From an uncultured Candidatus Binatia bacterium (lineage in GTDB: Bacteria; Desulfobacterota; Binatia; UBA9968; JAJDTQ01): DNA of 64,000 bases. The stretch covers positions 2,496,001 through 2,560,000 of the forward strand of contig OZ219754.1 in NCBI GenBank assembly GCA_964291295.2. Reading direction: 5' to 3'. The position numbers and the translations under genes were made by a program. Of this stretch, positions 1 to 64,000 are shown one piece after another; the first letter of the stretch is position 1; every line of letters starts with the position of its first letter. The notes under the pieces are model-generated. The model saw nothing but the letters and a program-made list of their open reading frames with translations, was not told where the DNA came from and did no database searches.

Positions 1-480
1 GAGGATGGCCAGCCGGGCGAGATCTTCATCACCATGTCCAAGGAAGGCTCCACCATCTCGGGCCTCATGGATTCCTTCGCCACAGCCGTCTCCATGGCGA
101 TGCAGTACGGCGTGCCGCTGCGGGTGCTGGTGGACAAGTTCAGCCACATGCGCTTCGAGCCCTCGGGCTTCACCCGGAACCCCGACATCCCCATGGCCAA
201 GTCCATCATGGACTACATCTTCCGCTGGCTCGCCACCAAGTTCCTCGACGGCAAGGCCCAGACCGAAGTGGGGGTGGTGAATCGGGATGCGGACGAACTG
301 GCCGAAGTGCCGGCGCCGGTGCCGAAACCGCTGGAGAAGTCCGGCGACGGATACGGCATGGCCGCCAAGGGCTTCTACCAGCAGGACGCCCCCTCCTGCT
401 CCGACTGTGGCGCCATCATGGTCCGCAGCGGTGCCTGCTACAAGTGCATGAACTGCGGTTCGGTGAGCGGGTGCTCGTAG
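1..480 (+). CDS. nrdJ: C-terminal part of class II (B12-dependent) ribonucleotide reductase, cut by window start
   Basis: Frame open from position 1 (EDGQPGEIFITMSKEGSTISGLMDSFA...FEPSG); C-terminal CSDCG...CYKCMNCG...GCS tail typical of NrdJ. Confidence 0.9.
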   Translation, partial: EDGQPGEIFITMSKEGSTISGLMDSFATAVSMAMQYGVPLRVLVDKFSHMRFEPSGFTRNPDIPMAKSIMDYIFRWLATKFLDGKAQTEVGVVNRDADELAEVPAPVPKPLEKSGDGYGMAAKGFYQQDAPSCSDCGAIMVRSGACYKCMNCGSVSGCS

Positions 481-689
481 TCCTGCGGCGCGTGCCCTTC
501 CGGGTCGCGCCCCTTCATGCCGGGGCCTTCCAGTCCGTGCCCTTGCCGGCCGCCCCGCGGGGCGGCCTTGGGTGGCCCTGTCCCGGGTCCGTTCCCCGCC
601 GCCACGCTCCCTGAAACGGATGCGCACCCCTTGAGCCGGGTGGACTGTGATCCGGGCGCGGACCGGACAGGCAGTCCTCTTGGTTTCCT

Positions 690-3119
690 TCAACCCTTGG
701 CGGCGTTGGCCGTCAGGACCAGCACCGGCCAGTCCTGCATCTCTTCCTCCGAACCGGCGGACTCGATATGGCGTCCCGTAAGCCACGGCTCCACCTGGTC
801 ACGGTAGTGCGCGGACGCCGGGTTGCCGGCTTGGCCCGGAACGATGACGAAGCGGGAGCGGATGGGGTCGCTCAGGGTCACCAGCATCCGCACCGACGCG
901 CCAACCGCCTGGTCGTAGGGGCGGGAGTGGCGGTAGTAGGCGTTGCTGACGGTGACGCCGTCGCCGCCGGCGGGGTAGGGGCCCAGCGAGAAGAACGGTG
1001 CCAGCCACCGGTTGTGTCCGAGGGCGTGCGCCAAGGTCAGGGTATGGAGTCGGCCCCAGGACCAGTGGGCGGGGTCCGGGCCCTGCCGCCGGGCGAGTTC
1101 GGTCCGGGTTTCCCGGAGACTGGCCGCCAGCACCTCCTTGCGGGTGGTGGTGCGGAACCATGCCGACCCCGGGTCGGTGAGGATGTCGTCCAGCGGCGTC
1201 ACCGGCTGGTTCAGGATCTCGGCGTAGCTCTCGAACAGCTCGTCGCCCAGGGCGGCGCCCCAGATGTTCCGCATGAGCCGGTGATAGAGGACATGGAAGA
1301 CCGCGGCGCCGGCGGACCGCGCGTGGCAGTCGTGCTCCCATTGTTCGAGGGTTTCCACGCAAGGTTGCAGGCACGGTTCTTCCCGCGCGATCTCGCGCAG
1401 CGCCGGCAGCAGGGCGTTCAGCAGCCGCTCGGCCTGAATCGACCGGGTGTCGAGCTGGAACCGGGCCATGGTCTCCATGTCCATGCGGTGCTCGCGCGTG
1501 AGCAGATGGCGGATGCGCTCGATGCGGTAGGGGGGCTCGAGCAGGTCGGACAGGTAGTAGGGGTAGCTCGGGTCCGCGATGCGGTTGTTGGCGTTGGCCA
1601 CCATGCCCTCGGGGGGGTTGTAGAGGCGCGGCATCTTGTCGAAGGGCAAGGTGCCGATCCAGTCATGAGCGGCATTCCACCCTTCCAGGGGCAGCCACGA
1701 GGGCTCCTGCCGCGCACGCATGGGAATCCTTCCCACCAGGGCATAGCCGATGTTGCCGCGGGTGTCGGCGTAGACGCAGTTGAGCGAGGGCGTGACGTGA
1801 CCTGCCATGCCGGACAGGAAACCGCTCCAGTCGCGTGCCCGGTTGATGTGGTCCAGCAGCCCCAGTTCGTTCCCCGGCGTGTGGGCGATCCACTGGAACG
1901 ACAGCACCTCCCGATCCGGAGTGCCGGGACCGGGGGATCGCGGCGGAAGGATGTCCGACAGCACCGGCCCGTGCCGGCTGTGCCGGAGCACGATTTCCAT
2001 CGGGCGGCCGCCGCGGACCGCGATGGTCTCGGCCCGGCTCTTGAACTCCGCCCAGCCGTCGGACGTGCGGTACAGCTCCGGCTTTTGGGGATGAAGCCGC
2101 TCCCGGTAGAGGTCTCCGTCATCGCACAGGGCGGCAACGAATCCCCAGGCCACGTCCCGGTTGTGTCCGACGTAGACGAAGGGAGAGCCTGGAAGCGACA
2201 CGCCCTGCACGTTCAGGGTGGGAGCCTTGCCGGAATCGGCGACGTGGCGCAGGCGATTGAGATACCAGGTGCCGGGCAGCGTCATCCGCAGATGCATGTC
2301 ATTGCACAGCAGCGCATGGTCCTCGCGCGAGTGCTCGGGTCCCACGGCCCAGCCGTTGCTGCCCTGGCCCCGGGGGATCCACGGATTCTCCGCGAAGCTG
2401 CCGTTGACAAAGCGCAGCAGCGCGGCGCCGTGGTCGCCGAGGACACGGGTGACGGCGGCGCCCCAGGATGGATAGCGCGGCATCAGGGAGCGGAGCTTCT
2501 CGGGGTCGTTGCGCAGACGTTCGTGGATTGCCAGAAAGGTGAGCCGCGTGACCAGGGCGGACGAGAGCATCAGCGCGAAGCCCTTGGCCAGGGTGAGGCA
2601 GTCCACGGGTTGCCACGGGGCGGGCTGGTGGCGCAGCAGCCGGAACTCCAGGGGCAGGCGGCGCTGGTGCCGGTCGATGCAGGCGTTGACGCCGGCGCAG
2701 TAGGCATCCACGGCCTGGGCGGACCGCTCCGACAGCAGCGGCAGGGAAAGCGCCGCCGTGTGCCGGATGGCGAGCAGCCGCATGAAGTGATCGACGCCGG
2801 TCATGCGGCCCGACGGCAGGTGGCGCGTGAACTCGCCGCGCGGCAGCTGCCGGTCGCCGAAAAGCTCGGCCAGCCGGCCGCTGAAGAAGCGCCGGTTGAG
2901 GTCCATCTGCCACAGCCGGTCCTGGGCGTGCAGGTACCCTTGGGCGAAGAACAGGTCGGCCTCGCCCCGGGCCGAAATATACGGTATGGCGAAGGGGTCC
3001 CAGCGGATGCGGACATCCCGGGCGAGTCCGGGAAGATGAACGGAGCCCTGGCGCCGGGGCAGGTTCCTGCGCGCGGCGAAACGCAGCAGCGGTGTCAGCA
3101 GCGATGCCAGGAAGTTCAT
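690..3119 (-). CDS. Penicillin acylase family Ntn-hydrolase
   Basis: FAQGYLHAQDRLWQMD, GSNGWAV (catalytic Ser), ANANN motifs; start chosen at MNFLASLL. Confidence 0.92.
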   Translation of the reverse strand: MNFLASLLTPLLRFAARRNLPRRQGSVHLPGLARDVRIRWDPFAIPYISARGEADLFFAQGYLHAQDRLWQMDLNRRFFSGRLAELFGDRQLPRGEFTRHLPSGRMTGVDHFMRLLAIRHTAALSLPLLSERSAQAVDAYCAGVNACIDRHQRRLPLEFRLLRHQPAPWQPVDCLTLAKGFALMLSSALVTRLTFLAIHERLRNDPEKLRSLMPRYPSWGAAVTRVLGDHGAALLRFVNGSFAENPWIPRGQGSNGWAVGPEHSREDHALLCNDMHLRMTLPGTWYLNRLRHVADSGKAPTLNVQGVSLPGSPFVYVGHNRDVAWGFVAALCDDGDLYRERLHPQKPELYRTSDGWAEFKSRAETIAVRGGRPMEIVLRHSRHGPVLSDILPPRSPGPGTPDREVLSFQWIAHTPGNELGLLDHINRARDWSGFLSGMAGHVTPSLNCVYADTRGNIGYALVGRIPMRARQEPSWLPLEGWNAAHDWIGTLPFDKMPRLYNPPEGMVANANNRIADPSYPYYLSDLLEPPYRIERIRHLLTREHRMDMETMARFQLDTRSIQAERLLNALLPALREIAREEPCLQPCVETLEQWEHDCHARSAGAAVFHVLYHRLMRNIWGAALGDELFESYAEILNQPVTPLDDILTDPGSAWFRTTTRKEVLAASLRETRTELARRQGPDPAHWSWGRLHTLTLAHALGHNRWLAPFFSLGPYPAGGDGVTVSNAYYRHSRPYDQAVGASVRMLVTLSDPIRSRFVIVPGQAGNPASAHYRDQVEPWLTGRHIESAGSEEEMQDWPVLVLTANAAKG

Positions 3120-3618
3120 GGAACGGCGTGTGAAACGGAATGCCACATGGGGAAATGCCACATGGGCCGGAGCCGTGTCCAGCGCCGGCGGCTTGGGCTT
3201 TGTCCCGCTGGCCCCGGGCACGGTGGCCAGCGCGGCGGCGGTGCTGGTCTATGGGTTGATCGGGCCGTTCCAGCAGTTCGCGGTGCTGGCGCCGGTCACC
3301 GTGGCAGCGTTCGTTCTGGGCGGGTTGAGCGTGGGCGTCGTGCTGCGGCGCGACGGTGGCGCCAAGGACCCCTCCCACGTGGTGTGCGACGAGGTGGTGG
3401 GGCAGTGGGTCGCGCTCCTGAGCCTCGGGTACGCGGGCCGATGGGAACTCATGCTGCTGGCATTTCCGCTGTTCCGTCTCTTCGACATCTGGAAGCCTCC
3501 GCCGGTGTCGTTCTTCGACCGCCGTCCCGGGCCCTGGAATGTCATGATGGATGACGTTGCCGCCGGCATCGGCGCCAACCTGGTCAGCCACCTTTGCCTC
3601 TTCCTCGTGTCGGGTTGA
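3118..3618 (+). CDS. pgpA: Phosphatidylglycerophosphatase A
   Basis: APGTVAS, DPSHVVCDEVVGQ, FRLFDIWKP, MMDDVAAG motifs; start may be GTG 3130. Confidence 0.92.
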   Translation: MERRVKRNATWGNATWAGAVSSAGGLGFVPLAPGTVASAAAVLVYGLIGPFQQFAVLAPVTVAAFVLGGLSVGVVLRRDGGAKDPSHVVCDEVVGQWVALLSLGYAGRWELMLLAFPLFRLFDIWKPPPVSFFDRRPGPWNVMMDDVAAGIGANLVSHLCLFLVSG

Positions 3619-3666
3619 GGATGGGGTGAACCGGGACCGTGCGTCCGGTTCGCCCGGGGGCGTCGG

Positions 3667-4584
3667 TCAGGCGCCCAGTTTCAGCAGGCGTACCGCGTTG
3701 TCGCCGAGGATCTTCCGCTTGTCCGAATCCGGCAGCCGGACGTCCCGCACCGCGTCCACCGAGCGTTCGAGGGGAATCGGCACCGGCGGGAAATCGCTGC
3801 CGAACAGCACGTGGTCCGCGCCCGCGGTTTCCACGGCGCACGTCACGGCCGGAGCGTGGAGGCTCACGGTGTCGTAGTAGAGCTGCCCGATGTAGGTGCT
3901 CGGCGCGCGCGGCAGCACGTCGGGCTCCCAGGGACCGAAGCTGTCGTCCTTGCGCAACGCGTAACCGAAGTCCAGCCGTCCGGGAAGCATCGGCAGGGCC
4001 CCGCCCACGTGGGAGCTGATCATCACCAGGTCGGGGAACCGCTCGAAGCCGCCCGTGAGGATGAAGCGCGCCAGCGAGAGGGTGGTGTCGAAGGGCCGTC
4101 CCACCATCTCGGGGAGCCGGAAGATCTCCATCCGCTCCGCACCAATGGTCACCCGGGGCGGATGAACGAACAGCGGCACGTCGAGGTCGGTGACCAGTTC
4201 GAAGAAGGGCAGGGCGTTGGGCGAGTCCAGATACTCGCCGGCGACGCTCGAGTTGATCATGATTCCCTTGAGACCGTATTCGCGTACGGCACGCTCGGTC
4301 TCCTTGAGGTGGCGGTCCCGGCCAAAGGGGACCGCGCACGCCAGCCCCAGCAGATGGTCGGGATGACGTGCGGTGGTCTCCGCCGCGAAAGCGTTGAACT
4401 CCGTCACGATGTCGAAGGCGTCCTTGTCCGCGGGCGTGCGGATCCAGTTGTTGCCGAAGACCGTCAGGTCGACTCCTGCCCGTTGCTGCTCGTCCAGCAA
4501 GCGCGGAATGTCGAAGATGGCGGGCGGCGACTTGGGATGGTACCAGCCTTGGGGCACCAGATGGGCGTGGCAATCGATGATCAT
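3667..4584 (-). CDS. Amidohydrolase_2 family protein (ACMSD/decarboxylase-like)
   Basis: IDCHAH, LFVHP, SHVGG, FGSDFP motifs. Confidence 0.88.
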   Translation of the reverse strand: MIIDCHAHLVPQGWYHPKSPPAIFDIPRLLDEQQRAGVDLTVFGNNWIRTPADKDAFDIVTEFNAFAAETTARHPDHLLGLACAVPFGRDRHLKETERAVREYGLKGIMINSSVAGEYLDSPNALPFFELVTDLDVPLFVHPPRVTIGAERMEIFRLPEMVGRPFDTTLSLARFILTGGFERFPDLVMISSHVGGALPMLPGRLDFGYALRKDDSFGPWEPDVLPRAPSTYIGQLYYDTVSLHAPAVTCAVETAGADHVLFGSDFPPVPIPLERSVDAVRDVRLPDSDKRKILGDNAVRLLKLGA

Positions 4585-4698
4585 GGCACGTGACTAATTT
4601 ATCCGTTCGGAAGTTTCAAGGCTTCGGGCAGATGACACTTGACCGCCCGGAGCGGCGCTGTTGACAAGGGCCGCCCTGGCGGCACCGGGAGACCTCCC

Positions 4699-5697
4699 AT
4701 GAAACTCGACATTGAATTCAATTCCGGCGCCCAGCTTCCCATGGGCGCCATTCCCGATTTGGCCAGGGCGGCGGAAGACAGCGGGTTCGACTGCGCCTGG
4801 GGAGGGGAGGCCAACAACAAGGATCCCACCGTGATGCTGGCGGCGGCGGCGGCGGTGACCCGTCGGCTTGAGCTGGGCACGGCGGTCTGCCATATGCTCG
4901 GGCGGACTCCGGTGAGCATGGCGCTTCATGCGGCCGGGCTCGATGAACTGTCGGGCGGGCGCTTCCGGTTCGGCCTCGGCATCTCCAATCCCACCATCGC
5001 GGGTTGGCACGGGGTGGCGTTCGATCATCCGCTGGAGCGCATCCGGGAGTATCTGGAGATCGTCGAGAGCGCTCTCCGGGGTGACAAGCTGGACTTCGAG
5101 GGCAGGTTCTACCATGCTCGGGGTTTCAAGCTGGCGTTCAAGCCCTCGGAGCATCGCATCCCGGTCTACCTGGCGGCCTTCGGGCCGCGGATGAGCCGTC
5201 TGGCCGGCCGTTCCAGCGGCGGCGTACTGATCAACATGGCCAATCCGGGGGAGATTCGCCGGATCGTCGAGAACGTCCGGGAGGGGGCCCGCTCGGCCGG
5301 CAAGGATCCCGACGCGCTGGAGATCATATGCAAGCTGCGGTGCTGCGTGGCCCGGGACAGAGCGGCGGCGCGCCAGGCGTTGGGGCGCGTCCTGACCTAC
5401 TACGCCCTGGCCGACTACTATCGCGATCTGCTGGGCCGCATGGGGTTCGGCGAGGAGGTGGCGGCGATCCGTGACGCCTGGCGTGCGGCGGGTTTCCGCG
5501 CCGCCGCCGGGCGGGTCACGGACCGGCTGCTGGACGGGTTGCCGCTGGTGGCAGGCGAGTCGGTGGCGGAAGTCCTCGAGCAGGTGAAGGCCTACGGCGA
5601 TGCCGGCGCCACCCGCGTGATCCTGCCGTATGTCCCGTGCACGGAAGACGTGGCGGCGGAGGTCCGGGAGTTCATCCGCGCTTTCGGGCGCCGCTGA
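4699..5697 (+). CDS. LLM-class flavin (F420/FMN)-dependent oxidoreductase
   Basis: AEDSGFD, LDELSGGRFRFGLG, PVYLAAFGPRM. Confidence 0.88.
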   Translation: MKLDIEFNSGAQLPMGAIPDLARAAEDSGFDCAWGGEANNKDPTVMLAAAAAVTRRLELGTAVCHMLGRTPVSMALHAAGLDELSGGRFRFGLGISNPTIAGWHGVAFDHPLERIREYLEIVESALRGDKLDFEGRFYHARGFKLAFKPSEHRIPVYLAAFGPRMSRLAGRSSGGVLINMANPGEIRRIVENVREGARSAGKDPDALEIICKLRCCVARDRAAARQALGRVLTYYALADYYRDLLGRMGFGEEVAAIRDAWRAAGFRAAAGRVTDRLLDGLPLVAGESVAEVLEQVKAYGDAGATRVILPYVPCTEDVAAEVREFIRAFGRR

Positions 5698-5807
5698 GGC
5701 CAAGGACCGGAAGAGGGACGCGGGCGTATTGACTGTCCCTCCTGGTCTGTTTCAATGTATTCGAGACGAAGCTTGAGGGAGTCCTTGATGGACCTTGATG
5801 GACTTCG

Positions 5808-6269
5808 ATGAACCTTGAGAGTTCCTCAACCTCGAACGAACCGGACCATGCGACAAGGAGAAGCTTCATCGCATTCGAACTGATCAATCCGGGCGGGCTG
5901 GAGAGGCCCGTCGGTTATTCGCACGTGGCGAAAATCTCTTCCGGCCGGCTGGTGCTCGTGGCCGGACAGGCCCCGTTCAACGCCGACGGCGCAGTGGTCG
6001 GCAAGGGAGACTTGCCGGCGCAGTTCCGGCAGGTGTGGGAGAATCTGCGGACGGCCATCGAGGGGGCCGGGGGGCGTACCCGGGACTACGCGACCCTGAC
6101 GATGTATGTCACCGACGTCGACGCGTATCACGTGAACCGCAAGGAGATCGGTGCTTCCTATCGCACGGTCTTCGGAAAGCACTTTCCCGCCATTACCATG
6201 GTTCAGGTAACGGGACTCTACAACCCGGACTGCATGGTGGAGGTGTCCGGGTTGGCCTGTATCGACTGA
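5808..6269 (+). CDS. RidA/YjgF family protein
   Basis: GYSH, VAGQ, FPAITMVQV, VEV motifs; start uncertain. Confidence 0.88.
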   Translation: MNLESSSTSNEPDHATRRSFIAFELINPGGLERPVGYSHVAKISSGRLVLVAGQAPFNADGAVVGKGDLPAQFRQVWENLRTAIEGAGGRTRDYATLTMYVTDVDAYHVNRKEIGASYRTVFGKHFPAITMVQVTGLYNPDCMVEVSGLACID

Positions 6270-6391
6270 TGGCTGGTGCGGCGGCGGGACGGGATGGGGC
6301 GTTACGTCGCTGGGGCGTTACGTCGCTTCCGCTCCCGCGGCCTTTTCCACCGCCACGGTCATGGGAGGCGCATTCGGCTGTCCCCGCACGG

Positions 6392-6574
6392 ATGAACGGT
6401 GACGATACCCTGGATTCCCTTGATTCCCCCACCGAGAGGGAGATCGTCAGCCTCTGGCATTCCTTTCGCTCGGCGGGTTTGTCGGAGAAGCAGGCGTGGG
6501 ACGCCATCATCGCCGGTATCGCCCTTGATGTCGCGTTCTCCGGCGGACGCTGCCGTCCGCGTCTGGTGCAGTGA
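6392..6574 (+). CDS. Small hypothetical protein (60 aa)
   Basis: MNGDDTLDSLDSPTEREIVSLW..., protein-like composition, fills the gap between convergent genes. Confidence 0.45.
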   Translation: MNGDDTLDSLDSPTEREIVSLWHSFRSAGLSEKQAWDAIIAGIALDVAFSGGRCRPRLVQ

Positions 6575-6607
6575 TCGGTCGGCGGTGAAGGGTGGCCTGG
6601 CCATCGT

Positions 6608-7087
6608 TCAGGTCTGTTCGGCCTGAGGGTCGGCGCGGGCAAGCAGGTCCAGCAGCGTCGCCCGGTGACGGCGTTCGACCTCCAGGAGACGCCGCAGCAG
6701 TTGGCTGTGGTCCGGCGCTTCGAGAGCCAGGCGGGAGACCTCGTCCGTGAGCCTGGCTTCAACGCGTTTCTGATCTTCCACGTCCTGGAGCATCCGTTCC
6801 CAGTGATTTCGCCCGGAGGGGATGCTTGAATCGAATTTGGCGACCCGCCCGCCGAGTTGCTCGATGCCGTCGAAAAGAAGCGCCGTGCTTTTCTCCTTTT
6901 CAGCGGCCATGCGTCGCAGCCGCTCGCCCACGAACGGGTAGGGGGCCTTTTCCGCGTGAAGTTTCAACTGGTTGGCGAGCCGGGCTAGTTCCCGGTAGGC
7001 GTCGGCCAGCACCGAACGTGTCGTGCGCTCTTCCCGCTTTGCCCGGTTGCGTTCGAACCAGCCGGTGAGGATCTCGGTCAGTGCCAT
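6608..7087 (-). CDS. Ferritin-like helical protein, function unknown
   Basis: Helical ORF with ERRH motif near C-terminus. Confidence 0.6.
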   Translation of the reverse strand: MALTEILTGWFERNRAKREERTTRSVLADAYRELARLANQLKLHAEKAPYPFVGERLRRMAAEKEKSTALLFDGIEQLGGRVAKFDSSIPSGRNHWERMLQDVEDQKRVEARLTDEVSRLALEAPDHSQLLRRLLEVERRHRATLLDLLARADPQAEQT

Positions 7088-7272
7088 GGATCATCAGGAT
7101 AGGATTCGCCGTGCGTCATGTCAAGGTCGTGTACAGGCTTGCCGGACGGCAGGCGAAGCTGGTCCCGCCGCACACTCGGACAGTCAGGACTTGCCTTCTC
7201 ACACCCCTGTCATCCGAACCCGCACGGTTTCTTGAAAACTCCCCGCAGGAACGGTACATTCAACGTTGTGAC

Positions 7273-8274
7273 ATGGCACAGTACCCGCCCATTGAAGTAG
7301 TTCGGGAGAACGACGCCGCGGCCGGGGAAGTGACCCCCGAAGCGGTCCTGCTGGACGAGGTCGAGGACGACGCCGACCAGGCGGAGGAGTCTTCCGGTGC
7401 GCCGGCTGAATCCGATGCGCTGGTTCCCTTCGACGCACTGCAAAGCTATCTCTCGGAGATACGGCGCTACCCGCTGCTCACGCGTGAGGAAGAACACGAG
7501 CTGGCCGTTCAGTACAAGCAGTATGGCGACATCGAGGCCGCCTACAAGCTGGTGCGGTCGAATCTGCGCCTGGTGGTGATGATCGCCCGGGAATACGAGC
7601 GCGCCTTCCGCAACCTCCTGGATCTGATCCAGGAAGGCAATGTCGGGCTCATGGAGAGCCTCAGGAACTTCGATCCCTACCGCGGCGTCCGGTTCCCGTC
7701 CTACGCCGTGTGGTGGGTCCGCGCCTACATCATCCGCTACCTCATGAACAACTGGCGCATGGTCAAGCTGGGGACCACCCAGGCCCAGCGCCGGCTGTTC
7801 TTCAACTTGCGGAAGGAGAAGGAGAAACTTGAAGCCGAGGGCTTCGTGCCAGGCGCCAGGCTGATAGCGCAGCGGCTCGACGTGAAGGAGTCCGAGGTGA
7901 TCGAGATGGATCAGCGGCTTTCCGGCCGCGATCTCTCCACCGATGCACCCTTGAGCGAAGGCGAGGCCGCCACGCTGCTGAACAAGCTGACCGACGACAG
8001 TCCCACCCCGGAAGAGCATCTGGCCGAATACGAGTACCGCCAGGCCATCAAGGAGCGGCTCAAGACCTTCGGAGAGGGGCTCAAGGACAAGGAACTCGTG
8101 GTCTTTCGGGAGCGGCTGATGGCGGAGCAGCCGCTGACACTGCGCGAGATCGGCATGCGCCATGGCGTCAGCCGGGAGCGGGTTCGTCAGATCGAGCATC
8201 GGGTCAAGAAGAAGCTCAAGAACTACCTGTCGCGGGAGTTCGAGGTGCTTGAGGGCTTCAACGAGCACGGTTGA
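7273..8274 (+). CDS. rpoH: RNA polymerase sigma factor, RpoH/sigma-32 type
   Basis: SNLRLVV, DLIQEGNVGLM, RpoH-box-like VKLGTTQAQRRLFFNLRK, SRERVRQIE. Confidence 0.88.
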   Translation: MAQYPPIEVVRENDAAAGEVTPEAVLLDEVEDDADQAEESSGAPAESDALVPFDALQSYLSEIRRYPLLTREEEHELAVQYKQYGDIEAAYKLVRSNLRLVVMIAREYERAFRNLLDLIQEGNVGLMESLRNFDPYRGVRFPSYAVWWVRAYIIRYLMNNWRMVKLGTTQAQRRLFFNLRKEKEKLEAEGFVPGARLIAQRLDVKESEVIEMDQRLSGRDLSTDAPLSEGEAATLLNKLTDDSPTPEEHLAEYEYRQAIKERLKTFGEGLKDKELVVFRERLMAEQPLTLREIGMRHGVSRERVRQIEHRVKKKLKNYLSREFEVLEGFNEHG

Positions 8275-8306
8275 AGTCGCCGGCGGAGTTCTGCTAAGAA
8301 TCCGTT

Positions 8307-8759
8307 ATGATTTTCGAGAACAGTATCGAGATCGGAGTGTCGCGAGACACGGCTTGGGATTTCCTCTGGGACGTGGATCGGCTGATTGCCTGCGTCCCGG
8401 GCTGCGAAGAGGCGTCCACCGTCGAGGCCGGCAAGCGTTACAACGCCAGGATGGTGGCCCGGGTGGGTCCCTTCAAGGTCACCTTCCCCATCGGGATCGA
8501 GGTTCTGGAGAACGAGCCGAAGGCCCGGATCAAGGCCCGTGCTTCCGGCAGCGACAACAAGATCGGGAGCCACCTGAAGGTGGACATCGACGTTTCGCTG
8601 GAGGATCGGGGCGAAGCGACGCTTGTCCGTATCGTCGCCTCCGTGGATATCCTCGGCAAGTTGGCGACCCTGGGCCACAGCATCATCAAGCGCAAGGCCG
8701 ACAACGACATGGCCAGATTCGCCCAGGCCGTCAAAGAGGAACTCGAGGGAGGAGCCTGA
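8307..8759 (+). CDS. coxG: CoxG/SRPBCC family protein
   Basis: ACVPGCE, VGPFKVTF, GKLATLG; upstream of coxM/S-like genes. Confidence 0.82.
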   Translation: MIFENSIEIGVSRDTAWDFLWDVDRLIACVPGCEEASTVEAGKRYNARMVARVGPFKVTFPIGIEVLENEPKARIKARASGSDNKIGSHLKVDIDVSLEDRGEATLVRIVASVDILGKLATLGHSIIKRKADNDMARFAQAVKEELEGGA

Positions 8760-8762
8760 TCC

Positions 8763-9632
8763 ATGCTGCATCCGTTCCGCCTGGAAGAGCCGGAGAGCGT
8801 CAAGGAAGCGTCCGAGTCTCTTGCCCGGTACGGCGATTCCGCCAAGGTCTACGCCGGCGGTACCGAGTTGCTGCTGGCCATGAAGGAAGGACTCGTCCAT
8901 TTCGACTGCCTGGTCAACGTCAAGAAGATCCCCGGCCTGGACCGGATTGCCCGAAACAACGGCAGCGTGAGGCTGGGAGCCTTGAGCACGCACCGGCAGC
9001 TTGAACAGTCCGAAACGCTGCAGCAAGAGTTGCCGGTGCTGGTGGAGATGGAGCGGAACGTGGCGAACCTGCGGGTGCGCGAGGTGGGGACCATCGGTGG
9101 CAACCTGACCTTTGCCGAGCCTCATGCGGACCCCGGCACCCTGCTGCTGGCCCTGGACGCCACGGTGGTGGCGCGGAAGGCCGGCGGCGAGCGGCAGATC
9201 CCCATGACCGACTTCTTCGTGGATGCCTACGAGGCGGCGCTCGAAGAGGACGAGTTGCTGACCGAGATCGTGGTCCCGTTGCCGGATGCCAGGGCCGCGG
9301 TGCGCTACCGCAAGTTCGGCTATCTGGAACGGCCGAGCGCCGGCGTGGCGTTGCACGTGATGGCGGACGAGGCGCGGGAGTCGGTGACAGACGCGCGCGT
9401 CGCCGTGGGCTGCGTCGGCCCGAAGCCGATGCGGGTGGAGGAGGCGGAGGCGCGGTTGAGGGGCAGGAGTCTTGATGAGGCGGCGAGCCTGATGGCCGAG
9501 GCCGGCGACATCGCCGGACGGGCGGCGGATGCCATCACCGACCTGCACGGCTCCGCCGAGTACAAGGAACACATCGTCAAGGTCCTGTTGACCCGGGCCT
9601 TCAACGACATTCGCGCCGAACTGGCCGGTTGA
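8763..9632 (+). CDS. Xanthine dehydrogenase/CoxM family FAD-binding subunit
   Basis: YAGGTELL, GTIGGNL..AEPHAD, HGSAEYK. Confidence 0.92.
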   Translation: MLHPFRLEEPESVKEASESLARYGDSAKVYAGGTELLLAMKEGLVHFDCLVNVKKIPGLDRIARNNGSVRLGALSTHRQLEQSETLQQELPVLVEMERNVANLRVREVGTIGGNLTFAEPHADPGTLLLALDATVVARKAGGERQIPMTDFFVDAYEAALEEDELLTEIVVPLPDARAAVRYRKFGYLERPSAGVALHVMADEARESVTDARVAVGCVGPKPMRVEEAEARLRGRSLDEAASLMAEAGDIAGRAADAITDLHGSAEYKEHIVKVLLTRAFNDIRAELAG

Positions 9633-9673
9633 TCGGCCGGCGGGACACTGGAATCGAGCGGAGGCCAGCGGTT

Positions 9674-10165
9674 ATGGCGGACAGGCAACGGCAGACCATC
9701 CCGTTATCGTTTGATGTCAACGGGAGTCGCTACGACATCGAGGTGGAACCGCACGAACTTCTCCTGGACGTGATCCGCAAGCGGCTGGGCCTCACCGGCA
9801 CCAAGCGCTCCTGCGACGTGCAGGTGTGCGGCGCATGCACGGTGTTGCTGGACGGGCGCCCGGTGAGTTCGTGTACCTTGCCGGCCTTCGAGGCCAGGGA
9901 CAAGGATGTGCTCACCATCGAGGGAATGGCCCGGGACGGCAAGCTGCATCCGATTCAGGAGGCGTTCATCAAGTATGGCGGCTTCCAGTGCGGGTTCTGC
10001 ACGCCCGGCATGATCCTTACCGCGAAGACCCTGCTCGATGAGAACCCGCACCCTTCCGAAGAAGAGGTCATCGAGTACATGAACGGCAACATCTGCCGTT
10101 GCACCGGCTACAAGAAGATCGTCGAGTCCATCATGGGGGTGGGCAAGGACGGCGAGCCTGCCTGA
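9674..10165 (+). CDS. CoxS family (2Fe-2S)-binding subunit
   Basis: GTKRSCDVQVCGACTV, QCGFCTPG, NICRCTGY. Confidence 0.94.
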   Translation: MADRQRQTIPLSFDVNGSRYDIEVEPHELLLDVIRKRLGLTGTKRSCDVQVCGACTVLLDGRPVSSCTLPAFEARDKDVLTIEGMARDGKLHPIQEAFIKYGGFQCGFCTPGMILTAKTLLDENPHPSEEEVIEYMNGNICRCTGYKKIVESIMGVGKDGEPA

Positions 10166-10323
10166 GACTTCCCTTTACGCCACTCCTCCCTGCGTCATTG
10201 TCGCGCAGTCCCGCATCCCGCCAGGGTGAGGCCGCGACCACTCCGCCGGTCATACATCTCCGCCCTCGAGAGTCCCGCTTTCGCGGTCGCGAGGGCTGTG
10301 CGGGAGCCTCGGCTTGTCCGGTA

Positions 10324-11247
10324 TCAGGCACGAATCTCGGTGCGCATGAACTTGATGTAGGCAATGCCGAAGCACAGCGCCACCAGCGCCACCAGGGTCA
10401 GGAACATCGGCCAGATGAGCCGCAGGCTCTGATCCAGGCTGAGCGGGGTGATGAGCAGGGCCTCGAGTTGGCCGAGCTGTTCCGGCAGGACCGGAACGAG
10501 GCTCCGCGCCACCGGATTCAACAGCAGGCGCACCGATTCGCTGTACAGCAGGCTCGGGGACAGGCGTCCCAGGACGGTCTCGATGGTCGCGAGCCGGGTC
10601 ATTTCCTCGGCCGTTCCGGGATTGGGTACGACAAGCCCGGCCACGAAGCTCGCGAGGACACCGATGAAGATGCCCAGGAAGAGCCACAGGGCGATGGCGG
10701 CCAGCGCCGCGGTGACGGTCTTCCGGAGCAGCATGGACAGCAGCATGGCGAGGGCCAGCCAGAAGCCCGTGTAGGCGATGCCGATGATGCCGAAGAAGAG
10801 CATGCGCCAGAGCTCCTCGGCATTGGGCAGGAAGCCGATCAGGGTGATGCCCAGGCCGACCACCACCAGCAGGATCGATGCCCACAGGATGGCGAGGGTG
10901 GTCAGCCCCGCCAGGAATTTCCCGTTGATCAGACTGTCCCGGTAGATGGGTTGCGAGAGCACCCGACTCAGCGTTCCCCGTCCGTATTCGCCGCTGATGC
11001 TGTCGAAGCCCAGCGTAATGCCCACCAACGGACCGAAGAACCCCAGGAACGTGGCCAGGGAAAAGAACAGGGACTCGGTGGTGAGGAGGCTCAGGAAGGC
11101 GTGATCCGTGCTTTGCACCACCTGCTGTATCGACTGCCCCGTGATGTAGACCGCCAGGATCCCCGGCAGCATGATCAGCGCCAGGAGGATCATGAAGCGC
11201 AGGCTGCTGAAATGGTCGGAAAGCTCTTTCCAATAGACGACGGTCAT
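10324..11247 (-). CDS. ABC-2 type transporter permease
   Basis: GFDSISGEYGRGTLSRVLSQP...INGKF, multiple TM helices. Confidence 0.9.
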   Translation of the reverse strand: MTVVYWKELSDHFSSLRFMILLALIMLPGILAVYITGQSIQQVVQSTDHAFLSLLTTESLFFSLATFLGFFGPLVGITLGFDSISGEYGRGTLSRVLSQPIYRDSLINGKFLAGLTTLAILWASILLVVVGLGITLIGFLPNAEELWRMLFFGIIGIAYTGFWLALAMLLSMLLRKTVTAALAAIALWLFLGIFIGVLASFVAGLVVPNPGTAEEMTRLATIETVLGRLSPSLLYSESVRLLLNPVARSLVPVLPEQLGQLEALLITPLSLDQSLRLIWPMFLTLVALVALCFGIAYIKFMRTEIRA

Positions 11248-11251
11248 GGCG

Positions 11252-12187
11252 CTACTCCGTCTCCCTGAAATATTTCAGGTAGATCTCTTCCAGCGTGGGA
11301 TCCTCGACGCGGAGCTGCATCAGGTCAAGGCTCCGGTCCCGGATCAGGCCCATGAGTTCCGGTCTCACGTCGCGGGTACAGCGGATGAACCATCCGGCGC
11401 CCCGGCGTTCGCACTGGTCCACCCCCGGCAGCGTGTTGAGGGCATCCTCCAGGGGCGGGTCGTCGCCAACCTCCACCAGGAAGTTCCACTGGTGCTCTTT
11501 GAGGATGGCCCTGCCGAGTTCGTCGGGACTGCCCTGCACGATCATCCGGCCTTGCACGATGATGCCGATGCGCTGACACACCTGTTGCACCTGGTGCAGA
11601 AGGTGTGAGCAGAGCAGGACGGTGAGGCCGCGCTCGCGCTGGAGTTCGGTGATGAGGTCGAGAAGCCGTGTCACTCCGTCGGGATCGATCCCCAGGGTGG
11701 GCTCGTCCAGAATGATGACCTCCGGCTCCTTCACCAGCACTTCGCCGATTCCCAGCCGCTGCTTCATGCCGCGGGAGAATTCCCGCACCGGCCGGTTGGC
11801 GTCGTCGGTCAGGCCCACCTGGTCCAGCACCCGGTGCAGTTGCCCGTCGATTCGCTGCTCGTCGATCCGGTTGAGCCGGGCGATGTAGGCCAGATTCTCC
11901 CGCGCTGTCAGATCCTCGTAGAAACCGGGGTTCTCCGGCAGGTAGCCGACGCGGCGCTTGACCTCCAGCGGCCGGGTGCCGGGGTTGAACCCGCACACCG
12001 ACGCCGCGCCCTGGGTGGGTTCGGTGAGCCCCAGCAGCATCAGGATGGTCGTGGTCTTGCCGGCGCCATTGGGGCCGAGAAAACCGAACACTTCGCCCCG
12101 GGGGATCTCCAGGTCCAGATCGCTCACCGCGATCTTGTCCCGGTAGCGCTTCGTCAACCCCTCGGTCCGGATGATGTGGCCGCTCAT
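11252..12187 (-). CDS. ABC transporter ATP-binding protein
   Basis: GPNGAGKTT, FSRGMKQR, ILDEPT. Confidence 0.95.
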   Translation of the reverse strand: MSGHIIRTEGLTKRYRDKIAVSDLDLEIPRGEVFGFLGPNGAGKTTTILMLLGLTEPTQGAASVCGFNPGTRPLEVKRRVGYLPENPGFYEDLTARENLAYIARLNRIDEQRIDGQLHRVLDQVGLTDDANRPVREFSRGMKQRLGIGEVLVKEPEVIILDEPTLGIDPDGVTRLLDLITELQRERGLTVLLCSHLLHQVQQVCQRIGIIVQGRMIVQGSPDELGRAILKEHQWNFLVEVGDDPPLEDALNTLPGVDQCERRGAGWFIRCTRDVRPELMGLIRDRSLDLMQLRVEDPTLEEIYLKYFRETE

Positions 12188-13413
12188 CGCCGTCCAAGCC
12201 GAATGAAGACCGCCACCAGGCCGAGCACCACCAAGGCCACGATGAATGCGCCGATCCAGCCCCAGATGGTGGGCGTCGACACGGTGACCCGGAAGTCGAT
12301 GGACTTGTTGGTGTCCGGGCTGTTGGTGGAGACGTTGAGCATGTAGTCGCCCGCCAGTGCCCGGTCCGGAGCGGCGATCTCCATCTTCACCTCGCGGATC
12401 TCTCCGGGGTTCAGGGAGTCGACCTTGTCGGGGCGGAACCCGACCTCCCACTGGTCGGGTTTCGATGAGATGAAGGAGAGATTGGTGAGGGGGGCCGTAC
12501 CCGCGTTCTGCACCAGAAAGTCCACCTGCGACTTCTCGCCGGCGGTCACCGAGGCGTTGAGGCGGCCGGTGGCGGTACCCATGTTCAATTGCTGCGTTCC
12601 GGCCAGCGAGATCTTGAGGTCTGCCTGTGCGGAAAGGCTGCCCGAGCGTGCCTTGACCACAACCGGATAGTCACCGGGCTCACCCTGCAGCGGAGGCTGA
12701 ATCTCGACGCTCAGGGTCTCGGTGGAGTCCTTCTTGAGCGCGATGGAGGAGATCTGCGTTTCCTCGAACTGGGGCTTGATCCGCACCACCCAACCCGGCG
12801 GGGCCTGCGCGGCCAGCGCGGTGGTCAGCGGGTTGTCGGTTTCGTTCTTGAGGTCGATGCTGAACTTGAAAGTCTGGCTGGTGTTGCCGCTCAGCACCGG
12901 ATACTGGCTCTCCATCTTTATGCCGCCGGTGTCCACCTTCTTGGCGGAGACACGAAAGGCGACCTTGGCGTTTTCGATCTTTTCGCCTTTGTCGTCCCTT
13001 GCCGTCACCGCCACCTCGTAGTCGCCCGGCTCCACCTTGTCGGGCAGCTTGACCTTGAGTTCCAGGGTGGCGGACTTGCCGCCCTGGACCATGATGCCGC
13101 CCACCGGATAGCTCGGGTATCTGGAATGGAATGCGGCGGTCCACCCTTCAGGCAGCGAGGCGGTCTCCAGCGCGACGCGCACCGATGCCTTTCTCGGATT
13201 GACGACCTCGGCGTCCATCTCGAACTCCTGGCCGGGCCCGACGGTGATGTCGGTGTAGGCCATGATCAATTCGAACGGTTCCTTTTCCTCGTCCGGGATG
13301 TCCGATTGCGCGGTCGCCTGTTCCGGGGTTTCGTGTGACGTACCCGACAGCGGCCAGAAGGCCACCAGAGCGGTGAGCAACAGCCAGACAAGATGAGCCC
13401 TGCGAATCCTCAT
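12184..13413 (-). CDS. Membrane-anchored protein with repeated NEW3/Ig-like domains (COG1470-like)
   Basis: Signal peptide, three beta-rich repeats (PEGW, PPGW, PDQW; GDY), C-terminal TM helix; operon with ABC genes. Confidence 0.8.
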   Translation of the reverse strand: MRIRRAHLVWLLLTALVAFWPLSGTSHETPEQATAQSDIPDEEKEPFELIMAYTDITVGPGQEFEMDAEVVNPRKASVRVALETASLPEGWTAAFHSRYPSYPVGGIMVQGGKSATLELKVKLPDKVEPGDYEVAVTARDDKGEKIENAKVAFRVSAKKVDTGGIKMESQYPVLSGNTSQTFKFSIDLKNETDNPLTTALAAQAPPGWVVRIKPQFEETQISSIALKKDSTETLSVEIQPPLQGEPGDYPVVVKARSGSLSAQADLKISLAGTQQLNMGTATGRLNASVTAGEKSQVDFLVQNAGTAPLTNLSFISSKPDQWEVGFRPDKVDSLNPGEIREVKMEIAAPDRALAGDYMLNVSTNSPDTNKSIDFRVTVSTPTIWGWIGAFIVALVVLGLVAVFIRLGRR

Positions 13414-13497
13414 AAACCGACCTCCAGGATTTGGTTCCCGTACAGTTAAGCATGTCGAACACTTGAGTCAATCCCGGCGGCGGTCGAAGGCGGCCGT

Positions 13498-13950
13498 CTA
13501 CACCTTCCCGAGCTGTCGGAGACTCTCGTAGAGAACGATGGAGACGGCATTGGCCAGGTTCAGGCTCCTTACCTCGAGGTTCATCATGGGAATGACATAG
13601 CTGTCGGCTTCGTTGGCGTCGAGGAGGCTCTGGGGCAGACCCCGGGTCTCGGGTCCGAATACGAGGAAATCATCCTCTCGGAACCGGGCGGAAGCATACG
13701 ATTTCACGGCTTTCTTCGTGAAATAGTGCCGTTGTCCGCGGCCCTGGGTGTCGACGAACTCCCGCCACGATCCGTGCACCCGGAGGTCCACATGGGGCCA
13801 GTAGTCGAGGCCGGCGCGCTTGAGGTGTCTGTCGTCGAGCTGGAAGCCCAGCGGCTCGATCAGGTGCAGCGGGCTCCGGGTGGCGGCGCACAGTCGCGCC
13901 ACCGAGCCCGTGTTGGGCGGGATCTCGGGTTCGAAAAGCACGACGTTCAT
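13498..13950 (-). CDS. trmL: tRNA (cytidine/uridine-34 2'-O)-methyltransferase
   Basis: EPEIPPNTG, RAGLDYW, FGPETRGLP, RSLNLAN. Confidence 0.95.
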   Translation of the reverse strand: MNVVLFEPEIPPNTGSVARLCAATRSPLHLIEPLGFQLDDRHLKRAGLDYWPHVDLRVHGSWREFVDTQGRGQRHYFTKKAVKSYASARFREDDFLVFGPETRGLPQSLLDANEADSYVIPMMNLEVRSLNLANAVSIVLYESLRQLGKV

Positions 13951-13978
13951 GGCTGCCTGGCTCCGGTGCGGACGGGGC

Positions 13979-14434
13979 TCAATCCTTTCTTCGTGCGCTG
14001 TCGATGAGGAAGGTTGCCGGGCCGTCGTTTACCAAGGACACCTTCATGGCGGCCTGGAAATTCCCGGTACACACCCGCGGGCCATCCGGGACGCGAAGCC
14101 GGTCCACGAAGTTCCGGTACAGCCGGCCCGCTTCCTCCGGGGCGGCGGCGTCCGTCAGCGAGGGGCGGCGGCTCTTGCGCGTGTCGCCGTACAGGGTGAA
14201 CTGGGAAACCACCAGGATCTCGCCCCGGGTGTCCCTCACGGACCGGTGGAATCTGCCGGCGTCGTCGGGGAAGACCCGCAGGTTCAGGAGCTTGTCCGCC
14301 AGGTAGGCGCCGTCCTCTTCGGTATCCTCCCTGCCGACGCCCAGGAACACGCAGAGGCCGGGGCCGATGGCCGAAACCGTCCTGTCGTCGACCTTCACGT
14401 CCGCGCGTTCGACTCTCTGGAGCAAAGCTCTCAT
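13979..14434 (-). CDS. dtd: D-aminoacyl-tRNA deacylase
   Basis: MRALLQRV, SQFTL, NDGP. Confidence 0.95.
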   Translation of the reverse strand: MRALLQRVERADVKVDDRTVSAIGPGLCVFLGVGREDTEEDGAYLADKLLNLRVFPDDAGRFHRSVRDTRGEILVVSQFTLYGDTRKSRRPSLTDAAAPEEAGRLYRNFVDRLRVPDGPRVCTGNFQAAMKVSLVNDGPATFLIDSARRKD

Positions 14435-14688
14435 GATGGACAGTGACTGCCGGCCATGGACGCCGACAAGAAGGCGAACCCGGAATGCTGCCAGGTTCTC
14501 TGGTCCGATTCCTTGATTTCTCGAACTCGTTCCGACTAACAATAGTTCCACGATTATTCAAGCGGGCCTCTTCCCGCCACGCCGGCGTCCCGCCACTGCG
14601 GACATCCCGGGCCGCTGGTATTCCAGGTTCCCGTACCGTTCCCGTACCACTTGATGCGCACCCATCCGCAACCCCGGTGTCCGACCCC

Positions 14689-15687
14689 ATGAGCATCATC
14701 CTCGTTACCGGGGTCTGCGGCTTCATCGGCTGGAAGGTCTGCGAGAAGTTGCTGGCCGAAGGCCGGTCCGTCGTCGGGCTGGACAACCTGAACGACGCCT
14801 ACGACGTGCGCCTCAAGGAGTGGCGCCTGACCCGGCTCCGGCGTGCGCCCGGATTCGCGTTCCACCGCGTCGACATCGGCGACCGTGACGCCGTGGCGTC
14901 GTTCGGGCAGTCGGCGGCGGGGTTGGCGGCGAAAAACGGCCGGATCGACGCGGCGATCCATCTCGCCGCCAGGGCCGGAGTGCGCGCGTCGGTCGCCGAC
15001 CCGTGGGCATACGTGTCCACCAACGTGGCGGGAACCCTGAACGTGCTGGAGCTTTGCCGGAACCTGGAGATCCCCAGATTCGTGCTGGCCTCCACATCGA
15101 GCCTCTACGGCGCGGACACCCCGGCGCCCTTCCGGGAGGACGCCGGCACCAGCCGGCCGCTCTCCCCGTACGCCGCCTCGAAGAAGGCCGCCGAGGCCAT
15201 GACCCACAGCTACCACGCTCTCCACGGCATTGATGCCACGGTGCTCCGGTTCTTTACCGTCTACGGCCCGGCTGGCCGCCCCGACTCGAGCCTCTTCCGG
15301 TTCGTCCAGTGGATCAGCGAGGGCCGGGAAGTGGTGGTCTTTGGCGACGGCACTCAGCGGCGCGACTTCACCTGCGTCGAAGACATCGCCCGCGGAGTCC
15401 TGGCGGCCTTGGCCGCACCGCCGGGCTACGAGGTCGTCAACCTGGGTTCGGACAGCCCCATCGTCCTGAACGACGCCATCCGCCTCATCGCCGACACGCT
15501 GGGCCGGGAGGCCGTGATACGCCGTGAGGCGCGCCACCCGGCCGACGTGGCGTCCACCTGGGCCGACATCTCCAAGGCCCGGCGGCTCCTGGGCTGGGAA
15601 CCGGCAACCGACTTCGCCTCCGGCGTCCGCGCACTGGTGGACTGGTACCGCCGGAACCGCGACTGGGCGAAGGATATCGCGACCTGA
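14689..15687 (+). CDS. NAD-dependent epimerase (UDP-glucuronate 4-epimerase-like)
   Basis: TGVCGFIG, HLAARAGVR, YAASKK, RFFTVYGP. Confidence 0.9.
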   Translation: MSIILVTGVCGFIGWKVCEKLLAEGRSVVGLDNLNDAYDVRLKEWRLTRLRRAPGFAFHRVDIGDRDAVASFGQSAAGLAAKNGRIDAAIHLAARAGVRASVADPWAYVSTNVAGTLNVLELCRNLEIPRFVLASTSSLYGADTPAPFREDAGTSRPLSPYAASKKAAEAMTHSYHALHGIDATVLRFFTVYGPAGRPDSSLFRFVQWISEGREVVVFGDGTQRRDFTCVEDIARGVLAALAAPPGYEVVNLGSDSPIVLNDAIRLIADTLGREAVIRREARHPADVASTWADISKARRLLGWEPATDFASGVRALVDWYRRNRDWAKDIAT

Positions 15688-15842
15688 CGGAGGTGGACGG
15701 GCCTGGCCGACACCCGCTCCCGCCAAGGCTGGCCGCAAGAGTCGCCAATTCTTTCCGGTAGTGCTAAAAACCTGAGGCAGGCTCGTCTTTCGGCCGAGCC
15801 GTTCCCGCCGGGACGGGCGGCGGACCCATCCCGCCACGCTCC

Positions 15843-15935
15843 GGAGAGGTGACCGAGTCTGGCTTAAGGTGCACGACTGGAAATCGTGTGTACCTCAAAA
15901 GGGTACCAGGGGTTCGAATCCCCTCCTCTCCGCCA
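15843..15935 (+). tRNA. tRNA-Ser (anticodon GGA)
   Basis: GGAGAGG/CCTCTCC acceptor stem, CACGA-CTGGAAA-TCGTG anticodon arm, long variable arm, GGTTCGAATCC, encoded CCA. Confidence 0.97.
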
Positions 15936-15954
15936 TCCAATCAAGGGAGTCATC

Positions 15955-16839
15955 ATTTCCACCCCTGCGAAGCGTCACGGCCTTGGCGCCACGGGCGAGC
16001 CGTTCCGGGACGGCGACGCGGTCATATTCTTCGACCGGAAAGACCGGGAGTACCTGAAGACGCTTCGGGCCGGGGAGACCATCTCCATCCGGGGCGGAAC
16101 CATCCCGGTGGACCATCTGCTGGGAAAGCCCGACGGTGCCATCGTCCGGTCTTCGTTGAAGGAGCGGTTCGTGGTGCTGCGGCCTACCCTGGAGCGCCTG
16201 ATTCCCAACCTGCCGCGCAAGGCGCAGGTGATCTATCCCAAGGATCTGGCACTCATCCTGATGTGGGGCGACGTCTTTCCGGGGGCCACGGTGGTGGAGG
16301 CCGGAGTCGGTCCCGGCGCCCTCACGCTGGCGTTGCTGCGGGCGGTGGGACCCGAGGGCCGGGTCATCTCCTTCGAGATACGGGAAGAGCACGCCCGGGC
16401 CGCGGAAAGGAACGTCGCCCGGTACTACGGGGCGGCACCGCAGTGGACGCTGGATGTCGGCGACGTCTCCGAGGGACTTCGAAACCTCAGCGTCGATCGT
16501 GTCTTTCTGGATCTGCCGGAGCCTTGGAGGCAGACCGCCATCTCCTGGCACGCATTGCGGCCAGGAGGGGTGTTCCTGGGCTACCTGCCGACGGTGCTGC
16601 AGGTCAAGGGGTTCGTGGATTCACTGAAGGAGCACCGTGGGTTCGCCTGCATCGACACCATGGAGACCCTGGTGCGCTACTGGCACGTCAAGGAGATGAG
16701 CGTCCGACCGCAGCACCGGATGGTGGCGCACACCGGCTTCGTGGTCACGGCGCGGCGGATCGAATGGGAATCTTCGGGCGCGCCGGAGCCGCCTCGGCCG
16801 ATTCCGGGGGGACCGGACCGGCAAGGCGGCGACGGTTAG
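15955..16839 (+). CDS. trmI: tRNA (adenine-58 N1)-methyltransferase; probable non-canonical ATT start
   Basis: PRKAQVIYPKD, EAGVGPGALT, LDLPEPW, SVRPQHRMVAHTGF. Confidence 0.88.
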   Translation: MSTPAKRHGLGATGEPFRDGDAVIFFDRKDREYLKTLRAGETISIRGGTIPVDHLLGKPDGAIVRSSLKERFVVLRPTLERLIPNLPRKAQVIYPKDLALILMWGDVFPGATVVEAGVGPGALTLALLRAVGPEGRVISFEIREEHARAAERNVARYYGAAPQWTLDVGDVSEGLRNLSVDRVFLDLPEPWRQTAISWHALRPGGVFLGYLPTVLQVKGFVDSLKEHRGFACIDTMETLVRYWHVKEMSVRPQHRMVAHTGFVVTARRIEWESSGAPEPPRPIPGGPDRQGGDG

Positions 16840-16854
16840 AGGAACCGCCGGCGT

Positions 16855-17211
16855 TCACTTTTTCCTGCGGCAGTTCTCGCAGTAGCAGACGTGGGATTCG
16901 GGGTCCTGGATCAGCCCCTCGTCGAGGTTGTGGCAGATCTTCTTGCACTCGATGCAGATGTAGTAGATGCCCTCGATGGTCTTGTTGATCTTCTCGCGGT
17001 TGAGCACCCGCCCCTTGAGCTTCTCCACACGGATCCCCAGGAGCTCCTCGTATTGCCGCTTGATCTTCAGCCGTCCGGATGCGTCGCCCGGCAGGTCCCG
17101 TTCGTCCACCTCTTCCGGGATGCCCGGGCCCTTCGGCACCGCCTTGGCCGAGCGAGCCGCCTTGCCGGTCCGGGTGGCGGACTTCCCCATGCTGTTGTTG
17201 ACTGGAGTCAT
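16855..17211 (-). CDS. Hypothetical protein with C-terminal Cys cluster
   Basis: CIECKKIC...CYCENC; basic N-terminus; alternative start 17190. Confidence 0.7.
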   Translation of the reverse strand: MTPVNNSMGKSATRTGKAARSAKAVPKGPGIPEEVDERDLPGDASGRLKIKRQYEELLGIRVEKLKGRVLNREKINKTIEGIYYICIECKKICHNLDEGLIQDPESHVCYCENCRRKK

Positions 17212-17300
17212 GTCCCGATGCCCTTCAGCAGTAACTGTTCGGCCTGCGGTTGTCAAACCGCCGGCCGCGGGGGCAATGACGCCGCGCGGGGCGTTGTCCC

Positions 17301-17795
17301 CTACATGGAGAGGCCGGCCCAGACCGTGGCCGCCAGGAAGACAAGCATCATCACGGACGAGCGGCCCAGCTTTCGCAGCACGGCCTCGGTCCCCTCGGCG
17401 GTGACGCCGTCCGGGGATTCGTGGAGCCGGACGAAGCGATGGGCGATCCCCATGCACTGCCAGGTGCCCAGCATGATGACGAAGAAGGCCAGCAGCAGCT
17501 TGGTGGCCAGGTCGGCGCCGAATTCCTGGGCGTAGGATGCGCGGTGGAGCGACTTGAGGTCCGTGATCCGGGACGCCCCGGTGAGGGTGATGACGCCCAG
17601 CAGTCCGATCTGCACCGGATTGTAGACGCGCAGCGCGCGCACCAGCAGGTCGCTCCGGTGCTCGTGCCGGGATACCCGCCGGAGAGCCGGCAGCAGGATC
17701 CGCCACAGGGCGACCACCAGGCCGATATGAAGGGTCAGGGAGACTATATGGAAATCGGCGGCCAAGACCCTCAGCCGCCGGCCCTGGAGCGCCAA
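17301..17795 (-). CDS. Membrane protein (CopD/DUF4149-like 4-TM)
   Basis: Four hydrophobic helices, LATKLLL motif; start uncertain. Confidence 0.6.
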   Translation of the reverse strand: MALQGRRLRVLAADFHIVSLTLHIGLVVALWRILLPALRRVSRHEHRSDLLVRALRVYNPVQIGLLGVITLTGASRITDLKSLHRASYAQEFGADLATKLLLAFFVIMLGTWQCMGIAHRFVRLHESPDGVTAEGTEAVLRKLGRSSVMMLVFLAATVWAGLSM

Positions 17796-18595
17796 CTCAG
17801 CAACGCCCGCCTGGCGATCCGCTTGCCCGGAGCCTGGTAGCCCTCCGAGAGCCTGTTCAGGCGCTTGCCGAACTCCTCCAGCCGCTTCCGCTGGTTCCTC
17901 TCGAAGGCGCGCAACTCTCTCTGACGCCGCTCCTGGAACTGCTCCAGTTCCTGCCGCCGGCGTTCCTCAAACTCCGACAGGTCCCGGTCCCACTCGTCGT
18001 GGAAGCGTTGCACGGTGGTGCGGACGAGGTAGTTCAGGTCGTCCTTGACCACCGTCGACTTGTAGCAGTAGGGGCAGAAGAGCACGTTGCCGATGGTCAG
18101 CAGGCCGGTCTCGACTTCGAACACGGCACCGCAGGCAAAGCAGCGGATCGACACGGGCCACTGATCCGGTGGCGGCACGGAAACCGCAGGCCGGGAGTCG
18201 TCCACGGGCATCGGGGCTGCGGCGGCCCGCACCGGCGCGGCAGCCGGTACCGCGGCGGCTGCGTCGGCACCGGCTGTTGCCTCGGCCGCACTGGCGCCGG
18301 TACCCGCGCCCTCGCGAAACCGGGATTCGAAGTTGTCGCCGAAGTCCGTGTCGGTATGGATCGCCTGCGCCCGGCCGATGAGGGCCTCCTCGGTCTCGAC
18401 GTTGTTGGGATCGGTCACGCAGCAGTCCACGGGACACACCGCCGCGCATGCCTCGTAGTCGTGAAAACCCACGCACTCGGTGCAAAGCAACGGATCGATG
18501 ACATATATCTCGTCGGCCTGCGTGATGGCGTTGTTGGGGCATTCCGGCTCGCACGCGCCGCAGTTGATGCACTCGCTGGTAATCATGGTAGCCAT
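17771..18595 (-). CDS. YfhL-type 2x[4Fe-4S] ferredoxin fused to a zinc-ribbon/coiled-coil extension
   Basis: CINCGACEPECPN, CTECVGF..CAAVCPVDC; Ala/Pro linker; CFAC..CPYC; E/R/Q-rich tail. Confidence 0.88.
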   Translation of the reverse strand: MATMITSECINCGACEPECPNNAITQADEIYVIDPLLCTECVGFHDYEACAAVCPVDCCVTDPNNVETEEALIGRAQAIHTDTDFGDNFESRFREGAGTGASAAEATAGADAAAAVPAAAPVRAAAAPMPVDDSRPAVSVPPPDQWPVSIRCFACGAVFEVETGLLTIGNVLFCPYCYKSTVVKDDLNYLVRTTVQRFHDEWDRDLSEFEERRRQELEQFQERRQRELRAFERNQRKRLEEFGKRLNRLSEGYQAPGKRIARRALLSWRSRAGG

Positions 18596-18791
18596 GGACT
18601 CAAAGCCCTCCCGGGTTTCGACCCGCGTTCATGACCTCTTCTCCGGCCGGTCCGCATCGTCGTGTCCCGAGCTTGTGGATGGAAGTTGCAAACCGCCCGC
18701 GTTTCTCCTGAGATAACAGTGCCCCAAGGGTCGCGTCAAGGTTGCGCCCGGCATCGGCCGCAGGAGGTCCGCTCCGGCGGCGCGCAGGTTC

Positions 18792-18820
18792 TTGACACCG
18801 AAAGTCCGCTTTGGTAGGCG
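18792..18820 (+). promoter_or_regulatory. Putative sigma70 promoter
   Basis: TTGACA-N17-TAGGCG preceded by TGn. Confidence 0.5.
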
Positions 18821-18911
18821 TCCTACAGCCGAACCGGCAGCGCGGGATGGACGGCTACCGGCCGGACCCCGCAGTGCAAGCGAGATGACAGGCTGGACAA
18901 TAACGGAGATG

Positions 18912-18972
18912 AACCAGCCGCCACTTGGTGACGCCGAACTTGGTGACGCCGAGAGGGCGCGCTGGTTTTTTT
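18912..18972 (+). terminator. Intrinsic terminator-like hairpin in a 5' leader
   Basis: AACCAGC-CGCC pairs with GGCG-c-GCTGGTT; T7 run at 18966-18972. Confidence 0.6.
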
Positions 18973-19049
18973 GTCTGGCGGCATGGCTGCCGCATGGAAG
19001 GCTCCGCGCGGAAGGATATCGGGCGACGTGACGCCTCATGGAGGACTTG

Positions 19050-19751
19050 ATGAAGACTCTGGGTCTGATCTCTCCCAATCTGGATGATCCGACCGTTCAG
19101 GAATATTACGGCATTCTGCCGGAAGGCATCGACATCCGGGGGCGCCCTCTCGAGGTCGACACCTTCGCGGACGAGACCTTCGCCAAGGTGGAGGAAGCAT
19201 TCGCCGGCGTCGTCCGCGACCTGGCCAGGGAGCCGCTGGATTTCCTCATGATTACCGGTGAACTGTTCCTCTCCTACCGCGGCCCGGGCTCGGACCGGCT
19301 GGTGCTCGACTCCGTGCGCGAGATCACGCCGGTGAAGGCCTCGACGGTGCTGACGGCGGTGGTGCGGGCGCTGAAGTCCCTGGACGTCTACCGCGTGGTG
19401 ATGGCGTCGCCGTTTCCTCACGCCCAGAACGAAAACCTGATCCGGTTTCTTGACCACTACAACATCGAAGTGGCCGCCAACCGCGGCCTGGGCTACGACA
19501 ACACCCGGGAGATCTGGGAGTTGCCGGCCGAAACCGGCTATGATCTCGCCGCCGCGGTTCTGGAAGAGTGCCCCAACGTGGACGGCATCTACATGCCCTG
19601 CAACAAGTGGCGGGTCTCTTCGGTCATCGAGCGGCTGGAGGCGGACCTGGGAAAGCCGGTCATCACGAACACCCAGGCGTGGATCTGGGAGGCGTTGACG
19701 GGACTGGGCCTGACGCCCGCTCGCCCCGGATACGGAAAACTGCTCAAGTAA
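19050..19751 (+). CDS. Maleate isomerase/arylmalonate decarboxylase family protein
   Basis: TLGLISP, ASPF, DGIYMPC, LEADLGKPVITNTQA, GYGKL; GGAGGA SD. Confidence 0.85.
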   Translation: MKTLGLISPNLDDPTVQEYYGILPEGIDIRGRPLEVDTFADETFAKVEEAFAGVVRDLAREPLDFLMITGELFLSYRGPGSDRLVLDSVREITPVKASTVLTAVVRALKSLDVYRVVMASPFPHAQNENLIRFLDHYNIEVAANRGLGYDNTREIWELPAETGYDLAAAVLEECPNVDGIYMPCNKWRVSSVIERLEADLGKPVITNTQAWIWEALTGLGLTPARPGYGKLLK

Positions 19752-19810
19752 CCTGATCCACAAACTCCACCCGAAGTCTCCGCGGCGGGAAGAGCAAGGG
19801 GTGCCATCCG

Positions 19811-20695
19811 CTACAACGCGGTGAGCACGATCCCGCCCAGGCAGATGGACGCCGCCCCGACCAGAACCTTCAGTGTCACCCGCTCGAAGGAACGGAGGAA
19901 GATGGTGCTCAGGATCACCGTGAAAAGCGGCGTGGTGGCGACGAGGGGGGACACCAGGACGACGTTGCCCATTTCCAGGGCGGTCATGCTGAGGGACACG
20001 GCGATGCTGTTGAGCACCCCCGACAGCCCGAACCAGATGAGCGTCTCCCGCCTGAAGAGCAGTTCACGGTACTTGCCGGTCGCCAGCAGATAGATCACCA
20101 GGGCCATGAAGGCGCCTCCCTGTACCATGCAGATGGCCAGCGGTACGGAATCGACCATGCTGTAGCCGAGCTTGCGCATGGGGCTCGAGAAGCCGCCCAG
20201 AAATGCCGCCAGCACCGGCAGCAGCAGGTAGACGGGCTGGTACGGGACGGCCTGTTCGGAATCGCGCATGCCCAGCAGGCTGGCGCCGGTGATGATGAGC
20301 ACCGTGCCGGCGGCGATGGCCGCGGTCATGGTTTCTCCCAGCCACACCACCGCCACCACCCCGGCAAAGAGCGGGGTGGTGTTGCGCAGCGGCGAGGCCC
20401 GGGAGATGCCGACCTTGTTGGCCGAGACGAACAACAGGATCTGGGAGCAGAAGGGGGACAGCACGCCCGCGCCGGCGAACAGCAGCAGCCCGGCCGGGGG
20501 CGTGGCGTGCCAGGATGCCAGCGGCCCCAGGAGCAGCAGCAGGACGACAGTGGAGACAAGGAGCGAGAAGGAGATGGCGCTGGTGGGAGTACCGTGGTTG
20601 AGGCCCAGCCGAGAGCAGATCTGGCCCGAGGAAAAACAGAGGGCCGCTCCCAAGGCCAGCAGTGGGATGTGAAGGTTGTCCAGAAGACTGTCCAC
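19811..20695 (-). CDS. EamA/DMT family transporter
   Basis: Two repeats of 5 TM (TTPLF..WLGE; TTPLF..FERVT); start uncertain. Confidence 0.88.
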   Translation of the reverse strand: MDSLLDNLHIPLLALGAALCFSSGQICSRLGLNHGTPTSAISFSLLVSTVVLLLLLGPLASWHATPPAGLLLFAGAGVLSPFCSQILLFVSANKVGISRASPLRNTTPLFAGVVAVVWLGETMTAAIAAGTVLIITGASLLGMRDSEQAVPYQPVYLLLPVLAAFLGGFSSPMRKLGYSMVDSVPLAICMVQGGAFMALVIYLLATGKYRELLFRRETLIWFGLSGVLNSIAVSLSMTALEMGNVVLVSPLVATTPLFTVILSTIFLRSFERVTLKVLVGAASICLGGIVLTAL

Positions 20696-21021
20696 GGGTG
20701 AGGTCGGACCGCTCCGGCGGGCAAGCGCGTTTCTTGGTACTCTGCCAGCGGCAGCCTTGTCAACGGACGCGCCGGAACAGCCGGGTTCGTGTCCGGCCAG
20801 GGGTGCCACCGGCAGGTCCGGTGCTCCAGGCGCGTGGTCGGTGTGGCGCTTCCGGCCTCCAGGAGGCGCCACCCGGTTCAAGCACGTCAATTCCCTGGCG
20901 GTGGCCAGCCGGCGGTGGCGACCGGAAGTCGTTGCCGGCCGGAACGGCGTAAAAGTTGAAAAACCCCGGCGCTTCGGATAGCGTCCCGAGGATACGATTC
21001 CCCCAAGCGAAGGAGCCGCGA

Positions 21022-21747
21022 ATGGCCTACACGAGTTGGCGCGGAACCGTCGGCGTGATCAAGCCCACCATGCGCCCCGGTTCCCTGGAGGAGTTCATCC
21101 GCATGATGCCCGAGGGTATCGGCATCATACCGCTCTTCATCGGTTTCCAGCGCGGCACCGCTGACGAGTTCCAGCAGGCCATGGCGGCCTACGAGGAGCG
21201 GGTGGCGCAGCTGGCCGGTTACGGCGTGGACCTGATCCACCCCGAGGGCGCACCGCCGTTCATGTTCCAGGGAGTCAAGGGCGAGCGGCGCATCCTGCGC
21301 GCCTGGGAACGCAAGTACAAGGTCCCGATGGTCACCGCCGGCATGACCCAGATCGAGGCGCTGAAGGCGCTCAAGGCCAGGAAGATCCTCGGGGTCACCT
21401 ATTTCACCGGCAAGATCAACGACACCTTCGCGCGCTACTTCGTGGATGCGGGCTTCGAGGTCCTGGCGATGGAAGGGATCCCGGTGGACTTCGAGGACGT
21501 GGGCCGGCTCGCCGGACAGGAAGTCTACGCGCATGCGCGTTCGCTGTTCCTCAAGCACCGGGGCGCGGACGCCATCTACATGCTGGGCTCCGGCTGGCGC
21601 ACGCTGGACATCATCGAGTTGCTGGAGCAGGACCTTCAGGTACCGGTGGTCCATCCGGTGCCGGCCCGGGTGTGGGCCATCCAGAAGCGTCTCCATGTGA
21701 ACGAGTCCATGGCGGGATACGGACGCCTGCTGGAGGACATGGCGTAG
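21022..21747 (+). CDS. Maleate isomerase/AMDase-fold protein without Cys
   Basis: WRGTVGVIKP, ADAIYMLGSGW, LEQDLQVPVV, GYGRLL. Confidence 0.82.
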   Translation: MAYTSWRGTVGVIKPTMRPGSLEEFIRMMPEGIGIIPLFIGFQRGTADEFQQAMAAYEERVAQLAGYGVDLIHPEGAPPFMFQGVKGERRILRAWERKYKVPMVTAGMTQIEALKALKARKILGVTYFTGKINDTFARYFVDAGFEVLAMEGIPVDFEDVGRLAGQEVYAHARSLFLKHRGADAIYMLGSGWRTLDIIELLEQDLQVPVVHPVPARVWAIQKRLHVNESMAGYGRLLEDMA

Positions 21748-21763
21748 GTCGCACGGTTCGGCC

Positions 21764-22897
21764 TCAGGCCGCGTTCATCAGCGGTGACACGTTCAGTTTG
21801 TAGAGTCGGGTCACGTTGGCGTTGAGCAGCTTCGTCCGGTCGCCCGCGTCCAACCCGCCCAGGTCCCGGGCGATGACCTCCCGGGAACGGGGCCAGGTCG
21901 AGTTTTGATGCGGGTAGTCGTTGGACCACATGCAGTTGTCCACACCCCACCAGGAGAACAGCCGGCCGCCGATGGGGTCGTTGAAGAAGGTGGCGTAGAC
22001 TTGGCGGTTGAAGTACTCGCTGGGCGGCTTGTGGATGGGCAGGGGCTGCGCGTGGCGGTGGCGCCGGAAGTTCTTGTCGCACTGGCCGAGCCAGAAGGGG
22101 ATCCAGCCGATCTCGTTTTCCACCGAGACGATCCTGAGCCCGGGGTAGCGCTCGAGTACGCCGGAGAAGATGATGTCGAAGAGCGCCGCTTCGATTTCCC
22201 GGGTCTGCTCGACGCCGATGCGGTAGCGCTTCATGCCGGTGGCGGTCTGGCGGTGCACACTGTCGCCGAATCCCGTGAGGATGTGCAGGTGCACCGGCAT
22301 GTCGAGATCCTGGGATGCTGCCCAGTAACGCTCGTAGTGCGCGGAGGTGAAGGGCAGGTCCTTGTGGGGCACCTGCCAGATCAGCGTCCCGACCATTCCC
22401 CGCTTCCTGCACCGTTCCATCTCCGCCACGGCGTGGTCGATGTCGAAGGCCGAGATCAGGGCGACGCCGAACAGCCGGTCCGGTGCTCCCTGGCAGTACT
22501 CGATGAGCCAGTCGTTGTAGGTGCGGAACAGGCCTTCCTGAAACGCCGCGTCCTCGGCGCAGAAGAATCCGAGTCCCAGGCTCGGGTACAGGACCTCACC
22601 GGACACGCCGTCCGTGGCCATGTCCTTGATGCGCTCCAGTGGGTCCCATCCTCCGGGACGCGCCACCGAAAAGCCGGCCCGGCGGTAGTCCTCCACGTGT
22701 TCCGGCCGTTGCCCGGCCATGAAGAGCCCGCCCACGGCCTGCGGCACCACATCCGGTGATCCAAACATCCAGGCGTCGCGCCCCTCGTCGAAATAGGCCT
22801 TGGGCGCCCGCTCCCTCAGGGATGACGGCAACCCTTTCTCCCACAGGTCGGGGACCTCGATGACATGCGAGTCTGCCGAGATGATCGCTTGCGCCAT
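21764..22897 (-). CDS. Amidohydrolase_2 family protein
   Basis: ISADSH, VLYPS, HLH, WSNDYPH. Confidence 0.9.
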   Translation of the reverse strand: MAQAIISADSHVIEVPDLWEKGLPSSLRERAPKAYFDEGRDAWMFGSPDVVPQAVGGLFMAGQRPEHVEDYRRAGFSVARPGGWDPLERIKDMATDGVSGEVLYPSLGLGFFCAEDAAFQEGLFRTYNDWLIEYCQGAPDRLFGVALISAFDIDHAVAEMERCRKRGMVGTLIWQVPHKDLPFTSAHYERYWAASQDLDMPVHLHILTGFGDSVHRQTATGMKRYRIGVEQTREIEAALFDIIFSGVLERYPGLRIVSVENEIGWIPFWLGQCDKNFRRHRHAQPLPIHKPPSEYFNRQVYATFFNDPIGGRLFSWWGVDNCMWSNDYPHQNSTWPRSREVIARDLGGLDAGDRTKLLNANVTRLYKLNVSPLMNAA

Positions 22898-23035
22898 GGC
22901 GGTTCCTCCTTGCCGGCCCTTGTCCCTCGGTCGGGTGCACCTGCAAAGGGGCGTCTGTCGGGCCGTCTGTCCGTCTGTCGGATCGTCTGTCAAAGGAGTG
23001 CGCCAGCCAGGACGGAAGCGTCCCGCTGGCGGACG

Positions 23036-24841
23036 TCACTCCGCCGCCGCCTCCCTCCCCGCAATATGGCCCTGCACCGTGCAGCGGCCCATGCCGTGCT
23101 GGTTGAAGCCGCCGGCGGACTCGCCGCCGCAGTAGAGGCCGGGGATGATGCGGCCGTTCATGTCCAGCACCTGGCACTTCTCGTTGATGCGCAGCCCGGC
23201 CCGGCTGTCGTGCACCAGCGGGGTGCCCCAGGCGGCGTGGAACGGCGGCGTCCGGATCCGGTAGCGGGGGGACGGCTTGCCGAAGTCCTCGTCCGTGCCG
23301 GAGTCCACGAAGCTGTTGTAGCGGTGCACCGTGGCCTCCAGGACGCCGCCGCTCATGGGCACGGCCTGCCAGGGATTCTCGATGGCCGCGGCGAGGCCGG
23401 CCAGGGTGTCGGCGGTGAAGAAATAGTCGTCCGGGTCGACGTGGGGCGGCGTGACCTTCCAGCCCTCCCGTGCCACCGCGTCGGAGTCGAAGATGGCCCA
23501 TATCGGCCCGCCCGAGTAGTCGGGAGCCCGGGAGCCGGCGTTCATGGCCACCGCGGCATTGAAGAAATTGGAGTGGTGGGGGTCATAGTCGATGTGGGTG
23601 TTGCGGTGGTCTCCGGGCGTGTAGGGGTCGATGTCATTGCATTTGTTGCCTTCAGGGTAGTCTCCCTGGGTCTCGTCGTAGAACCGCTCGCCCATCTGGT
23701 TCACCAGGATCAGGTCGTGCCAGTCCTTGACGGCCAGGCCCGTCGCGCGTACCAGCGGGAAGATGGGACACTCCGGTTCCCAGGGGAAATAGTTGTAACG
23801 AGTGCCCAGGGTGCGCTGCACCCGGATGTTGTCGCCGTTCTCCAGGGTCTGGTTGGCCAGACCCCAGAGCGACGCGCCGACGGCCATGGCGGCGAGTTCG
23901 CCGCTGGCGTCCTGGAACGTGTAGGGCTCGCCAGCCACCTGGTAGACCTCGGTGAGGCGCGGATCGAACATGCGCCGGAAGTGGACGTTGCTGGTGCTGC
24001 CGCCGGTGGCGATGAGGACCGCCTTGTGGGCGCGGATGGTCAGGGTGGCCGCGGTGCGCTCGATGTTGCCGTCGGAACGGTAGCTTCGGAGCGGGGTCGT
24101 GGTTCCGGGCAGCACCGTGGGAGTGTATGCGGCCGTGATCCCGCGGACCCGCCCGGACGGTTGTCCCGGGGTGCCCTCGCGAATGAGGCGGGTCATCCTG
24201 TAGTTCAACAGGAACTTCACGCCCTTGCCCCGGGCGCTGGCCTCCAGCGGCCGCACCAGCCCGGTGCCGGGCCTGCCGTTGGGGCTGGCCAGCCCTGCGC
24301 CCTGTTCCCAGTAAGTATGGTTCTCCCGGTGCGCCGAGTTGCCGGTCGAGTGAGCACCGCGGCTGTCCGGCGGTGTCTCCCTGAATTTCACGCCGTTGGC
24401 CACCAGGAATTCATAGGTTTCCGCACAATGGTCGGCAAACGCGCGGATCACCGCGCGGTCGCTGTAGCGGTAGTCCGGAAAGCCGTTGACCTGCACCACC
24501 GACCAGTCCGTGAGGTCGGCGAAGACGGTGTCGGGCGAGTCGGCGATGCCGTACTTGCGCTGGGCACTGGTGCCGCCACCCAGCGGTACGTTGCCGCCGC
24601 TCAGGATCGCATGCCCGCCGACGTCATAGTTCGTTTCCACGACCAGCACCGACGCACCCGCATCCGCCGCCGCGATGGCGGCGGGCAACCCCGTGGCGCC
24701 CGATCCGACAATGACCACGTCCGCCGCAAGGTCCGGGCGCTCCGGCAGTCCCGTTGATTCATGCGCCACGGCTTGCATCCCCCGCGGTTGATCGACGGCG
24801 TCGCTCCCGGAGTCTCTTCCGGCATGAGACGGCCGATTCAT
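23036..24841 (-). CDS. FAD-binding oxidoreductase (flavocytochrome c/3-ketosteroid dehydrogenase-like)
   Basis: DVVIVGSGATG, LIATGG, IPGLYCGGE. Confidence 0.85.
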   Translation of the reverse strand: MNRPSHAGRDSGSDAVDQPRGMQAVAHESTGLPERPDLAADVVIVGSGATGLPAAIAAADAGASVLVVETNYDVGGHAILSGGNVPLGGGTSAQRKYGIADSPDTVFADLTDWSVVQVNGFPDYRYSDRAVIRAFADHCAETYEFLVANGVKFRETPPDSRGAHSTGNSAHRENHTYWEQGAGLASPNGRPGTGLVRPLEASARGKGVKFLLNYRMTRLIREGTPGQPSGRVRGITAAYTPTVLPGTTTPLRSYRSDGNIERTAATLTIRAHKAVLIATGGSTSNVHFRRMFDPRLTEVYQVAGEPYTFQDASGELAAMAVGASLWGLANQTLENGDNIRVQRTLGTRYNYFPWEPECPIFPLVRATGLAVKDWHDLILVNQMGERFYDETQGDYPEGNKCNDIDPYTPGDHRNTHIDYDPHHSNFFNAAVAMNAGSRAPDYSGGPIWAIFDSDAVAREGWKVTPPHVDPDDYFFTADTLAGLAAAIENPWQAVPMSGGVLEATVHRYNSFVDSGTDEDFGKPSPRYRIRTPPFHAAWGTPLVHDSRAGLRINEKCQVLDMNGRIIPGLYCGGESAGGFNQHGMGRCTVQGHIAGREAAAE

Positions 24842-24856
24842 GGGCCATGGCCGGAT

Positions 24857-25591
24857 TCAGGGTTCGGGCGCCCACTGAAGTTCGCGTTCCATGAAATCCA
24901 CCACCTGGGGCCAGGCGAGTTCGGCGGCATGAGCGTGATAGCCTTCCGCGCCCGGATCCACGAATCCGTGGCCGCCGAACGGGTAAAAGTGCCATTCCAG
25001 CGGTTGGCCGTTCTGCCGGAACGCGTGCATCATCTTGTCCTGGACGGGAATCGGCGTGACGGAATCGTCCGCACCGTAGAGGATGATGGAAGGACAGCGG
25101 ATGCGCGCCGCCTTGTCCCAGGGCGAGATGGGCCTCATGTCGGTTGGAGGTTGGTCCCGCACGGTGGGGTAGTAGCCGACGAAGGCGCGTACCTCGAGCG
25201 TGGCCTCGACGAAGTTGATGGCGATGCGTCCGCCCATGCAGTAGCCGCACACGGCCACTCGCTCCCGGTTCACGTGGGGCTGGGAGAGCAGGAAGTGCCA
25301 GCTTTCGGTGAGCACCCGGGTGAAGGCGTCGTCGGACGTTCGGGCCTGAATCCGGGAGCCGGTCTCGATGTGGGTCGCGGCGGGATAGCCGAGTTGCTCG
25401 AAGACGTTGGCGGCGAAGGTGCTGTAGCCCAGCGCGGCGAACTTCCGCGCCTCGATCTTCATGTAGTCCGTCATTCCACCCTTCGGGTGGATGAGCAGCA
25501 GGGCCGGCCCGGGATCCTTCCGTTCGGGATGGACCAGCAAACCGGCGATGCCGTGGTCCTGCTTGTTGAGTCTGTTCTCGATGAGTTGCAT
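24857..25591 (-). CDS. Dienelactone hydrolase family protein
   Basis: GYCMGG nucleophile, GADD, GHGF. Confidence 0.9.
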   Translation of the reverse strand: MQLIENRLNKQDHGIAGLLVHPERKDPGPALLLIHPKGGMTDYMKIEARKFAALGYSTFAANVFEQLGYPAATHIETGSRIQARTSDDAFTRVLTESWHFLLSQPHVNRERVAVCGYCMGGRIAINFVEATLEVRAFVGYYPTVRDQPPTDMRPISPWDKAARIRCPSIILYGADDSVTPIPVQDKMMHAFRQNGQPLEWHFYPFGGHGFVDPGAEGYHAHAAELAWPQVVDFMERELQWAPEP

Positions 25592-25982
25592 GGCTCCTCC
25601 GGGTCGGTGATGATGGGCCGGAGCGTAACACGACGGAACCACCCCGGAAAGAGCCTGCGCCGCCACCGTCACGGCGTGCCGGCGCCGGCTTGACTTGAAG
25701 AAACCGGCAATGGGTACGCGAGTCATGGATGCGGACGGCCATGTCAACGAGTGTCCGGCCACCGTCGAGCATGAGTACGATGATGACGCGCCGGACCCGG
25801 CATTCCGGTCCTGGCGCCCCCCTCAGGGTCGGGCGGGCGGCCTTTTCTGCAGGATGAATTTTGCCGCCGGATGACCGACGATCCGGTGGTGCCGCGGGGC
25901 CGTCGGGCCTCGGCTGCAAAAACTTCGGCACGCCGGCCAGGGTCGCAGGCCGTGCGCACCGATCCGGATTCGGAGGAGAACG

Positions 25983-26387
25983 ATGGCAGAGGAGACGCTG
26001 CGGGGAAGTTGTCTTTGCGAGGCCGTGCGCTACGAGATTCGTGGTCCGTTCATCCGGTTCGCTCACTGCTACTGCATGCGATGCCGGAAGGCCACGGGCG
26101 GCGTGAAGCCCAGCAACATCTCGGTGCCGCCGGAACAGTTTCGCTGGCTCTCCGGCGAGGAGGTCGTCTCCCGGTGGGACATGCCCGAGGCCCGCGCCTT
26201 TGCCATCGCCATCTGCTTCAGGTGCAACTGTCCGGTGCCGCGTCCCACCCGGGATCGCTCGCGCATGACGGTTCCCGCGGGCAGCCTTGATGACGATCCC
26301 GGCGAGCCGCCGACCGTGCACCGATACTGGGACAGCCGCGCCGGCTGGGCCTCGGTCGACGAGTCCCACCTGCCGTACGAGGACTGA
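25983..26387 (+). CDS. GFA/CENP-V family protein
   Basis: GSCLCEAVRY, HCYCMRCRK, CFRC, AGSLD. Confidence 0.9.
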   Translation: MAEETLRGSCLCEAVRYEIRGPFIRFAHCYCMRCRKATGGVKPSNISVPPEQFRWLSGEEVVSRWDMPEARAFAIAICFRCNCPVPRPTRDRSRMTVPAGSLDDDPGEPPTVHRYWDSRAGWASVDESHLPYED

Positions 26388-26692
26388 CCGGACGGGGCGC
26401 GGCCGGGACCGGCGCTTCCTGGAAGGGTCGGTCCCGCCCACCATCAGTCCTTCCGCCGTCGCTCGGGTGCCGGGTCTCCCCGCCTGCCGAGTCCGGCCTG
26501 GAAGGTGCGCAACGTCATCGAGGACATCGCGAACAGTCCGGAGGCTGCGGTGGTTTGTTCCTGCGGTCGATCCTCTCCCCGCCCGAATCCGGCCACGTGG
26601 AACCCGGCTGCGGCCGGGCTTCCGCCAGCCCATGGCCGTCTCCTGCCCGGGATGCCGGCCCCGGGTCCCCCCGGCCGGCGCCGCGGTGCGCC

Positions 26693-28015
26693 TCAGGACA
26701 CGAACCGCGGCATGGTTACGGGGACGTAGTCGTCCGGTGCCCGGGTGACCACCAGTTCCGGCTCGATGCCGTAGAGGCGGCGGGCGTTGCCGCCCAGCAT
26801 CTTCTCCTGGACGGGTTTCGGGACGTTGTGCCGGTTCATGGCGTCCATGGCATCCCATACGTCTGCGGCGTCGAGATGGGGCATGTCGGACGACCACAGG
26901 CCGATGTCCTCGTACAGATCCCAGAGCCGGAAGGTGATCGTTTCGTCGCCCTCGAAGGCGATGAAGCAGCTCTTGTAGAAGACCTCCCTGGGGTCGCCGA
27001 TGTTTTCGTTGGTGTGCCGGTAGAGGTCGAGGTAACCCTCGGCCTTCTCCAGCACCAGCGGCAGCCAGCTCGAGTTGGACTCCAGAATCGCTACCCTGAG
27101 GCGCGGAAACTTCTCCAGCCAACCCGTCATCAGCACGACGCCGGTCCATGTCATGGCCTCGGCGATGAAGCCGTAGGCGGCGTCGCCGGCCTGCTTCGAT
27201 CCCATGGCCTGCATGATGTTGGCGACGAACTGACCGGGCGAGTAGACGAGGATGTCCTCGTCGCCGAAGAGCCGCTTTCGGCCGGCGCCCATGCGCTCCG
27301 CCAACCCGGGGGACAAGGCTTCGCCCCGGGACGGGAAGGTGTGCATGCCGAGCACCATGCCGAGTTCCTCGAACTCCTTCCACAGCGGATCGAACTCGGG
27401 GAAGGTGGGATAGCGGTTGAGGGCGATGATGGGGCGCACCAGCGCCGATCGAAAGCCTCGCCGGGCCACCCGCCGCAATTCGTCAATGGCCCGGTCCACG
27501 TCCTGCAGGGGCAGTACCGCGGCGGGGTAAAGGCGTTTTCGGTCGGCGCCGCAGTAGTCGTAGACCCAGTCGTTGTAGGCGCGGGCGCACAGGTGGGCGG
27601 CCTCGGCGTTCTCCACCAGCGGCAGGTAGACGAACGTGGAAGGGAAGATCATCACCTGGTCGATGCCGGACGCGTCCATGTCCTTGAGCCGTACGTGCGG
27701 GTCGCGGGCGCTGGCGTTGCGGCCGATCCTGTCGTCCCACTCCCTGGTGCCTGGCGGGGTGTTGCCGATCTCCTCCTTGGTCAGCCCCGGGTGCCACGTC
27801 TCCGCCGGGTACTTGAAGTCGTTGGGGTTCCGGAAGCTGATGCGCGAGTTCCGCACCAGCATGAGCCGGTCCGCGTCCCGGTAGAAATGCGTCTTGGCGA
27901 AAGTTCGATGGCGCTCGGGAATGTACGAGTCCCAGACCTCCGTGGGCTCGTAGATGTGGCTGTCACAGTCGAAAACGGGAAAGTCCTTGGTGCGTCCCCT
28001 GGCACTGTAAGCCAT
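26693..28015 (-). CDS. Amidohydrolase_2 family protein
   Basis: FDCDSH, AYNDW, WSSDMPH, GGNARRLY. Confidence 0.9.
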   Translation of the reverse strand: MAYSARGRTKDFPVFDCDSHIYEPTEVWDSYIPERHRTFAKTHFYRDADRLMLVRNSRISFRNPNDFKYPAETWHPGLTKEEIGNTPPGTREWDDRIGRNASARDPHVRLKDMDASGIDQVMIFPSTFVYLPLVENAEAAHLCARAYNDWVYDYCGADRKRLYPAAVLPLQDVDRAIDELRRVARRGFRSALVRPIIALNRYPTFPEFDPLWKEFEELGMVLGMHTFPSRGEALSPGLAERMGAGRKRLFGDEDILVYSPGQFVANIMQAMGSKQAGDAAYGFIAEAMTWTGVVLMTGWLEKFPRLRVAILESNSSWLPLVLEKAEGYLDLYRHTNENIGDPREVFYKSCFIAFEGDETITFRLWDLYEDIGLWSSDMPHLDAADVWDAMDAMNRHNVPKPVQEKMLGGNARRLYGIEPELVVTRAPDDYVPVTMPRFVS

Positions 28016-28112
28016 GATGACCTCCTGTGTACGGGCGGACGACCCGAACCCGGAAAATGGACGAATCCGTCCGGGATTGTCAAACGGGGAGCAGGTGGGT
28101 GCGGGCGGACGG

Positions 28113-28961
28113 CTACTTCCGGTCGGGCCAGACGGCCCGGGAACCCGGGTCCTGCCAGGCTGCCGGGCGGCAGCTGTCCCTGGCGGCTTCATCGGGCTCC
28201 AGGGCGGTATCCCAGTCGTTGCCCACGAAGCGGCAGCCGGTAATGTTCCGGGAAGCGTCCGATACCAGCCAGCGGATGGGCGCCGCCATCACCTGGGGCT
28301 GCACCAGCGTGCTGCGGTCGAACGGTGCGCTGTCCGGGATGAAGCTCGTATTGGTGGGGCCGCCGGGCACCAGCACGTTGACGGTCACGCCGGTGTCCTC
28401 GAGGTCTCGCGCCCAGCTCGCCGAGGCGGCCTCCAGGGCGGCCTTGGACATGCCGTACGGGGTGTAGGCGGTGCGGAACATGGTGTCGAGGCTGGTGGTG
28501 ACGTTGACGATGCGACCCGACCGCTGCCTTACCAGGTGGGGCGTCACCGCGCGGGCCATCAGGAAGGCGCCCTTCCAGTTGACGTCCATGACGGCCTGCC
28601 ATCGGTCGGGCTCCACTTCCCAGAAACGCACGGGATCGCTCATGTAGTTGACGCGCACGGTCTGCATGCCGATACCGGCGGCGTTGACCAGCGCGTCCAC
28701 GCGTCCGAACCGCCCCAGCACCGCTTCCACGACCCGCTCGCACTCGTCCGCCCTGGTGATGTCGGCCGTGAGGGTAAGGAGGGCGCCCTCCTCCGCCACG
28801 CCCGCGGCGCTGCGGACCATGGCTTGGCATCGCTCCTCCCTGTTGTCCACCACCGCCACCCGGGCGCCCTCCTCCAGCAGCGCCACGGTCATGATGGTGC
28901 CCATGCCGCCGGCGCCCCCGGTGATGATCACGATCTTGTCGTTCAATGCCTTTTCAGACAT
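28113..28961 (-). CDS. SDR family oxidoreductase
   Basis: TGGAGGMG, VNAAG, YGMSK. Confidence 0.92.
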   Translation of the reverse strand: MSEKALNDKIVIITGGAGGMGTIMTVALLEEGARVAVVDNREERCQAMVRSAAGVAEEGALLTLTADITRADECERVVEAVLGRFGRVDALVNAAGIGMQTVRVNYMSDPVRFWEVEPDRWQAVMDVNWKGAFLMARAVTPHLVRQRSGRIVNVTTSLDTMFRTAYTPYGMSKAALEAASASWARDLEDTGVTVNVLVPGGPTNTSFIPDSAPFDRSTLVQPQVMAAPIRWLVSDASRNITGCRFVGNDWDTALEPDEAARDSCRPAAWQDPGSRAVWPDRK

Positions 28962-29052
28962 CTGCACGTCCTTTCTTGAGGAGCCTTCCATCGCGGTCCA
29001 CACGCCGGCAACAGGGGTTCTTCAGGGGGTTCCGCACCCGGAGCAGTCTGAA

Positions 29053-29862
29053 TCACGCCTCCTGCCGGTTGGCCTTGTACTGCTGGTGGTTGCGGTCGAG
29101 GGCGGCGAGGCAGTCCGGGTCGAAGTCCCGCGTCGCCACGGGCTCGGGCTCCCAGTGGCCGTGGGTGTCCGTGCCGCGCAGCAGCGCCGCGCTGGCGTGG
29201 TCGAACAGCGTCTGGTGCACGTGCGGTGCAATGAAATGGATCGAGTAGCCCAGCCGCCGGCCGTCGGATCCATTGGGGTTGGAGCCGTGGAGGACGGTTT
29301 CGCTGTGGAACGAGATCTCGCCGGCCTCGAGCTCCACGTCCACCGCCTGCGATTCGTCCACCCCTTCGACGGTCTGACCCCGGGACAGGAGGTTGTCCTC
29401 GGCGAAGGTCTCCACATGGCGGCGGGCTCCCTCCGTGTGGGAGCCCGGAATCACCCGCATGCAGCCGCTCTCGACCTTGCTGTCGGTGAAGGCGAACCAC
29501 GCGGTCAGGGTCTCACGCGGCTGCAGGCCGTAGTAGGTGGTGTCCTGGTGCCAGGACACGAACCGCGGGTCACGGGCATTCTTGGTGAAGAAGCTGGAGC
29601 CCCAGCACAGGATGTTCGGGCCGATGATGTCCTCCACCGCATCAAGCATCACCGGGTTGCGGATCAGCGCGTTGAGCCAGGGGAAGGGGAGGTGGGCCTT
29701 GATGCGGTAGCGGTCCTGGATTTCTCCGCCGATGGCCTTTTCCAGGTCTTCTAGTTTCTGTCGCAGCGGTCCCGCGGCCTCGCGGTCCATGATGCGCACC
29801 GGGAAGAGATATCCATCCCGATGATAGGCGGCCACCTGGGCTTGTGTCAGTACCTTGGGCAT
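29053..29862 (-). CDS. Phytanoyl-CoA dioxygenase (PhyH) family Fe(II)/2OG enzyme
   Basis: WHQD, PGSH, LHGS.PN.S..RR. Confidence 0.9.
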   Translation of the reverse strand: MPKVLTQAQVAAYHRDGYLFPVRIMDREAAGPLRQKLEDLEKAIGGEIQDRYRIKAHLPFPWLNALIRNPVMLDAVEDIIGPNILCWGSSFFTKNARDPRFVSWHQDTTYYGLQPRETLTAWFAFTDSKVESGCMRVIPGSHTEGARRHVETFAEDNLLSRGQTVEGVDESQAVDVELEAGEISFHSETVLHGSNPNGSDGRRLGYSIHFIAPHVHQTLFDHASAALLRGTDTHGHWEPEPVATRDFDPDCLAALDRNHQQYKANRQEA

Positions 29863-30060
29863 TCCGGTCTCCGTTGAAGGGGCCTTCCGTGGCATGGGCC
29901 TTTGTTGGCGCCGACGGGAACCCGCGCCGGGACAGAGGACAATCTGGCCCCGGCAGCCCGGTCTGTCAAGCACCGGCCGGGTCGGGCCATCGGCCCGGAT
30001 TCCTGCTTCGGCGGGAAGGACGGGTTCGGGGCGCTGCCTCCGCCACGACCTGGCGGCCCG

Positions 30061-31251
30061 TTACAACTCGGCGGCCTGTCTCAGGCTGGCGATCATCGAG
30101 ATTCGCAACAGGTACTCGTAGGACTTCCCGGGGTCGGCGGCGGTCTCCCGCATGATGCGGCGGAACTCCCGCTGCTGCTTGGAGTCGCGGCTTTCCAGGT
30201 TGAGCTTGTTGCGGGTGGAGTGGACATTGGCGTACTCCAGGGCGATGGGCCGGCGCTGCCGCTCGTAGCCGTCGAGTTCCGAGTCCGGCGCTTCTTCGTG
30301 CCACACGCGGACGAGCCTTGCGGCGAGGTTGTAGCCGTCGTGGATGCCGCCGTTCATGCCCATGCCGCCCAGCGGGTTGTTGATGTGGGCCGCGTCGCCG
30401 GCGAGGAACGCTCGCCCCTGGCGGTAGCGCGCCGCCACCCGCTGGTGGACCGGGTAGAGAGTCCGATGGCGTACGGGGAAGGGGCGTCCCGTGGGCAGCA
30501 CCCGCTGGAGCCGCCGCTCCACGCTGGCGTCGCTCAACACCTCATCGTCGCTCTCGTCCGGCCGCGTGGGGAACATCACGCGCCACAGTCCCGGCACCCG
30601 CAGCAGGAAGAACCACTCTTCCGGGTCCGCGAAATAGCTTACCGGCGCGAGCCGGTCGAAGTGGCGGTCCAGGGGGAAGGGGGTGCTCACCACCAGAAAA
30701 CGCTCCGGCCAGGTGAAGCCGTCGAAGGGGATGCCCAGGGACTTGCGGACATTGCTCCGGGCGCCGTCGGCGCCCACCAGGAAACGGCCCTCGAAGCGCC
30801 GGGCGGCGCTGCCCTGTCCAACCACCGCGGTAACCGATGTCCCGGCGTTCTCCACCCCGGTCACTTCGCTGGCGAAGCGCACTTCGGCCCCGGGCAGGGT
30901 CACGAGCTTCTCGTACAGCAGCCGGTTGAGCTTGAACTGCTCGCACTGGAGCCGGTAGGGGTGCGCCGTGGCGTCGGCGATCTGTCCGAAGTCGAACTCC
31001 GCGATGCAGCCGGCCCGATCGCGGTACTGGAGCGTGGGTGCCTTGAGCCCCAGGGCGAGAAAGGCATCCAGTACCCCGGTGGACTCGAGCATGTCCAGGG
31101 TGGGAGGATGAAAGGTGGAGGCCCGCAACGTTTCCGGCAGTTCCGGCGCCCCCTCGAACACGGTCACGGGCACGTCGTGCCGGGCCAGATGCAGGGCCAC
31201 CACCAACCCCACGGGACCGGCTCCCGCCACCAGCACGCGGTCCGCGTTCAT
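30061..31251 (-). CDS. FAD-dependent monooxygenase (MhpA-like)
   Basis: GAGPVG, GADGARS, GDAAHINNPLGGMGMNGG. Confidence 0.92.
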   Translation of the reverse strand: MNADRVLVAGAGPVGLVVALHLARHDVPVTVFEGAPELPETLRASTFHPPTLDMLESTGVLDAFLALGLKAPTLQYRDRAGCIAEFDFGQIADATAHPYRLQCEQFKLNRLLYEKLVTLPGAEVRFASEVTGVENAGTSVTAVVGQGSAARRFEGRFLVGADGARSNVRKSLGIPFDGFTWPERFLVVSTPFPLDRHFDRLAPVSYFADPEEWFFLLRVPGLWRVMFPTRPDESDDEVLSDASVERRLQRVLPTGRPFPVRHRTLYPVHQRVAARYRQGRAFLAGDAAHINNPLGGMGMNGGIHDGYNLAARLVRVWHEEAPDSELDGYERQRRPIALEYANVHSTRNKLNLESRDSKQQREFRRIMRETAADPGKSYEYLLRISMIASLRQAAEL

Positions 31252-31281
31252 GTCATCGGCCCGCCCGTGCCGTCGCCGTTG

Positions 31282-32241
31282 CTACCGGAAATGCGGCATC
31301 ACGTGGGTGGTGCATACGTCCAGGTGCTGGAACGGATCCTTGGCGGCGAAGCGGACGATGAATGTCTGGATCCCGGCTTCGGCATAAGCGTTGATGAAGT
31401 CCACCACCTCGTTGGTCCCGCCGGCCTTGACCACGAGTTGCGCCGCCACCTGCTCGTAGGTCTTGTGGTAGTAGGCCTCCAGGAACGCGGCCCCCTCCCG
31501 GCGCGCCTTGTCGCCGTCCGGGTCCATATGAATGGTGAGATAGAGACAGCGGCGGATGTCGCCGGGATTGCGTCCGGCGTCGCTGGCGAAGTCTTCCATC
31601 TTCTTCTGCGACTCCCGGAACACCGTGAGCGACGGAATGTTGGTGATCCACGCATCGCCGTACAGGGCGGCGCGCCTCAGACCGGTATCCACATCGTTGC
31701 TGGACACCCACACGGGGACGCCGGGCCGCTGCACCGGCTTGGGCAGGAGCGAGAGGTTCTCGATGGTGTAGTACTTGTTGGGATGGGTCACGTTGTCCCC
31801 GGCCCACAGGAGCTTCATGATCCTGAGCACCTGGCTCAGGCGGCCGGCCTTCTGGTTGAAGGGGACGCCGCAGGCCGTGTACTCCTCCTCGAACATCTTG
31901 TCGTTGCGGGATACACCCACGCCGCAGATCAACCGCCCGCCGCACAACACGTCGACACTGGCCAGGGCCTGGGCCAGCACCACCGGGTTGCGCATGGCCG
32001 CCAGCAGCACCGCGGTGCCGATCCTGACCCGTTCGGTCTTCACCGCCAGCGCGCCCAGGGTGCTGATGACCTCAAGCCGCGACTTGGCGGTCACGCTGTC
32101 GCCGATCCACACCGAGTCGTAGCCGGCCTCCTCCACCGCCGTGGCGAGGTTGAAGATGGGGCTCAGGTCCGGGACCGCGGTCTTGGCCAGGATCACGCCG
32201 CGGGTGGGCAACAGGATGCCAAAGCCGAGTCTTTTCGTCAT
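31282..32241 (-). CDS. LLM-class flavin-dependent oxidoreductase
   Basis: GYDSVWIGDS, RNPVVLA, GGRLICGVG, PKPVQ. Confidence 0.9.
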   Translation of the reverse strand: MTKRLGFGILLPTRGVILAKTAVPDLSPIFNLATAVEEAGYDSVWIGDSVTAKSRLEVISTLGALAVKTERVRIGTAVLLAAMRNPVVLAQALASVDVLCGGRLICGVGVSRNDKMFEEEYTACGVPFNQKAGRLSQVLRIMKLLWAGDNVTHPNKYYTIENLSLLPKPVQRPGVPVWVSSNDVDTGLRRAALYGDAWITNIPSLTVFRESQKKMEDFASDAGRNPGDIRRCLYLTIHMDPDGDKARREGAAFLEAYYHKTYEQVAAQLVVKAGGTNEVVDFINAYAEAGIQTFIVRFAAKDPFQHLDVCTTHVMPHFR

Positions 32242-32297
32242 GGGGTTTCTCCTGATGATTTTCCGGGCAGGTATTCCCCGCCAAGGCCCGCCAGGCT

Positions 32298-33821
32298 TCA
32301 GAAACGGAGGAACAGTTCGTCGGCGCCTTCGCTGGTGAGTTGCGAGAGGGTCGTGATCCGGTCGCTGAATTCCTTGAGCGTTCCCGGGGAGCTTTGACCC
32401 ACGTCGATGAGAATGGAGAAGAGCGAGAAGCCGAGCCGGTCCTTCTCCCCGAGGAACCGTTCCGACCACTCTGCCGACACCTGGCACTCACCATCCGTGA
32501 TGAAAACGATATCTCCCTTCTTGTAACGTGATTTTCCGAGGCACTCCAGGGCCGCGTCCAGAGGCTTCTCGAAGTCGGTGCCGCCGCCGGGAAAGTGCGA
32601 CGCCAGATCCATGAGCCTGTCGGGCTCGATGGCCGCGCCCCGGCGGGTGGTCATGTCGAGGATGTGCAGGTCGGTCTCCCTGGACGAAAAGCAGATGGAA
32701 CGGAACGGCCGGCGTTGGCGCCGCGTCAGGTCCAGCAGTGTCAGCGTCACGGCCTTGGACCACAGCTCCTTGTCTCCGGCCATGGAGGAGCTGCCGTCGA
32801 GGCACACCACCACCGGGCCCTTGCGCCGCTCCTCCATGCCCCGGAGACTGTACTGCAGCAGCTCCCGCTCCAGCAGCCGCCGCCGGAAGTCCCGGCGCAG
32901 CAACGGGTGGCGCAGCGTCACCAGCTCCTGGGGCAGCAGACGATCCAGGGCGCCCCCCTGCTCCACCGCATGGAGCTCATCGTTGGCCCGCTCGAAGGTA
33001 CGCCTGCGCAACGCCAGGGCATGGGACTTCATCCGGCCCACCATGCGGATGAGTTTCTTGAGCTTGTCGTTGCCGGCCAGCCGCCGCCCCAGTTCGAGCC
33101 TCCGGTCCGGGGGCAGGCGCCCCCCGGAACCCAGTGCGGAGCCCCACTGCTCGGCTTCCTCGGAGGCTTCCTCCAGTTTCCGGGCGGCGCGGACGGCCGA
33201 AGCCCGCACCCGTGCCCGAGCCTCGTCCTGGACGCGCTCCAGCTCCTCGACCCACTGGCGCCGCCCGTGCCGGATTGAGGCGGCGTGGCCCCGCAGCCTG
33301 CTCCGGAGTCGCTCCGCCAAGGCTTCGAGGGCCTCCTCCCTGCCGGCGCCGTCTTCCTGCCCGCCCAGTTCGGCGGCATGACGCAGGGTCTCGCGGGTCT
33401 GCCGGAAATCCTCCTCCTGCCGGTGCAGCTTCCAGGCGTCCATCATGTCGTGGCGCGTCCACGGCCTTTCGGACTTGAGCATGGCCAGGAGCCCTTCGCC
33501 CACCAGCAGCGTGCACAGGCCGGCCCTGGCCTCGTCGAGCAGCGTCATCTCCCGCAGGATCCGGCTCACCTCGCCGTCGTGCAGCGCGGTGAGAAGGGTC
33601 CGGTTGACCGCCGCGCTGGGGAGCACGTCGGACTCGTCGGCGAAGACGATGTTGTACTTGAACAGCAGGCGGAAGATGTCCTGCAGCAGCGACGGGAAGT
33701 GGGGCAGGAGGGTCTGGCCGGCGCGTTCCAGTTCCCGCAGGCTGGCCGCGTCCCGGCGCAGCAGTCCGTAGGCATGGCGGTCGTAACGGTCGCCCTCGAT
33801 CCAGTTGGCGTTGTCGGGCAT
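32298..33821 (-). CDS. VWA-domain protein (ViaA-like partner of MoxR ATPase)
   Basis: MIDAS DGSSSM, GGTDF, ITDG; KGPVVVCLD. Confidence 0.88.
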   Translation of the reverse strand: MPDNANWIEGDRYDRHAYGLLRRDAASLRELERAGQTLLPHFPSLLQDIFRLLFKYNIVFADESDVLPSAAVNRTLLTALHDGEVSRILREMTLLDEARAGLCTLLVGEGLLAMLKSERPWTRHDMMDAWKLHRQEEDFRQTRETLRHAAELGGQEDGAGREEALEALAERLRSRLRGHAASIRHGRRQWVEELERVQDEARARVRASAVRAARKLEEASEEAEQWGSALGSGGRLPPDRRLELGRRLAGNDKLKKLIRMVGRMKSHALALRRRTFERANDELHAVEQGGALDRLLPQELVTLRHPLLRRDFRRRLLERELLQYSLRGMEERRKGPVVVCLDGSSSMAGDKELWSKAVTLTLLDLTRRQRRPFRSICFSSRETDLHILDMTTRRGAAIEPDRLMDLASHFPGGGTDFEKPLDAALECLGKSRYKKGDIVFITDGECQVSAEWSERFLGEKDRLGFSLFSILIDVGQSSPGTLKEFSDRITTLSQLTSEGADELFLRF

Positions 33822-33868
33822 TTCCGGCGGCGGTGCCGCGGGCTTCTTGCCGGAAGCGCGGCGGGCCA

Positions 33869-34987
33869 CTACAGGCCCTCCAGCAGGCGCTTCTGGATGG
33901 TCCGGACCTCGTCCCGCACCTCTTCCAACCGGGCCGCGGGCCGGTCCGCGTCGGCGGCCTTCTCCATGATCTGTTCGATCCTGGCGAGGAGGTTGCGGAG
34001 CTTGGCATGGGCCTCGATGAGAGCCTGGGAACGCAGCTCCTGGGTGTCCCAGGGGCGTTGCGCATATTCTCCGATCTCCCGGGCCTGGTACAGGAGCTCC
34101 CGGGCCTCCTGCTCGTGGCCGAGCACGGTCTCCCTGAGGATGGAGGCGACTTCGGCATGCTCGGACGGTTCCCGCCACAGGACATGCTCCAGGAACAGGA
34201 GGCTCCGATCCGAGACTTGGGCGTCCCCCGCCAGGTACGAATGCGCCTTCATGAGTGCCAGGGACTGGCGGTAGCGCCGGTCGGAGGCGACGATCTGCTT
34301 CCTGCCGAGCTGCCGGCGGACCTCGGCCATGGCCCTGGGGACGTGGCCGGGGACCGGTTGCGCCTCCGCCTCGCCTTGCATGGCGTTGAGTTCCGCCAGG
34401 GTGAGGGACACTTGGGCCGGCCGCGGCGGCGCCTCCAGCATGCGCAGGAAACGATAGTCTTCCTGGATGTAGTCCACCACGAAGCGGAGCAGGAAGCGGT
34501 CGTACAGCGCCGTCAGCTCGTCGTCCTCGGGAAGCTCGTTGCTGGCGCCGAACAGGGTGATGAGCGGCACATCGTGAACGTGCTGGCCATTGTGAAACCG
34601 GCGCTCGTTGATGAGGGTCAGGATCGAGTTCAGGATCGAGGAGTTGGCCTTGAAGACCTCGTCCAGAAAGGCGACGTGGGCTTCCGGGAGCTTGCGTGTG
34701 GTGACGCGCCGGTAATCGTCCCGCTCCAGCCCCTTGAGGCTCACCGCGCCGAACAACTCTTCCGGAGCGGTGAACCGGGTCAACAGCCACTGGAAGTAGC
34801 CGGCGCCCTCAATGCGCCGGCACAGTTCGTCCGCCAGCATCGATTTGGCCGTGCCCGGCGGGCCGATGATGAGCAGATTCTGAGCCGACAGCAGGGCCGC
34901 GAGCGCACCGTCGATGAGTTCGCTCCGTTCCAGGAACGTCTGTTGCAACTCCTCGCGAAGCGCCAGCAGTTTTTCCTTCGCCGTCAT
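33869..34987 (-). CDS. MoxR/RavA family AAA+ ATPase
   Basis: GPPGTAKS, FLDEVFKANSSILNSIL, ASNELP, ALYDRF. Confidence 0.92.
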   Translation of the reverse strand: MTAKEKLLALREELQQTFLERSELIDGALAALLSAQNLLIIGPPGTAKSMLADELCRRIEGAGYFQWLLTRFTAPEELFGAVSLKGLERDDYRRVTTRKLPEAHVAFLDEVFKANSSILNSILTLINERRFHNGQHVHDVPLITLFGASNELPEDDELTALYDRFLLRFVVDYIQEDYRFLRMLEAPPRPAQVSLTLAELNAMQGEAEAQPVPGHVPRAMAEVRRQLGRKQIVASDRRYRQSLALMKAHSYLAGDAQVSDRSLLFLEHVLWREPSEHAEVASILRETVLGHEQEARELLYQAREIGEYAQRPWDTQELRSQALIEAHAKLRNLLARIEQIMEKAADADRPAARLEEVRDEVRTIQKRLLEGL

Positions 34988-35237
34988 GCGGGAAACCGGT
35001 CGTGCATTCGCATTGTAACACTCGATTGTAACGGACAGGGAACCCGGACCGGAAACGACGCGGCTATGGGTGGCCGTGCATCCGTCCTCCCTCGCGAACC
35101 CTGCAATCCGGCGCCGTCCATGATGACTTCAGGTGGTGCGGATTCCGCCTCCGCTGATTCCAGGTTTCCGTATGGGGCGCCTGCGCTGCTCCTACTGTCT
35201 TCCGCTCAATCCGGCATCCGAACAGAGCGTCTTTCCC

Positions 35238-36485
35238 TCAAGCCTCCCAGAGCATCTTGACGGGCATCGCGAATAGTCCGGGGGCCGTGCGCTGAATCCG
35301 CTCGCCGTCGTGAAGGAGGATACCGCAGGCGAAGCTGCGGCCCACGGCCTCCTTCAGGCCCGAAGTCCGTTGAAGTCCCGGGGACGGGCCGTTGCCCCCG
35401 CCTTGACCTCGATCCCGACAATCGTGCCCGGGGAACGTTCAAGGACCAGGTCGATCTCGACGCCGTTCTTGTCGCGATAGTGGCTGACAGCCGTCGTTTC
35501 GTCCGAAAGAGCGATGGCTTTGGCGATCTCCCCGTGCACGAAACTCTCCAGAAGCGGTCCCAGTCTCTGGCGGTCCCGCGCGATATCCGCGGCGTCCGTC
35601 CGCAGCAGTGCCGCGAGCAGGCCGGAATCCAGAAACTGCAGCTTCGATGTCTTGACAAGCCGCTTCAACCGGCTGTTGTGCCAGGCGCGAATACGTCGGG
35701 TCAGGAACATGTGCTCCAGCAGGACGAGCCAGCGCCCCGCGGTCTTGCCGTCGACGCCAAGGTGCGCACCAAGGCTGGACATGTTGAGCAGCTGGCCTGC
35801 CGATACGGCCGCGTGGTCGATCAGGCGAACCATCTCGTCGCGCTTGCCGACAGGAGCGATATCCGGGACGTCGCGTTGGGCAAGCGCCCGCGTATAGGCG
35901 CGCAGCCAGGAGCGACGCCGTGTCGGGGTGGTGCGGGCAAGCGCCGCCGGAGACGATTCGCGGGATCAGACCGATGGTCGGCCCGGTTTCCTGGATGGCC
36001 GGAAAGTCGCCGGCAAAGGCCCGGTCGAGGAATCGCGGCGGGACGGAGCCGGCAATCTCGGCTTGGGAGAACGGCAGAAGATCGACGGTCTCGACGCGCC
36101 CGGCCAGTGAATCCGGAGAAATCGTGCTCCGGAACAGATCGACCGAGCCCGTGATCAGGAACCGTCCGGGGTCGGGACATTCGTCGACAATCTTCTTGAG
36201 CGCCAGGATCAGGTTCGGCGCGCGCTGGATCTCGTCGATGGCCGCACGTTGCAGCCCCCGGACGAAACCGGTGGGATCGTCCCGGGCGAACCGCCTGAAC
36301 GGGTCGTCGTCCAGCGAGACGAACGCGCGGCCGTCGTCATTGGCAACGCGGCGAGCAAGCGTTGTCTTGCCCGACTGCCGTGGCCCCACGATGGCGACAA
36401 TGCGGGTGTCGGCAAGCGCGAGGCGAACGGGCGCCTCGGCGTGCCGCGCCACATAGGTTCCGGCATGGGAGGTGTGGTTTTTCAC
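35238..36485 (-). pseudogene. AAA_14/DUF4143 ATP-binding protein, frameshifted
   Basis: GPRQSGKT, IDEIQR, DSLAGR in one frame; KRLVKTSK, DSGLL, EIDLVLE..IEVKAG in a second; last residues (MPVKMLWEA) in a third. Confidence 0.85.
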
Positions 36486-36579
36486 GGCATGTCGTCGAGG
36501 TCGGTCGTCCAATTCGGAATGGTTACCCGTTTGTTTCGGACTATATCACCGCGCCCTCCGGCGGTCACACGCCAGCCGA

Positions 36580-37272
36580 AATGCCAACCCGCGGTGGTTG
36601 ACGCAGGGCCGGCGATGGACCGGGCGCGGGAACCATCGACTTTTGCTACAAGAGCCACATCAGCGTAGACCGTGAGTTCGGCCTGATCCGGGGTTGGGAG
36701 GTGACCGATGCGGCGTGTCACGACAGCCAAGTGTTCGAGGCTGTTCTGGATGAGTCGAACACGATCGGTTCAGTCTGGGCGGACAGCGTGTATTACAGCC
36801 GAGAGTGTGGCGACGGCTGAGCGAAGGGGGGGCGCAGCCACATTCACCGCCAGAGCTACCGAAATCAACCGTTGAGTGCTTGTTCGCGGGAGACCAAACA
36901 CAAGCGCTCGAAGGTGCGAGCTGCAGTCGAACCTGTATTCGCTCAACACGAAGCCATGGGAGGCAAGCGAGTACGAATCACCGGGCTGGTCCGAGCCCGA
37001 TTCAATTTCGCGATGAATGAATCGGGTCTTCAATTTCCGTCGGCTTGCCTGGCCGCGGGGGAACCGCCGGCCGGTCTACGTGTATGCGACCCGTTGAATC
37101 ACACGGGACGAAAAACACTGCTCTATACCATAGAAAACAACATCCCCCCGGCTGCTTGAAACCCATTCCAGCCCAGCATCCCTCCGATCACTCCTTCCTT
37201 CGAATATCTGCCCCCCAATATCCTCCAACTCCCATTCCCAATACATCGGGTTTTGAGTTTCGAGAGTCTCCC
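36580..37272 (+). mobile_element. IS5-family transposase remnant
   Basis: Fragments WADSVY and KRSKVRAAVEPVFAQHEAMGGKRVRITGLVRA with stops and frameshifts; possible end TTTCGAGAGTCTCCC; boundaries approximate. Confidence 0.6.
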
Positions 37273-37433
37273 AATGGGTTATACTGGAAAGGAAGGCGGC
37301 TGGCCGTGCTTGGTTCAACGGTCAACATCATTGCGCACCGCGTTCGACATGAAATGTCGCGCTACAGATCGACCCCCCGCACCCGGAGTGTCCGAAAGCA
37401 AACTCGCCGTTCGACGCGACTTTTCGGGACGGC

Positions 37434-37473
37434 GCTTCAATGAGACCGGGGCACACGCCCTTGATGCCCCATG
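37434..37473 (-). CRISPR. Solitary degenerate type I-G-like CRISPR repeat (no array)
   Basis: Minus strand CATGGGGCATCAAGGGCGTGTGCCCCGGTCTCATTGAAGC: GGGGCA/TGCCCC hairpin followed by TCTC-ATTGAAGC; upstream of I-G cas operon. Confidence 0.6.
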
Positions 37474-37616
37474 ACGGGTGGCATAAGATGCGGCCTCAAC
37501 GGAGGTGGAGTTCGAGTTGCTTGACAGTCATCGGATGCTACCCCCTACAAACATCAGTAACGAGACGATTCCTCAAGGCACAGATGGCCCCTAATTGCAT
37601 TCGCTCTCCACATCAA

Positions 37617-38936
37617 AGCATATTCCAACAAGAAGATAGCCTATGCAGGGGGCGGCGGGAGGGTGGAGGGAGGCAGTGTGGAGGAGTTGCCTCGAGGGGG
37701 TAATCCAGGAACTGTTTTTGGGAGAGGTCTCTGTAAGAGAGAGGGTATCGGAGGGGATGCGGAAGGGAGAGGAAGTGATCAAGGGGAGGGGGAGAGTGGT
37801 CGATGGAGAGGAAGAGGGGGTCGCGGGCGGCGTTGAGGGCACGTGAGGCTTGCAGGCCGCTCATGGCGTGGGCTTGGGCGTCGAGGGTGGCGAATGAGAG
37901 GCCGGGCTTGAGAGAGACTGTGGCATCGGGCAGGGAGCGGAACTTGGCGTAGGGGGTGCAGACCTCGGCGGGGCGATAGACGCGCTGGGAGGGTAACAGA
38001 CAGGGGCGGTGGTCGTTGAGGAAGGGAGAGAGGTGCTGGCGGACGAAGGCATTGAGCAGGGGGGCGAAGCGCTGCGGGATGTGAGCACGGCCGAGGAAGC
38101 GTCGTAGGGCGTGGGCGTTCTTGCTTTCGACAAGGGCGTTGTCGGTGGAACGCCGGGGTCGGGACTTGGTGAAGTCTCGGACATGCAGCTTGTTGAGGAG
38201 TGTGGTTGATGTACTCCGAGCCATTGTCGGTATGGAAGCCGAGGATGACGAAGGGAAACAGGCCGAGCAGGGCCTCGAGCAGGGGGGCAAGGAAACGCTC
38301 GGAGATGGCAGCCACAGCGCCGACGAACTCGTACGGGGTGAGTTCGTACACGAGGTTGATGAGGTAGACGCCCTTGGCACCGTCGCGGTCGCCTCAGTGG
38401 ACGGTGTCCACGCGCAGGAAGCCGGGCCGACCGTTGGGCTGCGGGGCGCGCCGTTCGCCCACAGCCCCGCCGCCGGCACGGGTGCTGACGACGACCGTGC
38501 GTTGCCTCCGGTAGGTGCGGGGCCACGTGGATGTGTCCCGTCGAGACCCGCGCCAGTAGCCGAATGTCCGCCGGTGAGTAGACCCGCGCGAAGGGACGCC
38601 CTTGGTTGCCTTGCGTCGGTCCACGACCCGGCCGGTCTTGCGGTACGGGCGAATCAGCCGCGCGCCCGAGAGTAGTCGGTGGTCTTCTCCGGAAAGCGCT
38701 TCATCCGAGCCTTGGACGGCTTGTCCCATCCACTGTAGCCGAGCCGCACCAGGGTCCGCTTCACGAACTCGCAGGTGTCGGCCCGCTCGGTCGGGTGAAA
38801 GTCTACAGGCTCGCTCGCCTCGACGAAGGCCGCAATCTGCTCGATAGTCCCCAGGCGTTCCGTTCGAAGTGTTACGATCATCTCCTGATGATCCCCGACA
38901 TCCTTGCTTCAGGCTCACTCTGCATTGGACAAGACT
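37617..38936 (-). mobile_element. Degenerate IS with rve-type DDE transposase pseudogene (IS481/ISNCY-like), copy 1
   Basis: Fragments MIVTLRTERLGTIEQI, PGFLRVDTVH, FHTDNGSEYINH, KSRPRRSTDNALVESKN; ends shared with copy 2; flanking ATCAA duplication at 37612-37616 and 38937-38941. Confidence 0.88.
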
Positions 38937-38941
38937 ATCAA

Positions 38942-38970
38942 TTGACCAGTTCCGCAACTGGATGTATCCT
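38942..38970 (+). promoter_or_regulatory. Putative cas operon promoter with internal palindrome
   Basis: TTGACC-N17-TATCCT; CCAGTT-N4-AACTGG at 38946-38961. Confidence 0.6.
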
Positions 38971-38981
38971 GATCACGGACG

Positions 38982-41784
38982 ATGACAGTGCCAATGGACT
39001 TCGACGATATTTTCAGATTGCTGACGGGACATCGGCCCTTTCGATGGCAAAAGCGCCTCTTCGAGGACTGGCTGTCTGCCGGAAAGCTTCCGTCAGCCAT
39101 CGACATCCCGACCGGCTTGGGCAAGACCGCCGTCATGGCGGTGTGGTTGCTCGCACGGGCAGTTGGCGCGAGCCTGCCCCGACGGCTGGTCTACGTTGTA
39201 GACCGCCGTTCCGTGGTGGACCAAGCGACCCGGTTCGCCGAACAGCTGCGCCGCAACATGCGCACCTTACCAACCGGCAGGTTGTCAAGTCTCGAGAACG
39301 GCACGGACGGGATGCCGATTTCCACTCTGCGTGGCGGATTCGTCGACAATCGCGACTGGCTCGAAAATCCTGTCACACCCGCAATTGTAATTGGGACCAT
39401 CGACATGATCGGCTCCCGGCTGCTGTTCGAAGGATACGGGGTGTCGCGGGCCATGCGTCCCTACCAAGCCGGCTTCCTCGGTGTTGATACCCTCGTCTTG
39501 CTTGACGAGGCGCATCTCTGTCCTCCGTTCGAAGCCCTCCTGCGCCAGATCGCGGATCGTCGCGATACAGACTTGGGCTCGGGACCGGATGATGGGAAGA
39601 TTACGCCGCCATTCCATCTGATCCCCTTGTCCGCGACGGGGCGGAACAGCACAGGGGGGCCGCCCAACTCCGTTTTCTGTCTCAATGATCGCGATCGCCA
39701 AGAGCCGGTCGTCCATCGCCGCCTCACCGCGCGAAAGCGGCTCCAGATCACGGAGCTCACGGATGTAGAAGATCTCGTGAAGCACATGGGCCACCGTGCA
39801 ATCGAGCTTGGTACCCGCGACACGCCGTCCCGCGTGATCGTCTACTTCGACCACCGTGTCCACGCGGTCAAGGCGGAGCAAGTGATCGAAAAGGAACTCA
39901 AGCGAAGACAGAGGGCAGGAGAGTTGGCGACGGACTGGGAAACGGAGCTTCTCGTCGGCGAACGTAGGGTACATGAACGTGCGGGACTGGAGCAATGGCT
40001 CGAACAGAGCGGTTTCCTTGGTGACTCCAAGTCTCAGCTGCTTTCACCGAGGTTCCTGGTAGCCACGTCCGCAGGCGAAGTGGGTGTGGACCTGGATGCG
40101 GATCACATGGTGTGCGACCTTGTGGCCTATGAGCGTATGGTGCAGCGACTCGGCCGTGTCAATCGACGGGGCGGCAGCGACCGAACCGCTTTGGTGGAAG
40201 TGTTCGCGGTACGCCCCGAGATCAGCGCCAATGCCGGTAAGGAAGAGAAGGAAGCACACGAGCGAACTCTCCAAATCTATAACCACCGATTGGCCGCGTT
40301 GTGCCATTTGCCTCGGGGTGACGATGGTCGCCAGGACGCCAGTCCATCGGCAACCGTCGTGCTGAAGCGCGAACACCTTGGGGTGGTGGAAGCGGCCACC
40401 ACCCCAGCGCCATTATATCCGGAACTGAACCGTCCACTCGTTGATGCTTGGTCCATGACGTCCCTCACGCAGCATGAAGGACGCCCCGAGGTCGCTCCGT
40501 GGCTGCGTGGCTGGGAGGACGAGGATGATCCGCAGACCCATGTGGTCTGGCGCAGGTATCTGCCAACTGTGCGTCAGGACGATACCATCTCAGCGCCGCC
40601 GGCCATGATCGCCGAATTCTTCCGGTCCGCGCCCATCCATGCGAGCGAAAAGCTCGAAGCGCCATCGAAGCGCGTGTTCGACTGGTTGCTCAAGAGAGTG
40701 GCTCAGATCGGTGAAGCCAGGCAGGACTCTGAACGGGCCATTACCGACGACGAGATCGTTGCGGTCCTTATGGACCACGCCGGCGAGCACCGACAGAGTG
40801 CAAGTCTCCGCGTCCTCCGGCGTCTGGCCACCCCCGCCAGTTCTCTGAGCAGGGATGAACAACGCGACAAGCGCGAGTGGACGGAACGGCTGCTACCTGG
40901 ATCGCTGATGGTGGTCGACGCAAGACTGCTCCGCGGCCTGCGCGACGGCATGCTTGATGAGAAGTCCGACTTCGAAGTCGCCTCCGCGGATGACGATGAC
41001 GATTGGCGACAACAGACAGAAGAGGAATATCCATCCATTGAATTGCCGCGTCCCCTGATCAAGTTTCGAGTGTACGAAATCGCTGGAAGCGAGGATGGCG
41101 AGGGAGTGGATACGGCCATCGCTAATACAGGCTGGCAGCATGTCCGGACCTTTGAGACCCGCATTGATGCCGGGGGTGTGATACGGGGCGGATTGGCCGT
41201 CTACAAGTGGTTCGACGACGCGGCGGACGAGGATTCCCGCTCCATATTGTCGGCGCCCCAAGCCTTGATCGATCATGCCACGGAAGCGGCGGCACGCACC
41301 CGCGACTTGGCGACGAGGCTGGGGCTGTCCGAAGAGGAAATCGAAGCGCTCACCTTGGCGGCGCGGATGCATGACGACGGCAAGGCCGCGACGCGCTGGC
41401 AGAACGCAATGAATGCGCCAAAGGACGGGCGTCCCTATGCCAAGACATGCGGCGGCGGAAACTGGCGTCATTTGGAGGGCTACCGTCACGAGTTCGGTTC
41501 GCTGCTGAGAGCGGAATTGGAAGAGTTACCGAATCAGACGCGGGACCTGATCCTGCATCTCATCGCGGCCCATCATGGCAACGCCCGCCCGTTCATTAGC
41601 GCCGCGGGTTGCGAGGACGGACCGCCCTCCCTGCTTGAGGCCAAGGCGGGCGATGCGGCATTGCGCTTCGCGCGGCTCCAGAAGCGGTACGGTCCTTGGG
41701 GACTTGCATGGCGCGAAGCCATTCTCCGGGCCGCAGACCAGAGCGTATCCCGTGAGTGGTCAACGCGGCACGGGAAACCGACGT

Positions 41785-41792
<8 letters not shown>
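38982..41792 (+). CDS. cas3: Type I-G (I-U) Cas3 helicase with C-terminal HD nuclease
   Basis: PFRWQ, IPTGLGKT, LPRRLVYVVDRRSVVDQ, DEAH, QRLGRVNR; C-terminal HDDGK, RHEFGS, HHG, GPWGLAWREAILRAAD. Confidence 0.95.
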
Positions 41793-43763
<1,971 letters not shown>

Positions 43764-43779
43764 AGACGAAGGAACAGTG

Positions 43780-45285
43780 ATGCTCCGCTCGCTGCTGATT
43801 GCCGTTCGCTTCCACGAAGGTCGATATCACGGCCAGGAGGACGGCTTCGACGGAGCGAATGGTTGGCCGCCATCGCCGGGTAGACTATTCCAGGCGCTGG
43901 TCGCGGCGGCGGCCGACGGTGCCGTCATCCCCGTTGAGGACGAAGGCGCGTTGAGGTGGTTCGAAGGACTAGACCCGCCACGGGTCGCCGCCCCAGCGGC
44001 TCGCCGTGGACGAGCAGTCAAACTCTACGTACCGAACAATGATCTTGACTCGGTTGATGGCGATCCGTCGCAGGTCGGCAGAATCCGGGTCTTGAAGCAG
44101 TGGCGCCCCTGCTTCTTCGATCCTGACCAATCTGTTCTGTATACATGGAATTTCAACACGACTCCAGAACAGGCTATACGAATCTGCGCGATGGCTGCGC
44201 AACTGTACCAGTTCGGACGCGGAATTGACATGGCATATGCGAGCGGCCGAGTGCTGGCGCCGAGCGAAGCCGACGCCATTCTTGCGGCTCATCCCGGATG
44301 CATATACCAGCCCAAGGGCGCTGGCGAAACGGCGATCCCGCACATCGGCACACTCGACAGTCTAATTGATAGGAATCGGTGCAAGCGCCGCCGTCTGACA
44401 ACCACCAGGGCGGGCGGCAAGTCCCGGCAATTGTTCGCCCAGCCACCCAGGGCGATATTCCACCACACTGGATACGACATGCCGCCACGGTGCCTGCGCT
44501 TCGAGTTCCGGAATCCCGACGGCGCTTTCGCTCCGCGGCCGCTTGCTTCCGTGGCATCCGTGATTACGGGTCTGCGCGATGCAGCCGCAGTACGGCTCCA
44601 GGCATCCCTACCCGTCAAATTCCGCCTGTTCGAGAGGCTGATCGTTGGAAGGGATGCTGGTCCTGACGATATTGCCCGGCGCATCAGGCTGATCCCCATA
44701 CCATCGGTTGGAACGCCGTATACGGATCTTTCAATCCGGCGCATCCTCGTCCAGGTTCCGCAGGATTGCCCCATACGCGTCGACGACTTGAAGTGGGCTT
44801 TCTCCGGCCTAGAACTTCGAGATTCACAGACAGGGGAGACTTGGTCGGGGCAATTGACTTCGACCGATGATGCCCGAATGGCGGCGCGTTTCATGGGACC
44901 GTCGCGGGCCTTCACGAGCGTGACGCCGCTCGCCCTTCCGGTTGCCCGCCGTCGTATCGACCCCGCTCGCGTTTCCGACGAGGCAAAGGGCGGCGCGGAA
45001 CGAGCAAGCGAACAGGCGCACGCCGCCACTGCCGTTCTGCAGGCCCTACGTCACGCCGGCGTCCGGGTTTCGCCGGAGGATGTCCGTGTACAGCGCGAGC
45101 CATTCCAGGTTCGCGGTGAACAGGCGGAAGCCTTTGCCCCCGGCACGCGCTTTCCCAAAGGGCGATTGTGGCATGCTGCGGTTACCTTCGCCGAGCCCGT
45201 TGCTGGCCCGCTCCTGCTGGGCGACGGCCGTTTTCTCGGCTTGGGCCTCATGTCACCGCACGAACCGATCTCCGGTGTCTCCTGA
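43780..45285 (+). CDS. csb2: Type I-G Cas5/Cas6 fusion Csb2
   Basis: GRYHG..WPPSPGRLFQALVA, YVPNND, SVTPLALP, Gly-rich loop GPLLLGDGRFLGLGL. Confidence 0.92.
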   Translation: MLRSLLIAVRFHEGRYHGQEDGFDGANGWPPSPGRLFQALVAAAADGAVIPVEDEGALRWFEGLDPPRVAAPAARRGRAVKLYVPNNDLDSVDGDPSQVGRIRVLKQWRPCFFDPDQSVLYTWNFNTTPEQAIRICAMAAQLYQFGRGIDMAYASGRVLAPSEADAILAAHPGCIYQPKGAGETAIPHIGTLDSLIDRNRCKRRRLTTTRAGGKSRQLFAQPPRAIFHHTGYDMPPRCLRFEFRNPDGAFAPRPLASVASVITGLRDAAAVRLQASLPVKFRLFERLIVGRDAGPDDIARRIRLIPIPSVGTPYTDLSIRRILVQVPQDCPIRVDDLKWAFSGLELRDSQTGETWSGQLTSTDDARMAARFMGPSRAFTSVTPLALPVARRRIDPARVSDEAKGGAERASEQAHAATAVLQALRHAGVRVSPEDVRVQREPFQVRGEQAEAFAPGTRFPKGRLWHAAVTFAEPVAGPLLLGDGRFLGLGLMSPHEPISGVS

Positions 45286-45930
45286 TTTCATCATCAAGTC
45301 CGGCTTCGCTGACGGCATCTGCCCCTATCTGGCCGCCCGCGCCGCGCGCCTTGCGATGATGGCGCGCGTCCAAGCTCATCTCGCCCGGCGACGAATTTCC
45401 ATCCTACGTGAGCGGTCTCGAAGAAGATGGCCGTCCAGCCTGTGGAAACGGATATCGCCATATTGCCGGTGTCTCCGATCTTCCACGTCAGCGCATCCTC
45501 CATGTAGCACCTGATCGGTTGTAACGCAGCGGTGCGCAATGGGGCGACGTGGACCGCCCCCATCGTCTCATGGAAGGAATGCAGAACCTGCATTCGGGCG
45601 CAGCCGGCCGTCTCGTGTTCGAGTATGCGATATCGGACGTCGAGTCCAACTCCCTTCTCGCCCCAGCGCAGGTTTGACACAGCGTTGCAGAGTCTCACGT
45701 CACCCGTCATCCAAGTCGGCTTGCAGACGAAGAGGCTCTGGCCCTTGATTGCCTCGCTGAATCCGGTGCATCGGAGGGCCGAACCCCGCTTCATTGACGT
45801 CTTGATGTCCGGGGTGATACGCGGGCTATCGGGTCAACTCCGGTTCCATTCCGCGACAGCGCAGATCGGGCCGCTGTTCATCGGTCGAATCGCACACGAG
45901 ACCGACGGATTGTTCGAAAGTGCTAATCGA
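45286..45930 (+). pseudogene. Decayed C-terminal extension of csb2 (second Cas6-like module)
   Basis: Broken-frame fragments AARAARLAMMARVQ, YVSGLEEDGRP..RHI, SGAAGRL, LRFHSATAQIGPLFIGRIAHETDGLF. Confidence 0.6.
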
Positions 45931-46003
45931 GACCTTGTGTGGAAATCACCAGGATACACACCACGTCACTTCCAGGAGGTGCGGCGAACCGCCAGCGAAC
46001 ATT

Positions 46004-46747
46004 CTATCGACGTGTGCGGGCCTCTTCGGCCGCAACATGTCCGGCCAACTGAGTAACGAATGGCCGCAAACCGGTCATTTCGCCAAGCTCGGTGCAGGCG
46101 CCGTCACTCGCGGCTGATCGTGGGGACATCAGAACCGATGCCGCCGAGTAGAGTTGCTCCTGTATGAGTTTCCGGCAAAGAATATTGTATCGATCCGCGT
46201 ACGATGTACCCCGAAACTCCTGGAGAATCGGAAAATGCGGCGAAACGCCACGAATCGGTTTTCGGGAACCATCGGAATCTTCGACCAGAATCAACCAACC
46301 CACAAACGGGCGGGACTGCTCACCGAAGGCTCCTTCGCGAAAGGCCGTCCAGAGATCGTGAGCCGATCCAACTGCTTCTTCCGTTCGATTGTTGAAGTTG
46401 TTTCCAAATGAAGGACCCACATGGCTCTTGAACTCCAATGCGGCAACCAGTCTGCCGTCATTCATGACTATCACATCCCAGAGTTTTGCAGGGCGAAAAA
46501 AGCCCGGCAAGGTCACGACACGACGCTTGCGGTGAATCTCCGCGTGCACAAGTCCGTTTGCCCTGACCAAATCACTGACAATTGAGATGAAGCCGCCCAT
46601 GTTCTTTCCTGCAGTCACCCCGGCTCGTTCGCCCTGGTCTGCCTTGCCAGATTCAAGCTGTTTCTCGCGCGCCGTCTGGCGCCTTGCCCAGAAAGTCCGC
46701 ACCGCTGTTCGAGCCTTTTGTTCGTAGTCGAGCAAATCAATTGCCAA
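46004..46747 (-). CDS. Type II restriction endonuclease, PaeR7I/XhoI family
   Basis: [49 protein letters not shown]; TTG start after GGGAGAG. Confidence 0.9.
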
Positions 46748-46766
46748 TGGATCTCTCCCGCGGCTA

Positions 46767-48500
46767 TCACTCGATACCAGTGGCACCCAGGAAGGCACGT
46801 TCCTCGGTACTGAGTTTGTAAAGCTCAAAGACAACCTGGTTGCGAACGTCCACATCACTCGAGTGAGCGAGATCGACAAGGGCTTTCTTTATGCTGCGCC
46901 TTACGGATGACCAGACAGGCAGGCGAATTCTTCGCAGGTATTGCGCCTGGAACCGAAGATAACCGCCGCGCATCCGTGTCGAATAACTCTCCATGAACAG
47001 TTTCGTGATATCTGACAGCAGTACGGTCCGGAGAGCACGAAGGTCCCAGTCACTTGAGGTCAGGAAATATAAATTGTGATGGGGGTAAAGACGCCCATCT
47101 TCATGGACGACGTGAGCTTGCCCCTTGATGTCCGGAATCAGTAATTTGGGAGTCCCGGCAAGTGCCGGGTAGATACGGTCAATGGTCCGATACCAACTGG
47201 CCGGCGTCTTGCGGGCAACGTGGCGTCTGGCGATCTGATCTCTTCTCTCTTCCAGATATCGCTTGAGTCGTGGGTAGCGTGTGAGGTCCACGAGTCCGCC
47301 ATTGTCGGCAAATGGATTGACGACACCGAGTCCGTGCCAACGGACCTCTCCGGAGAGAATATCCCGCGTCGTTGCAAGCGGCAGCTTGCGATCGTCTTCA
47401 ACATCGAGTTGATCGTATGGGCCGATGAACGCCTTGTCCGCTCCTGTGGCAACGCCGACGCCAACTCTGCACCCTGCTTCCTCCAGGGTCGGGAGGCTGC
47501 GTTCCAGACGCCGAACCAGCGTGAGTCGTCTGGAGGGGTCCAGTATCCACGGTTGGGCGCCGGTGCCGATTTCGAGGAGTTCCGAGACAGGTCCACCCGG
47601 TGGGGGCTTCTTTCCATCCAGCAGCTGGCTGGCAAGTGAGGTCAGCACCTCGCTGTTGATTTTAGGCCGGCGAGCGTAACGGGTGAGCCCGGTCTTCTTC
47701 CGTCCAATAACGAAAATGGCCGGATATGCGATGACGTCCGAGTGGAACGCGGGTGTGTCAACCATGTCCACATAGATGCCGAGATGAAACTTCTCCGACA
47801 AGAGCCGACGCAAGGGTCCACCATAACGGTTCCGGGTCCAACGGTCCGCACAAATGATGCCCAATTTGCCCTCGGCCGAGAGCTGTCTTGCCGAACGCTC
47901 GAGGAAGGGAATGTAGAGGTCCCCTCGATCGAAGAGGGTCGTGTACCGCGCCCGATATTCGGCCACCAGGGCATCGGGAACCAGCTCTTGACGAACGTAG
48001 GGTGGGTTGCCGACGACGAAGGAGAACTCGGGCGGTAGTTGAGTCAGCAGGAAATCGCCATGAACGAGCCATCGGCCCGTGAGCGTCCTTGCGTCCGCTG
48101 GATCGATCTCGGATTCCCGCAGCTTCTGGAGCAGTTTCCGGCGAGTCGATTCATACGTGCGCCGGTGAAGCTCGACGGCGCGGATACAGGAACTCAAAGC
48201 CTCTACCGGAACAGGTTTTCCCCGGCTCCGCCACGCTTCGACCAGCCGCTCAACCGCAACAAGGAGGAAGTCGCCGCGGCCGAAGCAAGGTTCCAGGAGC
48301 GACAGGGCGTGCAGCGGTCGATTCGGGGTATAGCCCACGAGGTCGAGGATGAACTCGACAACCTCCCGGCGCGTGAAGACCGCGCCCCGCGCTTCCGCCC
48401 CGGCCTCCGACAGTTGCTGGAGCGCGTCGCGCACGGGGCAGAGACCGGGCAGGGAGACTTGGCCGGAGAACGACGGCGGGCCGTCAAACGCTTCGGTCAT
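46767..48500 (-). CDS. N6-adenine DNA methyltransferase (M.PaeR7I/TaqI-like, gamma class)
   Basis: [45 protein letters not shown]; alternative start 48575. Confidence 0.92.
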
Positions 48501-48908
48501 TTCACCTGTTCCTGGCGATATCGTCCAACTTCGGTGTCGGCCAATTTCGACCTGGGCACGGCCGCTCTGTTCCATGCATTCGGGAGATTCCCGAACCCTG
48601 CCGCCAATGAGGCACGGCGCGGCGCCCGGGTCAACCGGTCGGGCGATTCGGTCCTCCGCAGTTGGAGTGCACCTCATTCGGCATGAACGCGCCCCGCGAG
48701 GAAACCCGCCGCCGTTGGCGCTGGCGCCGATTCGCCCGCGTTCGGAGGATCGAGACCGGGCCAGGATCATCCCGAACCGGGTCATCCCGATTTATCTTGC
48801 AACGTCGCACGAGACGGTTTAATTTACAGTACCAAGACGGTCGTACCGGGGTCGGCCGGTCGCTGTGGCCGGAGTCGACGACGGAGCCGAAGGGAAGGAG
48901 GGACGCCC

Positions 48909-49727
48909 ATGCCGATTATCACCATCATTCGTGGCGCGTTTGGTGCGGGTCCGGAGGTTGCCGAGCGGGTTGCCGGGGATCTCGGCTGCCCGTGTGTGGA
49001 CCGCGAGGTGCTGATGGAGGCCAGCAGCCGGTACGGAATTCCCGAGGCCAAGTACGAGGAGGTGTTGGAATCGGGCCCCCATTGGTGGGAGCGCTGGCGG
49101 GAGAGCCTGCGGCTTTACCGCATCACGCTCCAGGCCGCCATGTGCGAGATGGCCGGTGAAGGCGAATTCGTCTATCACGGCCACATGGGCCAGGAGCTCC
49201 TGCCCGGCGTCAGCCACGTGCTCAAGGTGCTTTTGACGGCGCCGTTGGAATACCAGGTGGAGCGGGTGCGGGAGCGGGAGGGGTTCGACGAGGCGGGCGG
49301 GCGGCGTTACGTGGAAAGCGTCAACAAGGCGCGCTCCCGGCGCATGGAGGCGGTCTTCGGCGCGGACTGGCGCGACGCGTCGCGCTATGACCTGGTCCTG
49401 AACGCCGGGCAGATGACCGTGGACACGCTGGCGCGGTTGATCGAGGACGCCGCCGCGCGGCCCGAGTACCAGAAGAGTGCGGAGTCGGAGCGCGCCTTCG
49501 CCGACCTGTCCCTGACATCCCGCGTTCAGGCGGCGCTGATCGTGTCGCCCGGGACGCGGAATCTGAACGTGCGCGTGCGGGCATCCGACGGCGTGGTGCA
49601 GGTCTCCGGGATCCTGACCCAGCCGGCTCTTCAGGACGAGATCGTCTCGGTGGCCCGGGGGGTTTCCGGAACCACGGCGGTGGAGACGGACTTCGAATCG
49701 CCGCCCGTGGAGTACATGTTTCCGTAG
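48909..49727 (+). CDS. Cytidylate-kinase-like protein with C-terminal BON domain
   Basis: MPIITIIRG.., YDLVLN, VRASDGVVQVSG; AAGGAGG SD. Confidence 0.85.
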   Translation: MPIITIIRGAFGAGPEVAERVAGDLGCPCVDREVLMEASSRYGIPEAKYEEVLESGPHWWERWRESLRLYRITLQAAMCEMAGEGEFVYHGHMGQELLPGVSHVLKVLLTAPLEYQVERVREREGFDEAGGRRYVESVNKARSRRMEAVFGADWRDASRYDLVLNAGQMTVDTLARLIEDAAARPEYQKSAESERAFADLSLTSRVQAALIVSPGTRNLNVRVRASDGVVQVSGILTQPALQDEIVSVARGVSGTTAVETDFESPPVEYMFP

Positions 49728-49867
49728 CACGGGTCGCCGGGAGGCGTTGAACGGCCGGCAGGAGCATTCGCTGCCGGACCAGGCCGAGACCCTGAGGAGG
49801 CTCGCGGGACCGCGGCGTCAGACCCCGGCGCATCGGGCTTGCGGGGGGCGCGGTCCCGCCCTGTGCA

Positions 49868-49944
49868 TTCTTTCGATCCATTTCTTTCGATCCATTTCTT
49901 TCGATCCATGTCCACCGTCTTTCGATCCATGTCCACCGATCCAT
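49868..49944. repeat. Short tandem repeat running into a start codon
   Basis: TTCTTTCGATCCAT x3, then two variant units; GATCCAT occurs five times, the last overlapping ATG 49943. Confidence 0.9.
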
Positions 49945-50542
49945 GATCGTTGCCGTCGTACTGGCCGCGGGTGCCTCCACCCGCATGGGAAGACCCAAGG
50001 CGTTGCTGCCGGTGAAGGGCGTTCCCTTCATCGAACGCATCGTCCGCGTGCTGGAGCATACCGAGGTGGACCGGACCCTGGTGGTGCTGGGCCACAACGC
50101 GGACGCCATGCGCGAGGCCATCGCCTACCTGGGCGTCGATACCGTGGTGAACCCTGACTACGCCCGCGGGCAGCTCTCGTCGCTGCAGACCGCCATCCGG
50201 GCACTGGAGGGCGAGCCTGTGGAGGGGATCCTGGTGCATCTGGTGGATCACCCGTTCATCGAAGGCGCGCTGGTGGACCGGATCATCGACCGCTTCCGCA
50301 CCGGCGGGAAGCTCATCGTGGTGCCGCGCTTCGGCGGCAGGCGCGGCCATCCGGTGCTCTTCTCCAGCGAACTCTTCCCCGAGTTCCTGGCCGCCTCCCT
50401 GGAGACCGGTGCCAAGCCGGTGGTGCGAGGGCACCCCGACGAGACCCTGGAACTGGATACCGACGCGGAAGGAATTCTCGTGGATATCGATACGCCCGAG
50501 GAATACCGAAAACACGTGAGGAGCGAGCCGTGGCCCGATTGA
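49943..50542 (+). CDS. MocA/MobA-like nucleotidyltransferase
   Basis: LAAGASTRMGRPKALL, VDHP, RGHPVLF, DIDTPEEY. Confidence 0.9.
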   Translation: MIVAVVLAAGASTRMGRPKALLPVKGVPFIERIVRVLEHTEVDRTLVVLGHNADAMREAIAYLGVDTVVNPDYARGQLSSLQTAIRALEGEPVEGILVHLVDHPFIEGALVDRIIDRFRTGGKLIVVPRFGGRRGHPVLFSSELFPEFLAASLETGAKPVVRGHPDETLELDTDAEGILVDIDTPEEYRKHVRSEPWPD

Positions 50543-51501
50543 ACCTGAATTTCGCCTGTGGCAGCTACGATCTCTTGCGGCCGCTCTGGGAGAAGGTGGT
50601 GGAGCCCGCCGGCATGGACCTCAACGTCATGACCATGCAGTCGCCCGAGCGCCACGGACGCATGTTGCGCCACGAGGAGTTCGATGCGTGCGAGCTTTCG
50701 CTGGTGAGCTATCTGGTGGCACACGACCAGGGACGGGACTTCACTGCCATTCCGGCGTTTCCGCACCGCCGTTTTCGCCACGGCTACATGGCCAAATGCG
50801 CCGGCCGCGGCATCCACAAGCCCTCGGATCTCAACGGCCGGCGCATTGGCCTCGATACCCTGCAGAACTCCGCGGGCCTGTGGATGCGCGGCATCCTTCA
50901 GGACTACCATGGGCTGGACCTGGCCACGGTGGAGTGGTGGTGCCAGGAGGATGAGGACGTGCCGTTGGAGCCGGCCCCGTGGATGAAGGTTCACCGGGTG
51001 CCCCAAGGCCGCAACATCGACGAGATGTTGTGCGCCGGCGACCTTGAAGGGGCGCTCTATCCCGAAGTCCTGCCGTCCATCCGCGCCGGTTCGGACAAGG
51101 TGGCGTTGCTTTTCCCGGACCCCAGGAAGGCGGAAGCGGAGTATTACCGCACGAGCGGCATCTTTCCCATCATGCACACGGTGGTGATCAAGGACGAGAT
51201 ACTGGAACGCAATCCCTGGGTGGCGGTGAGTCTGCTCCAGGCGCTCCAGCACTCCAAGGAGGTCTGCTACGAACGCATGGGCGATCCCCGGAGTCTTGCG
51301 CTGGTCTGGGCCAGGGAAGAGTTGCAGGCGCAACGGGAAATATTCGGGCCCGATCCCTGGCCCTACGGCCTTGAACCCAACCGCACGGCGCTGGAGGCGG
51401 CCGTGCGCTACGAGTTCGAGCAGGGCATGATCAAGCACAGGCCCGCCATCGAGGAATTGTTCTTCCCGCCCTCCCTCCAGGATATCCAGCACTATGTCTG
51501 A
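50530..51501 (+). CDS. 4,5-dihydroxyphthalate decarboxylase-like protein
   Basis: ACGSYD, EFDACELS, PAFPHRRFRH, GIFPIMH, DPWPYG. Confidence 0.85.
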   Translation: MARLNLNFACGSYDLLRPLWEKVVEPAGMDLNVMTMQSPERHGRMLRHEEFDACELSLVSYLVAHDQGRDFTAIPAFPHRRFRHGYMAKCAGRGIHKPSDLNGRRIGLDTLQNSAGLWMRGILQDYHGLDLATVEWWCQEDEDVPLEPAPWMKVHRVPQGRNIDEMLCAGDLEGALYPEVLPSIRAGSDKVALLFPDPRKAEAEYYRTSGIFPIMHTVVIKDEILERNPWVAVSLLQALQHSKEVCYERMGDPRSLALVWAREELQAQREIFGPDPWPYGLEPNRTALEAAVRYEFEQGMIKHRPAIEELFFPPSLQDIQHYV

Positions 51502-51608
51502 ACCCCGCATGGCGGGGTGGTGATGGTGGACAGGGTTCGGGCAGATCGGCTAGAGTCGAAACAGCCTTCCGGTCAGTGTGTCAGGAGGTCGCCCACAGGA
51601 GGTCACCC

Positions 51609-52394
51609 ATGAGTGATGCGCCGGCGCCGGTCAGGAAATGTCTGGTCCGGACCATGTCCGACACCATCGAGACGGACATCCATCGGGTCCATGTCATCGC
51701 CAACGAAATCCTTCCGCGTTACCACAAGCCCGGCCTGTCCTTTGAAGCGTTGCGCAAGGTGGCCGACGGCCCGTTCGACTTTTTTCTGGCGCCTCTTCTC
51801 TTCGCCGAAGACTACGCCCGGGACCCTTCGATCATCTACAACGAGGGTGTCCGGCGGGAGATCCGCGGCCATGCCCTGGAGATCGCGCGCCGGCACGGCT
51901 TCGACATCAATCCGCCCGACTTCGTTCCCGGCGTCGAGGAGTCGTTGAAGGAAGCCCGGGACGCGGGCCTGAGCAACATGGTGCTCACCACCAGCGGCCG
52001 GCGCTACAAGCACCGGGTGATGGAGGCCCACGGCATCCGCGAATATTTCGACGAGATCATCGACCGCGACGAGACCTACTTCAGAAAAGAGCAGGGCATC
52101 TACCACCTGTTCCGGAAGCTCGACGTCCCGAAGCTCGAGGTGATCCTTCTGTCCGGAACCGCCGCCTACATACGAGCGGGCAACAATCTGGAGTTTGCCC
52201 AAGTGGCCGGCAACGATCTCTCGGTCTTCACCGTGGCCCTGGCCACGGAGTACTCCTACAACGATGAGGCTACGCTGGCCGCGGCCAAGCCCAAGCTGCT
52301 GGTACGAAGCCTGGGCGAACTCTTCCCCGGACTGCGCGAAGCCGGTGTCCTGCCTGCGGCCGCCGACCGTCCTTCGGCTTCCACCGCGGCATAG
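51609..52394 (+). CDS. HAD-fold protein with degenerate catalytic motifs
   Basis: FVPGVEESLKE, VLTTS, GIREYFDEII; lacks the motif I DxD. Confidence 0.65.
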   Translation: MSDAPAPVRKCLVRTMSDTIETDIHRVHVIANEILPRYHKPGLSFEALRKVADGPFDFFLAPLLFAEDYARDPSIIYNEGVRREIRGHALEIARRHGFDINPPDFVPGVEESLKEARDAGLSNMVLTTSGRRYKHRVMEAHGIREYFDEIIDRDETYFRKEQGIYHLFRKLDVPKLEVILLSGTAAYIRAGNNLEFAQVAGNDLSVFTVALATEYSYNDEATLAAAKPKLLVRSLGELFPGLREAGVLPAAADRPSASTAA

Positions 52395-52406
52395 GGTGCG
52401 GCACGG

Positions 52407-53204
52407 TCACCCCCGGGACCACTTGGTCCTGGGGGTCTCAAGGCGCTCGCCGTCCACGTGGATGGCGTCCACCCGCTCGTTGAAGAAGCACACCAGATTC
52501 CGGATCCCGGGGCACTCGGGCAGGGTGTCCTCGTAGCTCCAGGCGGCATCCGCGAAGACTTGGCCGCCGACATGGGCCGACCAGTAGCGGGCGGCGCCCT
52601 TGTAGGGACAACGCGACGTGGTGTCGCTGGATTCCAGGAGGTCCATGCGCACGTCCTCCCGCGGCAGGTAGTAACGGACCAGGTGGCCGGTTTCCAGGAC
52701 CAGCCGCGGGCGGATGGAGTCCGCCACCACCGCGCCGCCGAGGGTTACCCGCACGTGGCGCGAACTGTTGAGCACGTCCACCCTCTTGTAGGGGTCCCGG
52801 GCATGGACGAAGACCTCGTCCTCCTCTTCGTACCAGCCGTCCATCCGGTTCCAGTAGAAAGAGAGATGCCCGGCGATGTCGCGGGACGGGTGCGCGGGGT
52901 CGAGGTAGCTCCAGGCCGCGGACTCGGCAGTCCGCCCGCCCGCAACCACATCCCAGTAGGAGGCCTCGCCCTTGACCGGACAACGGGTATGGTGGTCGCT
53001 GGGTTTCAGGAATTCCATGCGCACGTCGTCCGGCGGGAAGTAGTAGACGGGAACATGACCCGCCTCCCGCACCAGCACGGCCCGCCGGGTGTCCGCCAGC
53101 GTCTCGCCGCCGAACCGGACACGTACGCGGCGGGGGCTCTCCTCGAAATCGAGCCAAGGGTCGGTGTGCGCTCCGTAGCTTCGCGGCTTGTGTATGATCT
53201 CCAT
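52407..53204 (-). CDS. Tandem DUF427 protein
   Basis: Two repeats of YY.P..DVRM...CP.KG.A.YW; HARDPYKRVD. Confidence 0.92.
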   Translation of the reverse strand: MEIIHKPRSYGAHTDPWLDFEESPRRVRVRFGGETLADTRRAVLVREAGHVPVYYFPPDDVRMEFLKPSDHHTRCPVKGEASYWDVVAGGRTAESAAWSYLDPAHPSRDIAGHLSFYWNRMDGWYEEEDEVFVHARDPYKRVDVLNSSRHVRVTLGGAVVADSIRPRLVLETGHLVRYYLPREDVRMDLLESSDTTSRCPYKGAARYWSAHVGGQVFADAAWSYEDTLPECPGIRNLVCFFNERVDAIHVDGERLETPRTKWSRG

Positions 53205-53386
53205 GAATTTTCCCCCTTGCGGTTCCGCCGCGTGAAGGCGCCCGAGGTGGCGGGACGGGCGGACAGCGGATTCTGCTCCCGCCGGACTCGCGGTGTCAAG
53301 ACGGGCGGGTCCGGTGCCCGCGGCTTGGCACACGCCGCCCCGCATTGTAGAACATCCATCAACACGAGACGGGAGGAACCCGACCC

Positions 53387-53854
53387 ATGAGGCACAAGCC
53401 TGGCGACAAGGCGCCGGATTTTCGGTTGATGGATCAGAACGGCTCGCCCCACAAGCTCTCCGACTACCAGGGCAGGTGGGTGCTGCTGTTCTTCTATCCC
53501 AGGGACGCCACACCCGGTTGAACGAAGGAGGCCTGTAGTATACGGGACCACATGGCCGCATTCGATGAAGCCGGGGCAACGATTCTGGGGGTCAGCGTCG
53601 ATCCGGTGAAGAGCCATGCCCGATTCGCCGAAAAGCATGCTCTCCCCTACACGCTGCTGGCGGACGAGGAGAAGGAGGTGGTGAGGCGGTACGACGTCTG
53701 GGGCAGGAAGAAGTTCATGGGCAGGGAGTACGACGGCACCCACCGGACATCGTTTCTCATCGATCCCGAGGGCGGGATCGCCCGGATCTACGAGAAGGTG
53801 AAACCGGCGCGGCACGCGCGGGAAGTGCTCGACGACCTGGCGGACCTGGGGTAG
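53387..53854 (+). CDS. bcp: Bcp/PrxQ peroxiredoxin with in-frame TGA (probable selenocysteine)
   Basis: [25 protein letters not shown](53519-53521)-TKEAC..GVSVD..RTSFLID, one continuous frame. Confidence 0.9.
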
Positions 53855-53862
53855 AGGGTCCG

Positions 53863-54345
53863 GTGGCGGACCCGGCGTCGCAGCGGGGGGACGAAGCCTT
53901 CATGGCGCGGGCCCTGGCCGAGGCCGAGGCGGCGCGGCGGGAGGATGAGGTGCCGGTAGGGGCGGTGGTGGTGTGCGGCGGCGAGGTGATCGGCCGGGGA
54001 CACAACCGGCGTGAGGGTTCGAGTGATCCGACCAGCCATGCGGAGATTCTGGCCATCAGGGAGGCGGCGGCCGCGCGCGGGTCGTGGCGTCTGGAAGACT
54101 GCACGCTCTACGTGACGCTGGAACCCTGCGTCATGTGCGCCGGCGCCATGGTCCAGGCCCGGGTCCGGCGGGTCGTGTTCGGCTGTCTCGATCCCAGGGG
54201 CGGCGCGGTCAGATCGCTCTACCGCGTCTGCGGCGACCCGCGCCTCAACCACCGCGTGACCGTCACCCGGGGCGTGCTGGAAGAACGGTGCGGCGAGCTC
54301 CTCCGGCGCTTCTTCGTCTCACTGCGCGCGGCCGGCGGCAAGTGA
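53863..54345 (+). CDS. tadA: tRNA adenosine-34 deaminase
   Basis: [22 protein letters not shown]. Confidence 0.95.
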
Positions 54346-54370
54346 TTCCAGGGAGGCGTGCCCCGATCCC

Positions 54371-55736
54371 ATGGATGCCACCGCAAGACACCTGAGCACC
54401 AGCGCAGCCGCCCTGGACTTCGTCGACCTGCCGGCCGATGCCGTGCACGAGGCGCGCCGCCGCATACTGGACTCGGTGGGTTGCGCGCTGGCGGCCATTG
54501 GCGCCGAACCCGGCCGCATCGCCCGGAACCTCGCGCCGGCGGTCGAAGCGCCCGGCGCGGCGAGCATTCTGGGTACCGGACAAGCCACCTCCCCGGATAT
54601 GGCGGCCTTTGCCAACACCGTCATGATCCGCTACCTGAACTGCAACGACAGTCTTGTGTCCCTGGGCGGGGGCCATCCCAGCGACATGCTGCCGGCGGTG
54701 CTGGCGGCCGCCCAGGTGGCCGGCGCGTCCGGCCGTACGGTGATCGCCGTGTTGATTCTTGCCTACGAGATATACGGGCGGTTCGCCGAGCGCTTTGCGA
54801 CCCGGGAGAAGGGGTGGGACCAGGGCCTCTTCATCGGTCCGGCGAGCGCCTGTGCGGCGGGGAAGGTTCTGGGGCTGCCGGCGGTTCGCCTCGCTCACGC
54901 CATGTCCATGACCGTGATGTCCCAGGTGCCGCTGGGCCACACCCGGACAGGCGAGTTGTCCATGTGGAAGGGCTGCGCCACGGCCATGGCCGTGCGCAAC
55001 GCGGTCTTCGCCGCGCTGCTTGCCCGTGCCGGAATGGATGGGCCGCCGGAACCCTTTGAAGGACGCTGCGGCCTGTTCGACCAGGTGACCGGGGCCTTGC
55101 GGCTTGAGGGTTTCGGCCATGCCGGAGCGGGCGTGCCGCTCAAGATCGCCGACACCAGCATCAAGTACTTACCGGCGCAGATCCACACCCAGGCCGGCGC
55201 CGCCATGGCCCTGGAAATGAGGGATGCGCTGGATCTCGACGATATCGAGCGCATCCGAATCCGGACCTGCGCCGTGGCCGTGCGCAACGCCGCTGGCGAG
55301 CCCGGAAAGTGGGATCCCAAGACCCGTGAAACCGCCGATCACAGCCTCCCCTACGTGGTCGCCGCGGCCCTGACCGACGGCGCATTGACCCTCGCCAGCT
55401 TTGACGACAGGCGTATCGGCGCTCCGGCCGCTCATGCGCAAGGTCGAGGTGTCTGAGGATCCCGAGGCCACCCGCCATTTTCCCGCGCGGCAGCGGGCGC
55501 GAATGGAGATCGAATTGCGTTCCGGACGGCGGCTGACACGGACTGCCGACTACCCCAAGGGCCACAGCCGCAATCCGCTGTCCGACAGCGATCTGTAGCG
55601 GAAGTTCCTGGGCCTCACGGCGGGCATCCTGTCCCGGTCCCGCCAGTTGTCCCTGTTGGAGCTTCTGTGGCACGTTGACGAACTGGAAAACCTGCACGAC
55701 CTGTTCAAGGCTGCGCGGGTGGAATCGGGCGCATAG
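54371..55736 (+). pseudogene. MmgE/PrpD family protein, frameshift near 55420 and TAG at 55596
   Basis: GHPSD, LSMWKG, RETADHSLPY; continues as LRPLMRKV..PKGHSRNPLSDSDL*RKF in another frame. Confidence 0.85.
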
Positions 55737-55761
55737 GCATGGTTCAGGAGGAGGTGTCGTC

Positions 55762-56136
55762 ATGTTCGGGCTGACACGGTTTCGCTCGTGGAATTTCAAC
55801 GCCGAGGAGCTGGACCGGACCGTGAGCTTCTACCAGGATGTCCTCGGAGCGACGGTGCGCAAGAAACATGTGGTGGCCGGCGTGGACGTCGTCCGGCTCG
55901 ATCTCGGTGGCGTTGTCCTGGGTCTGTTCGACGCCTCGAAAGACCGCCACCCCCGCGTGCCCCATCACACCTTCGAGATCGACGGTCCGAGCGAGCCGGA
56001 GGATCTGGTCAAGGAAATCGAGGCCAGAGGCGCCAGGGTGAGCGAGCTCCGCCGCCACGACGAGGGCCAGGGTTACTCCGTCTATGTCATCGACCCGAGC
56101 GGGAACCGCCTGGAGCTCTCCACGTCCTCCAGATAG
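55762..56136 (+). CDS. VOC/glyoxalase family protein
   Basis: FYQDVLG, HHTFE, YVIDPSGNRLEL; AGGAGG SD. Confidence 0.9.
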   Translation: MFGLTRFRSWNFNAEELDRTVSFYQDVLGATVRKKHVVAGVDVVRLDLGGVVLGLFDASKDRHPRVPHHTFEIDGPSEPEDLVKEIEARGARVSELRRHDEGQGYSVYVIDPSGNRLELSTSSR

Positions 56137-56272
56137 CGTGGAGGCCGCACGCAGGGAGGGGGTGCGACCCAACCGTTCAAGCCCTTCCGGCGGCGGGATT
56201 TCCCTGATCCAGTCGGCTCCGGCCGACAGTGCGGAGGGAAGCGTGCGGGGAGTGTCCTTGCGCAGATGGCTC

Positions 56273-57042
56273 AGCATATTCCAACAAGAAGATGAGGCTA
56301 TGCAGGGTGTTGCGGGAGGGTGGAGGGTTCGACCACGAGGTTGATGAGGTAGAGCGTTTGGCACCGTCGCGGTCGCTCTGCTGGACGGTGTCCACGCGCA
56401 GCGGCGGTTGGGCTGCGGGGCGCGCCGTTCGTCCACGGTCCCGGCGTCCGCACGGGTGCCGACGACAACGGTGCGGACGCCTCGGGTAGATGCGGGAGCC
56501 ACGCAGTTTCTAGAGGTGGTTCGGCCGAGACCTCGGCCCGCGGCTCGAAGCGCGGATCCCGGAAGGGATGGAACAGGGGCTGCAGCACCACCCGCGTGGC
56601 CAAGCCTGACATCTGGCCCAAGTCCTCGTCCACCCGCGCCAGTAGTCGCATGACCGCCGGCGAGCAGAGCCGGGCGAAGGGCGGTAGCCCTGGCGTCGGT
56701 GCACGACCCGGCTGGTCTTGCGGAACGGGCGAATCAGCGGGGTGCTCGAGAGTAGGCGGTGGTCTTTTCCAGAAAGCGCATCACCGGCGTTTTGGACGGT
56801 TTGTCCAAACCACTGTAGCCGAGGCGCCCCAAGGTCGATTTGAGGAACTCGCAGGTGTCGGTGGGGTGAAAGTCTACAGGCTTGCGCGCCTCGACGAAGG
56901 CGGCAATCGGTTCGATAGTGCCCAAGGGTACCGTTCGAGGTGTCACGATCATTTTATGACGATCCCCGACACCCCAGCTTCAGGCTCACATTGCATTGGA
57001 ATCGCTTCAGGCTTTCAGGCTCACATTGCGTTGGACAAGACT
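56273..57042 (-). mobile_element. Internally deleted copy 2 of the IS at 37617-38936
   Basis: Same ends AGCATATTCCAACAAGAAGAT and TTGGACAAGACT; MIVTPRTVPLGTIEPI fragment; duplicated subterminal TTCAGGCTCACATTGC motif. Confidence 0.88.
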
Positions 57043-57047
57043 GCTGC

Positions 57048-57078
57048 TTGACAGTGGGGGGGGGGGGGGGGGTAAAGT
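57048..57078 (+). promoter_or_regulatory. Sigma70 promoter with poly-G(17) spacer, candidate phase-variable switch
   Basis: TTGACA-GT-G17-TAAAGT, spacer 19 nt. Confidence 0.7.
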
Positions 57079-57487
57079 CTGAATCCGTGACAGGATCACG
57101 AGGGTATCGACGTGGCGGCGCTGGCCGAATCCGACTTGGGGAAGGTCCGAACGACCCCGGATTTGCTGGGGCTGAATCAATACAATCCACAGGTTGTGAG
57201 TGGCTCAATGTCACGCCGTGGCCTTGTTCGGACGTTCCTTGGACTTCATGGGGTGAGGCACGCGATTGCGAAGGAGTTGAGCAATTTATCCATGAGGAAG
57301 TGAGAAGGACGACTTTGACGGCAGTAAGCAAGACGGATCGGGAGACTTGTTCAAACCATACCCTCCTGAATGCCTGCTGAGGTTGCCGGAGGGAAGTTCC
57401 GTGGCATTGTGCCAAGGCCCGTCGTACCAGAGCTGTTTTTGAAGGCGGCAGGGGAGTTCGAGAATGAAAAGGACGAGGAGAATATTG

Positions 57488-59275
57488 ATGTACGGAATGA
57501 TGCACGGGATGATGCACAGGAACCTGGCGGCGATCTTCTGCGCGGTGGTGTTGGCCTTCGGGCTGGCGGCATGCGGAGGCAGCAGCAACAACAACCGGAC
57601 CCCGGCGACGACCCCGGATCCGCCGCCGGCGGGGCCGACGGCAGTGGAGACGGCGATAAAGGAGGCCCGGACGGCGGCGATGGCGGCGTCGGGCAAGGCC
57701 AAGACGGCGTCGGACAACGCGGGGACGTCGGCGGATGAGGCGGAAGCGGCGATCCTGGGTGTCGTGCCCGTTTTCACTCCCAAGGGGGAGATGACGGCGA
57801 AGAGCTACGCGGATGCGGCCCGGACGGCGGCGGACATGGCGAAGGCGGAGTACGACAAGGCCAAGATGGAGTCGGACAAGGCTGCGGCCACGAGCGACTT
57901 GCGTGTGGCGGCCCAGGCCGAAGTCGATGCCGAGGCGGCGCAGGCGAAGGCCGAGGCTCAGGCGGCGATGGCCGCGGAAAAGGCGAAGATGGCGAAGGAG
58001 GCCGCGGCCAAGGAGGTTCGGCGTGTCGAGGGCATGACCTACAGGTACGGCGACACGACCATCACGGCGGGTGCACCCTATGCCAAGCTCACGACCGGGG
58101 GCAAGACCATCGAGACCGGCAAGCGCGGCAACATCGACGAGAAATCACGGAATTACCGAAAGGAACCCGTCCAATACGTGGCGGCAACGGCAAACAAGCC
58201 GGAGGTGGTTTCCCGGACGGGAATCCATGCACGGACCATCCCCGTCGGTTCCTACAACGACTCGGAGAAGTCCCGTTTCTGGCTGATGGACAAGTATGTC
58301 CGCAACACCAAGGGGGTGAAGGCCTACCGCAGGGCGAAGGACGCCAGCGATCAGCCGATCAACGTGACCGCCCCGATCACGGCCGAGAACCCGTTCGGTT
58401 CGGTCACGGTAGGGGAAAAGACCTACAAGGTCATGCGGGCGGAGGGGGAGTTCCATATTCTTGATACCCCGGAGTCGAAGAAACTGGACAAGACGAATGC
58501 CTGGGACTGGATCAATGGGGGCACCAAGGACGCGAATGCGGGCGTGGGCGTCTACTACTACAACAACGGCAGCAAGGACATCTATCTTCTGCGCACCGGA
58601 ACGAGCGGGACCGACAACTTCACCTACCGGCAGATTTTCGTCTACGATGTGCCGGATTTCCCGGAGGCGAGGCCCTATGAGCACATGAACTACGGGATGT
58701 GGCACACGCAGAAGTCAGGCAGGACCAACCTTGGCATCTCATTCGTCACGGTGCTGCCCGATGGCGAGGGCATGACCCCGGCGGCCAACATGCCAGGCTT
58801 CGGCAGTGCCACCTACAGGGGTAATGCAATTTGGCAACACCGCGCACAGCACGCTCAAGGCGAAGGAGGTATCTTCGGTCTTGACGGAACCTCAACCACA
58901 ACGGTGGATTTCGGGAAAAGCACCATCAAGACCGATATTTATCGCGCGCACTTCTTGTTGCAAGGCGGATATGACGGGATTATCGCCACATTCCACGGCA
59001 CCATCGACGGGAACGGGTTCTCGGGCAGCAAAGTGACCAATGTCAACGCCGAAGGCGCCGGCTACGATACACCGGGATTTCTGGCTGGCTATCAGACCCG
59101 CCATCGTACTGCAATAGACTTGGCCACGAGCGTGGACGGCAGCCTGTACGAGGTGAGGGAGTACAGCGGCCATTTCTTCGGGCCGGACGCCGAAGAGGTG
59201 GGCGGCGTGTTCGACATCACATCCAAGGACAAGAAGCACGGCGAGTTGCGCGGCTCTTTCGGCGGCCACAGGTAG
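57488..59275 (+). CDS. Surface lipoprotein with Ala-rich stalk and C-terminal TbpB-like beta-barrel
   Basis: Lipobox LAAC-GG, Ala/Lys/Glu helical region, NYGMW, GSATYRG, GHFFGPDAEEVGGVF..GSFGG. Confidence 0.85.
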   Translation: MYGMMHGMMHRNLAAIFCAVVLAFGLAACGGSSNNNRTPATTPDPPPAGPTAVETAIKEARTAAMAASGKAKTASDNAGTSADEAEAAILGVVPVFTPKGEMTAKSYADAARTAADMAKAEYDKAKMESDKAAATSDLRVAAQAEVDAEAAQAKAEAQAAMAAEKAKMAKEAAAKEVRRVEGMTYRYGDTTITAGAPYAKLTTGGKTIETGKRGNIDEKSRNYRKEPVQYVAATANKPEVVSRTGIHARTIPVGSYNDSEKSRFWLMDKYVRNTKGVKAYRRAKDASDQPINVTAPITAENPFGSVTVGEKTYKVMRAEGEFHILDTPESKKLDKTNAWDWINGGTKDANAGVGVYYYNNGSKDIYLLRTGTSGTDNFTYRQIFVYDVPDFPEARPYEHMNYGMWHTQKSGRTNLGISFVTVLPDGEGMTPAANMPGFGSATYRGNAIWQHRAQHAQGEGGIFGLDGTSTTTVDFGKSTIKTDIYRAHFLLQGGYDGIIATFHGTIDGNGFSGSKVTNVNAEGAGYDTPGFLAGYQTRHRTAIDLATSVDGSLYEVREYSGHFFGPDAEEVGGVFDITSKDKKHGELRGSFGGHR

Positions 59276-59323
59276 TAAACCGCTCGAAACAGACCGCCAT
59301 CACCGGCGGTGGTTCACGGAGCG

Positions 59324-59365
59324 GGGCGCCCGATCCATCTACGGATCGGGTGCCCTTTTCTTTTT
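59324..59365 (+). terminator. Rho-independent terminator
   Basis: GGGCGCCCGATCC/GGATCGGGTGCCC stem followed by TTTTCTTTTT. Confidence 0.85.
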
Positions 59366-59369
59366 CGAC

Positions 59370-60240
59370 AGCCGCGCGGGGAGTGGCGGGAGGCGATGGC
59401 ACGGTTCCGGGCGATGCTGGCGCGCAATCCCGATCTGCCCCGGGTGCGGCTCGACTTGGCGTTGGCCTATTTTCAGGCGGAGGATGACGGCAATGCGGCC
59501 TGTCATTTCCGCCTGGCGCTGGGCGCGAAGGACCTGCCCGAGACGGTGCGCGCCTCGGCGCTCGCTTTCCTCGACCGCATCCGGCGGCGCAAGCGATGGT
59601 CGGTTACCGGCTCGGTGGCGGTTGTGCCCGACACCAACATCAACGCCAGGACCGATGCCCGGGAGATCCTCCTGTTCGGCCAGCGGGCCACGCTGTCGGA
59701 GGATGCGCGCCGGACCAGCGGCGTCGGGGTGACGATCGACATGTCGGGCGGTTACGAAGGGCGGGTTTCGCCCGACCTGCGGTTCCGGGTCGGCGGCGGG
59801 CTTCAGACCCGAACCTGCCGGGAGAGCGATTTCAACGAACAGATCGTCGAACCTGTACGCCGGGCCGCGCTTCCTGTTCGACAAGTTCGACCTGCGTCCC
59901 GACGTGACCGCGCGGCAGCGCTGGCTCGGCGGCACCGCCTGCAGCTTGGCGCTGGGTATCGGGCTTTCGGGCGGGGCAGACATGGCGGCTGGGCGCGTCG
60001 CTCAGCCGCGAGCGGATCGACTACGAGGAGGGCAATCTCGGCGAGGGCAACATCGATTCCGTCGGGCTCGACCTCACCCATGCGCTGGACCAAGCGACGC
60101 TGTTGCGGGCCGACACCGCATGGAGCAGTGCGACGCTGGACCTGGACACCCATTCCTGGCGCGAGTTCCTCGTCGGATTGACGGTTTCGCGCGAGTTGCC
60201 CTTGGTCTTCGTGGCCAGGGGGGGGAGCACTTGGTCCTTG
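59370..60240 (+). pseudogene. Slam/DUF560 (TPR plus beta-barrel) surface-lipoprotein exporter remnant
   Basis: FRAMLARNPDLPRVRLDLALAYF, PDTNINA; no start or signal peptide, frameshift near 59850, truncated barrel. Confidence 0.75.
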
Positions 60241-60318
60241 GCGGGTGGCTCTTGACGCGGACGGCAACCGGGACGTAATCTTCATCGCAGAGACCGCCAT
60301 CGACTTCAGAGACGGCGG

Positions 60319-60352
60319 AGAACGGTGCAATGGATAGAACGGTGCAATGGAT
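60319..60352. repeat. 17-bp perfect tandem duplication upstream of nirK
   Basis: AGAACGGTGCAATGGAT x2. Confidence 0.9.
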
Positions 60353-60403
60353 CCTTGACGGCTTGTGGGGCGGTTGAGGGTCCGGACATGAAAGGAGTCC
60401 TTC

Positions 60404-61453
60404 ATGCGGTACCACGACAATGCGAAAAGAGCCTTGGCGATCCTCACCCGGCGGGCGCTTCCCGCCGGGTTGGCGCTGGGTGTCTGCCTGATGACCGCGG
60501 CAACGTCGGCCGCCGCGCCCATCGTTGCCGAGTTGATCAGCGCTCCCGGCGTGCCGCCGCCCATCACGCGCACCGAACCGGCGCACGTGATCGTGAACCT
60601 CGTCACCGAGGAGAAGGTGGGCGAGTTGTCACAGGGGGTGCAGTACGAGTTCTGGACCTACAACGGCAAGGTGCCCGGTCCCTTTATTCGGCTGCGGCAG
60701 GGAGACACCTTCGAGGTGCGGCTCGACAACACCAAGGGCAAGCTCACCCACACCGTGGACTTTCACGCTGTCACCGGCCCGGGCGGTGGCGCCAACGCGC
60801 TGATGGTGGACCCGGGCAAGACCGCGGTGGCGGTTTTCAAGGCGGTCAACGCGGGTTTTTTCGTCTACCACTGCGCCGCTCCTCCCATTCCGGCCCACAT
60901 CTCCAACGGCCTGTACGGAGTCGTGCTGGTGGAGCCGGCCGGCGGCCTGCCGAAAGTCGACCGCGAATACTACGTGATGCAGAGCGAGTTCTACACGGAG
61001 AATGAGGTGGGTGAAGAGGGCCTGCAGAGCTTCTCCTCGGCGAAAGGCCAAGCTGAGACTCCGGAGTACATCGTCTTCAACGGCCACACGGAGTCGTTGA
61101 CCGGGGAAGGCGCACTCAAGGCCAACGTGGGCGAGCGGGTGCGCCTGTACGTGGGCAACATCGGCCCGAACAAGACCTCGTCCTTCCACGTCATCGGCGA
61201 GATCTTCGACGCGGTGTACCGGGAAGGCTCCGTGAGCAATCCGGACAAGGACGTCCAGACGACCCTGATCCCCAGCGGTTCGGCCTCCATCGTCGATTTC
61301 AAGGTGGACGTGCCGGGCAACTATCTCCTGGTGGATCACGCGATTTTCCGCATCCTTCGGGGCGCCGTGGGCATACTGACCGTGGAAGGTCCCGAGCAGC
61401 CCGACATCTATGCGGTCAAGCAGAAGGGCTCAAGCGCGGACAGCGGCCACTGA
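60404..61453 (+). CDS. nirK: Copper-containing nitrite reductase
   Basis: Signal peptide; HTVDFHAVTGPGGG, YHCAAPPIPAHISNGLYG, SSFHVIGEIFD, LVDH. Confidence 0.93.
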   Translation: MRYHDNAKRALAILTRRALPAGLALGVCLMTAATSAAAPIVAELISAPGVPPPITRTEPAHVIVNLVTEEKVGELSQGVQYEFWTYNGKVPGPFIRLRQGDTFEVRLDNTKGKLTHTVDFHAVTGPGGGANALMVDPGKTAVAVFKAVNAGFFVYHCAAPPIPAHISNGLYGVVLVEPAGGLPKVDREYYVMQSEFYTENEVGEEGLQSFSSAKGQAETPEYIVFNGHTESLTGEGALKANVGERVRLYVGNIGPNKTSSFHVIGEIFDAVYREGSVSNPDKDVQTTLIPSGSASIVDFKVDVPGNYLLVDHAIFRILRGAVGILTVEGPEQPDIYAVKQKGSSADSGH

Positions 61454-61628
61454 GAACGCGCCCCTGTCCTTCGTGGCGGTGGGTTCGCGGAAACCGAACG
61501 GCGCTGGCGGGTGATGGACCTGCCGGCGCCGTTTTCGATGCGGAAGACCATGGCTGAAGGTTCTCGCGCCGGGCACTCGGCCGCCTGAGTCGATGGCCGG
61601 GCGGCCGCGGTAGGCGGGGTACGGGCCC

Positions 61629-62486
61629 TCAGCCGGCCCTTGCGGCCTGGATCGTCCTCTCCACGTACACCTGTGCCAGGTGGGAACGGTAGGCGGGGGT
61701 GGCGTTGACGTCCTGGATGGGGTCGACGCCGTCCGTGACCCGCGCGGCGGCGCTTGCGATGGTGCTGTCGTCGAGTTGCCGCCCGCGCAGCGCCTCTTCG
61801 ACCCTTTCCGCGCGGTAGGCCACGTCACCCACGCCGGTCACGCCGATGGCGATCTCCTCGCAGGTGCCGCCGGCGGACTCCTTGAGACAGACGGCCACGC
61901 CGACGATGGCAAAGCCGGCGGCCTGCCGGGACGCCTTCCGGTAGGCCACCTTGTAGCCGTCCCGGGTCGGCACCCGAATCTCGGTCAGGAGTTCCTCGGG
62001 CATGAGGCTGGTGGTCAGCATGGTGATGAAGAAGTCGCGGGCGGGAATCCATCGCTCCCCGTCCGGTCCGGCGGCCTTGAGTTCCGCATCCAGGGCCAGG
62101 ATGGCCGCGGGCAGATCCTCGGCCGGGTCGGCGTGGGCCAGCCCGCCGCCGATGGTGCCGCGGTTCCGTACCTGGACGTCGCCCACCACCGCCGCGGTCC
62201 GGGCCAGCAGCGGGCAGCGGCTCAGGAGCGGCGCGGACTCGGCCAGATCGGTGTAGGTGGTCAGGGCGCCTATCGCGATCCGGTCGCCATCCGCACGAAT
62301 GTAGTTGAACTCCGTGAGGCCGCCGATGTCGATGACCACCGCGGGCTTGGCGAGGCGGAGCTTCATGAGGGGCAGCAGGCTCTGGCCCCCGGCCAGAATC
62401 TTGGCATCGTCCACGTTGGCGGACAACAGCGACAGGGCCTCCTCCAGGGAGGCGGGTGCATGGTAGTCGAACGCGCCGGGGATCAT
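61629..62486 (-). CDS. Xanthine dehydrogenase/CoxM family FAD-binding subunit
   Basis: MIPGAFDYHAP, AGGQSLLP, QVRNRGTIGG..HADP. Confidence 0.93.
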   Translation of the reverse strand: MIPGAFDYHAPASLEEALSLLSANVDDAKILAGGQSLLPLMKLRLAKPAVVIDIGGLTEFNYIRADGDRIAIGALTTYTDLAESAPLLSRCPLLARTAAVVGDVQVRNRGTIGGGLAHADPAEDLPAAILALDAELKAAGPDGERWIPARDFFITMLTTSLMPEELLTEIRVPTRDGYKVAYRKASRQAAGFAIVGVAVCLKESAGGTCEEIAIGVTGVGDVAYRAERVEEALRGRQLDDSTIASAAARVTDGVDPIQDVNATPAYRSHLAQVYVERTIQAARAG

Positions 62487-64000
62487 GTCCGGGCCTCCTG
62501 AATCAATTGCCATACCCGTTCGGGTGTCAGCGGCAGTTGCCGGATCCTGACTCCGAAGGGCTCCAGGGCATTCTCCACCGCGCTGGCGATGGCGGCGGGG
62601 GAGGGGATGGCGGCCCCTTCGCCCGCGGCCTTCTGGCCCAGCGGCGTGAACGCCGACGGCGCGGGGCGGTGCTCCACCTCGATGGCGGGAGTCTCGGCGG
62701 TGGAGCACTTGCCGTAGTCCGTGAGCGTGATGGTGAGGAGTTGGCCCTCGTCGTCGTAGATGAAGCCCTCGCCCAGGGCCACGGCGATGCCGTGGGCCGC
62801 GGAGCCGTAGATCTGCCCGTCCACGACATGGGGATTGATGATGGTGCCGTTGTCGCCCACGATGAGATAACGCAGTACCTCGACCTTGCCCGTGCGCGGG
62901 TCCACTTCCACCAGCGCCACGTGGGCGCCGGCGCCGAACGTGAACTGGGCCCGGACCCTGCGGTCGCTGCCCGGCGTCAGATTGGGTCGGGCGTGGGGAA
63001 AGGTGTAATAGAAGGTGGTCTGAAGCCCGGCGTCGATACCCTCGGGCAGGAGCGACTGGTTGTTGTAGGCCACCTTGCCGAGTTCGGCGAAGGTGAGCCT
63101 GCGCCGCGGATAACCCGGTACGGTGACCACGCCGTCGGCGATCTCCAGGTCCGACGGCTCGGCGTCGAGGATGTGGCCGGCCACCTTGAGGAGCTTCTCC
63201 CGGAGTTGCGTTGCCGCGCCGATGATGGAACCGATGTCGTAGAGGTGGAAGTTGTTGCCGCTGTTGGCCGCGGCCACGCCCCAGGGCGCCACATCGCTGT
63301 CGAAGGGGGTGGTGGTGCTGATGACGTCGGGGCTCACGCCAAGAATGCCCGCGGCCACCTGGGCGGTGGTGGTCTCGTGGGCCTGTCCACAGTTGGGGGA
63401 GCCCAGGTAGAGGGCGATGGTGCCGTTCTTCTCCAGCTTGATGGTGGCGCCGTTGATGCCGCCGGCTCCCGGCGTTTCCTTCATCTCGGGAAAGATCGCC
63501 ATGTCCCGGGCGGCGTTGCGGCCTCCCGGCTCCACCCCGATGACCACTCCGATGCCCAGATAGCGGCCCTTCCCGCGCTCCCGCGCCTGCTCTTCCTTGA
63601 ACCCCTGGTAGTCGGCCCGCTCCAACGCGCGTTGCAGCAGGCCGGGATAGTCGCCGCTGTCGTAGACATTGCCGTTGGGGGTAGTGTAGGGCATCTGCTC
63701 GGGCTGCACCAGGTTCCTGAAGCGAACCTCCGAGGGGTCCATGTCCAGCTCCTGGGCCACCCGGTCGATGATGCGCTCCCAGATGTAGCACATGCCCGGC
63801 TTGCCGATGCCGCGGTTGGGGATCACCGGGCAGCGGTTGGTGACCACCGAGTAGCCGTCCGCTCGTATGTTCTGCACCCGGTAGGTGTTGCTGAGGTTGT
63901 TGAGCTTGTTGGTGAAGTGGATGGTGAGGGTGCTCACCGAGCCGCCCACGTCGTCGATCTCCCTGAAGCGCAGGCCGGTTACCGTGCCGTCGTTCTTCAC
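62483..64000 (-). CDS. Molybdopterin-binding large subunit (CoxL/XdhA family), cut by window end
   Basis: YDSGDYP, GQAHETT, INPHVVDGQIYG, GQKAAGEG. Confidence 0.93.
   Translation of the reverse strand: MKNDGTVTGLRFREIDDVGGSVSTLTIHFTNKLNNLSNTYRVQNIRADGYSVVTNRCPVIPNRGIGKPGMCYIWERIIDRVAQELDMDPSEVRFRNLVQPEQMPYTTPNGNVYDSGDYPGLLQRALERADYQGFKEEQARERGKGRYLGIGVVIGVEPGGRNAARDMAIFPEMKETPGAGGINGATIKLEKNGTIALYLGSPNCGQAHETTTAQVAAGILGVSPDVISTTTPFDSDVAPWGVAAANSGNNFHLYDIGSIIGAATQLREKLLKVAGHILDAEPSDLEIADGVVTVPGYPRRRLTFAELGKVAYNNQSLLPEGIDAGLQTTFYYTFPHARPNLTPGSDRRVRAQFTFGAGAHVALVEVDPRTGKVEVLRYLIVGDNGTIINPHVVDGQIYGSAAHGIAVALGEGFIYDDEGQLLTITLTDYGKCSTAETPAIEVEHRPAPSAFTPLGQKAAGEGAAIPSPAAIASAVENALEPFGVRIRQLPLTPERVWQLIQEART

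Follow-up and report, generated by a model that had tools for sequence, protein, structure and literature searches.

The window (the whole 64,000-nucleotide stretch of DNA analysed) contains on its plus strand the genes cas3g, cas8g2, cas7 and csb2, which form an intact, full type I-G effector set. Adjoining this set, on the minus strand, is a single degenerate CRISPR repeat, hereafter termed the orphan; a multi-copy element and a promoter-like site separate it from cas3. The features considered below, with the evidence on which each assignment rests, are as follows.

37434..37475, minus strand: the orphan, a degenerate type I-G CRISPR repeat (match to array repeats, PSSM, covariance model, Rfam, folding)
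37434..37441, minus strand: its 8-nt handle ATTGAAGC, intact (sequence read; common to array repeats)
37493..37504, minus strand: CTCCGTTGAGGC, originally proposed as a second repeat end (chance level, without a hairpin)
37612..37616 (left) and 38937-38941 (right): ATCAA, a possible 5-bp target-site duplication
37617..38936, strand unassigned: multi-copy element separating the cas3 promoter from the orphan (genome copies; ATCAA at both ends)
38942..38970, plus strand: promoter-like TTGACC-17-TATCCT just 5' of the cas3 ATG (consensus match only)
38982..41792, plus strand: cas3g, helicase followed by HD domain (TIGR02621, 620.6 bits; Pfam)
41575..42690, plus strand: cas8g2, the true start of which is probably near 41790 (TIGR04106, 204.8 bits)
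42651..43763, plus strand: cas7, GSU0053 family (PF09617, 138.5 bits)
43681..45285, plus strand: csb2, a Cas5-Cas6 fusion and the repeat-cleaving enzyme (TIGR02165, 254.9 bits)

No cas1, cas2 or cas4 was found downstream of csb2, a place often occupied by cas4/cas1 in relatives. The intervals 44942-46056 and 46767-48785 take in two ORFs of 190 and 174 aa after csb2, neither with a family match, and, past both of them, a minus-strand Eco57I/N6-methylase gene.

The element at 37617-38936, 1.3 kb long and with defined ends, is represented in the genome by about 20 copies, complete or partial, that are 78-92% identical, and is inserted 5 bp upstream of the -35-like box of cas3. The original prediction had called it an IS. 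It is a real multi-copy element, in which no transposase or other family was recognized in any frame tested; removing it in silico brings the orphan to about 136 nt from the cas3 promoter-like site, within intergenic DNA of the cas locus. Its composition is strongly skewed, with one G-rich strand. The ATCAA on either side suggests, if the duplication is real, a simple insertion and not a recombination junction. The element was indeed considered as a junction of rearrangement, a role weakened by these flanking pentanucleotides; no copy lies near the distant cas4/cas1 module described below.

On the other side of the element, codon bias is absent from the flank at 36400-37616, and a search of 27 other genomes of the genus did not find it conserved; fragments of further repeated elements are present in it. 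Two plus-strand ORFs that overlap the orphan (37045-37443 and 37440-37703) were considered as genes and set aside, having neither codon bias nor a family match. No promoter-like site was found on the minus strand upstream of the orphan, and an Rfam scan of 36400-39100 returned sub-threshold matches to CRISPR-DR16 and CcsR1 and nothing else.

Judged by its sequence, the segment at 37434-37475 is genuinely homologous to the CRISPR repeats of type I-G systems. The minus-strand GTCATGGGGCATCAAGGGCGTGTGCCCCGGTCTCATTGAAGC ends at 37434, as originally read, and the 3' terminus of the repeat is TCTCATTGAAGC. The ending that had been given as typical of I-G repeats proved to be so in this clade, where 16 of 18 array consensus repeats close with CCTCATTGAAG[C/T], the remaining two ending in TCTCATTGAAGC and CCCCATTGAAGC. 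The 3' 19 nt of the orphan, GCCCCGGTCTCATTGAAGC, are near consensus; its 5' stem strand and loop are altered. With a PSSM representing the last 19 columns of the 18 consensus repeats (from 17 related loci and the genome's own array), the orphan scores 29.6/32.9, and no other site in the window reaches 12. It is likewise the top match in the window (18.3 bits, E 0.019) to a covariance model built from 13 of these consensus repeats and run with filters off. Its top Rfam family is CRISPR-DR16 (18.1 bits, E 1.2). Like that family (RF01330) and the I-G repeats of the clade, it has a 3' half near-identical to the consensus (GCCCCGG-CUCAUUGAA-C); unlike the family, it falls short of the gathering score of 35, has a lengthened loop or broken stem, and belongs to no array. 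Comparison with arrays elsewhere in the genome, proposed at the outset as a check, bears out the assignment: at up to three mismatches the 22-nt core of the orphan matches 146 repeats of the genome's own array and nothing else in the 3.7 Mb genome, the orphan itself being the only site of this kind outside the array. An exact 27-nt search of metagenome contigs gave 0 matches.

Might an unrelated GC-rich sequence simply happen to end like a repeat? The covariance model offers this explanation some room: its E-value, extrapolated from the window, would approach 1 at the scale of the whole genome, and a genome-wide search with the model, in which 150 of 9477 candidates were scored, listed at E <= 1 one partial hairpin in addition to the 146 repeats of the array, the orphan being absent from that list. 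Against it, only about 0.02 matches are expected for a 22-mer at up to three mismatches in 7.4 Mb of random sequence, and the single such match sits 1.5 kb from a I-G cas3; the PSSM score quoted above points the same way. We give chance resemblance next to no credence.

According to the available text of 10.1101/2022.08.08.503147, Csb2 binds the repeat hairpin and not the handle, and cuts 4 nt 3' of the 7-bp hairpin to generate the 8-nt handle. This canonical hairpin, ending 4 nt before the cut site, is absent from the predicted fold of the orphan, and the orphan 42-mer folds no better than its shuffles (z -1.1; 26 of 200 shuffles equally good). It is predicted for the genome's own array repeat, for the repeats of L027 and L078, and for both repeats of the L087 mini-array (z -2.0 to -2.8). 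A GGGGCA/TGCCCC hairpin had been described in the orphan; the pairing is possible, but it is not the predicted fold.

A second, more diverged repeat end had also been proposed nearby. The sequence CTCCGTTGAGGC does end at 37493, but its identity as a repeat is at chance level (PSSM -8.3). Within the window, 8-mers at no more than two mismatches from ATTGAAGC occur at 0.29 per 100 nt per strand, and the looser pattern originally applied, with one insertion, at 0.06 per 100 nt. The spacing between the orphan and this proposed unit is 17-25 nt, depending on the repeat start chosen, against 34-39 nt in the mini-arrays of relatives. Neither the covariance model with filters off nor the PSSM revealed a second repeat unit near the orphan; the window offers no second unit for a regularly spaced array, and no two repeat-like units enclose a spacer of normal length at this site. 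Comparison of the orphan's flanks with 15 leaders and 5 trailers gave z values of at most 2.1, true leader pairs giving 4-68; since the flanks are unlike related leaders and trailers, no direct trace of a lost array was found in them. The genome's own leader (C1:3505790-3505876) and those of L027 and L085 carry a GCGCTCGAAAACGCG-like motif about 50 nt before the first repeat, of which the window flank has only CTCGAA.

Potential targets were sought for two candidate guides per unit, one following the handle and the other being the spacer that precedes the repeat, as TTN-flanked local matches in which 15 positions were counted and positions 6 and 12 skipped. Subtype I-G uses a TTN PAM and leaves the sixth base unpaired (10.1101/2022.08.08.503147, available text). 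In the window the best local match was 9/15 for the guide after the orphan handle (P 0.5-0.7), 8/15 for that after the proposed second repeat end (P 0.93), and 10/15 for a normal-length spacer before the orphan (P 0.84). At the pre-insertion junction, with the element removed, the best match did not exceed 8/15, and genome-wide, in six registers, no TTN-flanked site reached 13/15. Seed matches of this kind had been put forward as a check on both candidate guides, and none stands above chance at any of these three levels; the guides of the orphan have no partial (seed) match next to a PAM in a cas or cargo promoter. The TTC-CGCAACTGGATG of the cas3 promoter, to which the short spacer had been likened, is not among the best matches.

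The same searches were applied to a comparison set of 77 genome loci and 80 metagenome loci with Cas3 identities of 42-69%; in the 61 related genomes, genome contigs and metagenome contigs searched, the closest Cas3 reaches no more than 69% identity. Units were located with a covariance model on 60 loci without arrays and then by a PSSM scan of all loci. A non-array repeat-like match lies within 1.6 kb upstream of cas3 in 27 of 148 loci with at least 300 nt of upstream sequence; among these 27 are the window itself and four duplicates (L133-L135 repeat L062; L161 repeats L159). The original prediction had suggested looking for such a unit upstream of homologous cas3 genes, and there it is, at a minority of loci. 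The closest relatives (L027-L030 and L110, again at no more than 69% Cas3 identity) have no repeat-like unit in this position. As an independent matter, false PSSM hits of 12-19 arise about +2.8 kb from the cas3 start in L034, L037, L042-L044, L063-L065, L071, L073 and L085, where the beginning of cas8g2 contains conserved coding sequence (GCCTCGGC..T.GAAGC) that resembles the repeat in its 3' half.

At 12 distinct loci (L041, L042, L085, L087, L089, L114, L115, L128, L142, L159 (= L161), L163 and L168) the best TTN-flanked match is 13-14/15, a value reached by 0 of 100-300 shuffled guides. When the PAM was not demanded, the best match was still TTN-flanked in all 12 (TTC in 6, TTT in 3, TTA in 2, TTG in 1), and the matches fade beyond about 17-20 nt. 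Mismatches at positions 6 and 12 are frequent among them, and the matched site is often within or beside a promoter-like stretch. On these sequence features the units look like CreR-type autoregulators for subtype I-G, and a CreR-like mechanism appears to operate in this Cas3 clade; the general idea of Cascade-guided regulation with which the original prediction began is sound for the family. No significant target was found at L045, L059, L062, L073, L078, L082, L097 or L143, and L129 and L189 are borderline (p 0.02).

An array of 146 near-identical repeats (GTATCCGGGGCGCATGCGCCCCGGCCTCATTGAAGT) lies at C1:3505877-3516532, 970 kb from the effector genes of the window, and directly before it are cas2 and a gene for a Cas4-Cas1 fusion (578 aa; PF01930 + PF01867). 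This adaptation module and its array (G000:C1:3503570-3516532; L001, L004, L005) are outside the window, and the description of the window's Cascade as array-less is false for the genome as a whole. The last repeat of the array is not degenerate, and 8 nt after it starts an IS with genome copies 97-98% identical. Beyond this IS, a second IS-like element encodes a transposase of DruA-Tn5 type. The I-G system is split here, into effector genes and an adaptation-plus-array module 970 kb apart; from this layout and the abrupt end of the array, it looks split by rearrangement. The 146-repeat array is the most likely source of crRNAs, supplied in trans, for the Cascade of the window. Two further CRISPR-associated regions were noted in the genome. 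At G000:C1:223500-231100 (L006) there is a second, divergent I-G-like set, comprising an 853-aa Cas3 whose HD domain is C-terminal, a Cas7 of the GSU0053 family and a protein of 550 aa without a Pfam match; a k-mer scan found no array near it. At G000:C1:457856-460336 there is a separate cas1 with a 21-repeat array, whose repeat, beginning GTGTTCCCCGCTCGCG, may be I-E-like.

L027 provides the nearest relative (79%) of the Cas4/Cas1 encoded at 3.5 Mb in this genome, and is also the top match for the window's Cas3 (67%), Cas8g2 (65%) and Csb2 (70%); the window's Cas7 matches L028 first (74.5%) and L027 second by bit score (74.3%). The gene order of L027 is CRISPR <- cas2 <- cas4/cas1 | cas3 ->, which places its array upstream of cas3 and, like the orphan, on the minus strand. 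Within the 3-6 kb flanks of 158 loci (window counted) 19 arrays were found, 12 of them in this same position and orientation.

We judge it probable that the orphan is what decay has left of an array or mini-array once located upstream of cas3. In the ancestral layout the array would have stood upstream of cas3 on the opposite strand, as in the closest relatives; in other relatives the corresponding intergenic space contains putative regulatory mini-arrays of two repeats. The adaptation genes and array would since have come to lie 970 kb away, leaving beside cas3 one worn repeat that retains the 3' stem strand and 8-nt handle and would have lost the 7-bp hairpin geometry bound by Csb2; the mobile element would have been inserted later, between the orphan and the cas3 promoter. 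We infer this order of events, and the inertness of the orphan. The original prediction had itself allowed for the last trace of a lost array, and that reading fits the evidence at hand: the homology is clear, and the orphan has no partner, canonical hairpin or target. Like degenerate terminal repeats of arrays, the orphan is single and diverged and lies on the strand of the closest relatives' arrays; unlike them, it is decayed in its 5' half with the 3' handle kept, and no spacer-repeat periodicity is found nearby. Terminal repeats of arrays usually decay at the 3' end, the handle side. Some observations tell against a relic. The best-kept part of the orphan is the handle and 3' stem strand, exactly what a crRNA downstream of the repeat needs, and the orphan stood, prior to the insertion, about 140 nt from the cas3 promoter, a position occupied by regulatory units in relatives. 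Its flanks, as noted, resemble no leader or trailer, and the element, if its ATCAA duplication is real, came by simple insertion and is not the junction of rearrangement.

These observations have to be set beside what has been described in other systems. In the available text of PMC10120712, 235 I-G loci are tabulated, of which 46% have a standalone repeat and 4% a mini-array, and the standalone repeats are read as ectopic copies, continually generated and lost. The orphan resembles these in being a degraded cognate repeat in an intergenic region by cas3, and differs in lying 970 kb from its array; the pipeline described there required conservation in close relatives, and relatives of the window's Cas3 reach at most 69% identity. 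Guide-mediated self-regulation by mini-arrays is likewise described (PMC10120712; Liu et al., 10.1101/2023.03.10.532045; available text of each). As with the CreR/CreA mini-arrays of these sources, also called crRNA-like RNAs, the orphan lies beside a cas promoter and is a derivative of the cognate repeat with its 5' handle retained. Unlike them, it has no second repeat at crRNA spacing and no PAM-flanked partial match to a promoter, both of which are present at the 12 related I-G loci.

That the orphan nevertheless gives rise to a live CreR-like crRNA seems to us unlikely. Such an RNA would be a minus-strand transcript cut by Csb2, guiding Cascade to a partial match for repression without cleavage; as guide it would carry either the sequence that follows the handle or the short spacer separating the repeat from 37493, and cas3 or another gene would be repressed. 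The 12 related loci, with matches that no shuffle reached, show the kind of arrangement required, the handle of the orphan is intact, and its position and strand fit; mini-arrays in 4% of the tabulated I-G loci, together with the mention of creA-like elements for I-U in the available text of 10.1101/2023.03.10.532045, lend the idea further plausibility. As a regulatory guide, however, the orphan fails every sequence test run, whether of partner, spacer length, hairpin or TTN-flanked seed match: the only candidate partner scores -8.3, the spacer it would define is 17-25 nt and not 34-39 nt, the hairpin, which Csb2 binds instead of the handle, is missing from the predicted fold, and no target exceeds chance locally, at the junction or genome-wide, with the TTC-CGCAACTGGATG site outside the best matches. 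The lack of a minus-strand promoter-like site upstream of the orphan, and of any unit upstream of cas3 in L027-L030 and L110, weighs on the same side. One can also imagine a live, non-canonical I-G regulatory RNA acting on a target invisible to a TTN/seed search, which we consider quite unlikely. It would take one of two forms, either a handle plus guide with its 3' end set by means other than a repeat, or a spacer of some 24 nt bound by a Cascade that is two Cas7 subunits shorter. On a weaker version of this idea, the orphan would be the dead remnant of a CreR-like autorepressor. If this were true, its loss and the insertion by the -35 box would have released cas3 from controlling itself, and this release would fall in a genome whose effector and array stand 970 kb apart.

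The orphan might instead be a functional, isolated Csb2 site with no part in guiding, either a place of processing or binding within an extended minus-strand RNA or a decoy that titrates Csb2; this appears very unlikely. Solitary units without targets do recur upstream of cas3 in relatives, those of L078 and L062 keeping perfect hairpins, and the 46% of tabulated I-G loci with at least one standalone repeat accord with such a use. The orphan, however, lacks the hairpin recognized by Csb2, the region 37380-37620 has no structure beyond that of shuffles (z +1.39), and solitary units are not common to related loci in the set, which suggests turnover rather than selection.

As a probable decayed relic, the orphan has little meaning for the window itself: stranded repeats have already been counted in nearly half of I-G loci, and it is one more. 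Of more use is the split system, the effector of which probably works in trans. For the family, the 12 related loci constitute a clean in-silico set of CreR-like I-G mini-arrays, with TTN PAMs and seed matches of 13-14/15. Since no experimental proof of self-regulation by a guide RNA in subtype I-G was found in the literature searched, these 12 loci are good candidates for such a test.
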